From Fistulifera solaris (lineage: Eukaryota), in the NCBI GenBank assembly GCA_030295235.1, contig AP026124.1:248001-312000 (forward strand): DNA of 64,000 nt. The letters run 5' to 3'. The translations under genes were made by a program, and so were the position numbers. Position 1 is the first letter of the stretch, and every line of letters begins with the position of its first letter. The notes beneath the pieces are model-generated. The model searched no databases. It had not been told where the DNA came from and was given only the letters and a program-made list of their open reading frames with translations. Below, piece by piece: positions 1 to 64,000 of the stretch.

Positions 1-1227
1 CTTAGTGGTGTCGCAGATCCGATGGCGATCAAAAACAATTGGATCATGGCACCGTCCTTTGTGAAAGAGAAAGCGGATGTCACACGTGTTGTGACAGTGA
101 TTGACGCGGCCAGTTTCGGAACGGATTACATGTCCTGGGATGAAGCACGCGAGCGAAAAGGTTGGCTCACTCCGAACGAGGAAATGTCACCCGAGGGAAA
201 CCGCAAAGTTGCGGAACTTCTTGCGGAACAAGTCGAGGCAGCGGATATCATCTTACTCAACAAAATTGATCTGGCAGAAAATGAAGAGCAGATCGCCGTG
301 GCGGAGAAGGTAGCGAGAGCGTTGAATGACAAGGCGGAAGTTCGCCGCGTACAATATGGTGTCATTTCTCCTAGCCTCGTCATTAGTGATGGTTCGGAAA
401 ACAAGATTGCGCATGATCATACTCATGATTGTAAAGAACCTGATTGCACCGACAGTAGCCATTCGCATTCACACGATCACGCGTGTGCAGAACCAGACTG
501 CACAGACATTAGCCACTCGCATTCGCACGATCACGCTTGCGCTGAACCAGGATGCACCGACAATAGTCATTCTCATTCCCATGCTCATGATGCTGAAACG
601 TGCAATGATCCGACGTGTACGGAAGACCATTCTCACAGCCACTCGCATACTTCAGTCGACGAGCTTGGCATTGTGAACTTTGTATATAAAGCAACTCGTC
701 CTTTTGATCCTGTTCGTCTCATGAATGTTCTGAACAAGTGGCCTGTTCCGGTAAAAGAAACGTTGGATCTTAATATTTTGAGTGAGGGTTACGAGATCCC
801 TGGCGAGTCTTTCGATGTCGATTCTCCCTTTATCGGAGTTTTGCGCAGCAAGGGTTTTTGCTGGTTTGCACCGAATAAATGGACCGGTGCGAACGAAGAT
901 TCTTGGCGCCATGACACTGCCATGTTCTGGAGTCATGCCGGGAAAAGTTTTACGTTAAGTTCGGCGGGCAAATGGTGGGGAACATTGGATAAGGAAACCA
1001 TGAAAAAGTATTTTGTTTCTAACATGAAAGAGTTTGATCGCATTATCGCGGAAGATTTCCAGACAGAAGAATTCGGTGATCGAAGACAAGAAATCGTTTT
1101 CATTGGAGTCAACTTGGACGAAGAGAAGATCAGAAAAACCATGGACGATTGTTTGCTGTCGGACGATGACATGGAGAAGTACCGCCGAAATCTTCGCAAC
1201 TACCAAGGTACGCTTTTCTCGAAGTAA
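1..1227 (+). CDS. CobW/COG0523 (ZNG1-like) G3E GTPase metallochaperone, 5'-truncated by the window
   Basis: The frame is open from base 1 (LSGVADP, tail of the ExSG motif). It contains VTVIDA, EQVEAADIILLNKIDL (NKxD), a His/Cys-rich insert and a CobW_C-like domain (VLRSKGFCW, FGDRRQEIVFIG). Confidence 0.9.
   Translation, partial: LSGVADPMAIKNNWIMAPSFVKEKADVTRVVTVIDAASFGTDYMSWDEARERKGWLTPNEEMSPEGNRKVAELLAEQVEAADIILLNKIDLAENEEQIAVAEKVARALNDKAEVRRVQYGVISPSLVISDGSENKIAHDHTHDCKEPDCTDSSHSHSHDHACAEPDCTDISHSHSHDHACAEPGCTDNSHSHSHAHDAETCNDPTCTEDHSHSHSHTSVDELGIVNFVYKATRPFDPVRLMNVLNKWPVPVKETLDLNILSEGYEIPGESFDVDSPFIGVLRSKGFCWFAPNKWTGANEDSWRHDTAMFWSHAGKSFTLSSAGKWWGTLDKETMKKYFVSNMKEFDRIIAEDFQTEEFGDRRQEIVFIGVNLDEEKIRKTMDDCLLSDDDMEKYRRNLRNYQGTLFSK
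412..648 (+). repeat. Four in-frame ~54-nt repeats encoding C-x-x-P-x-C-T plus an (HS)n His tract
   Basis: The translation reads CKEPDCTDSSHSHSHDHA / CAEPDCTDISHSHSHDHA / CAEPGCTDNSHSHSHAHD / CNDPTCTEDHSHSHSH. Confidence 0.9.
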
Positions 1228-1706
1228 GGAGAAAGTAAGTCTTAATGTTTAATCGAGCTAATTCTAAGAAACATTAAGCACGGCACCTGGTAAGCTGAGG
1301 CGCATTTAAAATCGAATGGTACCAGGTACCGGTACCACCGTACATACCGTACCGTACTCCTACTAGTAGTTTACGATGTGCTTGCATAAGAAAGTCGGAG
1401 CGGTATCGCGCATTTTATTCGTCTCGTTCCTTCGCATGCGATGGAAACGGCGTTAAATTTTGCCTCGTCGTGGAAGCTACGTAAAATTTTCTACTGGAGG
1501 CAGAATTTTACTGTCCTTTCAAGTCATGCACGTCGTATTCGCACGCGTTAAATCTCACAAGATTGTGTTCGAATTCTACGCGTTGACCTAACTTTTCCCA
1601 TGCTCAAGCGTGTGTTATTAAGTCTTTTTGAATTAAAAACATACTTTGATCCATCCAAAGAGAGACCTTATGAGAATTAGAAGCCTACCATATCCTTTTG
1701 AGCAAA

Positions 1707-3928
1707 ATGACAGCAAACGCTAGTTGCAGTGATGTAACTTTTGCTGTCAATGAATGCTTCAATCTTTGCAACGATTTGCACGAAGAGTTAGATGGCAGCG
1801 GTGAAGCCATCCGCGTCGGAAATTTGACATTTGTCGAAGGAATCCTAGGACGAGGTGCTTATGGTACCGTTCGACTCGCCGTGCGTGACCGAAATTGTCT
1901 ACCAGCGCACACGAAAACCACGCAAACGACGTCGTCTCGTCGGCTGGGTCGAAGCATATCAGCCCCAGCCGGGAAGGATATATTTCGATCAAATTACAAT
2001 GGATGCTCAAGGAAAGTGCAATCATCACCTTTATATGATGATGATAGAATATCCGCTACGCGAACCAGATCTTTCGATTTTGATGATGAATCAGAAGAGG
2101 AAGACTACGTCGCGGTCAAAATATTTCGGAAATCTCAGTTGAAGCGTATGAGGACAATGGAGCGTAACAAAGAAACGAATAAAGTGCAAGTGAGGACGGC
2201 CCTGGAAAAAGTAGAGCGAGAGATTGCTTTGATGAAGAAACTTTCGCATCCGAACTTGGTTAAATTTTTCGAGGCGATCGATTCACCTGATTCGGGACTT
2301 TTATACATGGTTATAGAATACATGCCACTCGGAGAGATCCTCACTTACCAAAACAACGGGACTTTTTAGCAGAAGGGCTCCCCCAGCAGGCATAGCCCAG
2401 ATTCCGGGTATCGCGAATGGTCACTTTGATGAACGTCATGCAGCGCTGTATTTTGTGGACATTTTACATGGGCTAGCCTATCTGCATAATCACCACATCG
2501 TGCATAGAGACCTGAAGCCCGAAAACGTATTGATTGACTCACGTGGAGTTGCACGTTTAAGTGACTTTGGAGTATCACACATGTTTGATGAAGATGAAAC
2601 GTTTTGTCCTAGAGACCACTCAGCTGCTAGCATTAGCAGCAACCACAGTCAGACATCTTCAGCGTCCCTCAGCGTTGACGACTTGAAAAAGAAAACTCGT
2701 AAAGAGTCTTTCAGTGTGGAGTCTGAGTCCGCTTTAAACATGAAGCCGATGGGAAACACTGGATTGATGACAAAAACGGAGGGCACCTGGGCATTCTGGA
2801 GTCCAGAAATGTATGGATGTTCGTCTTTCTCAGGTTATGCCGCCGATATATGGGCAGCAGGAGTCTGTCTTTACATTTTTGTGAGTGGTAGACTGCCGTT
2901 CTATTCTGAAGCCCCGGCGGAACTCATGGACCTGATTAAAGAAGGGACCGTGCCCTACGATGATATTGGAGTCACTAAAGACATGTTAGATCTTTTGAAG
3001 AAGGTTCTAGAAAAGGATCCTTCGAAAAGGGCTGGTGTTGGAGATTGTCTTGGTCATCCTTTATTGGAACGGCCTCGGAAGGAAAGGATCAAGCTTTTAT
3101 CGTTTGAACTAGCTCGTAGTGAGGCAACGAATACAAACGTTTCTGAAAGCGATATTCGCTTGGTACGTCATTGTAGCTTTTATTGGTTTTATCAATGCAT
3201 CGAGGATCGCACTCTCAAGTCTGCTTGTATCTTCAGGCCTTTCGAATTGTCTCAAAAATGCCAGCAGTTCTATTGCGAACTGCAAGCAAGCAGTTACAAG
3301 CAGGTTTCCAAGCAGCCAGGAGCAACTTCTCGTTTGACAGACCAACCACTCCTCGTCGACGGGGTTTGAGTATTCCGGGAGAAGGGGGAAACTCCGACAA
3401 AGAGAGTGAGAATGAAAAGCGAAGTAATCGAAATAACTCTTCAAAGGAATCTTTAAAAAAGAAATCGTTTCAGAGCTTCTTCAAGTCGCCAGCATCACCA
3501 CCAAGGACACCCAAGCAACAAATAACACAGTCCTCATCCATATTTCGTTCAGCAGCGTCAAGTGTTTCTGGGGAATCCGCTGCAAGCCGAATAAAATCCT
3601 TTTTCGCATCGCCAAGCACAGGGACTCGGAGACTTTTAGCGCAAACAGTGGCGGTACTCCGACTAAATCTTCGGAACCCGAACGGCAAAATAAAGTATCG
3701 CGAAGCGTCATATTTCATCGAAAGCAATCGGACATTAGCAATATCAGTGGTAGCTGCGACGAAGCGGAAGGTTCAGGTCAAGATTTTCCGGACTCGAAAC
3801 CTGCATCGAAGAGGCGTCATCGGTCTAGAGTTCCGGCCGTAATAGAAGATAGTTTGGCTTTCATGTTGGATTCCCACGCACACAATAATGATGCTACATA
3901 TGCACGCAATTTACCGGATGCTGAATGA
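1707..3928 (+). CDS. CaMKK/GRIK-like Ser/Thr protein kinase
   Basis: Motifs [48 protein letters not shown] and DIWAAG. There is a frameshift in a T-run near 2364, an intron at ~3163-3237 and a probable second frameshift near 3622. The 3' end is uncertain (3842 or 3928). Confidence 0.82.
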
Positions 3929-4354
3929 ATGACAGAAAATGATTCCAATGGCCAATTTTGAAAGCAGCACCTTTATTTGTTTCCCCATCCAGCCAAGTAT
4001 GGACTGCAATAACTAACAGTATTACTGATTAAGTAATTCAATCTATCTCATCAGCTACTAAGTCTAACCGCAGGTCTTGTCAAAGTTCGTGCGGAGTAAC
4101 ACCTAGAACCTTCCGGGATTGAAATGCACTTGAGTCGGTACCGGTACTTCGGACTTCGGAGTAGCTCGCACAAGCATTTTGTTGGTTGTTTGCGCCGTCG
4201 CTTGTACCGTTTATATAAAAGACCGGGGTTGTGAGCTTTTATTGCAGTGATCCGACTTGTTTTTGGTAGCAATTTGCAGACAAGAAAAAGCCGTGATTTT
4301 ATTGGAGCGGTACTTTGTGCTTTTTGGTGTTCATGCTGGAATATCAACAACTCA

Positions 4355-5124
4355 ATGGGCAGCGAAGAAGTACACAAACGAAAAGGACAAACGGTGAAGC
4401 TTGTCAAAACTGTTTTTGCATTATCACTGTTACGGCGCTATTCATAAAGGGGATACAAATTTTCAAAGATCCACGGAGGAGCAACAAAGACAAGAAGAAT
4501 ACCGAGATCAACCGCGAGTTTATTACCGGGTTACGATCATCTCTACAAGAAGATGAGAGAGGTCCGAAAACGTTACCCATTGTTTGGAGTCAATTACGGA
4601 CTCTTGACGTAATCACAGAGGTCGACAAGCCGGTTGCGGGACGACAACATCCGAATGCAGGTCGGAGAGAGTTTCGTTTTATGGTAGGAGCGGGTGACTG
4701 GACCGGAAAAGCAACAACACCGTCCCATCATCACAAGCCGTTTTCCGTTCGAATTCCTCTCCACGCTACCGTCGCTTTTCAAAATGTGATGAGCAATGTC
4801 ACCATGTTTCGAGCGGTGTATGCGCATGCGTCTGATCCACTCCACGATGCTCCAGCCGTGTATAGACCCTATTTTACACCTCACGACAATGCGAAGCATC
4901 TTATACGGTTTGGCTTTGAAGACAAGAAGGACGACCTGGAGATTGTATCGATTTCTCACGAGCATTGTAACATGGACATGTGGCCGGTGCAATGCGGTCA
5001 CTTCCCTTGGGTGGTGCTGCCACACGGAGCAAACCTTTCTTCTGCACCATCTCCTCAATGGATCATCAATACGAATTTGATTGACGAAGCACTGGACACG
5101 ATTAGTATTTACATGAGAGGGTAG
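4355..5124 (+). CDS. Hypothetical protein, possibly a type II membrane protein
   Basis: A 269-codon open frame. ATG 4355 joins it if one T is restored in the T-run near 4415, giving an N-terminal hydrophobic anchor (VFCIITVTALFI). No family recognised. Confidence 0.4.
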
Positions 5125-6241
5125 TCGAGTTGCTGTAGACACGCCTAGACGGTTTTATGCCCGAGTAAGCGAGAGCGATCCGAAATAGAAGATGGCGAAG
5201 CAAACACGAAACGAAGTGACAGGCGATGAGATTCGGCTATCCTTACTGTATTGACATCATTACGGGATTACGTTGTTTCCTGTATGGAATCATACGTGAA
5301 AGATTGATTATGCGACAGGCTGTGGGTTCTGCTTTCACAAAAAGCGCGTCAAAATTTTGGTTGTGCATTGCGGACTTTATGACGCTTAAAGAGATCTATG
5401 TCGGAAATTGATGGAGCACATGACGGAGTGTCAATTTGTTTTTTTGCTGTAAATACGAAGTGTCGTGAGTCGAATACATTGCCGAAGACAAAGCAAAGTT
5501 CAAATACAATGATTGGCGCGTTGTGACCTGATCCTCTGCTTCAAACTATGTTCCTTTTGTCCTTCACTTACTGAATGAGAGTCACGACACATTTTCGGAG
5601 GGTCCCTATTCTCCCTCATGAAGTTTACGCTTAAGGTTTTATTCTGGTCGAGCTCGCATTAATTTGTTTGAGAGGGGCATCGTAAGACGACGCGAGAGAC
5701 CAAATCAGAACAGACGAGTTTCATTCGAACAATAGATTTTCAGGAATCGCAGAGTTGTTTAGATGAATGGGACTAAGATGGAAGACATCACAGTCATGTT
5801 TGGTGATGTCTTGGTTTGACGTTTGATTTTGATGTGTCCTCTGTTTTGCACCTCGTTGTTGGTGGAAGGACGGGAGGGGAAGAACCTGAATGCTACTTTG
5901 AAAGAAACTGAAGTGAATCCTCAGCACAGAGCGCAACACTAAGAGTGGAGCATAAACTAGCGCGAACAGTAATGATTAATGACTTATGAAGAAGCATACA
6001 TGATTTTTGCGTGCCATGACCGACCATTACTCAAGACGCAAGTGAGTCAAGTGAGTATCACATCGCACGAACACGAAACCGCTTCGGCGCACAGAATCAG
6101 ACAGCATCAGATGGAGGAGCTCCTCTGTCGCCATCACCCACAGCGCGCATCCATCAGTTGTATTAATTTATTATTTTGGTTTAATTATTTGGTTTTGAAA
6201 TGAACAAGTGTTAGCATGTAGGCGTTGTGGTAAACATTTTT

Positions 6242-6817
6242 CATTGTGCTGGGACATATGGGGGACCCTTGCTAGTGCCCGTAACCGCTAACCTATTTCT
6301 AGGATAACTCATATGCACCGCAAGAGCTCCGAAGACGTTAAGCAGATGTCAACAAGCGATCACAAACGCCCATGTATCCGGTTGGGAGCGGAAAGGCGAC
6401 TGTGGCTTTCATAAGCTGCTCAGCGGGTGAACCCCAAACCCCGCTCAACCGTTACCATTGCTTCACCAATCATCGGCGCACACAGTTCTTCGGCACGCCT
6501 CATGGATCCCACAACTCAGGTGAAGAACTTTTCCCAGCACAATGCTCCAGCTGCGTGTTTTCCGGTAAGGCAGGAAGCCTCGCAAAGAGGCAAGCGAATC
6601 GTCGAGACGACACGAGGTTCCCATTTTGCGAGACGACTCCTCCTTCCTCGGGACATACGCACCACAACCCTTCATGCGCTCCGACTGAGTATTCAACCAT
6701 ACGGTCCCAAGCTGTGATCGCAGGCCACAGCTTTGGCAACAACTGAATACGGGGAGGACATCAACCTCTCTCAGTCGCCTTCGAGAGGAGATGTGAGAAG
6801 AAGAAGACGAACGCAGC
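6242..6817 (-). ncRNA. Candidate large structured non-coding RNA of unknown family
   Basis: Nested inverted repeats at 6242-6254/6532-6544 (13 bp, perfect), 6484-6491/6522-6529, 6379-6391/6441-6451, 6550-6556/6811-6817, 6682-6689/6770-6777, 6689-6700/6739-6750 and 6709-6716/6726-6733. GAAA and cUUCGg loops occur on the minus strand. No credible ORF. Confidence 0.55.
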
Positions 6818-7472
6818 GAAAAAAGAGAGAAAGATGTTTGGCGATGCTTCTCCTATCGTAAAATCAAAATATAGTGTGTTCTCACAAACTTCATTTAAAA
6901 TTATATAGAGGAAGCTCTCTAAGTATTCCTGTGCCGAGCAACGGTTTTCTCCAAATATTGGGATCCCACGACCCACGAATGAATGTCACGGTATACACAT
7001 CTGGATATTTTCATTAATGATGAACGCAGCTGCGAGCCCTGCCTGCTCGTATCACACAAGCGGAATACGCGTTTGAAATTCGATTTTCAAAAGGGGAAAA
7101 AGAATGGATGCTAAATCCAATTGGAGGCACTTTGCTTGCCTCAACGATGATGATCGGTGAGAGACGATGATGGATGTTTTTAATTATTTTCTGTGTATTG
7201 ACGATCGATGATGAATGATGATCAGTCTTGTTATTTCAATCGCTCCATTTCAATGTGTAGAATGTTGGCGTGTCTGTTTCTGCTTGTAACGAGTGACGAG
7301 CGACGAGCGGTCGCTGTTACCTGGTACGGTTTTGTTACGTATTATTACGTACTGTTGACGACAATAATGTCGTCGCGACAATCCTTTCCCAATGAATGAA
7401 ATAATATTAACAATAGGCCATCCAGTTGATGATCTAAACATTGATTTCGCGATAAAACATCAAGTTTCAATC

Positions 7473-9549
7473 ATGGATGAACTACCCGTCAAAACCCCAG
7501 CAGCCAGCGATATCTTGGAAAGAGGCTATCACATCATGTCGTCACTTCTTACAAAAGACGAATGTAGGGCTACCGCTTCTCTCGTCGATACATTCTGCCA
7601 GGATATATCCTATCCATCAATCAACAATCCGTCAGAGGAAGGATACGGATCGGGCTGGTTACTTGGTGATCTTCGGGAACTTTTGGCAGATCGAATTTTT
7701 CAACCACTCTATCAATCGAGAGAGCTTATATCATCGAAAGAAGGCTTTGCAATGCACCCAAAAACAACAATTCAGAATAATTCCACAGAGCCATCCGAAG
7801 TAATTCGAGCTGCCGTCATTCTCACAGGGTCTGCCCGAATGTGTTGCAGATCTATCCCCATGCATGAAGAGATCGAACTTTATCCAGGCGATGTACTTTT
7901 ATGGAGGTCGAGTTTGTCGAAAGAAATCAATCTACAGCATGATGATACTTCTGTCCTATTTTATTGCGCCATGATTCCTGCTCCTCATCTTCATACACAG
8001 AATAAGATATTGCAAAAACAAAAACTGGATGCCTATCTGCAACGGAGGACCGGCGATTGTCATCCGGATCGCGAATGTTGGATAGCCGATGAATACCGTG
8101 ACGACCGGCGACACTATTATAGAATGGGTCCACCGCTTTTGACTTTGCGACAAGCGGAATTGTATGGTCTGATTCCCTATCAACGAGACGAGGACGAAAT
8201 TCAAAGAGCTGTCGTACGAGGAATCCGTTTTGTCGACCACTATGAGAATACTCGACCTCGTCTGGCGGTCAAAGATGATGCCCATTTGGAGTTTCTAACA
8301 TTGCCTTCGTCAGCTGATAACAACGGCCTTCTCATGGGACAAGACAAGTATTTGGGTGGTATCGAGTCGCCGTGTGGGAACTATGTTTATGGGGTTCCTG
8401 GTACAGCCCGACAAGTGCTTCGAGTTGAGCTCGCGACAAACCGATTAGATCTCATCGGACCGTTGTTTCCTGGCCCATTCAAGTGGTTACGAGGAGTTCC
8501 TGTACCAGCAACCACCGAGTATCCTGCTGGGTGTTGCATAGCTCTCCCTTGTAATTCTTTGTCTATTTTGAAGATCGTTCCGGACAGGAACGAAGTTTAC
8601 TCGTTTGGCGAATCCGATCTTCGTAAAAACTGCAATATTGACAGTGGTTGGTTCTATCACGGCGGTAATTTTTCTCCGGCAACGGGATTTATCTATGCTA
8701 TTCCAGCCAATGCCAATCGAGTCATGAAATTCAATCCCTACACAGACGAAGTGCAATTTATTGGTCCTGATTTTGGTACAGGGAAACAGAAGTGGTACGG
8801 TGGTATTGAAGGATTGGATGGTAACGTTTACGGCATTCCTCATAACGAAACAGGTCGGTATAGATGTGGTGGATCAGGCGCTCTCTTTTACGCGGTGAGA
8901 CTAACTGACCGTATCTCAAACACTTGCACAGGCGTGCTCAAAATCGATCCCAACACTGACACGGTCGAAATATGGTACCCCGACACACCATTTCCGGAAG
9001 GTCAGTGGAAATGGCACGGAGGATTACGATCGGGACATAAAATATACGGCTTTCCAAACAATGCGGACCAAGTTTTGGTTATTGATTGTCAACTTAGACG
9101 GATCTATACAATAGGAGCGGATCTCAAGTCGGGGCGGCACCGCGATGATAATTGTTACAAATACTTGGGTGGTGCTTTGACGTACGATGACCGCTTCGCT
9201 TATCTTTTTCCGTGCGACGCTGAGCGCGTTTTGAAAATCGATTGCTATTCCGATGAGGTGTCTCCTAATCGGCCCCATCATGACCGATGGTGCGAATAAG
9301 TTTCAAAACGGGTTCGTCGGCCGGGACGGTTGCTTGTACGGTATCCCGCAAAGAGCCCCAGGCGTATTACGGATCGTCCCGAGAGATGACGGAGAAGATC
9401 TAGTTGATATAATAGACTGTGGTATGATGGGAGTGAAGGATAAGTTTGAGGGAGGTGTCATGGGAGCCGATGGATGCATCTACTGCATGCCGTTAAGGGC
9501 AAAAGTTTGTGTCAAGATCGTTCCAGCAACCGAGCGTGTTTTGAACTGA
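7473..9549 (+). CDS. Protein with a degenerate dioxygenase-like N-terminal region and C-terminal GG-x4-G-x-IY-x-IP beta-propeller-type repeats
   Basis: About seven repeats, e.g. KYLGGIESPCGNYVYGVP, KWYGGIEGLDGNVYGIP and KFEGGVMGADGCIYCMP. In-frame intron at ~8854-8931 and a frameshift near 9262. An alternative start exists at 7392. Confidence 0.65.
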
Positions 9550-10216
9550 TTCTCTTTTGCTCAGCATTGGCACATAATACAGATGCCAATCAATTGCATG
9601 CAACAATTAGTTTCATAAGATGCTAGACCAAATTTCATAAAGGATTGGCTAATCAGACGTTTTTATAATTGGCAGAACCCACGCTAAACTACAGAATGAA
9701 GGATTTGCTTGGGAAGCTAAATCTGGCGTCGCCATAGGAGGCTACCAAGTAGAAAAAGAGTGTCGCGGGATTTTCGACCTCATGAAATTCCAATATCCCG
9801 TTCGTTCTGCTAGCCTCTAGTGTAAGCTTTCTGATTAGTTTGCCATGTAAAACGTCGTCTGTGGACCAATGTGTAATCTTGACATCGCCACGACTGCTTT
9901 GCCTAGCCAGATTGCTGACTGTTTCTCAATCTCCGTTCGTTCTGCTCGCTTGGCATGCCATGATTATATTCAGCATCAATTAGCAACACACGCTATGTTT
10001 TAAATACATGCGGATCGTAAAATTCCGTCTTTTACTATAGCCGCAACTGTTGGTTCCCATTTTTCACGACTGCTTTTCAGTCATGAGTCATGAGTGATTG
10101 CATGACGCGGAGACGCCCTGCGTAAATCCGAACTTCGAGTTCGAACGCAATGATGACCATCACAACTTTCGGCGAATTCACTGTTAAATCGGTGCTTCTA
10201 TATTTCACCCAACAAC

Positions 10217-12048
10217 ATGGGTATTTCCTCACTAGTAGGCGCATGCTACTTGCTTGCTACACTTGCAGTCGCAAAGGATATTTCGGGCGGTTACTATGGC
10301 GATCGTAGCATATCTTTGGACGAAGCCCCCGTAGACGTTTCTTCGTGCACCCGCGCCTTGAAAGATCTTTCGATTCATCCCGAACAATCTACGGAGAGCG
10401 TATTCTCCAAAGTGTCTTTTGCCTTACACCGCAGTGGAGATACGGAAGCCTGTGGTGTCGCTCCTCCTTCTGTGACTGCTCTGCAACACGCACTGGCGAG
10501 CCTCGAAAGCTATGATGCCGTCCTGAACAAATATCAAGTAGAATCATTTCTTACGGGATTTTTTGCGGATCGTCTTGGTACAGGGAAGTGCGGGCCGGAG
10601 GAGGGTACTTCTTTGTTTGATTACTGCGATGAGGGACCGGCTCGAACCGTAATTCAACCCGACCACCAGAAATTGGTGCATGTTCCTCACGGCGATTCCA
10701 TGTCCTTGCCTTGTCGTTTTTACACACGAGAAGGAAGACGAATTAGTTCTCTAGAGTTCCTCAAAGAGCTAGCGGATTTAGCAGTGCAAGAGGCTAGTGA
10801 TTGCCCTGACGAAACATGTGGTTTCGCCGCTATTGAGCTGTATGCTGTTCCGGCGGGTCGCATGTTCATGTTTGCTCCGTCGCACGTGGGAGAAGTTTTT
10901 GAGTTGAAGCATGTCAAGGACAGTATTGGGGAGGTCATTACAGTAGAGACTCTTTCGCTGGAACCGCGTGTCTTTGATATTCACAATTTTTTCACAGTAG
11001 AGGAAGCGGATCAACTTTTAATTAAGGCACTTGGTGAAACATCCGAAACATACGGCTTCCATCGCAGTACGACCGGTACCAGCGGGGCGAGTGTCTTCAG
11101 CAAACGTACGTCGGAAAACGCCTGGGATACGCACGGTGTCACGGCTCAGAAGGTGAAGCGCCGCTGCTTTTCGCTGCTTGGAATTGATGAATACGAAGAG
11201 AGCATGTCGGATGGATTACAGATATTGCGATACAATTTAACGAAAGCGTATACCAGCCACTACGATTATTTAGAAGACAAGGCAAACAAGGAACTGTACG
11301 ATTACGATTCCTCGATGAAAGGCGGAAATCGCTTTGCGACTATCCTTTTGTACTTCTCTGATCTCCCCGAAGACGGTGGAGGTGAAACTGTCTTTCCTCG
11401 TGCATGGCCTGTCGGGCTACCGGTGGAGGAGCGCGTTCAGCTTCCTGAAGCGATTAAGCAATTAAGGGCTTCGGGAGAAGCGGATCTTCTGACACCAGGT
11501 TCTTGGGAAGAAGAAATGGTGGCACAATGCCGGACGCGCTTGGTGAGTTCGTTTGAAATTGATCGTTTTATATGACATGTCATTATCTCATATTTATATA
11601 GACTGTCAAACCAAGAAAGACAAGGGCCGTTCTGTTCTATTCACAGTACCCGAACGGCACACTGGATACTTTCTCCTATCATGGAGGATGTCCCGTTCTC
11701 AAAGGAACAAAATTTGCAGCGAATTTATGGACGTGGTCAGCAATCCGACCTGAATTTCCGGGTGCTCCAACCAAGCGAGAGAAAACACCGGAAGAGATTG
11801 AGGAAGAAGCTGCCGCTACTCGGCAAGTACATGCTACTTTCCGCAATAGTGGCAAAGACCCTCGGTTTGATGCATCAACACAGGTCTATTATGAAGATCT
11901 AACCTTTTTCGGAAACTTGGGTCCGAATGATCCACCTGTAGGGGTGAACACGTTCAAAACGCACAAATGGAATATCAAAGTGAATGGCAAAACACTTAAA
12001 AGCTTTGTGATTACGGGAGCCAACGAGAAAGAAGTGTTTGTCATATAG
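10217..12048 (+). CDS. Secretory-pathway prolyl 4-hydroxylase (2OG-Fe(II))
   Basis: Signal peptide, LSLEPRVF, RTSENAW, LQILRY, HYD and NRFATILLY..GGETVFP. After intron 11543-11601 the frame gives AVLFYS, HGGCPVLKGTKFAANLW and stops at 12048. Confidence 0.88.
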
Positions 12049-12112
12049 TTCTGATACGGTAGCGAGCATTGTTCGTGTCCCACACGAGCAACCATTATTC
12101 TTAGAAAACGTA

Positions 12113-14454
12113 TTAGTCGCACTTGTAGTAGAAGACCGCATATTTCGTAGCTCCTTTCTTGCTGAAGTATAGCTGTCCTTCTTTAGGATGAGTTCCGATT
12201 TCAGGCATTTTTGAAGGGCCGCCATTTAACCCACCCGACGATACCAGTCTTGCATCATTGGGCAAACGTTCGTATTTTCTAATTTCTTCCCAATATAGAG
12301 CGATGTGTTGGTCTTTCTCAAAACAGAGGTCGCGTAATTTTGCTAAACTGGTCTCATATTCGCTTTTGAGTTTCATCAGCTCCATATTATGCTTGGCTTT
12401 CAGTAGCTCGATATCGGCGTCCGGCTCGTCGTTTCTGCTCTTCCTGGGGGCGGAACTACTTCTCCCCTTTTCTAAAAGTAACGATCGGCTCTTGCTTCCC
12501 AAACTTCGAGAAAGAGTTTCACGAACCCTGGCAGGTGACGCAGATGCTTGATTTCGCGTGGATGAGCTTTTGGGTCCCAGTGCACGACGGGGTAAAGAAT
12601 TTTCTTTGGTCGAAGGGCGTTCGGATCCATTTCCCCGCGATACATGGCTATCGCCTGCAGGCGACTGTGCCCTTCGAGTCTTAGGCTCATGTCCACTCTT
12701 GCGATCCGGGTCGTTGGTGCGCGAATGGCCACTCTTTCGATCTTGGTCGCTATCACGCGAATGTCCACTTTTGCGATCCTGGTCACTCTTCCGTGAATGG
12801 GAACTCGCTGACCTTCTTTCGTGTCCACTCTTCCGATCGTCATGGCTCATACTTTTGTTCTCACTAGCTTCCCGCCTGTCTCTACTTCTACTCCTTCGTA
12901 GATCACCATTCGAGTCTTTTGTGTCCTTTTTGGGGCTCTCTTTATTGTGAGGTGATTGTGATCTTCGAGGGGACACCCTGAGGACCGTTTTTCCCGGGTT
13001 GTCGGGAGAAGAGTTCTCTCGAACAAACAACCGTCCAGGGGAAGACAGTCCCTTTAAAAAGACTACGGGTCATTTTTACTTTCAACATTTTGGGGGTCAT
13101 AGTGGGAGACTCTGAGTATTTCGATGACTCGAAAGTCGATCCTTTGTGTTTGGAAGAAAGCTTCTTGGCTGATGAGAGTGACTGATTCAAAAGCTTCGAG
13201 ACGACACGCGGTGGCAAATTATTCATGATCGCGGTCGATTGCTCTGGATCTGCTTCACTTAATTCTGGCAAATGAGGTGCTAGGTCGCGAATACAACGCA
13301 TCTCCAACGCCGTCAAAGCATTAGAGCCTTTCAGCGACTTTACGATATCAGCTTCGAGCCCTAGCAAGGAGAGAGCTGTATTGGGATAAAACACCGGTAG
13401 TACGTCCTCGGTTGTCAGCGCTAGAAAAGTATTCTCGTCCATGTCATAACGACGTTTTTCTAGGTAAGCCGCGACAACTTTTGCCTTATGCAGATCTCGT
13501 CCCTCTGATTCGAATCCAGTGACCGACACAATTTCCAATACGAAGGGCGGATCGATCAAATTCAAGACGGGATGATCCTCTGGTAGCTGAAGAATATTAC
13601 GACCGATATGTCGAGCAGAAACTCCCATCATCTTTTCGTCTTTCAAATTGATGCTATCACGACAATAGGGTAAGATTGTGGACATGCTCAAATCCTTTTG
13701 AATAAAAATCCATGACCGTTTTAAACAAGAGCTTCAGTCCAAAGAACTGCGCCAAAAAGCGCATCCCCATGGCCCATTCTGAAGAAATTTTCGGCGGCTT
13801 TGTGGAGTACATGTAATCAAGTACATGAGGCATGGCACGAATGGCTGCCGTCGAGAAGCCGACGTCCGTGACCGAGTTTGTCTTGGAAGTATGGCGTTGA
13901 AATACCTGAACAAAATATTCACTGCGCCGTATCCCTGTCGCTAGTACACTCTTGCGAACATGATAGTTGTGAATCGATTGATCATCCTTGTTGGTGACAC
14001 GAATCGTCCAGTCGCTCAAGGCATCTACCGGAGTCATTCGCCACGCCAACAGTTCGTCATCGTTGGACGATTGGTACGTTTCTTCCGACATTGCTATGAT
14101 TTCACCCCGTACAGGACTACTGTGTCTTTGCTCTCTTTGTGTCCGTGTATTCGAGTGCTTTACTGTCTCCACAGCAATATCTTCCACTGATGATGAAGAA
14201 AAGGGAACGGAAATGATATTTCGTTTCGTCTCGGATCCTGGAGATGGCACCGGCGAGATGGGAACACTCCGTCGCGCTCGCGTTTTACTGAGATTCGCTT
14301 CGAGTATAATCGGACTTTGCGGTTCGGGACTGTTCTCGCGGATGGATCGTGTCGGTGATTTATTGGAGGAGCGTATGGTCAAAGAGGTGGCAACGGAACT
14401 TTCTTCCGACGCTTCGTCGATAATGTCGAGAGCATCAGGAAGAATGGAGGTCAT
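12113..14454 (-). CDS. BTB/POZ-like domain protein with low-complexity and coiled-coil C-terminus
   Basis: LSDWTIRV...YHVRKSVLA...SEYF...VLDYMY...LAQFFGL. Three consecutive same-strand ORFs joined by homopolymer frameshifts near 13700 and 13035. Confidence 0.65.
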
Positions 14455-14949
14455 TTGCTGTTTCCTCTTTCTTGGACTCCAATTTTGCCATGGGCATCGT
14501 GAAATGGTTGTGAATTGTCAGATAGATGATAAAAAAGGGACAGGAATTATAGAGCGTTGTAATGATCGATTTGTTAAAAACATATATAGATACCTGGTAA
14601 TGATGTTATTTCAAGCTGTTGTTGTTGGCGTCCTTCATTTCAAACTCTCAATAATGTCCATCGCATGTCTTATTTAATGACTCGCCACAGTTAAGCCATA
14701 TACTCCTTTGGTTATACGCACTGTAGAATATGTTTTGAATGGTTTGAAGTGTAGAAGAGACGGAATGAATCTCGACACGAATGAATTTCAATCATGAACA
14801 AAATCACGTCTATCGCACCGGTACAAGTATTTTACTCCTTTCTCGTCCGCCGCAGCATTACTACGGCGTGATTCATTCGCCATTTGCAATCATAATTATT
14901 TCTTCAAGATCTCTTTTGTTTAGAATATTTATTAATTTCCCAATCAACA

Positions 14950-16049
14950 ATGTCAGCCGAAAGCATCATGGCCGATAAAAAGGCGAGCGACGTGTACGAC
15001 CGTCAGATCCGATTGTGGGGAGCCGATGCGCAGGTAACTTATACTCATTAAGCGATCAAAGTATAAACTTTACCTTCCATCTCAACTCAATCACTTCGTT
15101 CCTTCTTTTCATGTCGCTTACTTCAGGCAAAAATGGCGCAATCACGAGTTCTTTATATTCACGTCACGGGTGTATCATCCGAGATTATCAAAAATCTGGT
15201 CCTTGCGGGGATCCGCGCGGCCATTTGCGACACTCGTTCTCTGGATCAAGTTGCTTCGACACCGTCACTCTTTTTCAGTGTGTTTCAAAAGATTCGAACG
15301 ACGACAGCAGCAGCAGCAGCAGCAGCAACAACAACAAGAAGAAACCAAAGTACTCTACTGTCATGGAGGCACTCAAACCTGTCATTGAAGAATTGAATCC
15401 GCTGCTGGGAGAATGCGAAACAATTACGGACTGGAAAGCTGCCATTCAGGAGTTTCCTTTGATTGTGGCGAGTCATTTGAGTATGGCGGATGCTCTTTAT
15501 ATTGGTCAACACAAATTGCCGACGACTAAATTCATAATGACGGATACCTTCGGCTTGTACGGAGCTGCCGTATTCGATCTCGGCCCGAATCTAGAATTCC
15601 GTCCCGAGAAGGGCAAGGATTTGATGGATCCGGTCACTTTGGAACCATACATCCCCATGGACCAGATATTTGCCACGAGACTTTCGGACGCGACAAATCG
15701 CTTTCATAAACAAGCTCCACCCGAATCCTATTGGCGGTATCGGTGTCTTTTGGAGTATCGAGAACGTACGGGAAAATGGCTCACTTCCAAAGATGCGGAC
15801 GTGACCGAAGTACTGGAACCTTATTTGCAAGAGACTGCGGATGCGTCGTTGCAAGAGATGATTCGTGCTCAATTGGCTTCTTTGAATAAGACGGCAGAAA
15901 TATCTCCGGTATGTGCGGTGCTCGGAGGCATGTTAGGAAACGAGGTTATCAAAGTGATTAGCGGAAAAGGACAGCCGGCAAATAATACCGTGTTGATGGA
16001 TGGAACTACCTGCAAAGGAATGACGTTCCTTGTCAAGCCAAAGACATAA
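14950..16049 (+). CDS. SAE1: SUMO-activating enzyme E1 subunit 1 (Aos1/SAE1)
   Basis: Exon 1 VYDRQIRLWGADAQ, intron ~15034-15127, then SEIIKNLVLAGI and C-terminal SPVCAVLGGMLGNEVIKVISGK..PANN. Frameshift in a T-run near 15272. Confidence 0.88.
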
Positions 16050-16103
16050 ATGAAAAAACTAGTAAACACACGAGCAAAATTCACCTTTCATTATTTATTA
16101 CAC

Positions 16104-17915
16104 TTAACCTACTGGTAGCGGATATCCATCTAATTGCAAAGCTTGCCCGAATACACCGGCTTCCGACGTAGTAGGCAAGCACAGAGGAGCTTGGTCATCC
16201 GGTGCGGCAGAAACGGATACATAAATGTTCATTTCGCGCAAACACACTTCTTCCAGCATGCCTTGGAGGACTTGCAATCGAGTTCCTCTGTCAGCAATCA
16301 AATTTTCTAGTCGCTGCTTCACGACCTGTAGTGATTTAGTAGTTGTACCGGCAAGACTGCGTCGCATCTCCGCTTGATGAATCTGTCCTGCCAAATCTTC
16401 CAGAGCGTCGGAAAGCTCACTTTGTCGTTGCACCATTGTATCCCAATCAATGCACTGACAAACAAACAGCTCGCGATCAAATTGAGTGCATCCTCGCACG
16501 ATATTGCTCGGTATGTCTACGAACTGATCCTGGTGCCTTTTGTACTCGGAAAGTCGAAATGCATTTCGTGTCGTGCACAGAGTAGCGAGGGTTGTAATGT
16601 CCTCAACGTACGCTTCGACTTTCTCTCGAAGACTTCCTGTTAACATAGCCGTATCTTCCGTTGCTGTGAGAAGATGTTCATCTCGGAGAAAGCCTAGAAA
16701 GTCCAGTAGTATCGACCGAATTCCCGCTCCTTGTTGCTGCTGTTGTTTACCGCCAGTGTTGTTTCCATGGAACGCTTTGAGCAGCCGGCGCAAATGTTCT
16801 TTCAACCGAGGGACTCTAGTCGCTCCCAGTACTCCAGGGACAGAAACGAGCTGCACCTTCTTATCATCCAAATATCGGGCCAGCTCCGCAAAAGGGTACA
16901 AGGCATCCGTCATTTCTTGCTCGAATTCCGCGCATTTTTGCTCGAGTGCCAAACTTTCGACCAAATTCGGCTTTGACAAAAGCTTCTGGAAATGATTTTC
17001 AAGATTAGCGTTGCTTTTCGTCGGTCCTCCTTCCTGCAATAGTTTTTCAACCAGAGTTAAGCTAGGCGCCTTTCGAATCGAATAATGAGCTTCTAGATAA
17101 GCTCGAAAGGGCGCACGATATTCACATTTGATCAAATACAATCGTTTCAGGACGGTTGCGTCTGCCTGAAATGCAGCACGAAATCTAGCAAGTCCATTGG
17201 GGATCTCTACTTGCACGGTGTAAGTTAGTTTTTGCCAATCTCGTTCAATCTGCTCGTAGTGTTTCTTGGACCCGATGTATTGCTGTTGATTTTTTGAAGA
17301 TGACGATCTACCTTGCAATTTATTCAACTGCCGCAACTGTTTCTGACAATGATTGCAGACATGCTCCGCCCAGATGTAGTCCGGACAGTATAGGCGAGGT
17401 GACTCCCAGCAGTCTCTACGTCTTTGATGTGCCGGTTGCCTCTTTCTCCCATCCAGTTGCACAGCCGCAGTGCTGGCACTGTTTTTGCTGACGCCACCCA
17501 CCGGAGTGTCGTACGGCTCACTCAAATTAGCAGAAGACGCTAGAGGGTCGATTGTTAAAAGAGCTACCGCATCACACGCAATATCGAAGCATTGTCGAAC
17601 CCACTGATGCTCCGAAAATGTCAGCTCATCGGAAAGGAGAAGTGCGGCGGCAGCATTTTTCTGCAAAGTAAGCCAGCTTTGCAACAAAGCGTGTGCTGTA
17701 ATGAGGGATGCTGATAATTGAGCTTCTGACGAACGAAATAGTGCGACATCAAGAAATGTAATTAAGCCGGGCACTGCTTTCAGTTTAATGGGACATTCTT
17801 CTGACGATCCAGGCAGGTTCGGTGTTGACGCTAAAAATATCCAAATGAATGCCCCAATTCGCTTCAGCACATCCACTAGCTTCAGTATAAGCGGACGGAA
17901 CATTCCTGTAATCAT
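16104..17915 (-). CDS. Hypothetical protein, 603 aa, helical/coiled-coil
   Basis: A long uninterrupted ORF with plausible composition. No family recognised. Confidence 0.6.
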   Translation of the reverse strand: MITGMFRPLILKLVDVLKRIGAFIWIFLASTPNLPGSSEECPIKLKAVPGLITFLDVALFRSSEAQLSASLITAHALLQSWLTLQKNAAAALLLSDELTFSEHQWVRQCFDIACDAVALLTIDPLASSANLSEPYDTPVGGVSKNSASTAAVQLDGRKRQPAHQRRRDCWESPRLYCPDYIWAEHVCNHCQKQLRQLNKLQGRSSSSKNQQQYIGSKKHYEQIERDWQKLTYTVQVEIPNGLARFRAAFQADATVLKRLYLIKCEYRAPFRAYLEAHYSIRKAPSLTLVEKLLQEGGPTKSNANLENHFQKLLSKPNLVESLALEQKCAEFEQEMTDALYPFAELARYLDDKKVQLVSVPGVLGATRVPRLKEHLRRLLKAFHGNNTGGKQQQQQGAGIRSILLDFLGFLRDEHLLTATEDTAMLTGSLREKVEAYVEDITTLATLCTTRNAFRLSEYKRHQDQFVDIPSNIVRGCTQFDRELFVCQCIDWDTMVQRQSELSDALEDLAGQIHQAEMRRSLAGTTTKSLQVVKQRLENLIADRGTRLQVLQGMLEEVCLREMNIYVSVSAAPDDQAPLCLPTTSEAGVFGQALQLDGYPLPVG

Positions 17916-18368
17916 TCTGGCGACCTAAACGCTCTTGTTCGCGAAGAAAACAACGTTAATTAATAATGGCGGCAGCAAATAGGAAAACTGCAAAACGACA
18001 ATCACGAGTAACGACGAGTTCCAAGTCACGAATCATCCCCTCAACTAACCGGACTGAAAATCGTCACTCGTGGCAAAAACCGAAAAACACGCCGAACTAT
18101 ACCAAATTACATTCTGACTTTAGGAAATTAGGAATAAATACAATAGTATTTTAGTGTTTGTTTATTACCAGGTCCAGCAGCAAAGTCTGAATCTGGTTTT
18201 TCGAACACAATAGGGCTTTCTCCACTTTCTGGAAGACAGTGAAAATACAATCAAAACATTTTCACAAAACAATACCGCTCATCCGCAAACCGCAAAGACA
18301 TCGTCCACATCCAAAGCACAAAAACTAAGAAAAACATTATTTCAATCGCAAGTTACTTGATTGATAAA

Positions 18369-18779
18369 ATGACAACGACAGCTTCTCACAGACGAAAGAA
18401 GGCATTTCCTGTTGCGGCTCTTCTCAGCGGAACGCTAGGAGCTGTAGCCTCATGTTTAGGAAAGTTCGCCATGGACCCCGACGCTTTTCCGAATTACACG
18501 TGGGGCTATTCGATTCGTGTAATCTGTTTTCTACTCATGCTGGGTTGCAATGCTGGTATGCTAGGAAGTTTCCTATCGGGAATGGAAGAATCGGGTAGTG
18601 TTGCGGGGACTTCGCTCTCGACAGCCGCCAATTTTAGTGTCTCGGCGTTCTTGGGGTACTTGCTTTGGGGAGAACAATTTAATGTCACTTGGTGGCTGGG
18701 ATTCGGGATGGTAATACTAGGCGTCTTTATACTGTCGACCAAAGAACATCCAAGGAAGGATATCATAAAACAGGACTGA
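18369..18779 (+). CDS. TMEM42-like small membrane protein (DMT/EamA fold)
   Basis: Four hydrophobic segments, including GAVASCLGK and STAANFSVSAFLGYLLWGE..WWLG. Confidence 0.7.
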   Translation: MTTTASHRRKKAFPVAALLSGTLGAVASCLGKFAMDPDAFPNYTWGYSIRVICFLLMLGCNAGMLGSFLSGMEESGSVAGTSLSTAANFSVSAFLGYLLWGEQFNVTWWLGFGMVILGVFILSTKEHPRKDIIKQD

Positions 18780-18882
18780 TCGTTTCCCTTTGCGTGTCAC
18801 AATTCAAATAGGTCTAATTCTTTTTTTCATAAATTTCAATCATTAGAAAAAATCTATAGCCGTCATATCCGATCCCATCTTA

Positions 18883-20606
18883 CTATCTTAGACCCAAAGC
18901 TTGACCTCCGCTGGTCGATTTCTTCAAAACAAACATTTCTAAGGCAGTAGCAGTCCGTGGTATAGCTGGCTTCGCTAACGACATTCCTCCCGTTCCTGAT
19001 CTGCGCTGCAAACCAAAGTTCGATAACGCCGTAGATCCACTTCGCAATCCAGATGCTCCAATATCAAACGTCGCATTACCTTTGGGTGTCGGAGCCTCTG
19101 AGAACGGATCCGATCCTTGTTGCATGGGACGAGGATGATACGCCATACGTCCGTCGCGACCCCAGGCGCCGCCAGACGGTCAAACTCGGCAAAAGTGGCA
19201 TTTCGGGGGCCTCCAGGACCATCCGGTGCATGAGGCCGACCAAAGGATTTGAAGCTTTTCAGTTTGTTAACGTGTGCCCCCTTAAATTTCTTCGGGGATG
19301 GGGGCACGGAACTGCCTGGCATACTGGACTGTGTAAAGCCGTCAAACTTAACGGAGCGATTTCTACGGACACCAGCATTCGCGCTATCTACGTCTGACTT
19401 GTGGTGCAGCACACTCGTCAGTTTAAGTGCAGACGCACGTGCTTTTTGAATGCGGGGACCACTGGTATTATGACTGGTTGTCTGGTCCATCAAGTTCAAA
19501 GAGCTGCCGAAGGTGCAAAAGTTCGCTCCTGTCTGAGCGGCTCCATGAGATGAAGAAGACGTCAATTCTAACGCATCACCTGCGCTCGCTTGATATCCAC
19601 TATCCGTAACAATGGGAACTTCAGTTTTCGTGGCTGTTGCGACGGTTCTTAATACAACCATTCGTGCCTGTTCTACCATGGATCCAAGTAAACTGGCAGA
19701 TGTCAGCCTTACTTCTAACCTCGTAATACCGGGATTGTGAATACTTGCATCGAAATTCGCTAAAAGGAGTTGTTAGCGTTGTGCGTTCTACGAATCGAAT
19801 AGAGCCGCAACGAGCTTTCTTACCTGATATTGTGCCTGGGGCTCTGAGCGTCACTCTTTCTTCCTTCTCTTGCACCGAGACATTCAAGACAACTTCGAAT
19901 AAAAGCGGCAAAATTACTTCGCCCTCTTTGCACTGACTAGCAACCGAATCTGGTAGCTCAAGGGTCTTGTAGCTAGTAGCAGAATCAAGAATTTTGATAC
20001 TGGACGAAAGCATTCGCATAAGCTTTGCGCGACTCTCATTGTCACCAGAAGAAAGGGAGTGACGAAGTAGTAAAGCGTCCAGGCACGTACACGCGCGTCT
20101 ACTAATGAAGCGAAAGATCTCGACACATTTTTCTTCACAGCATCAGATGCATAGCTAAGCGTTGATTTTGTCCAAGAAGTCACCTTGTCTATGTTTTGAG
20201 CAGCTTTCAACTCTGAATTTGCCACTCCTTCAGTAGCACCAGTTAAAACAGATGCCGTCATAGTAGGCCGTGATTCCTCACTTGATTGAGGCAAACTAGG
20301 GTCGCGGTGTTCACCAACAACGGGCAGAGGATTCAGATCCTTAGCTTCATTCAATCCCATATCTAATGAGGGCACCTTTAAAACGATTTCATGATCTTGT
20401 ATCGTGTCTGATACAAGCTTTAATACGGCTTTTTCTCGAATACTCTGCGGCAAACCGGACGCGCTTGACCCGTCGGCTCTGAGACCTAGAAGACCAGCGA
20501 AATCTCTCACTCTGCTTGCCCTAATCTTCCACATCTTCATTTCCATTTCGCCGCCTGCATCCATTTCGAAAGGCTTTGCAACAGGTTCTGGAAATTTCAT
20601 ACTCAT
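18883..20606 (-). CDS. Hypothetical protein with intron and frameshifts
   Basis: A chain of same-strand ORFs (SFASLVDARVRAWTL, ILPLLFEV, LRAPGTISG, SMVEQARMVV). Intron begins at ~19823. Frameshifts near 20072 and ~19130. Confidence 0.5.
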
Positions 20607-22505
20607 GTTGTTGCTTTTCGTTGTCACAGCAACCAACTGCAAATATTTAACGCTTATTTGAAGAAATAATGAAAGAAACACTGCCTCAACGATGCAAGGG
20701 GGGGCAGATAGCGGGCACTGGCAGCAGATCGGGGCTCGCTGCGCTTCTCGAGAGGAGTCTCTTCCGCAATCAGCATCAATTCTTACTCCACCTCTCACGT
20801 GACACGTGACGCGTTCTTGCAAAGACCGTGGCCGGTCATTATTCGAAAGGGCGGAGACACGGGAACGCACCTCTGCTTGGTACATTTCTCTACGTGGGCC
20901 TACGTGAAAGTACACAATTTCCCGCACCCTCGTCTTTTTGAAACTTGTCCTTTTAGAGTATTACTTTCTCTACTTGGTAATGACTAATGACGGAGGAAGT
21001 GTGATTTTGTACAAAACATCGAAGTGTACGTATTAATGCTCTTTCAGCTGGCAGTACATATGATTAAAGATTAAAGTTTGGTTTCAATTTTCAATATTAA
21101 ATTTTTAACGTTGTTCGTTACATAAAGTTAAAGTACTATCAAGAAAGAAGAGCGGGAAATGACTACTTCATACGGAAAAGAAACGTGCAACACGGCTTTT
21201 ACAGAAATTTTGAAAGGACTGGGAACCGGAAAGACACGAAAATGGCAACAATTCTCTTAGCATTGAGCTTCACTTCCTCTTGAAGTACGGAGTAATCAAG
21301 AAAAGCCTATCGTCATCATAGTAGTAAAGTGGGGAGACGGGAGACGGGAGACAGTCTAAGTCTAAAATAAATACTTGTAATCTAAAACACGGGAACGCAA
21401 AGCGGCGAGCAGCGAGCGGCAATGGTCCTTCTCCCTTGACTCTCTTGACTGCCAGGTTCACTGTACCAGTACCAGGTACGGGTAGCTACTAGCCCAATAA
21501 CGCTGGACACCTGACTTCAACTGTAGTTTAAGGGAAGCCGTATCTTGTCTTGTGAAGGAAGCTCTTGACTTTTTGGGGACAAATTATCAACCATCTTCTA
21601 TTTGCCTTTTGGTCCGGGCCAGGGAGGAAAGATAAAGTTTTTCATGAATAACGGGAGCAGTCATGATGATGTCACACTGGGGAACGCGATTTCGTTGTTG
21701 CCGACCGGTACCGGTATTGAATTTCTCCGAATTCAAAAACATGCGAGTGTCGTCGTCACTTTCATTCGTCATCTACTTGAGAAGACCTACTATTCCATTA
21801 TTTCATCGGCAATCACGGCAATTGGCAATACACCAAACGCCTACTCTGAGGGCCGATCCTAACACCAGGAAGGCTTATTGGTAGTTTCTGAACCCAGTTT
21901 ATGCACCGCAAGCTTTAACGGCCAATATGAATTCAACTGATCAGAATTGAACATTGAGGGAATGCATCGAAAATGGAAAATTTAGCTTTCTTGATCGTCT
22001 AAGCAAACAATAACGGAACAGTGTTTCGAAACTAGAGTTCAAAGATTTTCTTCTATCTTCTTCTTGTTTCGCTTCATTCCTTGACATTTTGCGAACAACG
22101 CAACCCCAGCTCAAAAATTGTGGTGTGTCATACATGCATCCGACGTAATCTTGAACCGTTATCGTGAGTACTCTGTAGTGCTCTGTAGTAATATTTGGTC
22201 TCTCAAGAGAAAGACACTCATGCAGCTAAAGCTAGAGGTATGGCATAGCACATAGCCATAGCCCATGGCTTGTTTGAACGAAGTACGGTCTGGACATCGC
22301 CTCGCTGGGGACTCCGGGTCACGAATGCCAGTCAATGCAGGCCTGCTCCACCAACCAACCCATCATCATCAACCATACACACGAGGTAACAATGTGTTGC
22401 TGAGAGTGAAAATCCATTCTTCCTTCTCATTTGCAGAACGAAACCAATTGTGTGTGGTTCAAGTTGAAATCACTTCATTGCGAGAAGAAACGAGAAAATA
22501 GAAAC

Positions 22506-23120
22506 ATGTCGGAGAAGGCTTTCCCATTAGCAGATGCAGAACTCACCATTGCGCTGTTGGATTTGATTCAGCAAGGTAAGATTTCCTCCCTGGTATATCG
22601 TATCCAACGACTCGTTTCCGCATCTAACGTAAACTTTTATCCTCCCATTTCCCTCTAGCGACGAATTACAAGGTAAGATCAAAAACTGGTAGTTTCTTTA
22701 GTTCTTGCTTCTTCCGGGGGGCTAAAAGCGTCTATCTCTTCGCGTTTTGCAGCAAACGAAAAAAGGAGCCAACGAAGCCACCAAAACTCTGAATCGTGGA
22801 ATCAGCGAGATGATTATCATGGCCGCCGACGCGGAACCGATTGAGATCTTACTCCATTTGCCTCTTTTATGCGAGGATAAAAACGTGCCGTACGTCTTTG
22901 TCCCGAGGTGAGTCATGGTGTCGAACAGCTTTGAAATCATGTCGGATTGTTTGGTAAATTCTCACTCTCTGTCACTCTTTTTCTAGTAAAATTGCACTGG
23001 GCCGCGCTTGCGGTGTCTCTCGCCCTGTCATTTCGTGTTCCATCACGACGAATGAAGCGTCTCAGCTAAAAAAAGACGATTGACGACATGAAGATCAAGA
23101 TTGAACAGCTTCTAGTGTAG
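22506..23120 (+). CDS. SNU13: SNU13/NHP2L1 (15.5K) kink-turn-binding protein
   Basis: Exons 22506-22575, 22659-22672, 22753-22907 and 22987-23120 give [14 protein letters not shown]...[14 protein letters not shown]...[36 protein letters not shown]...IEQLLV. One extra A sits in the run near 23070. Confidence 0.95.
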
Positions 23121-23271
23121 ACTGTTTTCGGTTAGCTGGGGCAGCTGGGGTTTGTTTGTATGGATAGGTGGAATGGGAGAGAATGAGTGGATGTCACTTT
23201 TTCGGGGATGACTGGGTCTATTTGATTTACTTCAACGAACGTAAGATGGGCGGCGAGCGGTTTATGTAGTT

Positions 23272-23313
23272 GCGGAGTCGATGAATCTCAGTGATCAACT
23301 CTGACTGATTCGT
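23272..23313 (+). promoter_or_regulatory. Putative box C/D-type kink-turn in the SNU13 3' UTR
   Basis: GCGGA-GTC-GATGA ... CTGA-TTCGT gives a 5-bp canonical stem, a 3-nt bulge, tandem G-A pairs, then U-U and G-C. Confidence 0.35.
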
Positions 23314-23405
23314 CAGAGCCGTGAGGGACGAGACATAGAATATGTTTTAAATAAGCGGACTAATGATTTTGTTTGCAATTCTACTTATTCTTTCGTTTGT
23401 AGATT

Positions 23406-24201
23406 TTACAAAAAGTCGTCGTCACTATCGTCGTCGTCATCATCAAAGGGGCTAAGAGAATGTTTTTCTGCCGGGCTCTCCGGAAGTACGGAAATGGGAG
23501 ACTGATCCAAGATATGGGAGGAGGGCATGCTATCGTGGACTTCATAATCTTTGCTTTTTGTAATGTCTTGTGCTGTCTTCGAGATGGGCGTCGCGGGTAC
23601 TTGACTCGACGAAGGAGTGATCAAAGAAAGTGAGTCTTTTGATACAGTTGCGCTTGCAATCGGAGCCGCACCAGTGACAGATCCCTTACTTTCCTCAAAG
23701 GAATTCATGAGATCGGCTGGATCATACTTGTGGAGTGCTATGCGCCTGTCAACGACGACAAAAAAACAACAATGAGTTGTGTGTCAAACCAAGACAGAAA
23801 TAACAGAAAGTATCCTTATCAACTTACCAAGCTTTCACCAGACCCTGCCAACGCTTCTTGGAAATATCCAGATTAGCATCCGGCGTTGAGGGAGTTTCCA
23901 TGCTCCGAATGCGGCGCTTTTCCTTGGGCACTTGATGGGAATATGCATGATATCCAGCAGTATTCTTTCCTTTCGCGATGTCCTTATTCATTTGTTGAAT
24001 GCGTTTCAAATGCTCGGAATCCTTGGGGTCCAATTTGTTGAACTTTTCTTCTAGCGCCAACGGCTTGGAACGTTTTCTCTGACGCCGCTCGTTGCCATCG
24101 GAACCTTTGCTACCGGAACTGAGACTACCGCGACGTTTTACCAAAGCCCTGGGAGTGCAATTCACCAGGGGTTCCTCCATAGTCGACTCAAGAACATCCA
24201 T
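23406..24201 (-). CDS. SLBP: Histone mRNA stem-loop binding protein
   Basis: Splicing intron 23827-23746 yields KDIAKGKNTAGYHAY...PSTPD...ISKKRWQGLVKAWRIALHKYDP, the SLBP RNA-binding domain signature. The C-terminus is acidic. Confidence 0.88.
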
Positions 24202-24741
24202 CTTTGCAATTTGACAAGGTACGAAGTTTTACGATACAATAAGCTACAAATCGAATGAATGGGAAGAGTTCTCTATGTTTTTATTTTTTATCGTCCCTTA
24301 TCCTTTCACAGAAAACAAGGCCGGCGTTTGGGAGGAGAGGCGGACGCGCACTTCACTCGTTCACTTTGCACTCGAGGCCACGACATTTGAATTTTGGGCG
24401 CGATGGCGGGAGGAGGAGGAAAACGAGGACATCGATTTCCATATTTACTATAGGCCTAAAGTGTTTTCTGGCTTTCGACACGACTGCGATGATTCTGTCA
24501 CGAAGCAAGCTGTTTCTGAGCCAGATTGTTTACTGTACGGAGGTTAGCCGTGTGTCTAGTATTTTTATAGAGTGACTTTCGAAGTGGCACTCTTGCTGTG
24601 GTACTGGTAATCAAGAAAAAAATACTCCGTACGCGAAAAGAGGAACGATTTTTCTGTTTCTGTTGTCCGCCTTTAAACTCGATCTTTGTTGCCTTTCAAT
24701 TCATACATCTGGCAATCCTTCTTTGTTTCATTGTAAACAGG

Positions 24742-26007
24742 ATGATCCTCGTCGATGGCTTGTCTCGTGTCATTCGTAGTATGCTCCGATTTGGGCGGTC
24801 GGACCATCCAATCGACGCTACGGAAAATGAAGAATCAACACTTCTACGAAGATCGAGCTACACACCTTCGCTTTCCGACACATACGAAGGATTTGAGCAA
24901 TCCTTTACGGCCTTCCAGCTCTGTATTTTCCACGTGATTTGCTATTATCTCATTGCGGTTCTTTGTTTTAGCTATTTCTTCGAAAACTGGACTATCATTG
25001 ATTCACTCTATTTCGCAACGGTTCTATTTACGACAATCGGCTTTGGTGACCTGGAGTCCGTCAACTTGGACTGGGCGTATGTCGGTAATCTTCTTGGCGA
25101 TGTATGGTATAGTTTTGTTGGGGATTTTCCTCGGTATTGCCGGACACAACCTGATGGAGTATCAAACCAAATTATGGGATCGACAACGAAAAGATGTCCG
25201 CAGCAAAATATTGCGAACCGTAGAACAAGCAGCAATCGAGAGAAAAGAGACTGGAGATAGTCAACCGTCGGAACCTTTGGAAAGCCAACGGGCAGTGGAT
25301 GTATCCTTGTGTCGCGAAATCGGTCAAGTTGTTCTTTCAAAAGTCCCATTTTATTTTTTTGTTCTGATGGGCGGGGTTATGCTAGGACATGCGGAAGGAT
25401 GGAACATGTTTGAAAGGTAAGCGCGCCATATAAATAGTGACGTTGAAATATCAACGCACGCTTCGACTCAAATCTATTCTAGTATCTATTTCACCGTTAC
25501 AGCTGGGACTACCATTGGTGAGTTCATAGTTTTCCAAACAAAAGAATGAACTTTCAAAACAATCGCTAACAGAAACGGTGTTCTTCCTCGGCAGGCTTTG
25601 GTGACTATCATCCAGATCATCCTCTTGTTCGACTTGCGTGTTGCTTCTTTCTTCCTCTTCTCGTGGCAGTTCTGGGACAGTTTCTCGCTGCGGTTGCTTC
25701 GGTTTACATGAAACGTCAGCGGCGGCAAGCAGAGCGAAAGTTTCTTACTCGAACCATGACCATTTATGACATGCAGGCTATGGACGAGAACAACGATGGT
25801 GAAGTTCAAGAATCTGAATTCCTTGCTTTCATGCTCGTAGCACTCAACAAAGTGAACAAGGATGAGATTACGGAAATAATGTCACTCTTTGATAGACTAG
25901 ACGTGTCGAAGTCGGGTACCATTGACATGAAAGACCTTGTTGTCAGTAAAGCCGAGATCTTCCGTGGGGTACTGGGCGATTCCACCGTCCCAAAGGGGAG
26001 ACGCTGA
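24742..26007 (+). CDS. Two-pore (TPK/KCO-like) potassium channel with C-terminal EF-hands
   Basis: Two TTIGFGD pore motifs, the second split by intron ~25518-25594 (another intron at ~25418-25482). EF-hands DENNDGEVQESEF and DVSKSGTIDMKD. Frameshift near 25058. Confidence 0.88.
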
Positions 26008-26368
26008 CCACATAATCTAGAGTCCACGGACCATCCCTCACACAGTTCTCTTGTTGAACAACTCGCTTTCACAAATTGTTTCATTTAAATCGAGGACTCG
26101 CCGCCAATCCCCGTGCCCCGGTGCCGTGCATCATGTTCATATACTGCCAGCGCTGACGCCGTTCTTCGCTTTCAGGATCCTTCCCCACACGACGATAAAA
26201 CTTTTCTTGATCTAAATCCCTGCTGGAAAATTGGGATCGGCTACTGGTCCAGCTGCTGTCCAAACTTGGTCTTCGGATGGATTCTGTTACAAAGAACTTG
26301 CTCATTTCGAGTTTCTCGGCTGAAGTAACGTTTATGCAGGTGTGAATGTGGTGAATGTGGTGAACGTC
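25963..26368. repeat. Copy 1 of a ~390-bp direct duplication (TPK 3' end plus TLDc 3' end)
   Basis: Aligns with 28454-28844 with roughly a dozen differences. It ends in a GTGAATGTG micro-tandem. Confidence 0.92.
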
Positions 26369-26566
26369 TTGGTACAATTCTGAGCGAGGATCAGCCTGCC
26401 CACTTTGTAAACATAGCGTCGGCTAACTAAACTGCCCATCGGAGGGCAAGGCTTTCGTTCTTTAAACATAACACAAAGCATTCTTTCGCACTACGAAAGT
26501 GAGAGTATACACAATGGACTGAGTGTGCTTTTCGGACTCAAAAGTCACTGCTAGCTATTTAACGTT

Positions 26567-27621
26567 CTACTTCGAGTGAACACCTCCCTCCTTTGAAAAA
26601 TATTTGTCATGGAGGTACTGTCCTGAGGTGGTTGGCTCGAACTTGGGAGGGTTATCCTCTGAGCAACATGTATCAAGAGGGACGATAGGAACATCAAAAC
26701 CTGGCTCGTAGAAGAAAGGAAGGGAATACCTCTCCGATCCACCCTGAAGGACGACCCTATGCGGTGTCGAGCGAAACAAACCATTCGACAAACGCTCCAA
26801 CATATCTCCCAAGTTCACCACAAACGCACCACTCCGATGAGGAACATCGATCCATTGACCAGTCTTTAGCAACACTTGCAAGCCAGGCGTTCCATCCGTA
26901 CGCAACACAGTAATCACTGGCCCATCTGTATGTTCACCAGCTCCAAATAGTCCTTCCTCCGGTACACTCTTAACATCTCCGTAATGAAGTAAACTTAATG
27001 CAGTCATCGGGTCTTCAAACGTTTTGTCGAATGAGCCCTTTGGTAATCCCAGAGCAAGGGCCAAGCTGAGAATAAAATAGGATTGCGATAAGTCAAACAA
27101 ACAAGTAGAACTGCCAATGATGTACTTGTCACAGATAATTATACTCACAGCTGCACCAATCGAAAGCAAAGCTCACACATCTTGTCATGATAAGTTTCTA
27201 TAACGGTGCGGAATTTTTCGCAATCATCCATGTCCGGAGTGAGCTCAGGAGAAGGCATCACATTTGACCCCTTGAGCTTTGCAACGTTATATTCTGGGTG
27301 ATCAGCAGGGAAGTGTCTTCCTACGTAGAACCCTTCCTTGGTGTCGCCGTCCGCATCGGCTCCATAAGCGATCTTTCCATCCAGGGTGAAGTATCCTCTG
27401 ACAAGAGCAGGGTTGCTGAGCGCTTTCTTGGACGGCTTTGAGAGACTGAAAAAGAGCTTGGACTGCTCAAAGACATCGGTGATTAGCTCCTCCTCAATTC
27501 CATGATCCTCGAGGAAGAAAAAGCCAACTTCGATACATGCGGAACGAAGGCGGTTCACGGTTTCCTCAGAATCGCTGTTGCGTAGAGAAATCGTAGGGAT
27601 CGCGTCATCTTGGATACACAT
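26567..27621 (-). CDS. 2OG-Fe(II) dioxygenase, isopenicillin-N-synthase-like (DIOX_N plus 2OG-FeII_Oxy)
   Basis: IPTISL, ACIEVGFFFLEDHGI, DTKEGF, intron 27148-27066, then GEHTD, NLGDMLERLSNG..STPHRV and RYS. Confidence 0.92.
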
Positions 27622-28453
27622 GGTGGGAGTGAGCTAACTCAGCTGCAACTTTGGATCGTCAGAGAGGCAGTAAGTAAATCTAGGATGGCACCGTTCAAAG
27701 TGAGTATCCTCTTCAATACAGATCAGCATGGTTTTTGTGCATCGTGCATCGGCCCAAGGTTGATACTTAGTAGCCTTCCGTCGAGCCTCATCGAGACCCG
27801 CACACGATATCCAAAAAACGACGAGAGGCGAGGAAGGAATCACGTGCTTGAAAGATATCCTTGATCCTTCTTGCGTCTTAAGTCTTAATGCTTTGAAAAG
27901 GAATAAAACAAGACTTGTCTTATTGCCGGCAAAATACCTTCGTCATCTTCATTTTTTTTATTGTGTATCTAGTCCACTTTACAAACCCTAAACCTTACCC
28001 TACAAAGTCCTCATTTAGTCGTGGACGACGTCTGACGACTCGTCACTCTTACTAAGTTTACTTGTCTACGTAGAAGGATCTCGAAAACCCCTCTCTAACC
28101 TTTAACAATAACTAAGAGCTGAAAATTATAGCATGAATGCTTGCTCAGTAGCTTATAAAAGACTTGCATCCATTAGGAAGAAACTGCGACATGGTACAAA
28201 TCTAAAGCGAGAGTCAGGCTCCAACTGCCACCTTTCGAAGACAGTCTTTCCTGCCCTTGACGTCGGCATAACAAAGTAGAGCTAGCAAAGTTAGCGGGTC
28301 TTCGAAATCCTTATCAAAAAACCAGAGCCGGGGCCCACCTGACAAGAGGACCGCGACGAGATAAGAAAGTCAAACATCACTGTTTCAGTTTGCATCGATC
28401 GCTGTACTCCCTGTTGTACAAGTCGAAAGCTCAAAGCGCATCTTTGGGTGGAA

Positions 28454-28844
28454 CGTGGAGTACTGGGCGATTCCACCGTCCCAAAGGGGAGACGGTGACC
28501 AGATAATCTAGAGTCCACGGACCATCCCTCACAAAGTTCTCTTGTTGAACAACTCGCTTTCAAACAAATTATTTCAATTAAATCGAGGACTCGCCGCCAG
28601 TCCCCGTGCCCCGGTGCCGTGCATCATGTTCATATACTGCCAGCGCTGACGCCGTTCTTCGCTTTCAGGATCATTCCCCACACGACGATAAAACTTTTCT
28701 TGATCTAAATCCCTGCTGGAAAATTGGGATCGGCTACTGGTCCAGCTGCTGTCCAAACTTGGTCTTCGGATGGATTCTGTGACAAAGAACTTGCTCATTT
28801 CGAGTTTCTCGGCTGAAGTAAGGTCTATGCAGGGGGTGAACGTC
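28454..28844. repeat. Copy 2 of the ~390-bp direct duplication
   Basis: See 25963-26368. This copy holds the real TLDc 3' end and an orphan TPK tail. Confidence 0.92.
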
Positions 28845-30178
28845 CAAACTTCAATGTTTCTGACTTGAAATGTTTCTGTGTGATCACCAGCACCGCACAA
28901 ACCCGGACTACCGAAACTTTCACTGGGGCTCGTTGTTCCCGTAATCAAATCATCACTAAGTGCAAGGGCAAAGCCCATCTTCTCCGTCATTTTAGCAAGT
29001 TCGTGAAGATTGCCGAACTCATCAAGAGATGGTGCATGATCATCTCCTCCAATAGCTAGAATATCGTGCCTGCAGATCTGCATCATCCCATCAGCAGGAC
29101 CGCTGTAATTATACACATCGATTTGAGATTCGAGAGCGGCTTGGTCAAAGAGCGAGTAGCACTTAGTGAGTCTCGACTTTTTCATCCTCCATACAAATGA
29201 AGGCTTCGAACCGAAGAATCCGAAATGGTTTCCCCAAGCCTCCGAGGTAAAACTTCCAAAGACGTCTCCTTTGTTCGTTTCAATGGCCAATATAGTGTTG
29301 GGGGAAGCGCGACAGTACATCTTTAACGTCTCGAGCGAGGCTCCATCGCGAATCAACGAAAACTTTAACCAATAATTTTGATTCATCAACGAAGATGGTA
29401 TGTGGCTCATGAGAGCGTCCATCAGCGGGGGCGACAACACATGGGGCTGGGCACTCGTATCATCCGCTGACGTTCCAATAATCTTAAAGGCGTTGTGGTC
29501 TGATGTATTTCCATTTAAGATATCAGCAATCGTTTCGGTACGATTATAGTCATGCCCAAAGTCTTTGGCATATTCGTCTTTCAAGATCTCCCAAGCGGAA
29601 TAATCACTCCGAATCGTATCCTCATCCCAAGACGAATCGCTGGAACAAGAATCTTTGTCTTCTTTTCTTACTTCTTCGTCGGACGGAATATCGTCGCCTT
29701 CTTCTTCTTCAAACGATAGTTTCTGTATCCAGGGTCGCGCCGCAGTGCTCTGTGTATCGTCGACGCCGTGAAGGGAGCCCCTCATGACTAATGCTTTAGG
29801 ATTGACTCCATCTTCGTGTGCTTTCCATAAATTCCATAACATATAATTTCTTCTGTTTGGCTTTAATTCACGTTTGTTTTCGATCAGAGCGTCAGGAATA
29901 GAAAACAGAACATCATCGTCTAGCTTTTTGGCTGCTTGCTGTAGGAGTCGGGTTTTCTCACTGGCCTCTCTGGCACACGTATCGGGTGAGTTGGACGGAT
30001 CTACATCATCCACCAGAAGTGCATGTAGAAATAGTTTTTCGGCGGACGATAGAGACGGAATACGACGGAGCACCTTGGTCTGTAATAGTTGCCGAGCTTC
30101 TTGTACTTGTTCGGATAGTTTGTCGCTCGACGAAAGACTGGAAGAAAGATGTTGTAAAGTAGCTGTTTCTCCGCTCAT
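28574..30178 (-). CDS. TLDc-domain (OXR1/NCOA7-like) protein
   Basis: WLKFSLIRDGASL, ILAIETNKGDVFGSF, FFGSKPSFVW, LAIGG, SESFGSPGL and IEVW. Confidence 0.88.
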   Translation of the reverse strand: MSGETATLQHLSSSLSSSDKLSEQVQEARQLLQTKVLRRIPSLSSAEKLFLHALLVDDVDPSNSPDTCAREASEKTRLLQQAAKKLDDDVLFSIPDALIENKRELKPNRRNYMLWNLWKAHEDGVNPKALVMRGSLHGVDDTQSTAARPWIQKLSFEEEEGDDIPSDEEVRKEDKDSCSSDSSWDEDTIRSDYSAWEILKDEYAKDFGHDYNRTETIADILNGNTSDHNAFKIIGTSADDTSAQPHVLSPPLMDALMSHIPSSLMNQNYWLKFSLIRDGASLETLKMYCRASPNTILAIETNKGDVFGSFTSEAWGNHFGFFGSKPSFVWRMKKSRLTKCYSLFDQAALESQIDVYNYSGPADGMMQICRHDILAIGGDDHAPSLDEFGNLHELAKMTEKMGFALALSDDLITGTTSPSESFGSPGLCGAGDHTETFQVRNIEVWTFTPCIDLTSAEKLEMSKFFVTESIRRPSLDSSWTSSRSQFSSRDLDQEKFYRRVGNDPESEERRQRWQYMNMMHGTGARGLAASPRFN

Positions 30179-30681
30179 GGTGTATTATTGCTGTATTGTG
30201 TGAATAAGTTTTGAATTAGTTGAGTGTAGTTTGGTTTGTTATCTTGTTGGAATGAATGCAAGTAGCTTTCCTACTTCGCAAATGTCGTTCAACGTAAGAA
30301 AGAAAGGTGCTGTCAAAGGGAAGAACAACGTCGAAAACGGTGAGAACGCGTTCGCATCCGAAGTTGTTGCACTCTATCATAATTTGTAGACTTGCGTTCG
30401 CGTTTTGGAACTTATCATTGTTAACTCATTGTCTTTCCGTTACTCATTGAATCAAGTCTGACGAGTGACGAACGAACAAAGACGTTAAAGCAACGTTATC
30501 AATGACAATTATATTATAGAGTAACGGACTGCACGCGTGAAAGTAACAAACGGCCAAAAGAAGCAACAACGACAACAACAAAACTTTTCCAAGCCATCAT
30601 CCTTCCGATAAGATAAACGAACGAATGAACAAGCAATAAGAAACAACCATCGCCTTTTTATTTTTATAAGCATTGAGAAAG

Positions 30682-32994
30682 ATGATGTTTCGAACAGGTG
30701 CTGCAGCATATGCTCTTTTAATACTGATTCCTTCCCCGCCAGCAGTGGCAGACGACGGACTCGACAAACCTTTCACTTCGTCTTTTGCCCGGTTAGAACA
30801 TGCTCCTTGTACCTCACTCTTTCACCGAAATGGACGAATCGGATGTGGAACGGAAGATACTTCGCTGCAAGTAGGAAAACTGAAATATTTCGACGGCAGT
30901 CTCCCGGATATAAAGAGCCCGTATGTTGCCGTCATGGACGAAGAAATGTTAACCGTCGATTCGATCAATACATTACTTTCGGCGCGCGGCGGATATTTGC
31001 AAGGAATTCTTGTCCTCAACTCGACTTCGGAAGAAGATGGAGGACAAAACAATCAATATTATTCCCCCGACTCTTTATATCCTCGAGGCTATGGTACTCC
31101 TTCCGCGAATCTTAATTACGGAACAAATGCGTATGCTTGGAATCCGAAAGGTCAAGGATTGTTTGATATTGACATGCATGGCATACCGATGGCTTACGTC
31201 ATTGATTCGGATGTTTCAAAATCCCTCCGGAAGGAGGCGCAGTCGGTTAGTGACGCTCCAGGGGATAATATTGTGGCAGAATTCAACTATTATATGGGTC
31301 CGGACAAAATGACCAGTGCCAAATGTCTCGCTTGGAAAGATGTCGCGACCAATCAGTGGAACCCAAAATGCTTACCCATCGGAGGAACTAGCGTATGGGC
31401 TACACCCGGTTCTCCTCCATCGTATGGTGACGCCGATAACGACAGCAATGCTAACATTCGACCGGTCGTTGTATTGGCTGCCGGAATGGATTCGACCAGT
31501 ATGTTTCACGACATTAGTCCTGGTGCAAACACAGCGGCCTCCAACATTCTCACTGTTCTGATGGCAGCCCGCTTGATTGGAAAATACGTCAATGATAGCA
31601 CATTGGACTCTTTGCCGAATCGAATTGTGTTCGCTTTGTTTGAGGCAGAGCAGTACGGTTTTGTTGGGTCGCGCTCCTTCCTTCGCGAAGTCGCTTACCC
31701 CGGTTTCGAATGCAAGAGTACTCTCGTTCGTGCAGTTTCAAGACTCGGTGAAAAGTCGGATCTAGCTTGCATCAATCCGGTACGCCCCAGCATGAAATTT
31801 ACTGGACTAGGACAGATCAAGGGAATGTTGTCAGTCGATCAGCTTGGCTACCTGCTAGGGGATGGTGTCCTCTATGTTCACGCGGATAACAACAACGACA
31901 CGTACGGCACTTTCTTGGCTAACATCATCAAAAATTCAGGAACGAACAGCTTCAGTGTTGCGTCGGCTACGGTGAACAATAACAACAATGCCTACCCCTA
32001 TCCTCCGACGCCACTAACATCCCTTCTTCATCTTTCCGAGGGTGCCGTTGGTGGAGCAGTGTTAACCGGGTACGACTATGCGTTCACCAATAAAGTCCCC
32101 TACCATTCCCACCGTGACTCTGCGGATTACTTTTCCGTCAATTTGAAGTCCATTGCCGCGGCAGCAACGATCGCCGCGCGGTCCATTTTGGCGGCGGCTT
32201 ACGACAATGGCAGCTACGACTACGCAACATCCGCTAATTACGCGAAGAATCTAATCGGCGAACTATCTTATGATGATAAAGACTTGGTGGCCTTATCCAA
32301 CTGTCTTCTGCACAATGGTCAGTGTGAGCTAATCCAGAAATACAGCTCGGTCGATGCGTCGAACGAGAGAATCCGTTTTGGTCGATACATGGGTTCGCCG
32401 AACCCCATGCCGAAAGCGGCGAACTTTTATGCAGGTGTATACCATCGATACTATGGACAACCGGTGGTCTCGGTCGGTGATCAGCTCTATGGCGCCTACA
32501 ATGGAAATGACTACGGAAACAAGGACTCGGATGCTGTTCACATTCTACCCGAAGCACTCGAAAGTGCTATTCATGGTTTGTTCAATGATTACCTCGGTCG
32601 CGGCTCGAGTTCGAATGGAAAGTTTACATCGTGCAAAACAGTATCGGATTGTGGAAATGTAGATTACTGCAGTGCCGAAGGCGACAGAGCCACTTGTACG
32701 GGTGGCGGTGTCTGTGTCTGTGAGCGAGCTTCCTACCACGTCGCTTTGGACGAAGCATTACTTCCTGCAGAAAACAAACCGGCTGGATTTTTTGTAGTCA
32801 ATGAGAACGACGAAGGCATCAGTGCCATGTATACCGAGCCGAATTGGTCGAACGATGTCGGCGTACGAGTCTATCGCGATGCCGGTTGGCTTCCCGGCTT
32901 CCTTTCGCTCGCGGCTGGGTTAGCCGTAGGGTCCGCGTCAATTTTTGCAGCCTTTGTTTTACGAATTGGTCTGAAGAAAGAAAAGCTGTATTAG
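30682..32994 (+). CDS. NCSTN: Nicastrin (gamma-secretase subunit)
   Basis: Signal peptide, PCTSLF..GRIGC, WNPKG, CLPIGGTSVW, MDSTSMF...PGA, FEAEQYGFVGSRSF, YTEPNW, and a single C-terminal TM helix with a short tail. Confidence 0.88.
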   Translation: MMFRTGAAAYALLILIPSPPAVADDGLDKPFTSSFARLEHAPCTSLFHRNGRIGCGTEDTSLQVGKLKYFDGSLPDIKSPYVAVMDEEMLTVDSINTLLSARGGYLQGILVLNSTSEEDGGQNNQYYSPDSLYPRGYGTPSANLNYGTNAYAWNPKGQGLFDIDMHGIPMAYVIDSDVSKSLRKEAQSVSDAPGDNIVAEFNYYMGPDKMTSAKCLAWKDVATNQWNPKCLPIGGTSVWATPGSPPSYGDADNDSNANIRPVVVLAAGMDSTSMFHDISPGANTAASNILTVLMAARLIGKYVNDSTLDSLPNRIVFALFEAEQYGFVGSRSFLREVAYPGFECKSTLVRAVSRLGEKSDLACINPVRPSMKFTGLGQIKGMLSVDQLGYLLGDGVLYVHADNNNDTYGTFLANIIKNSGTNSFSVASATVNNNNNAYPYPPTPLTSLLHLSEGAVGGAVLTGYDYAFTNKVPYHSHRDSADYFSVNLKSIAAAATIAARSILAAAYDNGSYDYATSANYAKNLIGELSYDDKDLVALSNCLLHNGQCELIQKYSSVDASNERIRFGRYMGSPNPMPKAANFYAGVYHRYYGQPVVSVGDQLYGAYNGNDYGNKDSDAVHILPEALESAIHGLFNDYLGRGSSSNGKFTSCKTVSDCGNVDYCSAEGDRATCTGGGVCVCERASYHVALDEALLPAENKPAGFFVVNENDEGISAMYTEPNWSNDVGVRVYRDAGWLPGFLSLAAGLAVGSASIFAAFVLRIGLKKEKLY

Positions 32995-33725
32995 TTGAAT
33001 ATGCTTAAAAATTCGATTGTTTTGTTGAAGAATGGAATCGTGTTTCACAAGAATAGTTTTCTTGCAAGTAGTATTGTGATGTCTCAATGCTTGCCGTCAG
33101 CGTCTGTGCTTGTCTAGCATCTATCATTTTCCCTCTCCTATGCTTGATCCGCATTCGCCGGAAACAATTGTAGAGTTGGTCACCACGTGCGAGAAAAGCG
33201 AGAAGGAAAAGTTTAGAGGAGCCTAGTCTTGATCTACGCTTAATTATTCTTAAATTGACACTTGGCGTTATGGTAACGGTTAACCTCTGGCCTGGAAGTG
33301 ACGCTTCTGGCCAACATTTACGGAAAACCATCGACGCATTCATCATAAAGGGGGCTAAATAAATCTGCATGCTTCCTAAAGTGGTTTTAGTTAGCAACGG
33401 TAGAAGAACAAGCGGTAGTTTGTGAGTCGTGTGGACTAATGTTCCGCTCGGATATCTATTCATTCATGACTGAAGTGCAGTCGTGGTTATGTTGAGACTG
33501 CATTTGGAGCTATAGTAAACATGGCTTCCCAAACAATCGTAGCGTTACTGAAAGACTTCTCTTGGGACACTCCCCGCTACTGCGCCCACGTACATACAAA
33601 GTAAAGAGCAAACTTCTTCCTTTTCGCAAAACGATGAAATTGCCATTCGCAACGAATGAATCAAATAGTCTGTGCATTCCTTTTGCTCTTGCTCATCCGT
33701 TCTCAAGCATTGACATAAATTAACA

Positions 33726-34905
33726 ATGACGTCGCCTGAAGAGAGTGCCGATAACTTGACTACGCAGGGTCCGACAATTACTTCTCAAATGCTGACGCTC
33801 GGACTGGATGCCAGTGACGGTCGATCGCCAAAACGTTCGGTGGAAATGGTGGACAACAACCATGAATCGGAACGAAATACCTGGTGGAATAGAGCTTTTC
33901 ATTCCACGGATGGAGGCTTGGATAGTCGCGTAGCAGCAACGGTGCCAAGCGAGTCAGATAGACCACGCGTATTAGTTGACGAAGTCGACACAAATTACTC
34001 TTACGAACAAATGGGAGAGCATTTGACGGTTGCTACACACACTCATGAGATGGCCGATTCTAGAAAAGCCAGGACGATGATGCAGCAGGGAATACGAACG
34101 GTTAGAGGTACTTTTAAGAAACTGCAGAAGACGTGGATCCTTAATTCGAACAGCAGACGCTCCTTGACGGACCGAAGCCATATGATTTTACGAGATGGGC
34201 ATTTTTACTACAGAGACATGGAAAGTGCGGTTCCCTCTCGTAATGATGTTGAGTCTCACTGCAATTACTTTCAAGCACCCTCGAGTGTCGCAGACACCGA
34301 ACTGAAACGATATCGGGAAAGATTTGCTGATCTCAATAAAGATGCCAAGTGCTTAGAACTCGATCGATTATTAGACAACGACTTGCAACTGGATCCCACC
34401 GAAAACATTGAAGCGAACGAAGTGCAACGAGATGCACGTAGCAGTATCCTTCACACTGCTCAAACATCGTCTCTTTATTATGAGGTTGAGGGTGGTGGTA
34501 TGACGCTTCTTTGTTTACCAAGAGATCACGTAAGACTCACTATGGATCCAGAGCTGCAAACTGGGACATTGGCTGTTGAGCAATGGAGACGGGAGGATGA
34601 GACGAGATACGAAGTTCCCTGGTCTCGAAGGCCGTCTTGCTCGTTTTGCCCTAACTGCAAAAAAAGAATTTACTTTCTGTAGAGATTTCTCGATCCATCC
34701 TGACTTACGGTACACCCTTGTGGTCAACGACGACTTGTACCGAAATCTCATGTCAGAATTGAGCAGCCATCTTACCGAACCGTACTGTGGCATCAACCGT
34801 TGGTGTCTGGACGACGAAAAAGTGGATATTCGTGTCGCAATCGGATTTCTAATCATTGTCTTTTCACTTATGTTTGCTACAACTATTGTATGGCCAACTC
34901 AGTGA
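33726..34905 (+). CDS. Hypothetical tail-anchored membrane protein
   Basis: Two overlapping ORFs joined by a frameshift near 34618, with C-terminal TM segment IRVAIGFLIIVFSLMFATTIV. Confidence 0.55.
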
Positions 34906-34931
34906 CGACCATTCGTCTAAAAACCACATTA

Positions 34932-37900
34932 CTACTTTGAGTTTGAAGACATGTGTGAGATTTGTCTCACTTTGAATATTTCAGGCCTTTTCGAGAGCTG
35001 CGAGACCAGTTCTCGACCTGCAGCTTTGGGAAAAGCAGACTGAATCGCAAATTCCATTATCGCCGTCGGCCGATCACCCGAAGAGGAGCTTCGTAGTCCA
35101 TATTGGGCTACTTTCACCGGTGACCCATCGTCGTGAACGGGTATAGATTTGATGAGTTTGATTGTGTGTCCCAAAGCATCGTCACGATACTCCGCTTCTA
35201 CGCGAAGGAGTATTGTTTCGGGTCCGTGCTCTTTATCCAATGATACAATAGTAAATTCCCCTAGAATCGACTGAATTGCTTCTGCGACCTCGAGCGATCT
35301 GGGACGTTCGTTTGGAGCTTTGTTGAGCATACTTGTTATCAGGGATTTTAAGGTTGGAAATGATGTACCGACTTTCTGATTCCAATCGGAGGGGAACTTG
35401 TGCGCACGAAGATTGGTCAAGCAGACGCTTCTTTCCATGCCAGTATACATTGGATAGCACAGTTCAAATAGGATAATTCCAAGAGAGTATATATCAGTAG
35501 AAGAATCATAGTCAGATGCATTTGTTTGCTCAGGCGATGCGTAAGACCGGGTTCCCAGATTTGTAGTTAGTATCGCCCGGCTTGAATTGTTCGGACTCAC
35601 TGCATCTGAAATGTCATCTTCAGTGGATGCCTCGCGGCTTAGCCCAAAATCTCCCACTTTGATAATGCCTTTCGTATCCATAAAGCAGTTGCTTGCTATG
35701 AGTGGAGGAAGTGAAGGACAGCAAGCCGACATTAGCATGAAAGATCAAGCAAAATGAGTAACGAATTATGAGGCGGTGCAAGTGCATCACAAAATATAAA
35801 AGAAATGAGACTTACGCTTGAGATCTCGATGGATGAGGCCTTGGTCGTGGACGTATTGAACAGCCTGAGCAATCTGAACAAACAATTGGAGCGCCCTTGG
35901 GATATCGATCCCAGACTCGAGTGAGCCGCGTCTGGCTTCTTCATTCATAAGGAACTCTGCCACAGTACTCTGGCTGCAGAGTTGCATTTGAATGTAGAGC
36001 GTGTGCTTTGCTGCATTGGTTTTGTCAGATTGTGTGTTGGGTTTCATACTTATGTCCCTACTCAATGTCACATTTCGTTTGTGGGAAAACTTTGCATTTT
36101 CGAAAGTTTCCGTTTCAAGAGTTCTACTATCATCGTTCTTGCTCTCTGACATGAACTCAACATCGTTGTGAAAGTTTTTCGCAAGCCGATCTCTCCGTAA
36201 ACTTGAAAAACTAAAGTTGGATGTCTTGTTCCATCCTAAAGGGTTACGTGCATTCACGTGCGTCCGCTGCACATTGTACGCTGAATGGTGGTCATCTTCC
36301 GAGTCTGTAGTAAAAAGAGAATTGTCTGTTGTATCATCAAATGTTTTCTGCTCTTCAGGTCCATTGCTCCTTGCTGCTGAGACCGGCTTTTCGTCGTCGT
36401 CAATTTCAAGCCAAGCAGTGTAATATCGAACAATGTTAGGATGATCGAGTACAGCAAGAATCTTTACTTCACGAAGCACACGCTGTAGGCGCCTCTGAAA
36501 TCCGGGATCGCCGGAATCTGCGCCCTTGACAGATATTTTCTTGATAGCGTATTCGCGTCCGTCAAGAACATTTTTACATCGATAAATCCTGCCGAATCCA
36601 CCAGCACCCAGCGCCTCAAATTCCTCAAACTCCGATGCATATCGAGAGTACCGAACCAAAGGTATGCCTCCCAGTTGAACAGGTTGTTTAGAATCTTCAA
36701 CAGGGCGCTGATTTTGTTCATTACCGGAAGCGGAAAGGATCATGCCATTGTCCTCGTTTTTGGACATGGCAGCGCTTCTCGACAAGTCATTCTTGCCCGT
36801 GAAGTTTGTGCTTTCTACAAAAGCTCCAGGTAAACTTTGGCTCCTTTTCAAGTTACCAGATCGAGGTGGGAGTTTTGAAGTAGAAGTTTCCAGGTCAAGC
36901 GAATAGGCAACATGGGGCCGTTTCTTCCTCGCGTCCGTCGTTGCTTCCAACAACCATTTTCTCTTTTTTGAGTTGTACAACCGATGGAGACCTACCGACA
37001 AAACAACCACACAAATCGCGAGAAATTCGACTACTCGCCAGCTCAACAAAAGTCCTCCCGATTGGATAGAAGTTCGCTGAGGAAGGGAAGTAAGAGTTGC
37101 TTTTTCAGGTTTGTTGAAGACAAATCCAAGTCTAGCTTCAAAAGTATCGTCTTCAACGAGACAAGTATTCCCAATAGAAAGCGCTGTTTGTCTGTGATTT
37201 CTAGACTCTCCAGAAGGAAGCAATTTTTGGGGCTCTTTTCGTCCCACATCCCATCCCACTTCTTGCGGGCGATAGTGCGCACGAGCTGCCTCCCCATGCC
37301 GCTTTTGACCAAGTCTCATCATGTTCTACAGTTTCGCGAGGCGGATAGGTGAGCTCTAACTGTTTGCTTTCCGTCTCTTCGCTCATTTCATCGAAGTCGA
37401 GGTCACTTTCTACGACTGTGACCGTAGTCCATTGCCCGTTGCTTATTCCAAAAACAGAGGAAAGGACGCTGGGAGTAGTCTGTTGCCATAAAATGCTGCC
37501 ATTCTCCGGATCCACCGCAGATAATGTGCGACCAGCATTTGAAAACAAGATAGAGGGCATTTTCGCTTGTCTGAAATGACTCTCCGTCAGGCCCACGAAA
37601 TCATCTTCATCTGCCTCGAGGACAGTCTCGTCATCAAACAAAACATCTCGAAAATCCAATGCTTGATAGTTCCCCAGTGAAACATTCCAAGCTTGTTCCC
37701 CTGTAGACTCGGAAACATGTCGAATCCAGTACTCCTTTCTTTGTAAAAGTAACGCAGCTTCCGTCGGCCGCTTTTCTCTTGAAATGGACTCCCCATTTTC
37801 CGTCTTCCACAAAAGATGCCCCTTATCATCCAATGCGATAAGACTTGTTTCTGACGATGCCGTTAAAATTCCGCATTCCTGTGTAGTGGGAGTACAGCTT

Positions 37901-38331
37901 CGGATGGGATGCTCCAAGATAGAATGGATGGAAAAAGGTAGCACTTCAAGAGACGGGTCACCGCTTTCAGAGAGTTCTGAATAGGAATACAAGCGACCGT
38001 CCAAGCCTGGAACAATCGACACGGATGAGTCCTCTGGCTGCTGCTCTTCGGAAAGTACAGTATCCGATCTATGTTTTTGTAACAGCGGATCCGTGGAAAC
38101 ACTCGCCTCTAATTTTCCAGTCCACGCATTCATTGTGACCAACGTCCCGTCCGTCAAGGATAGAAGTAAAAACGACGACGAGCGGTCATCGCTCTTGCCG
38201 TTAAACGAAGGAATGGAATGTGTTTCTTCATTGTTTAAGGACGCCAAGGAAAGCACCATCAGATAGGAAATAAAAAGAGCGAGGAGAGCGCATTTGAGAG
38301 ACCGTCTTTTACGTGACCGAATTCCGTACAT
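34932..38331 (-). CDS. PERK-like transmembrane eIF2-alpha kinase
   Basis: Signal peptide, IRE1/PERK-luminal-like region (SLTDGTLVTMNAWTG, IVPGLDGRLY, WNVS), TM helix, SRYASEFEE..LGAGGFG, YAIKK, LDHPNIVRYYTAW, a long kinase insert and LYIQMQLC. HRDLKPSN spans intron 35815-35696, followed by GDFGL and GTRSYASPEQ. Frameshift near 37325. Confidence 0.85.
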
Positions 38332-38929
38332 TTTGGAACATGTAGTTGGATCTCTACGCCACAAATAAGCTTCCCTTCACAGTGTTGATTTCGCAAGGGG
38401 GTTGAATGTGTTGCTCTGTAGAAGACAAAGGACTTTCTCGCCCGCTCTGAACGCTGCCGGAAAATGCTCGTTTCCTCATGGTGTCGTCGTTGTGTCGTGC
38501 AGTGTCTTGGGTCTTCCGAAAAATCGCTAGCTGGAACTTTCCACGTCGTATCGGTATCCAATAAGTACAACCCATAACGTCTGACATCACTGACACATGA
38601 CTTCGTTTTTGTATCCAAAACCATAATGAATATTTTATCGAAGGTACTTTTGTATCCGAGATATTGTAGGCCCAAGTTCGCGTCTGCATGTCTGCATTCG
38701 CAATGAAGCGTCGTATCGTGATTCCGATTAAACACACCGACGATGATTGTGCGCGATGGATGCGAATGCGATGATGTGTCTCTCGATCGTACCAGGTATC
38801 TTGACCTGAATCAGATTCACAAAATAAACAATTCGATCTCCTACTATCGAGAAAGACGTTTCCCCAGCTAAATATTATAGCTCGTCGTACCCAGCTGTAT
38901 TTTCGACTACATCACTGCCTTTCTTGACG

Positions 38930-40453
38930 ATGAAGATCTCATTCGCAGCAATCACGTGCCTGGCTCTTTCGACCACGTCGGCTGGTGCCTTCGCACCCAG
39001 CACCAACTCTCCGCATCGGATCTCTACAGAACTAAATGCGTCGCCGAAATGGTTGCAAAAGGCACAACAGACACTAGTCACAGCTGGTGTTGCTGCAAGT
39101 CTGTGGTCGGCACCCGCTTTTCTGGACTCAACCGGCTTCTTTCCGACCACATCGACCGTCACCGCCAAGGAAATGGCCAGCGGAAGTGGCTCGCGAGTGA
39201 ACAAAGACGCCGAGTCTCTTCTACGTTACGGCCTTCCCATAAATAATAAGGAGGTATGTATTGTTTATGGCGAACATTGCCTTGTCTGTTTATCTGCGAG
39301 CTCGCCTGACATTCTTGATTGTTTGTCATGATTTCATATTCTCACCTTTTCCCCTTACTGATCAGGTTCGAAAACTACAAGTTGTTCTAGAAGATGTCAA
39401 GTACGACATTCAATCAAAGCGAAAGGGAGCCGCATTGTCGGGGAGCCAGAAAGCCAAGGCAATTCTAAACAGCAAAGATACGGAGAAGATGAAAGCCGCT
39501 TGTCGCGAGCCAGATGTCTGCCAGAAGTACATCACCGCCATGATACAAGAAATGGATCCTCTTTCGGCCGCCTTGAAGGAATCGCAGGATACATTTCAAG
39601 GCAGTGATCAAGAGCGAGCTGCCCTGGATAAAGCCTATGAGGCACAGAACAAAGCGGTAGCAAGTCTTTCTCTTCTTGAAGAGCAGATGGTGCCAAAGGG
39701 GTACAAAGTTCCCGTTCCGGAAGAATACAACGATTTGCCACAATTACAGGGACGCGCAACGGTCACAATGACTTTGGTGAAACCCAACAAAGCTCCTTTC
39801 CAGGTGGACGCCGTGTCCTATCCCGAAGCGAAAATGAAAGTGGTGATTGATGGTTATAATGCTCCAGTTACAGGTGGAAACTTTTTGGAGTTGGTTCAGA
39901 AGGGTTTCTACGACAAAATGCCGATTCAACGTTCGGACGGATTTGTAGTGCAAACGGGAAGACCAGAAGGCAATGCTGAGGGATATGTTGCTCCCGGAAG
40001 CAAGAGCGTAGGGAATGGCAAGAACGGCGAACGTCTTATTCCTCTCGAGATTTTTGTGAAAGGTGACAAGGCTCCCATTTATGAAGTTACCATTGAGGAC
40101 GAAGGACGAGGTGGAGAAGCGACAGTCATTCCTTTCAGTAGTTATGGTGCCATGGGATGGGCGCGTGAAGAATACGACCCCAATTCCGGAAGTTCCCAAT
40201 TCTTTTGGCTTCTCTTCGACTCAGACTTGACACCGGCGGGAAAGAATGTTTTGGATGGCAGATACCCATGGTACGTACCGACTTAGCAAACTGTCTCATG
40301 TAACGTTAATACTTGCTTTGAAGCTCACCGCTCTGCTTTAGTTTTGGGTACGTGGTGGAAGGCGCTGACTTTTTGAAGGCAGTGGAAGAAGGCGATATCA
40401 TTGTGTCAGCCAAGGTAACAGAAGGTGCCGAGAACTTGATCTTGCCAAAGTAA
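38930..40453 (+). CDS. CYP38: Thylakoid-lumen cyclophilin, CYP38/TLP40 type, with bipartite plastid presequence
   Basis: Signal peptide plus AGAFAP, KDAESLLRYGLPI, LPQLQGRATV, DGYNAPVTGGNF, GFVVQTG, SGSSQFFW and LDGRY. Introns at ~39254-39365 and ~40272-40341. Confidence 0.88.
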
Positions 40454-41176
40454 GTTAAGAACTCGCTACAGCTCGGCTAGGACACATAATTGCACAGTCT
40501 ACAAATATTTCAAGCTAATTGTGATGGTTACGGCGTTGTAACGAGGGGCGCTACTTGACCGCTGAATCACTGCCCAGAGGCTATTAAAAAAAGTTAAAAG
40601 TATAAGGTTAGCTAAAGACTGATTGCTGGCACCTATTTTAAATTTTGATGCAGTAGTCTAAGGTTCCGTGTCAACGAAACTTTATTTGGCTTCGGACGAC
40701 AGGTCAACAATTCCTGCTTTGTCGAGCATGACTGCCCGTAGGAAAAGATGATTTTCTAAATAATATTTCGTACATCGAAATGAAGCTTTGTTATATGAAA
40801 TGGTGCGTAAAGTGTGAAATGAATCTTTTTCGGGCGACTGATCGGTTTTCCAGGTTCTTCTGTACTTCTCCAATACCAATGACCCTGTCAGAAGCCTTCT
40901 CGTAAGAAGAAAACAGAGAAACAAACATTTCAGAGTGAGAAAGGCGGAATGAAAAAGCGAGTGGAATTTGGTCATGAGCAAAGGTACAGGTCATACTCTT
41001 CCTATCAAAAACTCAATCTCATCATTCATCGGCACGATTCCCCGAGTTTCTATCTGACATTTTGCCAACTAGCTCGGTTAATTCGGTTTCCGATTTGTGT
41101 AACGTAAGCGAGTCTCTTTTCATAATCATTCTGTTTCGGTAGCAAACTCTTTATAAGATGTTGAACGTACATGTTG

Positions 41177-41865
41177 TTAGTCCACCAACATTTGCTTGGC
41201 AATCTCATCTCGTTTTTCCTTTCCAAATAGATGTTCCCCCAATGTGAGTGCAAATTGAATCGATGTACCGGGACCTTGCGACGTGATCATATTTTCGGTC
41301 ACTACGACAAGATCTTTGGAGTAATTGGGAATCGTTTCTTGAAAATGAGGTGCCGGGTAACATGTCGCAGCCGCTCCCTCCTCGATCAACCCGTGCGTCG
41401 CCAAGGCCACGGCCGGTGCCGCACAGATCGCACCAAACAATTTGTTGGCACTTTTTGTTTCCGCAGCAATTCAATGAGCGGCTCACAATCCCGTAAAGCT
41501 TCCGCCCCGGGTAGGCCACCGGGCAACACAATCAAGTCCCATTCGCGGGTCACCGCGTCTTCGATGACTTGATCGGCTTGTACTTGAATACCCCGACTCA
41601 TCGTACAAAGCAATGTTCCGTCAGGGTTCACCGAGGCTGTAGTTACTTTTGCACCAAATCGAGTCAATGTATCGGTAATGCAGGTTGTTTCGATTTCTTC
41701 ACTCCCATGGGCGATGGGCACTAAGACTTGTTTCGTCATGCTTCGAGCGGTGGAAGAATAGAAAGTAGATGATAACGGCGATGACTTGAAAGCGGAACTG
41801 AAGCTTAGAAAAGCGAGAAGAGGAGTGTTTCGAGAAAGCAAGAGTCTCTTTGCGAGGAATGACAT
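41177..41865 (-). CDS. DJ-1/ThiJ/YajL family protein with an N-terminal targeting-like extension
   Basis: VLVPIAHGSEEIE, DLIVLPGGLPGA, AICAAP (catalytic Cys), ATCYP and ITSQGPGT. Frameshift in a homopolymer near 41455. Confidence 0.9.
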
Positions 41866-42206
41866 ATTAGACGAGTAAAAATAATGAGAAGCTTATTACA
41901 AAACATAGAATGAGATCTGTTTGTGGGGCAGCGGTTTTGCGTTTGCATGGATTTGTTAGAAGGCGGCGTTTCCGATCATGACGGACGACTCAGGACTGAA
42001 ACGAAAGCGCTTTGCTCGTCGGTGCGCCCGTCCCCTGCGATCGACAGCGTGTTTCTCTCATCATCAACCCCACAAAAAAAAAGTAAGGCGTTCATGTTTC
42101 CCACATTAAAAGTACCTAGTATTTCATAGCCCGATATTACCTGGTGCTCTTCGTGACGAATCATTTCAATACCTCCTCGTCTTGACAAAACTCCCCGGGT
42201 TGTTGC

Positions 42207-43482
<1,276 letters not shown>

Positions 43483-44031
43483 GTGAATCATCATGAATTA
43501 TAAGTGGGTGAAAGGCGTTAAACATCCCTTTACAAAGCCATGTTGCTATGTCAAAAATGTGTCGATGTTTCTTCAATCGTTTGTTTCCATGTTTACTATG
43601 GATCTAAGTGTAGGCTGTAGTTATCCACGACTGAATTTAGTCATGAGTCAACTCTGTTCCCAGACAGCCTATTAACGAAAATGATTTCTTGCTCATAGCT
43701 TGGTGAGCTACATCCTGTCATTTATAGCGGTTTATGCACCTTGGACAGCATCTGCACTGCACGCCTTGATTATCAGCGTGGTTAATCATTTTGCATCGTT
43801 TTGTGTCCATATTTACTATAGACCTAAAGTGAAGGCGACCTTTCGTCACGACTGCATTGCAGTCACGAACTCTGCAAACCGCCAAAGACGCAAAATTGAT
43901 GAACGATCGCGGACGATGCGACGAACTACTACCATGCCATGATAATTGTTTGAGGGAGCTTGTATTGTTAAAAAGGCCTTAATTTTTAGATTTCATACTG
44001 TGCAGCGCGTACTGCAATTTCTGAACGAAAC

Positions 44032-45720
44032 ATGAGCAAGCCGCCCTCACGCCGCCGAAGCCGTGGACAAGGGCCTCTGCGGCTTTCGTGGCCCACAACG
44101 CAACAATCACAAACTGCAACGAGTCAAACAGCACACGAAAACACAAAGCGTACTCGCTCGCTGTGGTCGGACGAGTATGCTCCCACTTCTATCAATGATT
44201 TATGTGTTGCTCCTAAAAAGGTCAAGGAAGTTACCGCCTGGCTGGATCAGTCAAATTCGAAGCTTTTGATTCTCGTGGGAAGTCCAGGAATAGGAAAGTC
44301 GACAATGATTCATCTATTATTGAAGGAACGGAACTTGAAAGTACTCGAATGGAACGAGTCGTTTTCTTCTTTGAATATGAACGGGTCTTCGCGGAACGGT
44401 TCGACGCTATCATCCATAGAATATCAATCACCCGTTGATTCTTTTCATCAATTTCTCGAGGAAGCTGGTACAGGCTATCATCCGATATCAATATCTGGTG
44501 AAACAGACAGTCGCAGTACGGCTATTCTTCTGGATGATTTACCTTACTTGCATACTGCCGAGACTCAAGCACGATTTCGGCGTTTATTCCAGCAACATTT
44601 AGAACAATCGAGAATCCCTACAATTCTTATCATGAGTGACGTAACGGAAGGAAAATGTCAACACTTGACTGACTATCTAGACAACAGATTTCTTTACAAC
44701 TCAGGTTTGGTCACTATTATTCACGTCAATACACCGACACGATCTCGCTTTGTTTCCAAAGTTGTTCAACGAGTGACTGCCTTTGCTGGGATCAACATCT
44801 CTGTTGGCGCAGCCGAAGATATATATGATCGCGTCGAAGGTGATGCTAGGGCAGCGTTAGCTACATTGCAGTTTGAGTATGTTGGAAGGAAGAAAGGGCA
44901 GCGTACTGCAAAGTTTCATGGTGGAGTTATGCGTGATAAGAAACTCAATACATTCCATGCTCTCGGCAAGCTGCTTTATGCGAAAAGACAATCCATGTCT
45001 GTTAGTCCTCACGAACGTCCTCCCTTGGAGTTTGACCCCGAATGGGTGGTAGAACAAAGCGATTCCGAGTTGTCGAACGTCTTGGCGTTTCTCGGTTTTC
45101 ACAGCGTTGAGTTTTACACCGATATTTCCGATTTCAGTGAAGCTACTCATTGCTTATCCGATGCGGCTTTATGGTTGAGTCAATCACACTTGACAGGGAA
45201 CTATACGAAACACAGCCCATCCCACGTTTTTCCGGACGCCTATGTTACATCTTTGGCTGGCCGCACAGTGGCTTGGACGAATCAGCACCCCGCTGTATCT
45301 CGTTTTCGTCAATTCAGTGCCCCGCCTATTTACCAGGTCGTTCGGAAACGTCGAGACAACCAGAATCAACTAGACCAATGGAGAGAGAGCCTTTTGAATC
45401 ATGGCGTGATTCACGATCTGGCGAATTCCACGGCCTGGTCGACCGAAATTGTGCCTTTCGCGCGCAAAATCTTACCCCAATCGATGACTAGTTCGTTAGA
45501 TGATCTCCAGTCGCAGTTTCGTCCTATGGAATACCATCCGAATGACGTGCAGGAAGCCAAGGAAGCGGAAATGCAATGGATAGAACAACAAACCTTATTC
45601 CAAGAGGATGACATTACTGGATATGACAGCGACGAAGATAATACAAAGTTCGTTACCACGACCCACAGCGCAGTCGCAACGACACCTACAGCATCACCGA
45701 CTTCAGCAATAGAATCGTGA
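44032..45720 (+). CDS. RAD17: RAD17/Rad24 checkpoint clamp loader
   Basis: LWSDEYAP...LCVAPKKVKEV, Walker A GSPGIGKST, ILLDDLP, GDARAA and RDKKLNTFHALGKLLYAKR. Confidence 0.88.
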   Translation: MSKPPSRRRSRGQGPLRLSWPTTQQSQTATSQTAHENTKRTRSLWSDEYAPTSINDLCVAPKKVKEVTAWLDQSNSKLLILVGSPGIGKSTMIHLLLKERNLKVLEWNESFSSLNMNGSSRNGSTLSSIEYQSPVDSFHQFLEEAGTGYHPISISGETDSRSTAILLDDLPYLHTAETQARFRRLFQQHLEQSRIPTILIMSDVTEGKCQHLTDYLDNRFLYNSGLVTIIHVNTPTRSRFVSKVVQRVTAFAGINISVGAAEDIYDRVEGDARAALATLQFEYVGRKKGQRTAKFHGGVMRDKKLNTFHALGKLLYAKRQSMSVSPHERPPLEFDPEWVVEQSDSELSNVLAFLGFHSVEFYTDISDFSEATHCLSDAALWLSQSHLTGNYTKHSPSHVFPDAYVTSLAGRTVAWTNQHPAVSRFRQFSAPPIYQVVRKRRDNQNQLDQWRESLLNHGVIHDLANSTAWSTEIVPFARKILPQSMTSSLDDLQSQFRPMEYHPNDVQEAKEAEMQWIEQQTLFQEDDITGYDSDEDNTKFVTTTHSAVATTPTASPTSAIES

Positions 45721-46348
45721 CTATAGCTGAGGATTTATGCTTGAGTTACTTGTACATCGACTGTCGACGATTGTTTTAGTTTTATAATGATTTTGCCATG
45801 TATAGTATTTCATTTCAGAGAGGAATTTTCTTCCGCATTCGTGACTATACAACGTCCCTATGCTTGAAGTTTGCACAGGTTTAAAGGCTCCCTGGATTGA
45901 AAACTAGGTACAAGTATTAAACCATTAAGAAGGATAAAGCATACCGGGTACTACGTAGTCGTTCCCTCCACCTGGAAGTGAGCTAAGGACAGTCTTACCG
46001 TTACTGGAACGGGGATCAAAGTGGAAGTCGAACTCAGTCAGAACGGTACTTTGATTTCTAGAGTGTCAGTCTCCAAACTCACGTCAGACGTCAGACTCTT
46101 TTCAACCATTAATTGAGTCACGTTTTGGTACACCAAAGACAATATAAATCATACGGGACTGCCAAGTTGAACTGACCGTTTTTCGATTGACTTTTGACAT
46201 CGCACACAGGACCTCTCGATTATTATTTGATGGACACAGACATCAGCAGCAATAACGCAAACTTACTTTGTAATAAGCTGCAGCGTTGTTACTTTGTTCT
46301 CAACATTACAACTGAATAGAATCTGTCGAGTAATTTGTAAGAGAAGCC

Positions 46349-47778
46349 ATGGGAAAGAAAGCGAGAACTAACCGAGGAAAGGAAAGGGCTTTGGGTCGAC
46401 GACTTGACGTGTCGACCTTACCGCCGCCGCCTGTTCCCGTCGATAGTGAGGTAAGCAAGCCTAGAGATACCGTTTTTTGCTATTAATTCGAAACGACGAC
46501 TCAGATTATTCCCTTTTTATAAAAGCTCGGCTCGGCGAAACTTCTCGATGAACCAAAGACGCCTGGTACCGGTCACAAAGCACTCGATCAGGATGGTTAC
46601 GACGACGGTGGTGTTGCCGATTTAACTCTCGTCATCGATCTGGAAGACAGTGCACTTCGTCGCAAACGTGGAGAGACCGCGTATTTCTCTGCACTCAAGG
46701 CGGACTTGCTTCCTCGTGTTACCACTGGTCAAATGGCATCGTTGACTCGCCGCGACCAGAAAATTCGTTTGGCCAAAATTTTGTTTGGTGATGAAGAGGA
46801 GCAAGAGGAAGAGAGCCCTTCGGAAGTTTACATGGATAAGGTCGATGGGCAGGAAGACGCAAAAACCAAGGCTCGTCGACAGGAGCGTCTCAACGCTGCT
46901 AAGTATGCCTTGCGTTTGAGCACCGTGCTAAGAGAGCCGGCTTGCTCGAGTTTGAGTCTTTCCGAAATCAGCAAGCGCTACTTGAACTGCTTTGGAAAAG
47001 AAGGCGCCGAAGCTGCTTTGCGCTGTGCGGATAAAGCGGTCGAAATTGCGTCTGACGGATTCTATGACAGTGATACCATTGCCGTAGAGGTGAGTTTCGA
47101 AAAGTTGGGATGCGACGTTGTTTCTTCGCTTTTTATCAAGGTAACTAACACAATAATCCGAAACATAGGCTGACGAGGAACCCAAAATCGATCCTAAGTA
47201 CGAAAAAAACGCAACAAGTCCTGGACTTGCGAATCCGACATCGCTCAAGTTGCAGCCACTACGCGTCTCGCAGTTGTGCTTGCGATCGGCATACCTTCAC
47301 CGCGGAAACGCGCTACGTGCTCTGGGTCGGGATGCCGAAGCGCGTGAGTCCTACTCCAAAGTATTGCCGATGCTTGAGAAAGAACCCCGTTGCGGTCGTC
47401 TAGATTGGGAGCGGATGTCAATTATCGTGAACATCGGAAACACATTCAACTCAGAAGGTGACTATGCCAAAGCTGTCGAACAGTATGATAAGGCCGAAAA
47501 GCTTGGAAAGGACCACTTGGATGCTGAAGATGGCAACAAAACGGATGGAATGGGGATTATGTTGGCCGCCATGCGTGCCAGAGCTTTTGCGATGAAGAAG
47601 GCTGGTAAGGAAGATGAAGCCAAGACGAAGTTGCGCGAGGTGTTGGAACTGCAGATGAAGCTCAACGTGGAGCTAGAAAAGAAGAAAAAAAGAAGAGGAA
47701 GAGGCTGTCAGAAAGGCTCTCGAGGCTCAACGAAACCCTGTCCATGTGATAGAAGATGATATGGCTGTTGATAGTTAA
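46349..47778 (+). CDS. TPR-like helical repeat protein
   Basis: Exons separated by introns at ~46451-46525 and ~47090-47169. TPR-like segments [13 protein letters not shown] and [19 protein letters not shown]. Frameshift near 47690. Confidence 0.65.
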
Positions 47779-48013
47779 GAGTTGCATCTTACAACGATCG
47801 ACGATTTCGCCTTAATAAATGAAAATCTACAAGTTGTTATGTATTTGGCGTGTTAGGCAAATCTTTTGAGAGCAACAACTGCAAGTTGTTGCTGTAACAT
47901 GATTAATTTTGTTTAATATAGCGATTTGTCAATTTCTTCAATCACCGCCATGCTGAGCATGTTAGCTCGTAAAGGTTTAGGTCTACATGATTCTCCATTG
48001 AACCTACGAATCT

Positions 48014-49567
48014 TTACCAGGTACTGCCTCGCGGATGCGCAATCAGCGATACACCGCCCCGCGGTAAGACAGTGAAACCTACTTGCATATCTTTCGTTTC
48101 TGCTGGTTCCCCTGATGGAATCTGAAAGTCGAAAGCATTCAGCAATTGCGCCAAAAAGATTCGTAGTATTATGTGAGCGAGTGGCTGACCAACACAATTT
48201 CGCGGTCCGTGCGCAAAGGGCATATACGAGCCTGGCACCACCTCGTGCCCCTTCTCCAGCCAACGCTCTGGTTTGAATTCGTTCGGATTATCCCAAAACG
48301 CATCGTTCCGGTGCAAACCATAGATCCAGACGCACGCGAGCGCTCCTTGGGGCAGAATCACAGATGGTCGTCCATCTATTCCCGGTAACTCCGTCGGCTG
48401 CGTGATCTTCCGCACAATAAAAGGTGCGACCGGGTACAATCGCATGGATTCCTTGAAAACTGCATCCAACCAAGGCATTTTGGAAAAGTCCGCCCGCGAC
48501 ACATCCTTCGATTCCTTCATAACCGCTCGCACTTCGGCCGCCACTGTTCGCTGGATGTCTGGGTGTAAGCTCAGTAAATGCAACGTCCACGACAACGTAG
48601 CAGCGGACGTATCTTGTCCCGCAAACAATAAAGTGATTGCTTCGAAAATCAAGTTTTCGGAGAATACCACGCGGTTGTCTTGGTAAGTTGGCATTTGTTG
48701 CAACGCATCGAGAGGCGATCCGGGTTGAGCGTCGCGACAGGCTTGGGTGGCAAATTCTCGAATCGGTATCATGGTTTCTTCTTCTTGCTGGAAGAGCGCC
48801 GAACAGGTTCGGTAGAGCCAGCGCGGTAATAAGAACCAGAGCGAACGCGATTGGGCCAGAATGATGAGTCGTATCCGAATCACCGACTCCAGGTACGATG
48901 ATACTAAATTAGATTGTTTCTTGGGAAGTTCGGCGTGTGTAATATAGCGATAGATGAGGGAAATGGTCGCTGTTTGCAAAATAGGTACAATGTTGCGTGG
49001 CTCTTGTTGGGTTTGTTGTAAGGTCTGGACCAACGTTTGTGCCGCAAGATTCACTTGTTGCTCGAGATGGGTCTCCCAATTCCCTTCCGGTGTTCGAAAC
49101 AAAGCGTGTATTACCGCGGCTCGTTTGTTTTTCCAGTCTTGACCATCGGCTGTGAAGACTCCTTGTCCACAAAAGTTTTGAAAGTGATTGTAGGCGGGAG
49201 CTTTGACGATACCGGTCGCTTCGAGCCACGGCGATTTCTTGTGTTTGGTGGGAGAGAGGATTGCGAGGGCAGCTGTGGGATGAGCTACGTGTACGACTGC
49301 CGTCGAAAGACCATAGACTGTCCCGTACATATCATAAGGACCTTGAAGGGCTTTCATTCGGGGTAATATATTGGTGATGGTGGAGGAGGAGAGTTTTTGG
49401 GTTGATCTTCTACAACATTGTAGTTCCAAAATTTGGGTCGCCAGTAGACCGTTGGCAAGCCACATTGCACGAGACGCTCGTACGTGATTCTTCTCCGTAT
49501 CCAACAATAACAAAGTATAGCAGTAAGAAAGAATGTCACTGTACTGAGACAGGGATGTTGATGGCAT
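48014..49567 (-). CDS. Cytochrome P450
   Basis: I-helix AGQDTS, ExxR (ESMR), PERW and heme motif [11 protein letters not shown]. The N-terminus is probably frameshifted near 49395. Confidence 0.93.
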
Positions 49568-50118
49568 ATTGATTGGATGTGATGGACGCAGTCCAGTGTT
49601 GACGAATACATCCTAATTAGTGTTTCAGCGAACGGTATTTTTGCAGCGCCCAAAGAAGTTCTTGCAAGCACAAAGGCATCTGATAGTATTTGCAGCTGCA
49701 CACCAGGAATGATGTTGATAGACAAGTTTGATCAAAGGATAGATAAATAATAATGATGACAAGTAAGTTTTGTGATGATGCGTGATGCTCCTCGAAAGCC
49801 GACGACAAAGTGGACGAGAATGGTCAAGAACATCATCAGTGACGTAGGTCATGTCTCACTGGCAAGACGTGTTGCACTCAGTCGCGCGCATCGCGCACAA
49901 AGTGCAACAAAAAGCGCGAGCCGCGCGAAAAGATACGGCAAACGCGACAGCTGTTGGTTGCACCTCTTTTTCGTGGGTTGTTCGCCTTCTGTCTCTCTAG
50001 AGCGAATCTTCTCGTTCGGCTTTCTCCGTGTTCTCCATTCATTTTTTTTTGTTTTTTTGCTCTCCATTCTACGTGGTATTCTTCTCCTATAACACACTGA
50101 GTGAAACATCGATCAACA

Positions 50119-51826
50119 ATGTCGGAAACGAAACCTTTGATCGGTAAAGATGGAGATGCGGAACATCTCCGCCGCTTGAAAGCCTACCAGCCGTAAGTTG
50201 ACGGGCGAAACGCGAATTTACTTTCGCGAAATGCTTCGGGCATTGCTTCCAGGTCGTTCGAGCGTCCTATCTCACTCTCTCCTGTGTCTTTCTCCTTGAT
50301 TATGCGCTCTCCTTCTTTGTATTACTTACTTACTTACTTCATCTAGTTGGGCATTCTTGATTACATTCGGTGGCTACTTCATGTCCCATTTCTCGCGAAA
50401 ATGCTACTCGACCGTCAAACAGCAATTGCAGAGCGATGCGGGTTATTCGGCCTTGGTGTTATCGGAAATGGACACAATTTTCATGGCAACCTATGCGGCT
50501 GGAAACATTATTAACGGTAAACTGGGTGATACCTTCAATCCCACGACGATCTTAGCGATTGGTCTCTTTGGATCGGGCCTTTGTCTTTTGCTCATCAACA
50601 TTGCCATTTGGTTTGATTTTGAAGGTCTTTCTCCGGCTCTCGGGAATTTCTTTATTCTCGCCGTCTACTTCTTGTTCGGATTCTTCCAAGCGACCGGTGG
50701 GCCCGTTGGAACGGCCGTCATGGGGAACTGGTTCTGTGACCCCGATTCGGTCAAGAACCGGGGAATGATTTTTGGTTTCTGGACCTGTCACCAGTATTTG
50801 GGTGATATTGCTGCTGGTACGTTTTCAAGACGCTGGATGGACGAAGACTATTGTTCTCCTTGGTGTTAGCACGACGGTCCGGCATATGATCCTTTTGTCT
50901 CTCACTCTCTCTCAATCCTAACGTTTTTTTTCTCTTGATTTGCTATAGCCCTCTGTACTGCTTGGGTGCTCGGTATTGGAATGACATGGTGGTATGCCCT
51001 ATTGATCCCCGCCGTTTGCAATTGCTTGTGGGCGTTCTTGACGGCTCAGCTGGTGGCCGATCCGGTAACCATGGGGATTGAAACACCCGAGCTACGCATT
51101 CGTTTGGCGAAACAGGAAGAAAAACGAAAGGAAATGGCGGAGAAAGGAGAATCATCGGAAGGCTTGGAAGACGAAGGTCCTAAACCGATCTCGTATGTTG
51201 CGGCTTTTCAGATTCCTATGGTCGCACAGTATGCCATTGCCTTTGGATTCTTCAAACTAGTCAACTATTGTCTATTCTTCTGGCTTCCTTACTTCTTGGG
51301 CAAGCACTTTGACCCTGTGACAGCGAATCTCATTGCTTCTCTCTATTCGGTTGGTATGATGCCCGGTGGCATCATTGTTGGAATTGTTTCGGATCTTTTT
51401 GGTGGACGCCGCGCTGTCGTCATTGGCACTTTCATGTGCTGTTTGATTGTGTTCTTGGCGGTTTTTGCCCAGTGCTCGGAAACTCTCACGCCCATTCCGC
51501 TTTTGGCTATGCTGGGAGCCATGGGAATTCTAGTAGGAGGTCCCAACAACATCATCACTAGTGCTGTTGCCGCTGACTTGGCTTCTCACCCATCGGTCCG
51601 TGGCAACAACAAGTCTTTGGGAACCGTCACGGGCTTGATCAACGGTACGGGTTCCATTACGGCTTCGATTGGTTTGTTGGCGGTCGGTCCGTTGCAAGCT
51701 GCCTACGGCTGGAGTTCTGTTTGGTACTACCTCATCTTCTGCACTTCTTGCGGTACCCTTCTTATGGGAACCAAGATCTATTCCGAACTCTTCCCTGGTG
51801 CTTCCGAACGTTCGGTGGCTGTGTAA
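50119..51826 (+). CDS. MFS sugar-phosphate/glycerol-3-phosphate:Pi exchanger (SLC37/GlpT-like)
   Basis: Exons ~50119-50192, 50347-50817 and 50948-51826. Motifs HFSRK, GKLGD, MGNWF..RG.IFGFW, KLVNYCLFFWLP, VAADL and VTGLINGTGS. Confidence 0.88.
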
Positions 51827-51927
51827 ATGGAGGAGCTCCACTGTGTGACGGCACATGAAAAGATAGAAGTTCTTGAAGTGCCACGATACAACTAATTAAC
51901 TAATCAAAGTTGATCAACTGAATATAA

Positions 51928-53792
51928 TTAAGTACTTTGGTTAGCGGTCTTGAGACGACGAGGCTTGCTAATTTTGGCACTATTCGAGTTCTGCTTCCTC
52001 TTTTTAATTGGTCGTGGTGGAGGGACTGACACTTTTTGTCCTTTGGTGGTTCCCTCTCTCCTTTTTGGTTGTTTCGCTTGCCATTCTTCTTTGCGTTCTT
52101 GTCTTTTACAAATGTCTCGCTCTTTTCAACAGGAACGTCAACCTTGTCGCTCTGATTATCGGGCGGAACTTCACCTTCGTCACTCTTGTCACCTTCTCCT
52201 AAATGCTTATCACTCAGCTTTTGAATCTTTGCCACGAAAAAACCGTCCATATTGTGTACGTGCGGGTAGAAGCGACGAGTCTTGGTCATTGTGGGGTGAA
52301 AGCGATGCTGCTGGTATCGAGTGAATCCGGGCACACCGAAATCGAGCCCCGCATCCACGATGCGAATATCACGCTTTTTCAAAGCGTACTGAACTACTAG
52401 CTCGTTCTCGGTGACGCTGACAGAGCAAGTGGAATAGACCATGACACCGGGGCCAGTTGTCTCGTTCGTGTTTTTGGCAACCTTCAACGCATCAATCGCT
52501 GACAGTAGGAGCTCTTTCTGCAGATGTGCTGTTTGCTGGATATCGGCTATAGTACGCTGTACTTTCACGCTAGGATCACGGCTAATCACACCGAGGCCCG
52601 AGCACGGAGCATCTAGCAAGATACGATCAAACCGGTTTTGCTGGAATATTTTTCCAAGCTTCCGACCATCATGAGCACAGGCAATGGTATTCTTGACACC
52701 AAGACGATGTAAGTTTGCAACAGTCGCCTTTTGCCTATCGGGTTTGAGGTCATTGGCAATCAAACAGCCCGTATTGCGCATAAGCTGGGCCATGTAAGAA
52801 GTCTTTCCGCCGGGTGCGGCGCTCATATCTAGCACTCTCTCTTTTGGTTGCGGACCTAAAGCCATAACTGGACACATTGAAGCCGCGCTCTGAAGCATAT
52901 ACATGCCAGTGAGGTACTCGGGAGTAGCTCCAATGGGAACTGTGCTTTCCACAATTTTCAGGCCCACCTTAGACCATGCTGCAAGTGGATCAAGTGAAAC
53001 ACCACGTTTGATAAGAGCAGCAGCCAAGTCCTTACGACGGGCTTTCAAAGTATTTGTTCGAATTACAAGAGGTCTTGGCTTGTCGGAAGCGTGAATAAAT
53101 TCCACAGTTTCGGCTGGACTAAACATGGTAAGGAAGTATTCAACCAGCTCCGGGAGATAACCGTTCAGCTCGGCCAAAAATGAAGCTAGGCGATCGACGT
53201 ACTCCTTTCTCGATCGTCCGGGCTCACGTCGCTTTTTAAAATCGGCCAAGACTTCGAGAATAGAGTTGATATGAGATTTGAGCTCAGAGGGAGGCACAAC
53301 TCTGTCGACATCCTTCTCAACTTCTTCACTCGTGGGTAAGTGGTAAATGGCCGTGTGTTGACTAATAGTCCTTCTCATTTCTTCGTCGGCTTCCTCTTCA
53401 ATTAAATCTTGTTCCTCATCGACGAGCCTGGATTCTTTCTCGATTTCGAGTTCTTCATCGTCGCTTTCTTCTTGTTCCTCACTTTCCTCCTCCTCTTCGT
53501 CGTCGTCGTCGTCGTCATCCGAATCTACAAGCGCTTGCTTTTTGGTTTAATCCAAGTCGCATTTTCATCCGAAAAGAAAGGCATGGATGATTTTCGTTCT
53601 TCCTCATTGTCATCACTGTCACTTTCATTCTCACTACTGCTGTCCTCTGATTCGGATGGTAGATCCTTTTCTTGCTGATCTTCGGACTCGTCGTTGCTAG
53701 AGCTTTTCTTCTTCTTCTTCATCATCCGAAGACGGCTGTTTTACTGGTTTCTTTGAAACGCTCTTTCCATGTGATTTATTTCGGGCGGTCAT
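51928..53792 (-). CDS. NOP2: NOP2/NSUN1 LSU rRNA m5C methyltransferase
   Basis: Acidic N-terminus, IRTNTLK, IGATPEYL.G.YMLQ, LDMSAAPGGKT, FDRILLDAPCSG, VYSTCS and HNMDGFF. Several homopolymer frameshifts fall in the low-complexity ends. Confidence 0.93.
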
Positions 53793-53993
53793 GTTGATGA
53801 AAGAATATAAGAATGATGGAATGTTGATTGTAGGAACAACAACAGAAAGTGGCAGGAAAGACGGCGGAAAGAATAGCAACGAATTTTTTGGTTGGTGTTC
53901 GTGCCAAACGTCTACGGTGGGACAGACAGGCGTTGGTCGGGCTATCCTGCATCCTGCCCTGCCTACCAGGTAGCAGGTAGTGCTCAGTGCTCA

Positions 53994-54188
53994 GGGCCGT
54001 TTCTAAGCGGAAGTTTCGTATTTCGTATTTTCGTATTTCGCGTGCTCCCACACTTGCCCAATTTGCCCAAACGGGAGAGAAATGAAAAATAGAGAAGTTA
54101 TCGTCTGTCGCTTTCTCCGTAAAACCTTGGATAAGAACGCAAAATGCGAAAATACGAATACAAAACTTCCGGTTAGAAATAATGGCCC
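53994..54188. mobile_element. PIF/Harbinger (Tourist-like) MITE, 195 bp
   Basis: ~50-bp imperfect TIRs starting GGGCC and ending GGCCC, with 3-bp TSD TCA at 53991-53993 and 54189-54191. Confidence 0.8.
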
Positions 54189-54199
54189 TCAGTAAAAGT

Positions 54200-55423
54200 G
54201 GCAACCAGTCCTTCCTGGTGGATGGTGGACCTTTTGGACCATCCGCCGCTGGATTTACTTTGGAGGAAGACATACCTTAGCGACATGCCATCCAAAAACC
54301 TTTTTGGATGCAGCCAATCAGAATCAGACGATCCAAAAAGTCCAAAAGGTCCAACCAATCAGAATGCGTTATCCAAAAGCGACTTTTAAAGCAATTGAAA
54401 ACGCTAGTTTGATATCGATGGCGACGAAAGAAATTTATTGAGGAACGAAGGTTTTGTGCGAACGACGAAACGCGAAAATTTACAAAACGCGAAAATTTAT
54501 TGAGAATGGTACCGGTACCAGGTATGGTGACTTACCCAGAAAATATGGGCGTGTGGTGTTCTCGCATACCCAAAAAATATGGGAGTGTGGTGTTTTCACG
54601 TACCCAGAAAATATGGGGGTGTGGTGTTTTCACGTACCCAGAAAATATGGGAGTGTGGTGTTTTCACGTACCTAGAAAATATGGGAGTGTGGTGTTTTCA
54701 CATACCCAGAAAATATGGGGGAGTGGTGTTTTCACATACCCAGAAAATATGGGAGTGTGGTTTTTCACGTACCCAGAAAATATGGGAGTGTGGTGTTTTC
54801 ACGTACCTAGAAAATATGGGAGTTTGGTGTTTTCACGTACCCAGAAAATATGGGCGAGTGGTGTTTTCACATACCCAGAAAGATGGGTGGTGTTTTCACA
54901 TACCCAGAAAATATGGGGGTGTGGTGCTTTCACGTACCCAGAAAATATGGGAGTGTATTGTTTTCACGTACCCAGAAAATATGGGAGTTTGGTGTTTTCA
55001 CGTACCCAGAAAATATGGGAGTGTGGTGTTTTCACGTACCCAGAAAATATGGGAGTGTGGTGTTTTCACGTACCTAGAAAATATGGGAGTGTGGTGTTTT
55101 CACGTACCCAGAAAATATGGGAGTTTGGTGTTTTCACGTACCCAGAAAATATGGGAGTTTGGTGTTTTCACGTACCCAGAAAATATGGGAGTGTGGTGTT
55201 TTCACGTACCCAGAAAATATGGGAGTGTGGTGTTTTCACGTACCTAGAAAATATGGGAGTGTGGTGTTTTCACGTACCCAGAAAATATGGGAGTTTGGTG
55301 TTTGTGCGAACGACGAAACGCGAAAATTTATTGAGAAAGACGCCTTTCGGCGTCTGCCCATCGCACGCTTCGCTCGCGAGCAATAAAAATCCAAAAAAGG
55401 TCCACCAGCATGGAGTGGTTGCC
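54200..55423. mobile_element. Non-autonomous TIR element, Merlin-like, with an internal minisatellite
   Basis: Imperfect ~35-bp TIRs (GGCAACCA...TGGTTGCC), perfect 8-bp TSD GTAAAAGT at 54192-54199 and 55424-55431, and repeated subterminal TCCAAAA motifs. No transposase. Confidence 0.78.
54533..55302. repeat. Tandem array of 23 units of 34 bp
   Basis: Consensus TACCCAGAAAATATGGGAGTGTGGTGTTTTCACG. One unit is 33 bp, one is 29 bp and the last is partial. Confidence 0.95.
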
Positions 55424-55442
55424 GTAAAAGTATAGATCATAA

Positions 55443-57205
55443 AAGACTGGTCAAATAGAAATCCACCTCAGCTCTGTACGTCTTCCGTCAAAATTACCAA
55501 ATTGCGTTTTCGAGAAAAACGCCTCCAAAGTTTTGCTGCAAAATTGAGATGGCATTATTAACAATTAAACATGAGTAAAGCAAATGATTTCAATCAAGAA
55601 CTTATACAAATAGTAAGTATATGTACTCGCGTGTATTCCAGTTAAATTTAAGGCTCGGGGGTATCGTTTTGAGCTCTAGTTGATCTGGATCTTCCCTGTC
55701 GGCTTTCCTTCGCTTTCTTTGTGTTCTCCTTTACGTCGTTTCGTACGCCCAAGCCTGGATCTTCATGAAAGTACTTGAAGAGTAATCGTTTTTCTGGATG
55801 AAGGAGTGGGCCCCATTTGTCAAATAATTCGATCCATTTGATAAACTGGATACCAGGCTCTGGAATTGGCGGCGGCTCTGACATAGTTTCCCAGGAAAAA
55901 GAGTTGCCAGTTTTTACAATTCGCTCTCGGCTTTCAGCCTTTCCCTCACAGGCTTGTGTAAAAGGAAATCGCTTTCATCTGCTTTTGCTTTGAACATGTG
56001 CATTAGCTGAATACCTCTTGGCCGCTTCATATGGATTTCTTGAAATTCATCCCATTTTTGAAGTCTCCTTCCTTGACCGGCTTAGCAGTCACAAGCTCAT
56101 GTTTTCCAAGAGCTTCGTATAGCTCTTCTGGCGCATACAAGTTGGTCTTCCGGTATTCTAGCTTCAATAGATTGAACATTCGATCACAGTCGTTTTTTGT
56201 ATGGCCACGGATAAGAAAGATTGCACGAACAGTCATGGCAATTTTTCTCTTTGCAAGAATGGTCAGCATTCTGAGGACCATACGGTTTTTGTCCTGACCA
56301 CCACAGTTGTCAAAAACAAAGTTGATCTCTTTCACGGGCTGCAAACTTGGACCACTCTCGGGAATCAGCCCTTTGCCTTTCAATTCCTTCCAGATGAGAC
56401 TGACAACGTTGTCTCCTCCTTTTTGCCCTGACCTTCATAGTAAAGGTGGGTGGACATTGTCTCTGGCTTTGTGGAACAATCCACTACTCCGAAACAGTAG
56501 ACATTCAGCGGGCTATAATAGTAAGTCTCCCCCGACATTGCTTTCTTCACACCAGCCACTTGAAGCGCGTTGGCATACCTCATGGTCTCTGTTATTATGT
56601 TCTCTCGATGTTTCCAGTCGTTTCGGGCAAAGTGGACAAGAAAGGTGGATGTAACAGCCTTCAAACTGTCATCTTCCATTAGTGGTTCAAGACATCTACA
56701 GTTTTGTTTGCGGCCTGACCCACTGAGAATGTCATAACACGGATCATGGCAGATTCTGTCGAGAAAGTCATGCATCGATTTTACAGCATGATTGAAGTCG
56801 AATGGCTTTTTGTGCTTCCTAAGTAAAACCCGATGAGCGGACTTTTCTCCAAATCTTTCAGATAGACTCGGTTGGTTGTTTCTTGGGTTGATGTATCATT
56901 AGTTTCCATTTTCCATGCTTGTTTGATGGGTTTCAAGTCAAGATGATGAATGATTTCGAACCGAAATTGTGAGCGAGCGGATGTGCGGACAGAACGAAAA
57001 CCCACCGAATTTTGGTGCGAAAAAATAGCTAAAAATTTCTACTGACCATCTAACAACAATCCACAACGAATAACGGAATAAAAATTACATAGATGAATTC
57101 CTTAAATACTGAATTTTTGAATGGTATAGTTAGTCATTTTTCGACTTTCGCAAGATTTCTGACGACGGACGGACGGTTGAGGTGGATTTCTATTTGACCA
57201 GTCTT
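55443..57205 (-). mobile_element. Internally deleted Sola-like DNA transposon
   Basis: Perfect 28-bp TIRs AAGACTGGTCAAATAGAAATCCACCTCA (55443-55470 and 57178-57205) enclose transposase fragments. The TSD is not resolved. Confidence 0.8.
55648..56775 (-). pseudogene. Fragmented Sola-type DDD transposase
   Basis: YYYSPLNVYCFG, YYEGQGKK, FDNCGGQDKN and FLIRGHTKNDCDRMF lie in several frames. The segment expected to hold the first catalytic Asp appears deleted. Confidence 0.72.
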
Positions 57206-57346
57206 AATAAGGTAAAAGTACTGGTGACGTCACCCACGACGATGCAGTCCCGGAACCGCATCAGCCATTTTTTGACTCTCTCATTTCTTGGCTATTGTGG
57301 TTATTTGTACTCGAATCGAGTGAGCATTCACCAAGCAGATGAAGCA

Positions 57347-58315
57347 ATGGGGAAGAAAGTCCCCATTAAGAAACCGACCTCCGACCAGCGCAACGTCAAA
57401 ACACCGAAAGAAACGTCTTCCACACCGCCGCAAGATGGCACCAACAAACCCCGCAATCTGCTCATCACAGATGCGACGAAACCCTTCATCTTGACGTTTG
57501 CGGGCCGTTTCAACATTCACCACTCTTTGACGGTGCACCAAACACCCGCCGAAGAAACTTGGCCCGGTGGAGCTCTGTGGGATTTGGGATTGCTCTTGTC
57601 GCATGTTTTGGTGGCCCTATCGAACGGAGGGACCGCACAAGTCCATTCCAACAAAACTTGTGTACTTCCGGTGCGCTGCTCCTCGCTGGATCTGCACCCC
57701 GAGACCATTCTAGAATTGGGTTGCGGAGTGGGTTTGACCGGATTAGCGGCAGCTGTAGCGTTTCGGTCTTCTCTGACGTTGCTGACCGATCTGGATGTTG
57801 TGGTGGAGCAAGTCACTCAGCCGAATGTAACAATGAACTCCAAGCCAGGCAGCGGAGGAGATAAACGCTTTCGGAATGTTCAGACAGGAAAGATTGCGGC
57901 TTTACCTCTATGTTGGGGAAATACCACAGATGAGGAAGCCGTACGAAATATGTTGATCGAACATGGTCACAAGATAGCATCGTCCAAAAAACGGAGTAAC
58001 AAGTCAGAGCAAGTCCGGCTTCGACCCGGAATGCCAGATTTGATCATCATTGGCGATGTGGCGTATCAGCACAAACCGGGGGCTCCTTCGCACTTTGATG
58101 CTTTGTTGTCGACCGTGCTCGCGTTCACCGATCAGGAAACGTGGGTTGTTTTCGGCACGCGAATACGAATGCCGGCCAGTGTAGATTTATTACGAATGTT
58201 GATGGAGCACTTTGACGATGTTGTATCACCACCATTGACAGCCGAAGAGATCGATTCGCAGTTTCAAGGAGTGAAACACAACATGTCTATACATTTTCTA
58301 AGGAAAAGAAAGTAA
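57347..58315 (+). CDS. METTL21/Methyltransf_16-like protein lysine methyltransferase
   Basis: GGALWD, ILELGCGVGLTG, LTD, LCWG and IIIGDVAY. An alternative start exists at 57242. Confidence 0.82.
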   Translation: MGKKVPIKKPTSDQRNVKTPKETSSTPPQDGTNKPRNLLITDATKPFILTFAGRFNIHHSLTVHQTPAEETWPGGALWDLGLLLSHVLVALSNGGTAQVHSNKTCVLPVRCSSLDLHPETILELGCGVGLTGLAAAVAFRSSLTLLTDLDVVVEQVTQPNVTMNSKPGSGGDKRFRNVQTGKIAALPLCWGNTTDEEAVRNMLIEHGHKIASSKKRSNKSEQVRLRPGMPDLIIIGDVAYQHKPGAPSHFDALLSTVLAFTDQETWVVFGTRIRMPASVDLLRMLMEHFDDVVSPPLTAEEIDSQFQGVKHNMSIHFLRKRK

Positions 58316-58350
58316 CGAATGAAGTCGTAATAAGAAATTAACATTAACGT

Positions 58351-59374
58351 TTAATTGAACATGCGTTTCAGCTGTTGTTGCATCCTGTTGATGGTACGTT
58401 TGTGCTTGCTGTACATACGTTGATGCTTCATCAGCTCGCGACCACCGTCTTGTAAACACTTCATGAGCTTGTTGAATTTGTCTTTATTCACATTCCCTGT
58501 TACTGTTGCGTTCCCCTCGTTGTTGATGGCAATGGGTACTTCTATTTCCTCTGCGGCGTTGTAAGGGTGCACTTCAATGTCATCCACGAGTGCTTCTGGT
58601 CTCGGATACACATTATGTTGAATAAAATAGGTTTCCAGTTGTGCTGGTATGTGATCCAGTGCGGTCTGGAGCGATCGACAGTGCACGTACCGTGCATTCT
58701 CACGGCACCCTGAATTGTGCTGTGCCACAACGGTTTCTATTCCATCAAAAGTCCCGTCACCGACACCCACAATTACAATCGACAAAGGCGAATCTTTCGT
58801 GCCTTGTAATGCTGCCAATGTCTTGTCAATATCGGTGGGCCCACCGTTGGTGAGTAAAAGTAGAATAGAATACGCCTGTGTATCTCCCTGGTAACATGAA
58901 TAGGAAATAGTGTGTCAGGTTTCAGTGCACTATTTTCATTTCGCACCATTGGACCAATCAAAAGTGTACATTCATTCGTACCTGCAAATTTCGCGACTCG
59001 GTGACCGCTTGTTGAATGACTTGTGAAAAGTCGCGTGGTGAACTCATGGCCAATCCCTGGCGAAACGTATTCCGATAGGCCTCCAAAATTCCCGAAATGC
59101 CTTCAGCCTCGGTTTGCAACGGAAAGCAATGACTCAATACTCCGTTAACTTTGGCCCCGAATCCCCATACGGGGAATTTCTGATCGGAATCAAACTTGGC
59201 AACTATGGAACCGAGTGTGAAAATGGTTGTTTCATACGCATTTCGTCCTTGGTCTTGAAAATGGTGCAACGATGTGGTTTGTCGAGGATCTCCATTCGAT
59301 GCGGTGACATCGATCGCGACCATCATACGCAACTGACATCCACCCGAAATGTAATTGGCAAAGGTTGGTTCGCG

Positions 59375-59419
<45 letters not shown>

Positions 59420-60271
59420 TTGTTGTGTTGTGGGTGCGGCAATCACAGCAATGTCGGTTTCGGCGGGGGGGAGTATCAAGGGCCTGACCAAAGGGCGAAG
59501 ACGGTGTGGGTGGTGGTGACGGAGTAGGAGTAGTAGGCCCCACGACTTGTGCTCCCATGACAATAATTTTTCCGGCCGGTCGTCCCGCTTGGTGTAACAC
59601 AATATCGGCTTTGTTGAGAAGCTGTTGGAGTGTCAGGACCGCACTGCCCATAATGACATGCTCCCCATCATTGTTGTGATCATAAATAACCATACGAAAC
59701 TGTTGATTGTAGTCGTCACCACACAATGCATCGACTTGGACACAACTGGGCAACCAGACTGGTTGTAAACTATTGTTTATGGCAGTGGATCGAAAGACGG
59801 CATCGTAATGACCCGAACTTCGCAATCGTTGCAATTCAAAAACGGATCCGATTTATTCCAAAGTCCCATTCCTTCGACATTGGGTAAATCGACGGCACGG
59901 AATTGAAAGTTCAGTATACCCGCAGCTTTTGCCGGAGTGACGTGTAGAAAGAGTTTCGTTGACGGATTCTTGAGTTGTTTGGCGAGTGTCCCTCCTGGAG
60001 TCCCCAAAACTGCTTGCACGTCAAAGACGGCGGCTCCCAACGATGATGATTCTTTGTCACTAAACAATGTCACTACAACATGCGTTGTTTGAGTTAATGT
60101 GATATTGTCGAGATAGAACAATTTGGTCCAATCAGGATGTATACTGTTGGCCAGTACTTCCGTTTGACCCAACAAGGTCGAAGTACCTTGTGACGAAAGA
60201 TGCGTTACGACAGCAAAGGGATGTTTGCCTTTGGGTACACCTTCAGCCCAAACGGACAGTTGGAGTCTCAT
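58351..60271 (-). CDS. Copine (C2-C2-vWA), divergent paralog with a poly-Gln linker
   Basis: LGQTEV..SIHPDW, KSDPF, IDVTASNGDP, FPVWGFGA and PLSIVIVGVG. Intron ~58981-58892 and frameshifts near 59840 and ~59500. Confidence 0.85.
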
Positions 60272-60809
60272 TTCTCTTACTGAACTGGCTTTCTCTTTGT
60301 TAGTAATGATGATGATGATGATGATGATGATGACTGTTCATTGACGTACTTTATTTGGGATGATACAAAATAATAATGAAAATCAAGAAAGAAAAAAAAA
60401 TACTGGTAATAATGTATGCCTTGTGCGTCTTGTGCGGTTCGATCGTTTTTGTTCCGAGTGAAACGAAAGCGGATCTTTTCCAGCTTGAAAAACGTGTTGT
60501 TATGTTGTATTGTCACGTTGAGAAACCACTTCAAGGAGCCATTGTGTATATTCGAGTCGGAACCTTGAGTACCGGATGACCGATGTAGCTTCCGTTTCGA
60601 AACCGGATTGAATCTTGACGGCTTGACGGACAAATAAGGGAGTAATGACTTTTTGTTGTTTCACTGCAACCGCTTCAATCGAGAACGACAATACTCTGCT
60701 TCTTCATTCTATTATTATTGTTATTACTACTACTATTATTGTTATTTCTTCTTCTTCTTCTTCTTCTTCTTCACTTTTACCACCTTTTACACCCCCTTTT
60801 TCACACACG

Positions 60810-62564
60810 ATGAAACTCGAATTATCGTTACGAGCCGTCGATTTAAAAAATGTCGCCGGTCTCTGGAAAGGCACCAGCGATCCTTTTTGCGTCGTCACAC
60901 AAATGTCCACTTCTTCCTCCGGCGCACCACCACAAGTCTTGGGACGATCCGAAGTCATTCAAAATACATTGAGTCCTTCCTGGACACACGTCTTTCCCTT
61001 TGATTACGAAATGGGCACCATTGTGAAACTCATTGTCACGATTTATGATGAAGAAACGAAACGTGACAACAAACCCATGGGCAGTGCCTTGTTGGATGTT
61101 GCCGATGTCTTGGGAGCCCGAGGACAACGCAAAGCAATTCAATTGCGACAAGGAGGGAAATTGTTTGCGCATCTGCGAGAACGACACGGTACCGGTCTTT
61201 TGCGTCTACAACTCAAGGCAAGTCAACTCAAAAATACGGAAGGATTCGGATTCCGCAACAAGAGTGATCCGTTCTTCGAAATTTCACGACAAATCAATAG
61301 TGCTTCGGGTGATACGTGGGATAATGTGTATCGCAGTGAAACCAAAATGAACAATCTCGAGCCAGAATGGAATATGACCACGTTAGAACTCAGTACCGTG
61401 TGTGGAGGAGATATTCACTTGCCACTCAAAGTCACCATCTATGACTACGATGACGATGGGAAACATGATTATATGGGAGAGTTGGAAACCACCGTACAAG
61501 GTTTATTGACGGCATGTACGAATGGAGTCGAAGATCCCAGTAAAGCGTTGAAAGTACAGAAACAAGGAAAAGCAGCCGGTGTCGTCTATGTGTTCCAGGC
61601 GGAGGTATCAGGAGCATCCAACAACAACCACCACAACAACGATGTGACACCCCGGATGGCCGCCGTGTCCCTGCAAGAAACCGTAACACCAGTCGTACCC
61701 ACCACTGCACCTTCCTTTGTCCGTTATCTCAGTGGAGGGTTGGAATTCAATGTCGTCGTGGGCATTGATTTCACGGGATCCAATGGCAACCCCCGAGATG
61801 CCGGAACCTTGCATTATTTAGACCCTACGGGAGCCACCAAGAATGATTACGAAAAGGCCATATCCTCCATTTTGTCGGTCTTGTCCAAATATGATCACGA
61901 TCAACAATATCCCGTTCTTGGCTTCGGCGCCAAGTACAATGGTGTCGTCAATCATTGTTTTCAGTGTGGACCCCATCCGGAAGCCAAAGGTATTGATGGA
62001 GTGCTTGATGCCTACCATCAAGTGTTTCGTTCAGGATTGATTATGAGTAGTCCGACCGATATCACGCACGTCATTCAAAAGGCGGCTGAGCGTGCCACGG
62101 ATGCTCAAAAAAAGGCGGAAGCGTTCGGGAAACAAGCATATTCCATTCTACTGGTTGTCACGGACGGTGCGGTCACCGATGTAAAAGCCACGGCGGATTG
62201 TTTGGCCAGAGTTTGCGATGCTCCGTTGTCAATTGTGATTGTCGGAGTGGGTCATGCCGATTTTACGGCCATGCAGTTTTTAGACGATGCCAACAAGTCG
62301 ACACGCCGCGATATTGCGCAATTTGTGGAATTCAATCAACACAAAGAAAGCAGCGCTTCTCTTTCTGCGGCTACTTTGAAAGAAATTCCAGATCAGGTGG
62401 TGAGCTACTTTCAGTGGAGAGGCATTTCACCTGGGAAACCAATAGAAGTAGAAGAGGAAGATATAATAGTCGCAGAAGAAGAGGAGGACATTGATTTGTC
62501 GCTCGACTTTCAGGAGGGAGATATTGTCGTCACAGCCGGTGGTACGAGAGAAATTGGATGGTAA
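60810..62564 (+). CDS. Copine (C2-C2-vWA)
   Basis: SDPF occurs twice, followed by IDFTGSNGNP, GFGA, VTDG, PLSIVIVGVG..DF..MQFLD, RDIAQFV and LKEIPDQV. Intronless. Confidence 0.93.
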   Translation: MKLELSLRAVDLKNVAGLWKGTSDPFCVVTQMSTSSSGAPPQVLGRSEVIQNTLSPSWTHVFPFDYEMGTIVKLIVTIYDEETKRDNKPMGSALLDVADVLGARGQRKAIQLRQGGKLFAHLRERHGTGLLRLQLKASQLKNTEGFGFRNKSDPFFEISRQINSASGDTWDNVYRSETKMNNLEPEWNMTTLELSTVCGGDIHLPLKVTIYDYDDDGKHDYMGELETTVQGLLTACTNGVEDPSKALKVQKQGKAAGVVYVFQAEVSGASNNNHHNNDVTPRMAAVSLQETVTPVVPTTAPSFVRYLSGGLEFNVVVGIDFTGSNGNPRDAGTLHYLDPTGATKNDYEKAISSILSVLSKYDHDQQYPVLGFGAKYNGVVNHCFQCGPHPEAKGIDGVLDAYHQVFRSGLIMSSPTDITHVIQKAAERATDAQKKAEAFGKQAYSILLVVTDGAVTDVKATADCLARVCDAPLSIVIVGVGHADFTAMQFLDDANKSTRRDIAQFVEFNQHKESSASLSAATLKEIPDQVVSYFQWRGISPGKPIEVEEEDIIVAEEEEDIDLSLDFQEGDIVVTAGGTREIGW

Positions 62565-62639
62565 AACATCATGTAGGCACAAAAGTCAAAGTCAATACTT
62601 TTTCATCGTGGAAAAGAAACGAACAACTAATTCTTATTC

Positions 62640-64000
62640 TTAGTGCTTTCTAGTTCTTGATTGTAATGCGGCAGCGACGTCACTACCCAAACCAAGGCCG
62701 GCCCAGATATCAACGGGATCCTCTTGAATTGGAGCCATGGCTAGCTTGCGTTCGTGTGCGACTCGTGCGATCACTTTCATTGCAGCAATGTCGTATCCAA
62801 TCATATCTCGAAGCTCTCCCAATCGTTGTCGAATCAAACGTTTTAATTCTCTTAAAGGAATTGCCAATGACTTGTTTGCAACAATCTTTTCGAAGGGAAA
62901 GAAAAGGGAGAATTGGGTGAGCTATCTCTTGAGTACAACAATTATTGGTCAACGAAGGTTGTAAAGGGCTCAGAAATTTGGGTATAGGTTTTAAAGACTA
63001 CCACCATGTCTTTGTCTGGCGAGGAAACACTCTTCATAGCACTGCATCATGGTCGAATAGCTAGAAAACGTACCTGATTTTGGTGAGATTTGACCATGAA
63101 AACTGCAACTTTAGAGCAAAGTTCGACCCCTCGTCCATTCCTCAACAAAACTATCATGTAGTAAAGAAGCCTTTCTAAGTGACTGACGGGAAGGACAAGT
63201 AGACTTTGTTCTAGCTCCGCACTCCGAACAGTTTTTAAGACCCACAATACATAGTTCGCTGGCTCCATATTCAGCATGAGTGGATTTGGCTGTCGCGTTG
63301 CATCAGCACCCTGTGTTTTGCGGAAAAGTGCAATACTCTTTGTTTCTTGATCGGCTTGCTCTAGTGCTTCCATGATACGGTCACCCGATGATACGCTAAG
63401 AATGCTTTTCCTAACAGCGGCTTCACTTTGCGGCTCATCATTGGAACCTGAATCTGATTCTTCGTCCTCGTCGTTTCCACGCTTTTTGCTGAGAATGGCG
63501 GCGGTTCCGCCCTCATCGCGGTCGTTCACCCTATCAAACATCTGTTCCATCTCCCTTTCTCTCTCTTCCTCAATAAATACTATATCCTTAGTGCGTTCCC
63601 ACACCCGTATCTGTCTATCCATCCCACACGAGAGAACAAACGCGCCTGTTCGACTCACTGCCAACGAGTTCACCTCTCCAAAATGACCGCTGAGAACTAG
63701 TATTTGTTGAAAGCGATCACCGTCCCAATATCGAAGAGTGCCATCTTTGCTCGCAGTGAAGAAATAATGTGTTCTCTTAACAAACTTAAGATCCGTAACT
63801 GAATCTTCGTGTCCATGAAGAGTTCTGTGGGTGTCACCAAAGTCAAGCCCAAATATTTTTACCGTCTTGTCAGCTCCAGAAGACGCTAAGATCATGTCGT
63901 CATCACTAGAATCCATGGCAAGTACGGGTAATTTGTGTCCATACAGACTTAGGAAGAGCTTCAACGAGTCATCGAAGAACACCTTTATGGTGCAATCCAG
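62640..64000 (-). CDS. WDR3: UTP12/DIP2/WDR3 SSU-processome WD40 protein, 3' part
   Basis: LFLSLYGHKLPV, ADKTVKIFGLDFGD, HEDSV, WERT and ELEQSLLVLP. Intron 63073-62886. Confidence 0.93.
62966..63055 (-). ncRNA. Intronic box C/D snoRNA, predicted LSU rRNA 2'-O-methylation guide
   Basis: Box C-like ATGATGC (63050-63044), box D CTGA (62973-62970) and adjacent guide CCTATACCCAAATTT complementary to the conserved LSU tract AATTTGGGTATAGG. The host intron is unusually long (188 nt). Confidence 0.75.

Follow-up and report, generated by a model that had tools for sequence, protein, structure and literature searches.

The segment at 6242–6870 on the minus strand of the window (the whole stretch of 64,000 nucleotides that was analysed) is best read as the conserved non-coding core of one copy of an unclassified dispersed repeat family of about 1 kb, non-autonomous and probably mobile or otherwise selfish, a reading to which we assign a probability of roughly one half. 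The sequence is multi-copy, non-coding and conserved, and helices are present in it; the thermodynamic folding signal is weak and stands out only marginally from what the rest of the window gives. The original prediction had placed here, in a gene-free gap, a stand-alone structured RNA of two domains, both of which fall within the core. The core was delimited by contig depth and cover and is also the candidate transcript.

The gap without a credible coding sequence (CDS) extends from 5126 to 7467, with no strand assigned, between plus-strand open reading frames (ORFs) at 4297–5124 and, from its ATG, 7473–9299. That 5125–7472 holds no credible CDS was borne out, as none of the eight ORFs of the gap has a Pfam family at or near the cut-off; the search returned sub-threshold noise only, with no transposase or reverse transcriptase (RT) remnant. 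The depth of X1 contigs is 16.7 in 5206–6009 vs. approximately 36 in the coding flanks, and one X1 contig joins 5125 to 7468. This joint could be an empty site, or it could be a diverged second haplotype with unalignable intergenic DNA. No second copy was found inside the 64 kb by blastn at a word size of 9. A scan for bacterial-type promoters and terminators, which is irrelevant for a eukaryote, gave a result at shuffle level.

The evidence on copy number comes from public contigs placed on the window. The 172 X1 contigs on 6 kb fall into identity classes of 99% and above (65 contigs), 95–99% (39), 90–95% (40) and under 90% (28). Eight single-copy flanking X1 contigs have depths of 15.3–22, and the summed X1 depth is 764.6 over 6211–6411, 931.3 over 6412–6612, 416.1 over 6613–6813 and 362.1 over 6814–7014; the full series of bins from 6010 to 7215 reads 104, 765, 931, 416, 362 and 154. 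Up to 10 different X1 contigs lie over one position (6957). The kind of library behind X1 is a guess (“RNA?”), and we treated it as DNA in view of its even coverage of genes and intergenic DNA; with an RNA library the depths would be measures of expression, but the large number of variant contigs would remain as a sign of multiple copies. The high depth and the variant contigs together mean that the segment is the conserved core of a repeat with roughly 20–50 copies. A single, stand-alone RNA gene of the housekeeping type is contradicted by the depth of 362–931 over 6211–7014 relative to 15–22 for single-copy sequence, which corresponds to tens of copies.

The repeated unit extends in this copy approximately from 6097 to 7083 on the minus strand, with uncertain borders (6097–6126 on the left and 7079–7215 on the right). 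Single-copy X1 contigs break off at 6126 and resume at 7050, an X5 copy matches from 6126, and there is a loose contig end at 7080. At variant sites between 6314 and 6762 the core is represented by one or two very deep contigs (285–429 each), and at its edges there are 8 contigs at 6233 and 6–10 at 6957–7014. Loose ends cluster at 6227–6244 and at 6870; by eye these are similar to the sequence of the window itself, as are those at 6958, 7011 and 7080. The similarity between copies fades gradually at both edges, with no sharp common border.

Conservation beyond this genome was confirmed by relatives in other runs and in metagenome contigs. The core is covered at 6126–6869 in X5, at 6239–6781 in X7 (a metatranscriptome library) and at 6298–6585 in X9; these contigs have approximately 85–98% identity and are confined to the core region, the sole flanking match being a 188-nt X5 contig within the downstream gene. 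Exact 21–22-nt probes from the core gave no match in metagenome, viral and prokaryote genome contigs. Copies differ by at least five indels of 1 nt (after 6288, at 6318, after 6762, after 7008), and in one of the X5 contigs the AT-rich tract to the left of the core appears by eye to be shorter by about 18 nt. The window's copy alone differs from all other placed copies at 6400, 6550, 6620 and 6627, differs from nearly all of them at 6314, agrees at 6623 only with the one X5 contig that covers this site, and is without one base after 6762; it is slightly decayed.

A dispersed element of this kind would amount to about 20–50 copy-equivalents in a diatom-like genome, with diverged relatives in other organisms and metagenomes, and may have Pol II-type signals of its own on the minus strand. 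These would be the TATA-like CTATATAA at 6908→6901, approximately 31–37 nt upstream of the right edge of the conserved core, a transcription start near 6870, and the AATAAA at 6172→6167 within the AT-rich tract (~6160–6205), which is followed by a G/T-rich stretch at 6150→6131 and may act as a poly(A) signal. A T6 run is found at 6824→6819. The transcript would keep a few hairpins (6265–6330 and 6576–6635), which might, for example, be recognised by the machinery that copies the element. Mobility, the start and end of transcription, the strand and the roles of the hairpins are all properties that we infer. To our knowledge, nearly all eukaryotic non-coding families of tens of dispersed copies are transposon-derived.

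Comparison with individual classes of mobile element does not point to any one of them. For an LTR or solo LTR, ends were scanned at 6060–6244 on the left and 6850–7299 on the right for TG...CA, short inverted repeats and a 4–6 bp duplication; the only TG/CA pair with a duplication has a 4-mer (6209/7056), and with borders this uncertain the scan gives no strong exclusion. The minus-strand unit ends in ...GACA at 6126, and no matching TG end with a duplication was seen by eye. The candidate TATA, AATAAA and G/U-rich elements do follow one another in the U3-R-U5 order, but the R region under an LTR layout would be unusually long, at about 700 nt. There is no inverted repeat at the borders of the repeated unit that would suggest a MITE or another element with terminal inverted repeats. 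Domain B itself (6242–6544, minus strand), closed by a perfect 13-bp inverted repeat (6242–6254/6532–6544, 13/13 Watson-Crick), was considered as a MITE and rejected because contigs of other copies (X5, X7 and X9) cross both arms and no flanking duplication is present.

A non-autonomous Helitron would have 5'-TC and 3'-CTRR ends, with a hairpin close to the latter, and would sit between an A and a T. Motifs of this kind can be picked out by eye on the minus strand (A|TC at 7084|7083–7082, a palindrome at 6125→6114 and CTGA|T at 6100–6097|6096), but they carry little information and were found post hoc. The palindrome, a perfect 12-nt GAGGAGCTCCTC at the left border of the repeat (6114–6125), is a lead only, unmatched in one X5 copy that has 10 unlike letters before 6126. 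With regard to a SINE, no tRNA-like sequence and no 7SL or 5S match were found, and the X5 homology continues past the AT-rich tract to 6126–6132. For the 3' fragment of a LINE, the depth rises 5'→3' on the minus strand (154, 362, 416, 931, 765), with no RT or other Pfam match. Long direct repeats are absent from the unit. Two candidate target-site duplications were set aside: homology continues beyond the AT-rich 11-mer TTTAATTATTT at 6180–6190 and 7179–7189, and for GTATCACA at 6055–6062 and 7049–7056 chance alone would give about 1.3 8-mers of this kind in the set of pairs scanned. A match to a transposon was one of the outcomes that would have counted against the original prediction, and the segment comes close to it as part of a multi-copy family, although no hallmark of a transposon was seen.

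These results also weigh against the mobile-repeat reading that we prefer. No convincing target-site duplication, terminal inverted repeat or TG..CA pair is seen, the unit is without long internal direct repeats, a tRNA-like head or a transposase or RT remnant, its borders fade gradually with none sharp and common, and only one copy is seen with its flanks. In addition, copies differ far less in the core than in the flanks, which is the behavior of a transcribed gene under selection and is not predicted by a neutral transposon burst, and one compensatory pair together with three wobble-compatible changes suggests a constraint on RNA pairing.

The alternative that survives best, although we consider it unlikely, is a multi-copy family of genes for a structured non-coding RNA of an undescribed kind, about 630 nt long and made by Pol II from the minus strand. 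With the TATA at −31 to −37, transcripts would begin near 6870 and finish either near 6242 or at a poly(A) site past the AATAAA, and the core would be kept uniform by selection or concerted evolution while the promoter and terminator flanks drift. The division of the contigs, with one or two very deep ones in the core and 6–10 in the flanks, agrees with such a family, as does the position of the conserved block, which begins approximately 31–37 nt after the TATA-like box and corresponds to the structure originally described. The base rate argues against it, in that very few RNA gene families with tens of copies have members of this size, and none was matched in Rfam.

All of the helices, tetraloops and signals reported earlier are present in the sequence. 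In addition to the stem of domain B, they include the closing stem of domain A (6550–6556/6811–6817, 7/7 pairs), helices at 6682–6689/6770–6777 and 6709–6716/6726–6733 (8/8 pairs each), the arm at 6255–6260/6310–6315 (6/6), the alternative-partner helix at 6422–6427/6440–6445 (6/6) and, within 6484–6529, the helix at 6484–6491/6522–6529, which has 8/8 pairs in this copy, a local z of only −1.24 and no conservation. The proposed gain of G-U pairs on the minus strand also holds, with the helix at 6689–6700/6739–6750 going from 8 Watson-Crick pairs and 4 mismatches on the plus strand to 8 Watson-Crick and 4 G-U pairs on the minus strand. The minus-strand hairpin at 6686–6753, whose 12-bp lower stem needs four G-U pairs and forms on that strand only, nevertheless has a z of −1.91 on minus and −1.77 on plus, neither significant. 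A further 10-bp match found in the present analysis (6393–6402/6772–6781) is specific to the window's copy.

Two hairpins are more distinctive, and in both the signal is far stronger on the minus strand. The one at 6265–6330, with the tip CCUA-GAAA-UAGG, is the most stable local element, with a z of −4.23 on minus (0/200 shuffles) and −1.24 on plus; against the genomic background its minus-strand z is −4.16, which places it among the 28 loci of the window that fall below −3.5. The 60-nt hairpin at 6576–6635 has a z of −4.51 on minus (1/200 shuffles; 58% of the ensemble) and −2.24 on plus. The GAAA and UUCG loops, the latter with a variant UACG (read by eye), favor an RNA, and in an X7 variant, also read by eye, CCTC..GAGG replaces CCTA..TAGG with the loop unchanged, giving one compensatory pair under the GAAA loop. 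Of four family substitutions at sites paired in the minimum free energy (MFE) structure, those at 6270 (T>C, A-U to G-U), 6550 and 6627 (C in the family) give G-U on the minus strand and would give A-C on the plus strand. The change 6400 C>A breaks an MFE pair, and the family G at 6620 would pair with C6591, where the window's copy has C-C. The strand asymmetry of the two best hairpins, the three of four substitutions pairable on minus only and the TATA-like box upstream of the conserved block support the earlier choice of the minus strand as the better RNA candidate. As support for an RNA gene family these variants are tiny in number (3/4, and 1 compensatory), with pairs taken from the MFE structure of one copy.

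At the level of the whole segment, comparison with shuffled sequences yields a marginal signal: the folding is more stable than that of most shuffles, but only with a z of −1.92 on the plus strand (5/100 shuffles as stable) and −2.25 on the minus strand (2/100). The domains taken alone on the minus strand reach −2.33 (1/100; domain B) and −2.36 (3/200). Relative to a genomic background formed by regressing the energies of 576-nt windows on base composition over positions 1–40512 of the window, the candidate has a z of −2.46 on both strands, with 3 of 408 background strand-windows as low or lower, a value that is flattered because the boundaries had been set at the closing stems. In the whole 64 kb there are 7 inverted repeats that share an exact seed of 12 nt within 400 nt, the 13-bp stem among them, and at the 64-nt scale there is no enrichment of stable hairpins (block-mean rank 2100 of 7914 on minus and 3825 of 7914 on plus). 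Such a weak whole-segment signal counts against an RNA gene family.

The relatives also fail to keep at least three of the structural features that had been named. The helix at 6484–6491/6522–6529 has lost one arm to a 10-nt deletion in the lineage of X5 and P0001 (a metagenome ORF described below), which is 10 nt shorter between 6450 and 6493; in the X5 contig the 24 letters before 6492 end in ...GCGCAA and run directly into 6492, so that the left arm is gone. In the arm at 6255–6260/6310–6315, the pair 6256–6314 is broken by 6314 T>A in the family majority unless 6256, which is not visible, also differs. Together with the pair broken at 6400 and with indels of 1–18 nt between lineages, these losses count against an RNA gene family. 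On the side of transcription, the metatranscriptome contigs of X7 cover 6239–6781 and nothing of the neighboring genes, and three more runs of the P1 study hold 28–34% of sampled words, shares that are not evidence of habitat or expression; contigs cannot reveal the strand, ends or level of a transcript.

With regard to known RNA classes, none had been claimed and none was found, as Rfam 15 gave 0 matches at gathering score in the 64 kb. In E-value mode on 5000–8000 and 6120–6920, the best scores were 11.8–17.9 bits vs. cut-offs of 38–140, with families covered that include RNase P/MRP, SRP, snRNAs, telomerase RNA, ribozymes, riboswitches and group I/II introns. A tRNA scan found 0 genes. The CTAACC at 6287–6292 on the plus strand was considered as a telomerase template and rejected, as it is without a 1.5-repeat template and the sequence is multi-copy. 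The more specific proposition of an undescribed class of multi-copy Pol II RNA genes in a diatom group, about 630 nt long, each with its own TATA, uniform by selection or gene conversion and with the hairpins at 6265–6330 and 6576–6635 conserved on the minus strand, appears to us doubtful.

It is improbable that the conservation reflects small protein-coding genes or decayed pseudogenes, for example the 66-codon minus-strand ORF at 6700→6503 or the plus-strand ORF at 6342–6746. For the latter, a word-indexed protein search gave no scored match, and an exhaustive search of 1.84 billion representative proteins gave a single one, P0001, an 86-aa ORF from metagenome contigs that has no further relatives and whose cluster has 2 members. 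P0001 aligns to 6321–6545 in one frame, where the alignment crosses a stop codon, and to 6430–6564 in another frame, and the match thus reflects homology at the DNA level and not coding. The minus-strand ORF has no candidate protein homologue. Three of the four family substitutions in it (6550, 6620, 6623) are synonymous, the fourth being Q>R, and no listed indel inside it shifts the frame, but with six frames inspected such a proportion is unremarkable. In the P0001 lineage this ORF loses its stop (A6502>G on the plus strand) and has a W>R change, the forced changes are equal at first and third codon positions (~6 and 6, hand count), and the most conserved part, 6211–6500, lies outside it. 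With no Pfam family and a sole protein relative that breaks frame, the segment is non-coding, as had been proposed.

A transferred fragment of a high-copy cellular sequence, either rDNA spacer (ETS or IGS) or organelle DNA, is very improbable. It would explain the high depth, the presence in a rRNA-depleted metatranscriptome, the GC-rich structure and the homogeneous majority variant, but no rRNA, tRNA or organellar RNA family occurs anywhere in the 64 kb, the many distinct variant contigs and diverged homologous flanks indicate dispersed copies, and, judging by their loose ends, the contigs from other runs do not continue into rRNA-like sequence. The GC content of 0.53–0.54 is unlike that of diatom organelle genomes and counts against an organelle origin. 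Ordinary single-copy intergenic or UTR sequence with stems formed by chance fits folding statistics near the genomic background but has almost no probability left in view of the high depth, the many variant contigs and the presence of relatives in further data sets, which show the segment to be neither single-copy nor free of constraint.

As a dispersed repeat the segment is ordinary, one more unclassified family for a diatom repeat catalogue, and it carries the caution that stem-rich, gene-free gaps in such genomes can be mere repeat copies. The uniformity of the core, its own promoter- and poly(A)-like signals, its presence in an RNA library and the hints of preserved pairing are reasons for interest, and a true RNA gene family would add a new, abundant non-coding RNA to those of an ecologically important group of algae. 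We know of few structured RNAs in diatoms beyond the universal ones.

Among known systems, SINEs of the CORE, V and Deu types likewise have a central block much better conserved than the rest and shared across species. They have a Pol III head derived from tRNA, 5S or 7SL and are under 500 nt; the present family differs from them in having no tRNA-like portion, a T6 run within the candidate transcript, and flanks that are homologous from copy to copy. The families of the U1, U2, U4 and U5 snRNAs and the U3 snoRNA resemble the segment in their conserved block with drifting flanks, upstream TATA-like box, many copies and GNRA/UNCG-type hairpins. They differ in that the block here is 3–6 times longer, has no Rfam match and no Sm-site or box motif by eye, is followed by AATAAA in place of a 3' box and has helices that are unevenly kept in relatives. 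Compared with the unclassified or non-autonomous interspersed repeats of diatoms (the “unknown” class of repeat annotation; LARD, TRIM, solo-LTR-like or non-autonomous Helitron-like), we see here no TG..CA with duplication, no terminal repeats, no internal direct repeats and no sharp common borders, and a core far more uniform than its flanks. Those repeats share with this family a length of about 1 kb, the non-coding character, dispersal in tens of copies, the occurrence of diverged subfamilies among related organisms, apparent transcription, and promoter- and poly(A)-like signals as in an LTR.

We regard it as certain enough that the segment at 6242..6817, originally predicted to be a stand-alone structured RNA (a very divergent housekeeping RNA or an undescribed class), is no unique housekeeping RNA but belongs to a conserved family that is non-coding and present in many copies, as contig depth and variant contigs indicate. 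An index search with positions 6000-7000 returned 20 public sequencing runs from 13 studies, four of which (X1, X5, X7 and X9) had their contigs aligned to 4000-10000. X1 is exact in unique DNA (e.g., a 1128-nt contig over 5003-6126 with 0 differences) and, though labelled 'RNA? (a guess)', we infer that it is genomic DNA because its depth is even across genes and intergenic DNA (15.3-22 for single contigs, 17-52 for bins). The summed X1 depth is 104 at 6010-6210, 765 at 6211-6411, 931 at 6412-6612, 416 at 6613-6813, 362 at 6814-7014 and 154 at 7015-7215. On these 6 kb lie 172 X1 contigs, with 65 at 99% identity or more, 39 at 95-99%, 40 at 90-95% and 28 under 90%, and up to 10 distinct contigs, among those listed, cover one position (6957). 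Many variant contigs mean many copies, whatever the type of the X1 library; if it is DNA, the depth would correspond to some 40-50 copy-equivalents for the core of the repeated unit (~6242-6870) and to about 20 for its right part. No second copy was found within the 64 kb. The unit extends from ~6097-6126 on the left to ~7080-7215 on the right, since single-copy contigs leave off at 6126, to be taken up again only at 7050, and the match of one X5 copy starts at 6126. A perfect 12-nt palindrome, GAGGAGCTCCTC, is located at 6114-6125, exactly where the X1 single-copy contig stops and the X5 copy begins to match.

The core is nearly identical among many copies, with both flanks homologous but diverged: at each site between 6314 and 6762 that sets the window apart from the family, the family's variant comes from just one or two contigs of great depth (285-429 each), as against 8 contigs at 6233 and 6-10 at 6957-7014 among those listed. 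Alignments from X1, X5 and X7 break at 6227-6244 and at 6870 in the loose ends listed, and the unaligned letters past these breaks still resemble the window by eye; the data on the other copies come from one contig alignment, partly from 30-letter loose ends read by eye, and the window's copy is the only one seen with its flanks. This copy is the odd one, as every other aligned copy differs from it at 6400, 6550, 6620 and 6627 in the differences listed, nearly all others do so at 6314, all but the single covering X5 contig do so at 6623, and all others have an extra A after 6762.

The segment is also conserved beyond this genome. X5 contigs cover 6126-6869, X7 contigs 6239-6781 and X9 contigs 6298-6585, at ~85-98% identity and in that region only, with the sole exception of one 188-nt contig of X5, whose sequence is that of the downstream gene without a difference. 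X7 is a metatranscriptome library, though contigs reveal neither that an RNA exists nor which strand it comes from or where it ends. When the plus-strand ORF at 6342-6746 was compared exhaustively with 1.84 billion representative proteins, 1 matched: P0001 (86 aa, E 8e-11), which comes from two metagenome contigs (559 and 1106 nt). Tblastn places P0001 on 6321-6545 in a frame that crosses the window's stop codon (6339-6341) and on 6430-6564 in a second frame, so the homology is at the DNA level, with the frame not kept. P0001 stands for the diverged lineage with the greatest depth in X5 (21-25), because in an X5 contig the 24 letters left unaligned ahead of 6492 encode, by eye, P0001 residues 50-57.

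The window is eukaryotic nuclear DNA densely packed with genes, whose long ORFs run without interruption and encode kinases, nicastrin, a P450, copine and a WDR3-like protein. The candidate sits in a gap of 2.3 kb flanked by the stop codon of a plus-strand ORF (5122-5124) and the ATG at 7473. Neither the upstream ORF (4297-5124, 275 aa) nor the downstream one (7473-9296, plus strand, 608 aa) has a Pfam family; the protein-atlas cluster nearest to the latter is a diatom hypothetical protein (score 0.91, weak evidence), with DUF6923 in 13% of its members. In each of the coding stretches 4614-5025 and 8592-9014, X1 has two contigs of equal depth (~17-20), one identical to the window and the other with 39/412 and 43/423 differences (~10%), and because of these pairs the organism seems to hold two strongly diverged haplotypes or subgenomes; X1 contigs of the second form have no alignment at 85% anywhere within the intergenic gap 5126-7467. 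An X1 contig at single-copy depth (15.5) jumps 133 nt, from 7081 to 7215, a GATGAT-rich stretch with short direct repeats at 7145-7160/7206-7221; the skip probably reflects an indel allele a short distance before the gene starting at 7473.

We put the probability that the family is a dispersed, probably mobile repeat at about 0.5, as nearly all known families of this sort are transposon-derived. Also in its favor are the diverged subfamilies in other organisms, the LTR-like order of the signals and the decayed state of the window's copy. Counting against it, no target-site duplication, terminal repeats or TG..CA pair was found at the approximate unit ends, no coding remnant in the gap ORFs and no sharp border shared among copies. 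Helitron-like motifs do occur on the minus strand (A|TC at 7084|7083-7082, the palindrome at 6125->6114 and CTGA|T at 6100-6097|6096); they are post hoc and of low information, and one X5 copy mismatches the palindrome.

A multi-copy Pol II RNA gene family is the less likely of the two main readings. Every helix originally predicted is present in the sequence at the stated coordinates, including the perfect 13-bp stem at 6242-6254/6532-6544, the perfect 7- and 8-bp stems and the 12-bp helix 6689-6700/6739-6750, whose four A-C mismatches on the plus strand all become G-U on the minus strand. Confirmed as well are the GAAA and UUCG tips of the minus strand, along with its TATA-like CTATATAA (6908->6901), its T6 run (6824->6819) and the AT-rich tract. 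The core, which coincides with the candidate, starts ~31-37 nt downstream of this box, a spacing that favors an RNA gene, as does the uniformity of the core against its drifting flanks; AATAAA at 6172->6167 (minus) lies beyond the core, with a G/T-rich stretch also after it.

The folding of the whole segment is marginal relative to dinucleotide shuffles, with z -1.92 on the plus strand (5/100 as good) and -2.25 on the minus strand (2/100), and the minus-strand domains singly give -2.33 (1/100) and -2.36 (3/200). Against 576-nt windows of the same DNA (step 192, both strands, positions 1-40512) with energy regressed on base composition, the candidate, its ends picked at closing stems, has z -2.46 on both strands, and 3/408 background strand-windows are equal or lower. 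The 64 kb contain 7 inverted repeats, the 13-bp stem among them, that share an exact seed of 12 nt within 400 nt, and 64-nt windows over the whole 64 kb give the candidate region no enrichment in stable hairpins (block rank 2100/7914 on minus, 3825/7914 on plus). With fold statistics this near background, thermodynamics alone therefore establishes no RNA. Two hairpins are strand-specific, which again favors an RNA gene: 6265-6330 (z -4.23 on minus, 0/200 shuffles, vs. -1.24 on plus) and 6576-6635 (-4.51 on minus, 1/200, vs. -2.24 on plus). Against the genomic background, the former (z -4.16) belongs to a set of 28 loci in the window that score below -3.5; 64-nt windows over the latter reach only -2.5. 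Hairpins in the 64-nt windows at 35937, 49849 and 1689 (z -5.25, -5.04 and -4.94) are, given their composition, more stable than any in the candidate and show how common such hairpins are here; those at 35937 and 1689, at least, are inside kinase ORFs. The window's most hairpin-rich block is 54000-54900, where block-mean z over 640 nt falls lowest on either strand (-1.79 and -1.47), with inverted repeats at 54022-54046/54134-54158 (25 nt, 88%) and 54226-54239/54340-54353 (14 nt, perfect), a palindrome at 54507-54520 and partial overlap with ORFs without a Pfam family.

Conservation of pairing was read from a few listed variants and the constraints of P0001, counts far too small for a test, and deriving the pairs from this one sequence favors them. 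Some variants preserve pairing, again in favor of an RNA gene. X7 has CCTC-TTTC-GAGG for the window's CCTA-TTTC-TAGG, so that beneath the GAAA loop of the minus strand one pair is fully compensated, and an X5 variant turns the UUCG loop into UACG, still UNCG. Three of four family substitutions at sites paired in the predicted minus-strand minimum-energy fold (6270, 6550, 6627) change Watson-Crick to G-U on minus and to A-C on plus, and the family G at 6620 could pair with C6591, a C-C mismatch in the window's copy. Other variants break pairing: in the P0001/X5 lineage the stretch between 6450 and 6493 is shorter by 10 nt, so that the perfect 8-bp helix 6484-6491/6522-6529 lacks its left arm; the A that most copies carry at 6314 disrupts the arm 6255-6260/6310-6315 unless 6256 also differs; and the majority A at 6400 disrupts a pair of the predicted fold and the 10-bp match 6393-6402/6772-6781. 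The weak global fold and these non-conserved helices count against an RNA gene family, whose transcription would be putative.

A small-protein gene or pseudogene family is improbable. As originally predicted, the gap holds no credible CDS, its ORFs having no Pfam family and, apart from P0001 with its broken frame, no homologue in the protein searches. In the minus-strand ORF 6700->6503 (66 codons), three of four family substitutions are synonymous; it was rejected as a gene since in the P0001 lineage it loses its stop, one Trp becomes Arg and the forced changes show no third-position excess (~6 first-position vs. ~6 third-position, counted by hand). From these results and at least five 1-nt indels between copies, we conclude that the family is non-coding. 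An rDNA-spacer or organelle fragment, and chance, likewise have small probability.

Nothing in the whole window reached the gathering score of an Rfam family, and E-value mode returned noise only (11.8-17.9 bits vs. cut-offs of 38-140); no tRNA-like sequence was found, and at the level of literature listings nothing bears on this sequence. The family failed membership tests as an Rfam family, a TIR element, a SINE or a single-copy RNA gene; with unit ends placed approximately and not to the base, those for LTRs, Helitrons and LINE fragments failed or were equivocal. In the way it works the family comes closest to an unclassified interspersed repeat with putative Pol II signals of its own, of the sort a solo LTR has; read instead as RNA genes, it would resemble a multigene family of the snRNA type.
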